Positions 1 to 15,225 of a stretch of DNA of 15,225 bases are shown piece after piece. The first letter of the stretch is position 1, and every line of letters starts with the position of its first letter. Under the pieces are notes generated by a model. It ran no database searches and was not told the DNA's origin. It saw only the letters and a list, made by a program, of their open reading frames with translations. Source of the stretch: Sandaracinaceae bacterium (GTDB taxonomy: Bacteria > Myxococcota_A > Polyangia > Polyangiales > Sandaracinaceae); the NCBI GenBank assembly GCA_044220955.1, contig JBGAQA010000135.1, forward strand, positions 1 through 15,225. The letters run 5' to 3'. The position numbers and the translations under genes were made by a program.

Positions 1-384
1 GAGCGCGAGCGCCTGGCGGCTCGACCGACCGGACGACGCGATCGAGGAGAGCAGCCGGCGCGAAGCGCTGACGGCCAACGACTCGCTGATCACGATCGCG
101 TCGTCGAGGTGGTCCTGGGCGACGTCCCTCGGGTCGAAGAGCACCCAGCCGGACTGGGGCGAGACCGGGCCCCCGACGTAGACCGGCACGCGCGTGCCGC
201 GGGCCATCGACATGCCCAGGGCCGTCGCCACCTCGGAGAAGCGCACCGGCGAGGGTCGGTTCACGATGAAGCCCAGCGAGCCGCTCTCGCCGTGCTCGAC
301 GACGAGGATGACGGTTCGCACGAAGCTCGGGTCGCGGAGCGCGGGCGCTGCCACGAGGAAGCCGGGTGCGAGCGCGCTCGTCAC
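1..384 (-). CDS. yqgE: YqgE/AlgH (UPF0301, DUF179) family protein, 3'-partial (runs off the left edge)
   Basis: Not in the ORF track. Manual translation from GTG at 384 gives (M)TSALAPGFLVAAPALRDPSFVRTVILVVEHGESGSLGFIVNRP...VPVYVGGPVSPQSGWVLFD...RQALAL. This has the family motifs L-x-D-P-x-F-x-R-(T/S)-V, H-x-x-x-G-(S/A)-x-G-x-x-x-N-R-P and GGPV. The GYAGW motif would follow just beyond the edge. Confidence 0.92.
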   Translation of the reverse strand, partial: MTSALAPGFLVAAPALRDPSFVRTVILVVEHGESGSLGFIVNRPSPVRFSEVATALGMSMARGTRVPVYVGGPVSPQSGWVLFDPRDVAQDHLDDAIVISESLAVSASRRLLSSIASSGRSSRQALAL

Positions 385-427
385 AGAGAGATGGTGCCAG
401 AGGCCTCCGCCGACCGCGAGGGGTTCG

Positions 428-1888
428 TCAATCCGGAGCCTGCCGGACGCGCGACGGATCCCGCCGGAACAGGACGACGTACCAGTACGCCGGCCCGTAG
501 CGGACGACCTCGGCGACCTCGAACGTGCGCACGAGCCGCTCGTCGGCCGCGAGCTCGCGCTCGACGCGGAAGCCGCCGAGCGAGCGGAGCACCCCGCCCT
601 CCACGCGCGGCTCGGTCACCGAGTGCAGCACGATCGCATCGACCTCGCGCTGCGCGAGCAAGGAGAACGGGACCGGCTTCTCTCCGTGCCGGCCCTCGAG
701 GTGTCCGATCGAAGGATCGGTCACGCCCGCCAGATCGACCACGGGCAGATCGGACGCGTACCCGAGGTACCCGATGTCCACCAGCGCCACGCGGTGGGCG
801 CGCGCGCGCAGCGTGTCTGCGAGCCGCCGACCGACCGACTCGCGCGTCGCACCGGCCTCTCTCGCCGCCGGGATCTCCACGAAGAGGTCGAGGGCCGGGA
901 TCGCGCACGCGAGGACCGCGATCGCGAGCGCGCCCCGGGCGCCGATCCGCGGACGGCGCGCGAGATCCGAGACGCCCACGCCCACGAGCCACGCGTAGGC
1001 AGGGAGCACCGGCGTGAGCAGCCGGAAGCCGGGCATCCAGTCGCCGCCCGCGAGCAGCACGCACGCGAGGTGCACGACCACCAGCGTGGCCGGGACGCGG
1101 AGCGAGTAGGACTGCCGCACCGCGACGAACGCGGGCGCGATCCCGACGACGCCGAGGGCGACGAGCGTGCCGTGCCCGAGGTAGTACGCGCCGTTCGCGA
1201 GGTCCGAGGGCTTGGCCGAGACGGAGAGCGGGAGCGCAGTGCCGAAGAGCGCGAGCCGGAACGCGGCGACGGAGGCGAGCCCCACGAGCGCCAGCACGAG
1301 CGCCAGCGCACCGGCGCGCCGATCGCGGCGCATCGCCAGGCCGGCCAGCGTGATCACCCCGGGCACGGCCTCGGGGCGGAGCCAGGCGACGCTCGCGGCG
1401 GCGATGCCGAGCAGGAGCCCGTTCGGCTCGGGCCGCCGCATCGTCGCGAGGAGCGCGACGGTCACCGCGAGGATGGCCGCGCCCGTCTCGAGCCCCGCGA
1501 CCGCCCAGATGCCGAGCGACGACGACGACGCGAGGAACGCCGTGGCCGTCCACACCGCGCGCGAGCCGACGGCGCGCTGCCGCACCTGCGCGACGAGCAG
1601 TCCCACCGCGAGCGCCGCGCACACGAGCCCGACGAGCTTGGCGACGGAGACCGGATCCCCCCCGGCCAGGCGCGCCAGATACCCGGGCACGATGCAGAGC
1701 GGCCCGGTCAGCCCGTCGGTCGCGGGCCCGTCGTTCATCGTGTACCCGCGTCCCGCCGAAAGGCGCGTCGCGTAGCGCGCGACGATGAAGGCATCGTCGA
1801 CCGTGTACGGCCAGCTCGCCACCCCCGCCGCGAGCGTCGCGAGCGCCGCGAGCCAGGGTGCGAGGCGCGAGGTCGATTCGAGGCGCAT
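428..1888 (-). CDS. Polytopic membrane protein, probable GT-C glycosyltransferase (AftB-like / DDAxI family), ~486 aa
   Basis: ORF 428..1894; ATG at 1888 is the likely start. It has many hydrophobic helices, a first loop YTVDDAFIVARYATRLSAGRGYTMNDG...GLTGPL with the acidic DD pair typical of GT-C enzymes, and GLET, RPE and GGDWMPGFRLL motifs, followed by a C-terminal soluble domain (DIGYLGY, DLAGVTD). Confidence 0.75.
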   Translation of the reverse strand: MRLESTSRLAPWLAALATLAAGVASWPYTVDDAFIVARYATRLSAGRGYTMNDGPATDGLTGPLCIVPGYLARLAGGDPVSVAKLVGLVCAALAVGLLVAQVRQRAVGSRAVWTATAFLASSSSLGIWAVAGLETGAAILAVTVALLATMRRPEPNGLLLGIAAASVAWLRPEAVPGVITLAGLAMRRDRRAGALALVLALVGLASVAAFRLALFGTALPLSVSAKPSDLANGAYYLGHGTLVALGVVGIAPAFVAVRQSYSLRVPATLVVVHLACVLLAGGDWMPGFRLLTPVLPAYAWLVGVGVSDLARRPRIGARGALAIAVLACAIPALDLFVEIPAAREAGATRESVGRRLADTLRARAHRVALVDIGYLGYASDLPVVDLAGVTDPSIGHLEGRHGEKPVPFSLLAQREVDAIVLHSVTEPRVEGGVLRSLGGFRVERELAADERLVRTFEVAEVVRYGPAYWYVVLFRRDPSRVRQAPD

Positions 1889-1935
1889 CCGCACGAGCCC
1901 GGGTATTCTGCGTCGCGGAGCCGCCGCGCACCACG

Positions 1936-3054
1936 ATGGAGAACGGATCGCGCATCGGAAAGTACGCGCTCGAGGAGAAGCTCGGCGAAGGAGGCAACGG
2001 GCAGGTGTACGCGGCGCGCGACACCGTCCTCGGGCGCCGCGTGGCGCTGAAGCTGCTCCACGGCCAGCTCATCACCGACGCGACGGTCGCAGGGCGCTTC
2101 CGGCAGGAGGCGCAAGCGATGGCGCAGCTCAGCCATCCCAACGTCGTCGTCATGCACGACTTCGTCTCCGAGGGACCACGCTGGGCGATCGTGATGGAGC
2201 TGGTCGAGAGCGGCGAGACGCTCGGGAGCATCATCAAGCGCGAAGGCCGGCTCTCGCCTGCGCGGGCGCTGCGCATCGCGAGCGGCGTCGCCTCCGCGCT
2301 CGGCCACGCGCACGCGCGCGGTATCGTGCATCGCGACGTGAAGCCGGCGAACGTGCTCGTGGTGCGCGATCACGGCCAGGAGACGGCGAAGCTGACCGAC
2401 TTCGGCATCGCGCGGGTGATGCACGGCGAGCGACGCACGGGCGCGCAGCTGACGCTCGGGACCCTCTGGTACATCGCCCCCGAGCAGGCGCAGAGCTCGG
2501 GCGTCGACGCGCGGGCGGACGTCTACTCCCTCGGCGCCACGCTCTACGAGGCGATCACCGGGCGGGTGGTCTTTCCTTACGACAACGTCGCGCGCGTGCT
2601 CGCGGCGCACATCGGGGAGATCCCACCGCGCCCGGCGCAGCTCGTGCCCGGGATCCCCGCCTCCCTCGACCGGCTGGTGATGCGCTGCATCGCGAAGAGC
2701 CCCGACGAGCGGCCGCCCAATGGCGATGCGCTGCGCGCCCTGCTCGACGAGTGCCGGGCGGAGATCGAGGGGAGCAGCCCCGGCGCGATCCCGTCGACCC
2801 GGCCGATGGGCGAGATGCAGGCGAGCCTCGACGCGGCGCGCGCCGCGGCGAGCCCGTCGTATCGTCCGCCGGCGGGCACGACGCCGCCGGTGCTGCCGCT
2901 GAACGTCACGCCCACGACCGCGGCGCCGAGCGGCGGCATGAGCGCCGAGTCGGGTCGGCTCGGCCTCTACATCGGCCTCGGAGCGCTGACGCTGGTCACG
3001 AGCGCGTGCCTGCTCGGCAGCCTCCTCTTCGTGATCAGCCTCGTGCTGCGCTGA
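1936..3054 (+). CDS. Hanks-type serine/threonine protein kinase with Pro/Thr-rich linker and C-terminal transmembrane helix, ~372 aa
   Basis: Within ORF 1858..3054; ATG at 1936 (MENGSRIGKYALEEKLG) avoids overlap with the divergent gene. Motifs GEGGNGQV, VALK, FRQEA, HRDVKPAN, DFG, GTLWYIAPE, DVYSLG. It ends with hydrophobic LGLYIGLGALTLVTSACLLGSLLFVISLVLR. Confidence 0.95.
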   Translation: MENGSRIGKYALEEKLGEGGNGQVYAARDTVLGRRVALKLLHGQLITDATVAGRFRQEAQAMAQLSHPNVVVMHDFVSEGPRWAIVMELVESGETLGSIIKREGRLSPARALRIASGVASALGHAHARGIVHRDVKPANVLVVRDHGQETAKLTDFGIARVMHGERRTGAQLTLGTLWYIAPEQAQSSGVDARADVYSLGATLYEAITGRVVFPYDNVARVLAAHIGEIPPRPAQLVPGIPASLDRLVMRCIAKSPDERPPNGDALRALLDECRAEIEGSSPGAIPSTRPMGEMQASLDAARAAASPSYRPPAGTTPPVLPLNVTPTTAAPSGGMSAESGRLGLYIGLGALTLVTSACLLGSLLFVISLVLR

Positions 3055-3072
3055 GCGCGCCCGGAGGCCGGA

Positions 3073-4629
3073 TCAGCGCGCGTACGCGGCGACCCGCGCG
3101 CAGTCGAGCAGCGGGCGGCCGCTCGGGTTGCGGTACGGCGCGACACAGGTGCCGAGCAGCAGCGCGAGATCCTTGACGTCGATCCCCGGGCCGTTCGGCT
3201 CGATCGCGTAGTCCCCGTCAGGGGTGCCGGCCTCGAACACGTGCCACTCGTCCCCGGACGTGTCGTATCCGGCGAAGGCCGCCTCGATCTGCGCGTGGAC
3301 CCAGCGAACCTCGCGCGAGGTGAGCGGGACGCCGAGGTTGGCCGCCTCGACGATCAGCTGCACGACGTCCGACGGGTGCGCGTTGTCGGGCGCCGGCCCC
3401 GCCTCGAGAACGTCGAGCAACATCTCGATGCGCGTCGCGAGCCCGGCGAGCAGCTCGAGGGCGAGCGCGTCCTGCCCCGTGACGAGCGCCAAGGCTGCCG
3501 CCGCCTCGTGGTGCGAGCGCACGATCTGCATCGCCGAGTTGTTGAGCCCCATCGTCGGATCGGGGCTCGCTCCGGTCGGGGTGCCGCACCTGGCCCCGTA
3601 GGGATCGTTTCGAGACAGGAGCCGGATCGCGATCTGCGCGTGGCACTCGGCCACGGGCACGAAGTACGTCGCGAGCTGGCTCGTCGGCACGACGACGTTC
3701 AGATCGCGGTCGAGCGTCGCGATGTGGAAGTCGTCCCGCTCCACGCGCTGCGCCCACTCCTGATAGAGGCGCCGCGCTTCGACGATGTCGTCCTGGGCGC
3801 CGGGCTCGGTGAGCACGCCATCGCAGGCGTCGATCGCCGCGACGCCTCGCATGATGTGGCCCATGTCGTCCTTGCTGCGCTGCGCCTGGACGTAGAGGTC
3901 GCCCCAGCTCGGGTTGTCCGGGATGTGGATGAAGTACGAAGCGCCCCCGTCCACCCCGGGTCGGTTCGGGTCGTAGTCGATGTCCACGTCCCGATCGACG
4001 TCGTGCACCGACGCCGGATAGGCCGCGCGCGAAGTCAGCCCGATCTCGGGATCGGCCGCCCCGCGCCGCATCGAGAGCCGCCACGACGAGAGCCCGCGGA
4101 CCAGCCTCCGGACCAGGTGCTGATCCTGGTCGTGGTGCCAGAGGAGCCACGCGTAGCAGGCCCCTTCCATGATCTGGGGCGTGCGCAGGCCGTTGTTCTC
4201 CGCGCCGACGTCGACGTGCACGAAGGTGACGTGGCCCGATCGGAGCGAGATGCCCGTGCCGCTCCACCACGTCGCGTACCAGTAGCGCCCGCCGGGCGCC
4301 GACTCGGGCCAGCCGTGCACGCGGTCCTCCATGTAGTCGAACCAGCGGGTGCGATCGAGCAGCGCGAGGTAGTGATCCGTCGCGTCACCGAGCTCGGTCG
4401 AGGTCAGGGGAGCGCCGACGTCGGGGCGGGAGTAGTCGAAGGGCAGCACGCGCGTGTGCGACGGGAACACCCCCGTGGGCGTCGGCGGTCGCGAGCCGCC
4501 GTCCCGGCCGGGCGTCGGCGCGTCCGAGGGCGCGAGCGCGTCGTCGGGCCCGCCGTCCCGAGGAGTCGGCGCGGCGCCTGGCGAGCACGCGAGCGTGAGG
4601 AGCATGGTGGCGAGGGCGGCGCGCGTCAT
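3073..4629 (-). CDS. Uncharacterised probable lipoprotein, ~518 aa
   Basis: Within ORF 3073..4920. ATG at 4629 has GGAG about 8 nt upstream. MTRAALATMLLTLA-C resembles a short signal peptide with a lipobox-like Cys, followed by a Pro/Asp/Gly linker (RDGGPDDA...RDGGS) and a globular aromatic-rich domain. Codons are GC3-rich in this frame. Confidence 0.8.
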   Translation of the reverse strand: MTRAALATMLLTLACSPGAAPTPRDGGPDDALAPSDAPTPGRDGGSRPPTPTGVFPSHTRVLPFDYSRPDVGAPLTSTELGDATDHYLALLDRTRWFDYMEDRVHGWPESAPGGRYWYATWWSGTGISLRSGHVTFVHVDVGAENNGLRTPQIMEGACYAWLLWHHDQDQHLVRRLVRGLSSWRLSMRRGAADPEIGLTSRAAYPASVHDVDRDVDIDYDPNRPGVDGGASYFIHIPDNPSWGDLYVQAQRSKDDMGHIMRGVAAIDACDGVLTEPGAQDDIVEARRLYQEWAQRVERDDFHIATLDRDLNVVVPTSQLATYFVPVAECHAQIAIRLLSRNDPYGARCGTPTGASPDPTMGLNNSAMQIVRSHHEAAAALALVTGQDALALELLAGLATRIEMLLDVLEAGPAPDNAHPSDVVQLIVEAANLGVPLTSREVRWVHAQIEAAFAGYDTSGDEWHVFEAGTPDGDYAIEPNGPGIDVKDLALLLGTCVAPYRNPSGRPLLDCARVAAYAR

Positions 4630-4761
4630 CGGTGGGTCTCCGTTCGCCGACGTGCCCCGGCGCCCGTCTGGCCCGCCGTCGGTCACCGCGGAGGGTACCT
4701 CCACGGCGCGCGGAAGCCCGTGGTCGCGGGCCGAGTCGGGAGCACGAAGAGGGGATGCTCG

Positions 4762-4777
4762 TGGCACGGCTCTGGCA
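4762..4777 (+). promoter_or_regulatory. Putative sigma54 (-24/-12) promoter for the hybrid kinase operon
   Basis: TGGCACG-GCTC-TGGCA versus consensus TGGCACG-N4-TTGCW: one mismatch and exact GG-N10-GC spacing. It is intergenic, 70 bp upstream of the kinase start. Confidence 0.55.
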
Positions 4778-4846
4778 TAACCTGGCGCCGATGACGTTCT
4801 CGCCCGACACGGGCCAGCCTGTCCGGCGCGGGTCCCGGGGGCTGGA

Positions 4847-7800
4847 TTGAAGCGCCCCGAGATCCCCGCCGGCGAGGCGGCCCGACTCGATGCGCTGCGT
4901 TCGTACGGGGTGCTCGACACGGATCCCGAGCCCGCGTTCGACGCGCTGACGCGCCTCGCAGCCCACGTCGTCGGCGTGCCCGTCGCGCTCGTGTCGCTCG
5001 TGGACGCCGATCGTCAGTGGTTCAAGTCGCGCTACGGGCTCGAAGCGCCCGAGACACCCCGGGACGTGTCCTTCTGCGGACACGTGGTCGGCGCCGACGC
5101 AGCGTTGGTCGTCGCCGACGCCTGGGCCGATCCCCGCTTCGCCGACAACCCGCTGGTCACCGGCGAGCCGCGCGTCCGGTTCTACGTGGGCATGCCGCTC
5201 CGGACGGCCGACGGGCACGTGCTGGGCACCCTCTGCGCGATCGACCACGTCGCGCGCGAGGTGACCGACGCGCAGCGCGAGATGCTGCGCCTGCTCGCGG
5301 CGCAGGTCGTCGACCAGCTGGAGCTACGGCGCCGCAACCTGGCGCTGGCGCGCGCCACCGTCGAGCTCGACAAGTACCGCCGATTCTTCGACGTCGACAT
5401 CGATCTGCTCGCGACCTTCGACGCCGAGCTCTTCTTCGTCGAGTTCAACCCGGCCTGGCAGCGCGTGGTGGGGTGGACGCCGGACGAGCTCCGAGCCGTG
5501 AGCGCCGCCGAGCGGATCCACCCGGAAGACCTGCCGGCCACGCTCCGGGAGGCCGGGCGGATGCTTCGCGAGTCCGGCTCCACCGTCGCGTTCGAGCACC
5601 GCTTCGCGCACAGAGGCGGCGGGTGGGTCACCCTCTCGTGGAACGCGACCGCGCGGGACGGATTGTACTTCGCGTCCGCGCGCGACATGACGGCGGTGCA
5701 CGCCGCCCAGGCGGAGCTGCGGGCGTCGAACGCGCGCAGCGCCGAGCTCGCGGTGCGACTGAACGGGATCTTCGGGAGCGCGAACTACAGCATCATCGAG
5801 ACGGACCCCGAGGGGACGATCCGGGAGTTCAACGCCGCGGCCGAGCGCATGCTCGGCTACCGGCGGGACGAGGTCGTGGGCAAGGTCACCCCGGCCGTCA
5901 TCCACGACGTCGACGAGGTGACTCGCCGAGCGCAGGAGCTCACGACGGAGCTCGGAGTCCCCGTGGCGCCGGGCTTCGACGCGTTCGTCGCCAAGGCCCG
6001 GCGAGACGGCGCCGACGAGCGCGAGTGGACCTACGTCCGCAAGGACGGCTCGCGCTTCCCGGTCGAGCTGTCCGTGACCGTCCGCCGCGACCAGGCCGGC
6101 ACCATCGTCGGTTACCTCGGGATCGCGAGCGACATCAGCGAGCGACACCGCGCTCGCGCGCTGCTCCAGCAGAGCGAGCGCAGGACGCGCGCGATCGTCG
6201 ACGGCTCCCCCGACGCGATCGTGACGATCGACGAGGCCGGCACCATCCAGAGCGTCAATCCGTCGGTCGAGCGACTGCTCGGCTACGCGCGCGCGGAGCT
6301 CGTCGGGCAGAACGTCAAGGTGCTGATGCCGTCCCCACACCGCGAGGCCCACGATCATTACATCGAGCGCTTCATCCGGACGGGCGAGCGGAAGATCATC
6401 GGGATCGGGCGCGAGGTCGAGGCGATGCGCCGGGACGGGAGCACGTTCCCGGCGGACCTCACGATCACGGAGCTCCACTTCGACGGCCGCCGGCACTTCG
6501 CGGGCGTCCTTCGCGACATCTCCGATCGCAAGCGCGTGGACCTGCTGCAGTCCGAGTTCGTCTCCACCGTGAGCCACGAGCTGCGCACCCCCTTGACCTC
6601 CATCCGCGGCTCGCTGGGCCTCATCGCCGGCGGGATCACGGGCGAGCTCCCCGCAGAGGCGAAGGAGTACGTCGAGATCGCTCTCTCCAACAGCGATCGG
6701 CTCGTCCGTCTGATCAACGACCTCCTCGACATGGAGAAGATGCAGTCCGGCCACATGGAGTTCCGTCCGCGCGCGACGGATCTCGCGAGCGCCGTCCGAG
6801 CCGCGATCGAGCAGAACGAAGCGTTCGCCACGGCGCATCGTGTGCGCGTCGTCCTGGCTGCCCCCGTCCCCGCCGGTGAGGTCGTCGTCGATCCCGACCG
6901 CCTGGCGCAGGTGCTGACGAACCTCATCTCGAACGCCGCCAAGTTCTCCCCGCCGGACTCGCTCGTCGAGGTGACGGTGACCCGCATCGCGCGCCGCTTC
7001 CGGATCGCGATCCGCGATCACGGCCCCGGAATCCCGCCGGAGTTCCGCGACCGCATCTTCCAGCGTTTCGCCCAGGCCGACGCCTCCACCACGCGTGCCA
7101 AGGGCGGGACCGGGCTCGGCCTGGCGATCTCCAAGGCGATCGTCGAGAAGATGCACGGCCGGATGGGCTTCGAGCCCGCCGAGGGCGGCGGCACGGTGTT
7201 CTTCTTCGAGCTTCCGTACCTCGCGCCCCTCGACGCGCCGCCGCGCGATGCGCCGAGCGCTGGCAGGGTGCTGATCTGCGAGGACGACCCGGACGTCGGC
7301 GCGGCCCTCGAGCGGTTGCTCGCGAGCGCCGGCTACCTCACGCACACCGCGCCCACCGTCGAGCGCGCGCGGCGACTGCTCGATCGTTTCGCGTACGACG
7401 CCATCACGCTCGATCTCGTCCTGGCGGACGGCGAGGCGACCCCGCTGATCGCGGAGGTGCGCGGTTCCTCGAACAACCGATCGGCCCCCATCATCGTGGT
7501 GTCCGGCTCGAGCAGCCCGCTGGGCCGAGCCGTCGTGTGGGTGAGCGACGTGCTCGCCAAGCCGTTCGTCGAGGCGCGCCTGCTCGCTGCCCTGAAGACC
7601 GCGATCGCCACGTGTCGCAGCCGCGCGCCTCGACTCCTGCACGTCGAGGACGACGCCGACATCCGGCGCGTCGTCAAGCGGACGCTTCCGGACGCGTGGA
7701 CGATCGTCGCGGCGCCGACCGCGCAGGCCGCGCGAAGCGCCCTGGCCGAGGGGGCTTTCGACGTCGTGCTGCTCGATCTGTCGCTCCCGGACGGCGCCGG

Positions 7801-7990
7801 CGACGACCTGCTGCAGCTCGTCGGCCGCGCACAGGTGATCGTCTTCTCCGCGTCGGACGCGCCCGAGGAGCTCGGGCGCCGCGTCGCTGCGGCGCTCGTG
7901 AAGTCGAAGGCGACGCCGGCCGACGTGCGCGACGCCATCGTGGCCGCCGTCGCGCACGCCGTGACGAACCGGCGAGGAGCGACGGAATGA
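4847..7990 (+). CDS. Cytoplasmic hybrid sensor histidine kinase: GAF-PAS-PAS-PAS(FixL-like)-HisKA-HATPase-REC-REC, 1047 aa
   Basis: TTG start. GAF (EAARLDALRSYGVLDT, SFCGH, DPRFADNPLV, RFYVGMPL, GTLCAID), three PAS/PAC domains, H-box FVSTVSHELRTPLTSI (His577), N-box QVLTNLISNAAKFS, G1 DHGPGI, F-box IFQRFAQAD, G2 GGTGLGLAI, and two receivers (VLICEDD...ITLD...VVS...AKPF; LLHVEDD...LLD...VFS...VKS). No obvious TM helix. Confidence 0.96.
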   Translation: MKRPEIPAGEAARLDALRSYGVLDTDPEPAFDALTRLAAHVVGVPVALVSLVDADRQWFKSRYGLEAPETPRDVSFCGHVVGADAALVVADAWADPRFADNPLVTGEPRVRFYVGMPLRTADGHVLGTLCAIDHVAREVTDAQREMLRLLAAQVVDQLELRRRNLALARATVELDKYRRFFDVDIDLLATFDAELFFVEFNPAWQRVVGWTPDELRAVSAAERIHPEDLPATLREAGRMLRESGSTVAFEHRFAHRGGGWVTLSWNATARDGLYFASARDMTAVHAAQAELRASNARSAELAVRLNGIFGSANYSIIETDPEGTIREFNAAAERMLGYRRDEVVGKVTPAVIHDVDEVTRRAQELTTELGVPVAPGFDAFVAKARRDGADEREWTYVRKDGSRFPVELSVTVRRDQAGTIVGYLGIASDISERHRARALLQQSERRTRAIVDGSPDAIVTIDEAGTIQSVNPSVERLLGYARAELVGQNVKVLMPSPHREAHDHYIERFIRTGERKIIGIGREVEAMRRDGSTFPADLTITELHFDGRRHFAGVLRDISDRKRVDLLQSEFVSTVSHELRTPLTSIRGSLGLIAGGITGELPAEAKEYVEIALSNSDRLVRLINDLLDMEKMQSGHMEFRPRATDLASAVRAAIEQNEAFATAHRVRVVLAAPVPAGEVVVDPDRLAQVLTNLISNAAKFSPPDSLVEVTVTRIARRFRIAIRDHGPGIPPEFRDRIFQRFAQADASTTRAKGGTGLGLAISKAIVEKMHGRMGFEPAEGGGTVFFFELPYLAPLDAPPRDAPSAGRVLICEDDPDVGAALERLLASAGYLTHTAPTVERARRLLDRFAYDAITLDLVLADGEATPLIAEVRGSSNNRSAPIIVVSGSSSPLGRAVVWVSDVLAKPFVEARLLAALKTAIATCRSRAPRLLHVEDDADIRRVVKRTLPDAWTIVAAPTAQAARSALAEGAFDVVLLDLSLPDGAGDDLLQLVGRAQVIVFSASDAPEELGRRVAAALVKSKATPADVRDAIVAAVAHAVTNRRGATE

Positions 7991-8358
7991 AGATCCTGCT
8001 GATCGACGACGAGCCGGACATCCGCAAGATCGGGCGCCTCAGCCTGGAGGCCGTCGGAAAGTTCGAGGTCGTCCTGGCGGCCGGCGCCGCGGAGGGGCTG
8101 GCGCTCGCCCGGACGGAGCGGCCCGACGCGATCTTGCTGGACATGATGATGCCCGGCATGGACGGGCTCGCCGCGCTGGGCGAGCTCCGCGCCGCGCCCG
8201 ATCTGGCGACGGTGCCTGTGATCTTCATGACGGCCCGCGTGCAGCGTCACGAGGTCGAGCGGTACCTGGGCCTCGGGGCGGCGGGCGTCATCCAGAAGCC
8301 GTTCGATCCGATGACGCTGCCGGACGAGGTCCGCCGTCTGCTGGCCACCCGCCGCTGA
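7987..8358 (+). CDS. Single-domain (CheY-like) response regulator, 123 aa
   Basis: ATG at 7987 overlaps the kinase stop (ATGA). MKILLIDDEPDI...ILLDMMMPGMDG...VIFMTA...IQKPFDPMTL contains all receiver catalytic residues and no output domain. Confidence 0.95.
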   Translation: MKILLIDDEPDIRKIGRLSLEAVGKFEVVLAAGAAEGLALARTERPDAILLDMMMPGMDGLAALGELRAAPDLATVPVIFMTARVQRHEVERYLGLGAAGVIQKPFDPMTLPDEVRRLLATRR

Positions 8359-8376
8359 CGCGCCGGCGCCGGACGA

Positions 8377-8392
8377 CGGCACGGAGACTGCT
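8377..8392 (+). promoter_or_regulatory. Sigma54-like -24/-12 motif in the convergent gap, facing the 3' end of the sigma54 activator gene
   Basis: CGGCACG-GAGA-CTGCT with GG-N10-GC spacing and two mismatches to TGGCACG-N4-TTGCW. No convincing sense gene follows it. Confidence 0.35.
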
Positions 8393-8541
8393 GCACTCTC
8401 GCCATGCAGCCTCTCCTCGGCGTCCGATCCGTCTCCAGACGTGGCCCGCGCACCGCACGTCGTCGGCTCGAGCCCACAGCTCGACGCGGGAGCTGGGAGG
8501 TGCGCCTGGGCGAGCGGGCGGCGCACGTCGGCGGCCATGCG

Positions 8542-9888
8542 TCAGCGGAGGCCGTGACGCCGCAGCATGTCCCACAGATGCGAGCGGTCCATGTCCGCGT
8601 CCCGCGCCGCCTGCGAGACGTTGCCCCCGGCGCGCTCGAGGAGCCGCGGCAGGTACGCCGCCTCGAACTGGTTCAGCACGCGGAGCCGGGCCTCCTTGTA
8701 GGGCTGCTCCAGCGTGGGCTCGAGCGCGATGTGCAGGCCCGGGACCGCGACCTGCGCCGGCGTGCCGGCCGGGATGCCGGGAGACGAGTCTTCGAGGACG
8801 GGCGTCTCCCCCATGGCGAGCGTGGCGTCGACGACGTTGCGCAGCTCCCGCACGTTGCCCGGCCAGTAGTGCCGCAGGAACGTGCCCATCGTCTCGGGCG
8901 AGATCAACTGCTCGATCGGTCCCGTGTACCCGGCGTCGCGCGCGAAGTGCTCGATGAGCAGCGGGATGTCGTCGAGCCGCGCGCGCAGCGGTGGGATCTC
9001 GAGCCGTACGACCGCGACGCGATAGAAGAGGTCCAGGCGGAACTTGCCGGCGTTGACCTCGGCGCGAAGATCCCGGTTGGTCGCCGAGACGACGCGGACG
9101 TCGACCGCGATCTCGTCGCGCCCACCGAGCCTGCGGAACCGCCGCCGCTCGAGGGCGCCGAGCAGCGCGGGCTGGAGCGACTCCGGTAGCTCGCCGATCT
9201 CGTCGAGGAAGAGGGTCCCGCCGTCTGCGCGCTCGAAGGCGCCGACGTGCTTGCGGTCGGCACCGGTGAAGGCGCCGCGCTCGTGCCCGAAGAGCTCGCT
9301 CGCGACGAGCGTCGGCGAGAGCGATGCGCAGTCCACCGTCTCGAAGGCTCGCCCGGCCCGCGGCCCGAGCTCGTGCAGAGCGCGGGCGAAGCGCTCCTTC
9401 CCCGTCCCGGACTCGCCGGTCAGGAGCGTCGACACCTCGCTCTGCGCCGCGCGCTGCAGCTGGGCCAGGAGGCGTCGCATGATGGGCGAGCGTGCGAAGA
9501 GCCCGCCGAGGGCCTCGCCGCCGTGGATCTCGACGTCGACGTCCTCACCATCGCGGATGCGCAGCGTGGTGCGCCCGATCGTCAGGCCGGTGCCCGGCGG
9601 GACCAGCGCTCTCTCGACGCGGACCGCGCCGACGAACGTCCCGTTCGTCGACCCTCGGTCCTCGATCGACACGCCCTCGGGCTCCCGGCTGAGCTGCGCG
9701 TGAAACCGCGACACGGTCGGGTCCACGAGCACGACGTCGTTGCCGTGGGCCGTCCCGATCGACAGGCGATCGCTCGTCGCGACGCACGTGCGCCCGGCGT
9801 CGGGGCCGTCGGTGACGTCCACGCAGAGGGAACGGACGCTGACCCGTGTGGCCCCCTTGCCCGGCAGCGTGTGCGTCTCTCGTTCCAT
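8542..9888 (-). CDS. FHA-domain sigma54-dependent enhancer-binding protein (FHA-AAA+-Fis HTH), ~448 aa
   Basis: ORF 8542..9897; ATG at 9888 with GAGG upstream. FHA (IGT...NDVVLVDPTVSRFH...DRGSTNGTFV), Walker A GESGTGKE, ELFGHERGAFTGA, Walker B FLDEIGE, FRLDLFYRV, WPGNVREL, and HTH GGNVSQAARDADMDRSHLWDML. Confidence 0.96.
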   Translation of the reverse strand: MERETHTLPGKGATRVSVRSLCVDVTDGPDAGRTCVATSDRLSIGTAHGNDVVLVDPTVSRFHAQLSREPEGVSIEDRGSTNGTFVGAVRVERALVPPGTGLTIGRTTLRIRDGEDVDVEIHGGEALGGLFARSPIMRRLLAQLQRAAQSEVSTLLTGESGTGKERFARALHELGPRAGRAFETVDCASLSPTLVASELFGHERGAFTGADRKHVGAFERADGGTLFLDEIGELPESLQPALLGALERRRFRRLGGRDEIAVDVRVVSATNRDLRAEVNAGKFRLDLFYRVAVVRLEIPPLRARLDDIPLLIEHFARDAGYTGPIEQLISPETMGTFLRHYWPGNVRELRNVVDATLAMGETPVLEDSSPGIPAGTPAQVAVPGLHIALEPTLEQPYKEARLRVLNQFEAAYLPRLLERAGGNVSQAARDADMDRSHLWDMLRRHGLR

Positions 9889-9913
9889 CCCCGCCACCTC
9901 GGCCCAGCCGCGC

Positions 9914-9942
9914 AGCGTAGGGGGCGCGTGACGTCCTGTAAA
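9914..9942 (-). promoter_or_regulatory. Putative sigma70-type promoter of the FHA-sigma54 activator gene
   Basis: The minus strand reads TTTACA-N17-TACGCT (consensus TTGACA-N17-TATAAT). It is an AT-containing island in very GC-rich DNA, about 25 nt upstream of the ATG at 9888. Confidence 0.5.
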
Positions 9943-9956
9943 CGGCCATGCGGCGG

Positions 9957-11279
9957 TCAGAGCCCTGCGGTCGGGTCGATCCAGCCGGCGCTCTTGCTCA
10001 CGGCGGCGATGCGCGTGACCAGCGCGCCCAGCTCGACCGGCTTGCCGACGATGTCGCTCACGCCGAGGACCTCGAAGCGCCAGCGCTCGGCGGCGGGGAG
10101 GCGGCCCGTGATCACGATCACGCGCGCTTCGTTCCCGCCGGGGATGTCTCGCAGCGCGGTGAGCGTCGCGATCCCGTCGAGCCCGGGCAGCTCGTAGTCG
10201 AGGAGCACCAGGTCGGGCGGATGCGCGAGCGCGCTGCGCACCGCGTCCGTCCCGCTCTGCGCGCCGCGGACCTCGATGCCGACGCCGAGCAGGGCGAGCT
10301 GGGCCGCACGGACCGAGAGGCGACGAAACGCCGCGTCGTCCTCCACCACCAGGACGCGGAGCGGGCGCTCGCGGATCCTCGGGTAGATGAGCTCCTCGAA
10401 CGTGTCTCCCAGGTCGCGGGGCGGGTGGCTCATCGCGGCGATCGCCGCCATCAGCGCGTGCTCGAGCTCGCGGCCGTTCGTGAACCGCTCGGCCGGCTCC
10501 CGCGCGAGGGCCCGCAGCAGCACGGGCTCGAGCGCCGCGAGATCGGGGCGCGTCGCGCCGAGGCGTGCCGGCACGTCGTCCACGCGGCGCCCTCCGGCCT
10601 TCTGAAAGGGCGCGAAGCCGGTGAGCATCTCGAACGCCATGCAGCCGAACGCGAAGACGTCTGCGGACGCCGACATCGGCGCGGCCTCCGCGAGCTGCTC
10701 GGGTGCCATGTAGCGGGGGGTCCCCATCTCCGCCCGCTCCGACTCGCTGCCCGCCTGCGTCACGAGCCCGAAGTCCACGATGACGGGCCGCCCCGTCCCC
10801 TCCTCGATGACGATGTTGGCGGGCTTGATGTCCCGATGAACGAGGCCGGCCGCGTGGACGTCGCCGAGCCCGGAGGCGAGCTGCCGGAGGATGGTCAAGG
10901 CGCGGGCGGTGGGCACCAGCGCCTGGTGCGCGGCGTGGGCGCGCTGGATCGCCGCGAGGTTCGGCCCCGCCACGTACTCCATCGCGATGAAGAACGAGGC
11001 GTCGCTGCGGCCGAACCCGTACACCTGGACGACGAAGGGGCTCCGGACCCGCGCGAGCGCCGCCGCCTCGGTCCGAAGGCGCTCGACGGCCCCGGGGATC
11101 TGCTGCTCGAGCTCCATCGTCTTGAGCGCGGCGATGCGGTCGAGGTCCAGATCGCGCGCGCGGTACACCGTGCCCATCCCACCCGAGCCCAGCCGCTCGA
11201 GCAGCTCGTAGCGCCCCACGATCTGGGCGGGCCGGCTCGCCGCCGCGGGCGCAGCGGGCCTGGTGACGTCGTCATCCAC
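9957..11279 (-). CDS. Ser/Thr protein kinase fused to a C-terminal receiver (REC) domain, paralog A, ~440 aa
   Basis: ORF 9957..11294. GTG at 11279 is preferred because GGGAGG lies 5 nt upstream; ATG 11294 is the alternative. Kinase motifs LGSGGMGTV, AALK, HRDIKPAN, DFG, GTPRYMAPE, DVFAFG. REC motifs LRVLVVEDD...LVLLDYELPGLDG...VITG...GKPV. No TM helix. Confidence 0.94.
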   Translation of the reverse strand: MDDDVTRPAAPAAASRPAQIVGRYELLERLGSGGMGTVYRARDLDLDRIAALKTMELEQQIPGAVERLRTEAAALARVRSPFVVQVYGFGRSDASFFIAMEYVAGPNLAAIQRAHAAHQALVPTARALTILRQLASGLGDVHAAGLVHRDIKPANIVIEEGTGRPVIVDFGLVTQAGSESERAEMGTPRYMAPEQLAEAAPMSASADVFAFGCMAFEMLTGFAPFQKAGGRRVDDVPARLGATRPDLAALEPVLLRALAREPAERFTNGRELEHALMAAIAAMSHPPRDLGDTFEELIYPRIRERPLRVLVVEDDAAFRRLSVRAAQLALLGVGIEVRGAQSGTDAVRSALAHPPDLVLLDYELPGLDGIATLTALRDIPGGNEARVIVITGRLPAAERWRFEVLGVSDIVGKPVELGALVTRIAAVSKSAGWIDPTAGL

Positions 11280-11358
11280 GCGCGCCTCCCGCATGGCGCT
11301 CGGCGGCGCTCGGTCGGATCGACGTGGGCCGGGTCGCGGGATCGGGCATCATGCGGCG

Positions 11359-11682
11359 ATGACCGACGCGAGGAGCGCGCTGCTGCGGGAGGCCTTGCGC
11401 GCGCTGCGCGAGGAGCAGGGTCCGGGGCTGCGCGCGCGTGCCGCCGCCCTCGCCGACGCGCTGACACGGCTCGAGAGCGCGTCGGGCCCGGCGTTCGCCG
11501 AGGCCCGCGCCGAGGCCCACCGGCTGCGCGGCACCGCGGGCTCGTACGGCCTGGCGGCGATCTCCGCGTCGGCCGACGCGATCGAGGTGGCCATCGACGC
11601 GGCCGCCGAGACGGGCGCCCTGCCGGCCGAGCTCCCTGCGCTCGCCGCCGCCCTCGCCCGGGCGGCCGACGACGAATCGTGA
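11359..11682 (+). CDS. Stand-alone Hpt (histidine phosphotransfer) domain protein, 107 aa
   Basis: Within ORF 11263..11682; ATG at 11359 avoids overlap with the divergent kinase. All-helical Ala/Leu-rich sequence with the Hpt signature EAHRLRGTAGSYGL...IS..A..IE (His54, codon 11518-11520). Confidence 0.9.
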   Translation: MTDARSALLREALRALREEQGPGLRARAAALADALTRLESASGPAFAEARAEAHRLRGTAGSYGLAAISASADAIEVAIDAAAETGALPAELPALAAALARAADDES

Positions 11683-11750
11683 ACGGCGGAGTCGGGCCCT
11701 CATGCTCGCCGACTTCCAAGCACGCCGTGTGCCGGGATACCTTCACCCCC

Positions 11751-13052
11751 GTGGCTCCGAACGACGGCCAGGTCCTGCAGGCAGGCACCCTCATCGATGC
11801 TCGCTTCCGCGTGGAGCGCGAGCTCGCGTCCGGGGCGATGGGCGTCGTCTACCGAGCCCGGGACGTCTTGCTCGAGCGCGACACCGCGCTGAAGGTGCTG
11901 GTGGGCGCTTCGCGCAACGTCCGCGATCGCCTGCGGCGCGAGGCGGCGGCGCTCGCGACGCTGCGCCACGAGCACGTCGTCCAAGTGTACACGTTCGGCG
12001 ATCACGAGGGGGCGCCCTATTTCGCGATGGAGTTCGTCGACGGCCGGGCGCTCTCCGACCTGATCGACGAGCACTACGTCCGGCACACGTCGCCGGTTCC
12101 GCTCTACCGCGCGGTCCAGATCCTCCGAGAGCTCGGCGAGGGGCTGACCGCCGTCCACGCGGCCGGGCTCGTGCATCGCGACGTCAAGCCGCACAACGTC
12201 GTCGTCGAGAACCGCACCGGCCGCTCCGTGCTCGTCGACTTCGGAGCCGCCAAGCTGGTCAGCGAGCCCTACGACGGCACGATCATCGGCACGCCACACT
12301 ACCTGGCGCCGGAGGTCATCCAAGGCCAGCCCCCGACCCCGCGCGCCGACATCTACTCGCTCGGCTGCCTCGCGTTCGAGCTGCTGACGGGCCGCGTCCC
12401 CTTCGAGGCGACGACGCTCGGCCAGATCCTCAGCCTCCACCAGAGGGCCCCGATCCCCCGGCCGTCCTCGATCCGCGCCGAGCTCGCGCCGGTGGACGAC
12501 CTGATCGAGCGCATGCTGCAGAAGAACCCCGCGGACCGCACCGCGAACGGCAGCCTCATCCGGCACGCGCTCGACGACCTCATCGCGGGCATGGCCCGCG
12601 AGCCGAAGCGCGACGAGCCGGTGAGCGAGTCGACCGTCCTGCCCGGCGAGCAGGGCCTCCGTGTTCTGGTCGTCGACGACGACCCGGCGTTCGCCCGCCT
12701 GGCCGCGCGCGCCGCGCAGATCGCCTTCGCCGAGGTGCAGGCGTCGGTCTCTCGCGCCGGGTCCGGTGAGGCCGCGCTCGCGAACGCCGCGCGAAAGCGG
12801 CCCGACATCATCGTGCTCGACTATCTCCTGCCCGACATGAACGGGGTCGAGATCCTGTCGCGGATCCGGTCGGGGTCCGAGGGGTTCCACCCCGAGATCC
12901 TGGTGGTGAGCAGCACGCTCGCGCGGGGCGAGCAGTGGCGCTTCTCGATCCTCGGTGTGCGCGACTTCCTCGCCAAGCCCATCGCGTTTCCCGACCTCGT
13001 CACGGCGATCCACGAGCTGGGCAAGCGGCGCGGCTGGTCGAGCCCGACGTGA
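11751..13052 (+). CDS. Ser/Thr protein kinase fused to a C-terminal receiver (REC) domain, paralog B, ~433 aa
   Basis: This is the C-terminal part of ORF 9948..13052. Likely GTG start at 11751; an in-frame GTG at 11679 overlapping the Hpt stop is the alternative. Kinase motifs LASGAMGVV, TALK, HRDVKPHN, DFG, GTPHYLAPE, DIYSLG. REC motifs LRVLVVDDD...IIVLDYLLPDMNG...VVSS...AKPI. Confidence 0.94.
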   Translation: MAPNDGQVLQAGTLIDARFRVERELASGAMGVVYRARDVLLERDTALKVLVGASRNVRDRLRREAAALATLRHEHVVQVYTFGDHEGAPYFAMEFVDGRALSDLIDEHYVRHTSPVPLYRAVQILRELGEGLTAVHAAGLVHRDVKPHNVVVENRTGRSVLVDFGAAKLVSEPYDGTIIGTPHYLAPEVIQGQPPTPRADIYSLGCLAFELLTGRVPFEATTLGQILSLHQRAPIPRPSSIRAELAPVDDLIERMLQKNPADRTANGSLIRHALDDLIAGMAREPKRDEPVSESTVLPGEQGLRVLVVDDDPAFARLAARAAQIAFAEVQASVSRAGSGEAALANAARKRPDIIVLDYLLPDMNGVEILSRIRSGSEGFHPEILVVSSTLARGEQWRFSILGVRDFLAKPIAFPDLVTAIHELGKRRGWSSPT

Positions 13053-13150
13053 GGGGTCGCTTCATCGGCTGCGGCCACCGCCCTGTCGGCTTCGACCGAC
13101 GACCCGCGCGCCGTGGGCCCGAGACGGGCGAAAAGACGACGCGCTGGCGC

Positions 13151-13166
13151 TGGCACGCGACGAGCA
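13151..13166 (+). promoter_or_regulatory. Sigma54-like -24/-12 motif just upstream of the EF-hand-like protein gene
   Basis: TGGCACG-CGAC-GAGCA: perfect -24 box, GG-N10-GC spacing, weaker -12 box. The predicted +1 (~13177) lies almost at the ATG (13179). Confidence 0.35.
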
Positions 13167-13178
13167 TCGAGGGCGGGG

Positions 13179-15224
13179 ATGCCTCATCCGTGGAAATTCG
13201 TGCGCGCCGGCGGCTTCGACCAGGTCGAGATCACCTCCGGCGCGGATCTCGCGTCACTCTCGGAGCTCGATCAGAAGCTCTGGGTCGCCCTCGCATGCCC
13301 GACGACGGGCATCGACTTCGACAAGCGCACGCTCGCGCTCATCGACACGGACGGGGACGGCCGTATCCGCGCCCCCGAGCTTCTGCGCGCGGTGGAGTGG
13401 GCTTGCCGCGTCGTGCGCGATCCGGACGACCTCACCAAGAGTGAGGGCGCCCTCGCGCTGAGCTCGATCGACGCCGAGGACGACGAGGGCAGGCTCCTGC
13501 TCGCCACCGCGAAGGCCCTGCTGAAGAGCCTCGGCAAGGGGGACGCCAAGAAGATCTCGGTGGAAGAGACGGGGCGCGCCCTCGAGGCGTTCTCGAAGGA
13601 GCGGCTCAACGGTGACGGCGTCGTGCCCGAGACCGCGACGGACGACGCGGCGCTCGTCGCCGTGATCAAGGACGTCCTCGCTTGCTCCCCTTCGCCCGCC
13701 AAGGATCGGTCGGGGGCCGACGGCGTCAGCAAGGCCGCTCACGACGCGTTCTTCGAGGCCGTCGACGCGCACGCCGCCTGGCTCGCGAAGGGCGACGACG
13801 CGGCGGTTCGCGTGCTGGGCGCCGCCACCGACGACGCCCACGCGGCGTACGCGAAGGTCCGCGGGAAGCTCGCCGACTACTTCGCGCGTGCGAGGGTGGC
13901 CGCGTACGACCCGCGCGCGCTGGCGGCCGTGAACGGCGAGGAGAAGCAGTACCTCGAGCTCGCAGCCAAGGATCTGGACGTCACCGCAGCCGAGGTCGAG
14001 AGGCTTCCCATCGCGCAGGTGACGGGCGACCGTCCGCTCTCTCTCGCGCAGGGCGTGAACCCGGCCTGGACCGATCGGGTCGCCGACTTCCGGACGAAGG
14101 TCGTCGTGCCCTTGCTCGGAGAGAAGGCGTCGCTGACCGAGGCCGACCTGCGCGCCGTCGGGGCCAAGCTGGCCGCCTACTCGGACTGGCAAGCGACGAA
14201 GGCCGGCGCGTCGGTCGAGAAGCTCGGGGCGGCGCGCGTGCGCGAGCTCGCCACGGGCGATGCGCGCACCAAGCTCGCAGCGCTCATCGCCGCGGACCAC
14301 GCGGAGGAGCCGAAGGCCAAGGCGATCGAGTCCGTCGAGAAGCTCGTCCGCCTCAACCGTGACCTCATGACGCTCGTGAACAACTTCGTGTCGTTCCGCG
14401 ACTTCTACACGCGCAAGGGGCCCGCGATCTTCCAGATCGGCACCCTGTTCCTCGACACGCGCGCCTGCGAGCTCTGCGTCCGCGTCGCGGACGGCGCCCG
14501 GCACGCGACGATGGCGCCGCTCTCGAACAGCTACCTCGTGTACGCCGACGTGAAGAACGCCAAGGGCGAGACGATGCAGATCGCAGCCGCCATGACCGCC
14601 GGTGACGTGGACAACCTCATGGTGGGCCGCAACGGCGTGTTCTACGATCGCGCGGGCAACGACTGGGACGCGACCGTCACGCGCATCGTCGACAACCCGA
14701 TCAGCATCCGCCAGGCCTTCTGGGCCCCGTACAAGAAAGCCCTGCGTGCCGTCGAGAGCGCGCTCAACAAGCGCGCCGCCGACGCGGCGGCGGCCAGCGA
14801 CGCCCAGCTCACCAGCGGCGCCGAGAGCGTCGCGGCCGGCACGGCACCGACGACGCCCGCTCCCTCGCGCTTCGACATCGGGACGATCGCCGCCCTCGGC
14901 GTGGCGGTCGGCGGCATCACCGCGGCGCTCGGCGCGCTCCTCAGCGCGTTCTTCGGCCTCGGCCTGTGGATGCCGCTCGGCCTCATCGGCCTCATCGGCC
15001 TCGTCGGACTCGGCTTCGTCCGACTCGATGTCATCGGCGATGTCGCCGGCGGTGTCGTCCCCGGGCACCTGCGTGATGTCCTCGTCGGTCTCCTCGCAGT
15101 CCTCCGCACCCTGCTCGTCGGACACCTCGTCGTCGGGCTTGCCGTTGGCGGCGGCCATCGCCTTGAACATCGGATGGTCACCGACGGTGTGCGGCGGCAC
15201 CTTGGCGACCGCGGGGGCGGCCTC
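13179..15224 (+). CDS. Large uncharacterised protein with N-terminal EF-hand-like loop and C-terminal hydrophobic helices; no stop in window, native sequence probably ends near 14996-15005
   Basis: Absent from the ORF track because the frame is open to the edge. Manual translation: MPHPWKFVRAGGFDQVEITSGADLASLSELDQKLWVALACPTTGIDFDKRTLALIDTDGDGRIRAPELL...NNFVSFRDFY...AIFQIGTLFLDTRAC...VGRNGVFYDRAGNDWDATVTRIVDNPISIRQAFWAPYKK...FDIGTIAALGVAVGGITAALGALLSAFFGLGLWMPLGLIGL. Strong GC3 bias up to ~15000. Confidence 0.88.
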   Translation, partial: MPHPWKFVRAGGFDQVEITSGADLASLSELDQKLWVALACPTTGIDFDKRTLALIDTDGDGRIRAPELLRAVEWACRVVRDPDDLTKSEGALALSSIDAEDDEGRLLLATAKALLKSLGKGDAKKISVEETGRALEAFSKERLNGDGVVPETATDDAALVAVIKDVLACSPSPAKDRSGADGVSKAAHDAFFEAVDAHAAWLAKGDDAAVRVLGAATDDAHAAYAKVRGKLADYFARARVAAYDPRALAAVNGEEKQYLELAAKDLDVTAAEVERLPIAQVTGDRPLSLAQGVNPAWTDRVADFRTKVVVPLLGEKASLTEADLRAVGAKLAAYSDWQATKAGASVEKLGAARVRELATGDARTKLAALIAADHAEEPKAKAIESVEKLVRLNRDLMTLVNNFVSFRDFYTRKGPAIFQIGTLFLDTRACELCVRVADGARHATMAPLSNSYLVYADVKNAKGETMQIAAAMTAGDVDNLMVGRNGVFYDRAGNDWDATVTRIVDNPISIRQAFWAPYKKALRAVESALNKRAADAAAASDAQLTSGAESVAAGTAPTTPAPSRFDIGTIAALGVAVGGITAALGALLSAFFGLGLWMPLGLIGLIGLVGLGFVRLDVIGDVAGGVVPGHLRDVLVGLLAVLRTLLVGHLVVGLAVGGGHRLEHRMVTDGVRRHLGDRGGGL
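14979..15005. repeat. 9-bp tandem repeat (GGCCTCATC x2 + GGCCTCGTC) at the apparent coding-strand switch
   Basis: ggcctcatc ggcctcatc ggcctcgtc reads GLI-GLI-GLV on + and DEA-DEA-DEA on -. Confidence 0.8.
14979..15224 (-). other. Internal fragment of an unrelated acidic low-complexity protein on the minus strand (probable chimeric contig end)
   Basis: The minus frame reads EAAPAVAKVPPHTVGDHPMFKAMAAANGKPDDEVSDEQGAEDCEETDEDITQVPGDDTAGDIADDIESDEAESDEADEADEA with GC3-rich codons. The + frame here gains many T-ending codons (gat, ggt, cgt, ctt, gtt, cat), which is typical of an antisense shadow. Confidence 0.6.
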
Positions 15225-15225
15225 C

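What the first reader, a model, noticed from the sequence alone, without database searches (positions are those of the whole stretch)
4762..13052. Candidate three-tier signalling system: His-Asp phosphorelay -> receiver-gated Ser/Thr kinases -> FHA sigma54 activator
Seen: six contiguous genes encode one hybrid HK, one stand-alone Hpt and five receiver domains (2 in the HK, 1 free, 2 fused to Ser/Thr kinases). There is no DNA-binding response regulator, diguanylate cyclase or chemotaxis output. The only transcription factor is a bEBP whose input domain is FHA rather than REC. Known: hybrid HKs relay through Hpt to terminal receivers, FHA domains bind pThr made by Hanks kinases, and myxobacteria encode FHA-bEBPs whose upstream kinases are mostly undefined. 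Inference: phosphate flows HK->REC->Hpt->kinase-REC, and the kinases then control the FHA-bEBP and sigma54 genes. This resembles eukaryotic relays (Sln1-Ypd1-Ssk1 into a MAPK cascade), but here in one bacterial locus. I know of no characterised bacterial locus with this full wiring, and I cannot check novelty from the sequence.
Basis: partly seen in the sequence, partly recalled or inferred. Interest (0 to 1): 0.82.

Follow-up and report, generated by a model that had tools for sequence, protein, structure and literature searches.

The report
Phosphorelay ending on Ser/Thr kinases
Two eukaryote-like protein kinases here carry intact two-component receiver switches and sit beside a sensor kinase and a phosphate-shuttle gene, a pairing that recurs across related myxobacteria, so a His-Asp relay likely controls these kinases directly; the proposed link onward to the sigma54 activator is much weaker.

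Summary
The six genes and their domains are real. They form three transcription units, not one operon. The conserved core is a Hanks-kinase/receiver fusion family (K1, K2). Of 88 relatives in 51 genomes, 45 have an Hpt and 60 an Hpt or hybrid histidine kinase within 3 kb, against 0 and 4 of 196 receiver-less kinases in this genome. Thirteen of the 88 keep the window-type HK + free REC + Hpt set. Catalytic and phospho-acceptor residues are almost invariant, and AlphaFold predicts a fixed kinase-REC arrangement (pTM 0.88, 0.89). So a His-Asp relay likely ends on Ser/Thr kinases, where this HK type often ends on a diguanylate cyclase.

The third tier is weaker. Only 3 of 88 relatives have an FHA-bEBP nearby, none has all six genes, this FHA lacks the first pThr-binding Arg, and the bEBP's clade mostly sits with a cyclase and another kinase. 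In its favour, 11 of 15 FHA-bEBPs in this genome lie beside a kinase, and those 3 are of this bEBP's clade. No earlier scan note matched this sequence; one note on other DNA reports a related His/Ser-Thr link. Nothing is tested biochemically.

The parts
4762..4777 (+). Weak sigma54-like -24/-12 site, 85 nt before the HK start
   Evidence: core score 11.6 of 21.2. At 11.5 or more, 61 sense against 14 antisense sites lie before 6048 genes (the matrix was trained on this genome). No such site before 204 signalling genes in related loci at a stricter cut.
4847..7990 (+). Soluble hybrid histidine kinase: GAF, PAS domains, HisKA, HATPase, REC, REC
   Evidence: Pfam; highest 19-residue hydropathy 1.82; HKs with this gene as best match in the genome lie beside kinase-REC genes 17 of 51 times
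7987..8358 (+). Single-domain receiver, start overlapping the HK stop
   Evidence: same type within 6 kb of 15 of 88 kinase-REC genes
8377..8392 (+). Strong sigma54-like site, 27 nt before an ATG at 8404, pointing back at the 3' end of the bEBP gene; likely the bEBP's local target
   Evidence: Core score 19.1 of 21.2; such a site follows 6 of 42 bEBPs of this clade, against 2 of 5972 gene calls in the genome
8542..9897 (-). FHA-AAA+-HTH sigma54 activator; FHA has Thr49 in place of the first conserved Arg and keeps Ser63, Arg64, His66, Asn85
   Evidence: Pfam; alignment to Rv1747 and GarA; motif survey
9914..9942 (-). sigma70-like -35/-10 pair (17-nt spacer) in the K1-bEBP gap, a hint that the bEBP has its own promoter
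   Evidence: Read; similar pairs seen by eye before clade members L044, L046, L047 and C11; NOT called by the strict scan (0 sites)
9957..11294 (-). K1: soluble Hanks-type Ser/Thr kinase with C-terminal receiver (phospho-acceptor Asp366)
   Evidence: model pLDDT 91, pTM 0.88
11359..11682 (+). Stand-alone Hpt, His54; divergent from K1, upstream of K2
   Evidence: Pfam; its best matches among the fetched Hpt domains are beside window-type HKs or kinase-REC genes
11751..13052 (+). K2: soluble Hanks-type Ser/Thr kinase with C-terminal receiver (phospho-acceptor Asp357), 41% identical to K1
   Evidence: model pLDDT 92.8, pTM 0.89

Best explanation
K1 and K2 are Ser/Thr kinases fused to intact receiver domains, and they likely act as the terminal outputs of a His-Asp phosphorelay made of the neighbouring hybrid kinase, free receiver and Hpt. 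Shown: domains, catalytic and phospho-acceptor residues, and conserved linkage of this family to Hpt and HK genes. Inferred: the HK autophosphorylates on a cytoplasmic GAF/PAS signal; phosphate passes through an HK receiver (or the free receiver) to Hpt His54 and on to K1 Asp366 and K2 Asp357. Predicted: the receiver packs against the kinase, so its phosphorylation would shift kinase activity; the direction is unknown, and relief of inhibition is my guess. The substrates are unknown. The FHA-bEBP is best read as a separate unit (own promoter, own convergent sigma54 target) that lies inside the cassette; K1 or K2 acting on it has about a one-in-three chance.
For: Hpt within 3 kb of 45 of 88 family genes and Hpt or hybrid HK of 60 of 88, against 0 and 4 of 196 plain kinases in G000 and 0 of 76 receiver-less kinases from other bacteria. 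Pfam confirms 46 of 49 Hpt calls over its cut-off and adds two that my model missed. Hpt neighbours within 6 kb occur in 5 of 5 families, 19 of 23 genera and 38 of 51 genomes; 13 of 88 genes have window-type HK, window-type REC and Hpt together, in shuffled order. 37 of 51 HKs beside family genes best-match the two G000 HKs (of 59) that themselves sit beside kinase-REC genes. 5 of 7 kinase-REC genes in G000 have an Hpt domain within 3 kb. In 89 aligned members the catalytic Lys, Glu, Asp, Asn and Mg-binding Asp are invariant; the phospho-Asp is kept in 88, the Lys in 88, Ser/Thr in 86. pTM is 0.88 and 0.89 despite a low-confidence linker. The same HK type ends on Hpt-REC-REC-GGDEF proteins in 7 fetched loci that lack kinase-REC, so it is a relay whose output can be swapped.
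Against: No phosphotransfer or kinase assay exists. 28 of 88 family genes have neither Hpt nor hybrid HK within 3 kb. Related genomes are not independent. My Hpt model was trained partly on these loci, so the control counts may miss distant Hpts. Most window-type HKs are not beside a known family gene (10 of 53 matches by my comparison, plus L253). pTM is model confidence; I saw no coordinates or contacts and ran no control fold. K1 has Ile where 80 of 89 members have the aromatic switch residue. The genome holds other Hpts and receivers that could be the true partners.
Confidence: 0.65

Rival explanations
1. Full three-tier cascade: the relay switches K1/K2, which phosphorylate the bEBP or a ligand of its FHA and so set sigma54 transcription, possibly of the HK operon itself (site at 4762) as a feedback loop.
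For: 11 of 15 FHA-bEBPs in G000 have a kinase within 3 kb, against 3 of 30 other bEBPs and 933 of 6030 genes; here the only kinases that close are K1 and K2. All 3 FHA-bEBPs beside family genes (L001, L007, L008) belong to the 16-member subclade of this bEBP, which I estimate is more than chance. L007 and L008 hold a window-type HK, an Hpt, a K1-like kinase and the bEBP together. The clade's usual kinase has a receiver-like tail (hhalign probability 94%, 48 columns). Two sigma54-like sites flank the HK-REC unit.
Against: An FHA-bEBP lies within 3 kb of 3 of 88 family genes, no more often than of plain kinases (10 of 196); the full set occurs in 0 of 88. Of 40 close bEBP relatives, 20 have a class III cyclase, 15 the pseudo-receiver kinase and 3 a kinase-REC within 3 kb; L007 and L008 keep those usual partners too. 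The FHA lacks the first pThr-binding Arg. The bEBP seems to have its own promoter.
Confidence: 0.28
2. The receivers on K1/K2 take up phosphate but do not gate catalysis: they are sinks, docking or localisation modules, or the flow runs backwards, with the kinases phosphorylating Thr/Ser on the HK, Hpt or receivers to tune the relay.
For: Ser/Thr kinases acting on HKs and response regulators is the direction documented in the review section I read (PMC12189002 section 8). The cassette has no other obvious output, and no substrate gene is conserved next to the family (varied neighbours).
Against: The receiver helix-4 region is strongly conserved within the family and is predicted to be helical and fixed against the kinase. 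Terminal receivers signal through this region, whereas the intermediate receiver of CckA has it disordered (PMC9981736 passages).
Confidence: 0.22
3. The locus is a chance pile-up of signalling genes in a kinase-rich genome; the HK-REC pair serves a diguanylate cyclase or receiver elsewhere, and K1/K2 answer to other kinases.
For: The genome has about 200 Hanks kinases, 59 HKs and 15 FHA-bEBPs. No searched relative keeps the six-gene order. K2's closest relatives sit before a different hybrid HK (L001-L004). Four REC-GGDEF genes exist elsewhere in G000.
Against: Only 24 of 6030 genes have an Hpt within 3 kb, yet about half of the family does; the window-type HK + REC + Hpt set recurs beside 13 family genes in 4 families.
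Confidence: 0.1

Closest known systems
Pseudomonas aeruginosa HptB-HsbR-HsbA relay (PMC5085249, passages; PMC12189002, section 8)
   Same: Hybrid HKs pass phosphate through a stand-alone Hpt to a receiver fused to a Ser kinase/phosphatase, and this sets its activity.
   Different: HsbR has an N-terminal receiver, a phosphatase and (recalled) an anti-sigma-type kinase fold, and one known target, an anti-anti-sigma factor. K1/K2 are Hanks-fold (Z 31.9 to PknB) with a C-terminal receiver, no phosphatase and no known substrate.
Response regulators with enzymatic output (CheB, PleD/WspR; recalled), in particular the HK-REC-REC / REC / Hpt-REC-REC-GGDEF module seen in L058, L247, L255, L256, L262-L264
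   Same: Same HK type, same free receiver type and a similar Hpt.
   Different: The cyclase output is absent here, the Hpt stands alone, and kinase-REC genes lie beside it. P2CS lists protein-kinase EC numbers only as 'probable' in two-component proteins (PMC2716373, passage).
Myxococcus xanthus FHA-bEBPs such as MXAN_4899 (Jelsbak 2005: title seen in reference lists, content recalled, paper not held)
   Same: FHA-AAA+-HTH architecture, with Ser/Thr kinase genes nearby.
   Different: This FHA lacks the first conserved Arg, like most of its clade (Arg in 9 of 57 FHA-bEBPs against 31 of 34 other FHA domains; the 57 are weighted towards this clade). The M. xanthus proteins were not compared here.
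Yeast Sln1-Ypd1-Ssk1 to MAPK cascade; Rim15-type kinase-receiver fusions (both recalled, not checked)
   Same: A His-Asp relay that feeds Hanks-type kinases; Rim15 is recalled to carry a C-terminal receiver-like domain.
   Different: Ssk1 controls a separate kinase in trans. Here receiver and kinase are one chain, and nothing shows a kinase-to-kinase cascade.

Membership tests
Multistep His-Asp phosphorelay | Hybrid HK with HisKA, HATPase and receiver | tested here: met
   Pfam
Multistep His-Asp phosphorelay | Hpt with conserved His | tested here: met
   Pfam over cut-off; His54 read
Multistep His-Asp phosphorelay | Terminal receiver with acidic pair, phospho-Asp, Ser/Thr and Lys | tested here: met
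   K1 and K2; family counts 86, 88, 86 and 88 of 89
Multistep His-Asp phosphorelay | Phosphotransfer between these partners | not testable with these tools
   Needs an in vitro assay; only gene linkage supports it
Hanks-type Ser/Thr kinase | Fold and catalytic Lys, Glu, Asp, Asn and Mg-binding Asp | tested here: met
   Invariant in 89 of 89; K1 model to PknB Z 31.9, rmsd 1.9, 250 aligned
Enzyme-output response regulator | Receiver phosphorylation changes the enzyme's activity | tested here: inconclusive
   pTM 0.88 and 0.89 suggest a fixed packing; no contacts and no activity data
Canonical pThr-binding FHA | Conserved Arg after the first Gly | tested here: not met
   Thr49 aligns to the Arg of Rv1747 and GarA
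Canonical pThr-binding FHA | Ser-x-x-His and Asn motifs | tested here: met
   Ser63, His66, Asn85; Arg64 could partly stand in for the lost Arg (inference)
sigma54 enhancer-binding protein | AAA+ domain with Walker A/B and the sigma54-contacting loop, plus HTH | tested here: met
   PF00158 at 209.5 bits; HTH_8 just under cut-off at 20.7 of 22; motifs read in the translation
HptB-HsbR partner-switching system | Phosphatase domain and anti-anti-sigma target gene | tested here: not met
   Neither is among the six genes; one SpoIIAA-like neighbour among the 86 neighbouring genes scanned (L194)
   3 of 88 within 3 kb; full set 0 of 88

The most novel reading that the evidence does not exclude
In this lineage a His-Asp relay switches two Hanks kinases through their fused receivers, and they in turn control a non-canonical FHA sigma54 activator that drives the adjacent promoters, including the sensor's own operon: a complete His-Asp to Ser/Thr to sigma54 circuit with feedback in one bacterial locus, built by recruiting an activator whose clade already depends on a kinase with a receiver-like tail.
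Probability: 0.25. Interest if true: 0.82.

Novelty: new variant of a known kind. Interest (0 to 1): 0.6.

Why it matters
Myxobacteria hold hundreds of Ser/Thr kinases and two-component proteins, and how the two networks connect is largely open. The cross-talk in the review section I read runs from Ser/Thr kinases onto two-component proteins. This family offers the reverse route in one soluble chain of about 430 residues with a named upstream Hpt and HK, so 'does Asp phosphorylation gate a Hanks kinase?' can be tested with four purified proteins. It parallels the eukaryotic design in which a His-Asp relay feeds protein kinases.

Tried and rejected
Complex prediction of K1 with the FHA domain gave no answer (score 0.00); this is not evidence either way. 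Mutual-information analysis of 159 kinase-REC sequences returned only noise. The GTDB-wide scan used a generic kinase motif, covered 1 of 64 parts and gave mostly plain kinases, which I used only as a control. The metagenome scan gave 8 loci, 2 of them full family members; these are not in the count of 88. The PDB sequence search and fold search showed kinase-domain matches only in the rows listed; the receiver part was not searched alone, so a solved kinase-receiver structure is not excluded. No RNA holder was listed. The ORF from 8404 matches the small sigma54-driven peptide of L046 over only 6 residues (E 0.11), so homology is not accepted. A palindrome seen before five bEBP relatives is absent from G000 and was rejected as the binding site here. 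The strict sigma70 scan found nothing. NCBIfam names no specific family over cut-off for K1, K2, bEBP or Hpt in the rows shown. Literature searches returned no listing that described a receiver-fused Hanks kinase in a bacterial relay; Jelsbak 2005 and Galperin 2006 were not held, Perez 2008 was not read, and no supplements were opened, so catalogue listings of this architecture probably exist.
Full report
Observation. The window is a whole contig (C39) of a 7.5 Mb, 72.5% GC genome. K1 and K2 are 41% identical over 424 columns. None of the six has a clear membrane helix (highest 19-residue hydropathy 0.96-1.82, against 2.49 for the receiver-less kinase at 1858-3054). Contigs from a second study join HK-REC-bEBP and bEBP-K1-Hpt-K2. 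A named Chondromyces apiculatus genome carries a family member (E 5e-48), so I infer a Polyangiales-type myxobacterium. Its holders are sludge and bioreactor metagenomes.

The kinase-receiver family. G000 has 7 kinase-REC genes among about 200 kinases. K2 finds matches in 20 of 24 genomes of its family. A profile of the receiver finds 45 of 301 genomes of the order and 5 of 401 of the phylum sample, all in the order. In a FastTree of 246 kinase domains, 47 of 49 kinase-REC rows group together (support 0.82). I fetched 40 regions for the 56 non-G000 matches, one more, and 48 regions for matches not yet held. Three regions gave no intact kinase-REC call and two gave two, leaving 88 genes in 51 genomes. 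Catalytic residues are invariant in 89 aligned members, and the phospho-Asp, Lys and Ser/Thr of the receiver are kept in 88, 88 and 86. AlphaFold gives pTM 0.88 for K1 and 0.89 for K2 with a weak linker. Two freely moving domains of about 270 and 130 residues should score lower (inference), so a fixed packing is predicted; I could not see contacts.

Tiers 1-2. Within 3 kb of the 88 genes lie an Hpt in 45 and an Hpt or hybrid HK in 60; for 196 plain kinases of G000 the counts are 0 and 4, and for 76 receiver-less kinases of other bacteria 0 and 0. Pfam confirms 46 of 49 Hpt calls. The Hpt appears alone, fused to a receiver, or on the HK, and on either side, so the linkage is not one inherited gene order. 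Of 51 HKs within 6 kb, 17 best-match this window's HK and 20 the G000 HK beside another kinase-REC gene; 13 of 88 genes have window-type HK, window-type free receiver and Hpt together, in 4 families. In the reverse search this HK type has 53 matches in 33 other genomes. Ten lie beside known family genes (my comparison). Of 20 further regions fetched, one more has a kinase-REC and six end on Hpt-REC-REC-GGDEF, as L058 does. So the relay is a portable module whose output is often a diguanylate cyclase and here a pair of kinases. Against: 28 of 88 genes lack Hpt and hybrid HK nearby, kin are not independent, and best match is not orthology. Two kinase-receiver genes from other phyla also sit beside HKs (L103, L155).

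Tier 3. An FHA-bEBP lies within 3 kb of 3 of 88 family genes, against 10 of 196 plain kinases, and the full set is found in 0 of 88. I fetched 37 further regions from the top of the bEBP match list; with three already held these are 40 relatives. Twenty have a HAMP/class III cyclase, 15 a different kinase clade with a degenerate receiver-like tail, and 3 a kinase-REC within 3 kb. G000 has a second copy in that usual context (C11). The FHA has Thr where solved FHA domains have the first conserved Arg, as does most of the clade. A sigma70-like pair in the K1-bEBP gap resembles those before four clade members, though the strict scan does not call it. In favour: FHA-bEBPs sit by kinases in 11 of 15 cases against 3 of 30 other bEBPs; the three neighbours found are all of this bEBP's subclade (quick tree); and L007 and L008 combine a window-type HK, an Hpt-REC-GGDEF, a K1-like kinase and the bEBP. 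I put regulation of the bEBP by K1/K2 at about 0.3.

What the bEBP likely activates. A site at 8377 matches this genome's sigma54 consensus (core score 19.1 of 21.2), lies 27 nt before an ATG like many sites in the genome, and points at the bEBP's 3' end. The same arrangement follows 6 of 42 clade genes, against 2 of 5972 gene calls in G000, a set that includes this bEBP. In L046, L047 and L055 it precedes a conserved 64-68 residue Thr/Pro-rich ORF. In the window, L007 and L008 the frame runs antisense into the bEBP. One contig of run X2 has about 830 extra bases at 8484-8516, and run X1 branches there too, so a longer allele may hold the target gene. A weaker site at 4762 could put the HK operon under sigma54 (core 11.6); it is not conserved.

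Mechanism. Shown: parts, residues, linkage. Inferred: HK to receiver to Hpt His54 to K1 Asp366 and K2 Asp357. Predicted: receiver packed on the kinase, hence gating. Unknown: signal, direction of gating, substrates, and the role of the free receiver (intermediate or sink).

Known systems. HptB-HsbR in P. aeruginosa is a described hybrid HK to Hpt to receiver-Ser-kinase/phosphatase relay (PMC5085249, passages). A 2025 review's cross-talk section lists Ser/Thr kinases acting on two-component proteins and the HsbR case, and no receiver-fused Hanks kinase (PMC12189002, section 8 read whole plus passages). A survey of myxobacterial two-component genes has no main-text hit for 'threonine', 'serine' or 'Pkinase' (PMC4603909). 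P2CS lists protein-kinase activities as 'probable' in two-component proteins (PMC2716373, passage). I also saw passages of PMC9981736, PMC8538405, PMC11980068, PMC12288465 and bioRxiv 2020.09.30.321588. Jelsbak 2005, Galperin 2006, Sln1-Ypd1-Ssk1 and Rim15 are recalled only. Supplements were not read and may list this architecture.

Verdict. A new variant of a known kind: an enzyme-output phosphorelay whose enzyme is a Hanks kinase, conserved across one order and untested in the papers I could search. Interest 0.6. The full three-tier circuit has probability about 0.25.

Noticed in passing
L042, L044, L046-L048, L050-L052, L055, L056, L067, L071, L076, L078, L007, L008; G000 C11:6604-11114: Conserved module: FHA-bEBP divergent from a HAMP/class III nucleotide cyclase followed by a Ser/Thr kinase with a degenerate receiver-like tail; in L044 a FecR-domain protein follows. 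It may be a better candidate than the window for a kinase-to-FHA-bEBP link.
   Followed up: partly
L046:10706-10909 (-), L047:10254-10595 (-), L055:5761-6045 (+): Unannotated 64-68 residue basic, Thr/Pro-rich ORF behind a sigma54-like site that converges on the FHA-bEBP; a possible FHA ligand or kinase substrate. Weak look-alikes in L001 and C11.
   Followed up: partly
window 8377-8545; L007:11912, L008:11707: A sigma54-like site points into the 3' end of the bEBP with little or no room for a gene; antisense self-limiting transcription is possible. A sibling population carries about 830 extra bases here.
   Followed up: partly
FHA-bEBPs of G000 and fetched loci: The first conserved FHA Arg is replaced in 48 of 57 FHA-bEBPs (7 of 15 in G000) but kept in 31 of 34 other FHA domains; these activators may read something other than a standard pThr peptide.
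   Followed up: partly
window 1858-3054 (+): Third Ser/Thr kinase, without receiver, with a hydrophobic C-terminal stretch; its best matches shown are other G000 kinases at about 40%.
   Followed up: no
window 3073-4629 (-), 428-1894 (-), 13179-15225 (+): Three long ORFs with no Pfam or NCBIfam hit: a probable lipoprotein divergent from the HK, a hydrophobic membrane-type protein, and an EF-hand-like protein cut by the contig end (my reading) with a 67% identical paralogue on C257.
   Followed up: no
G000 C77:81007-83201; L033, L036-L039: A separate kinase-REC subclade is divergent from a small Hpt-REC gene, a minimal two-gene form of the same module, beside ruvC in several of these loci.
   Followed up: partly
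L013 (family f17): This kinase-REC protein has an extra C-terminal extension with a weak TerB-like match; several f17 relatives have ORFs of similar extra length.
   Followed up: no
L103, L155: Kinase-receiver genes beside HK genes in a Thermoanaerobaculia and a Burkholderiales genome; the design may have arisen more than once.
   Followed up: partly
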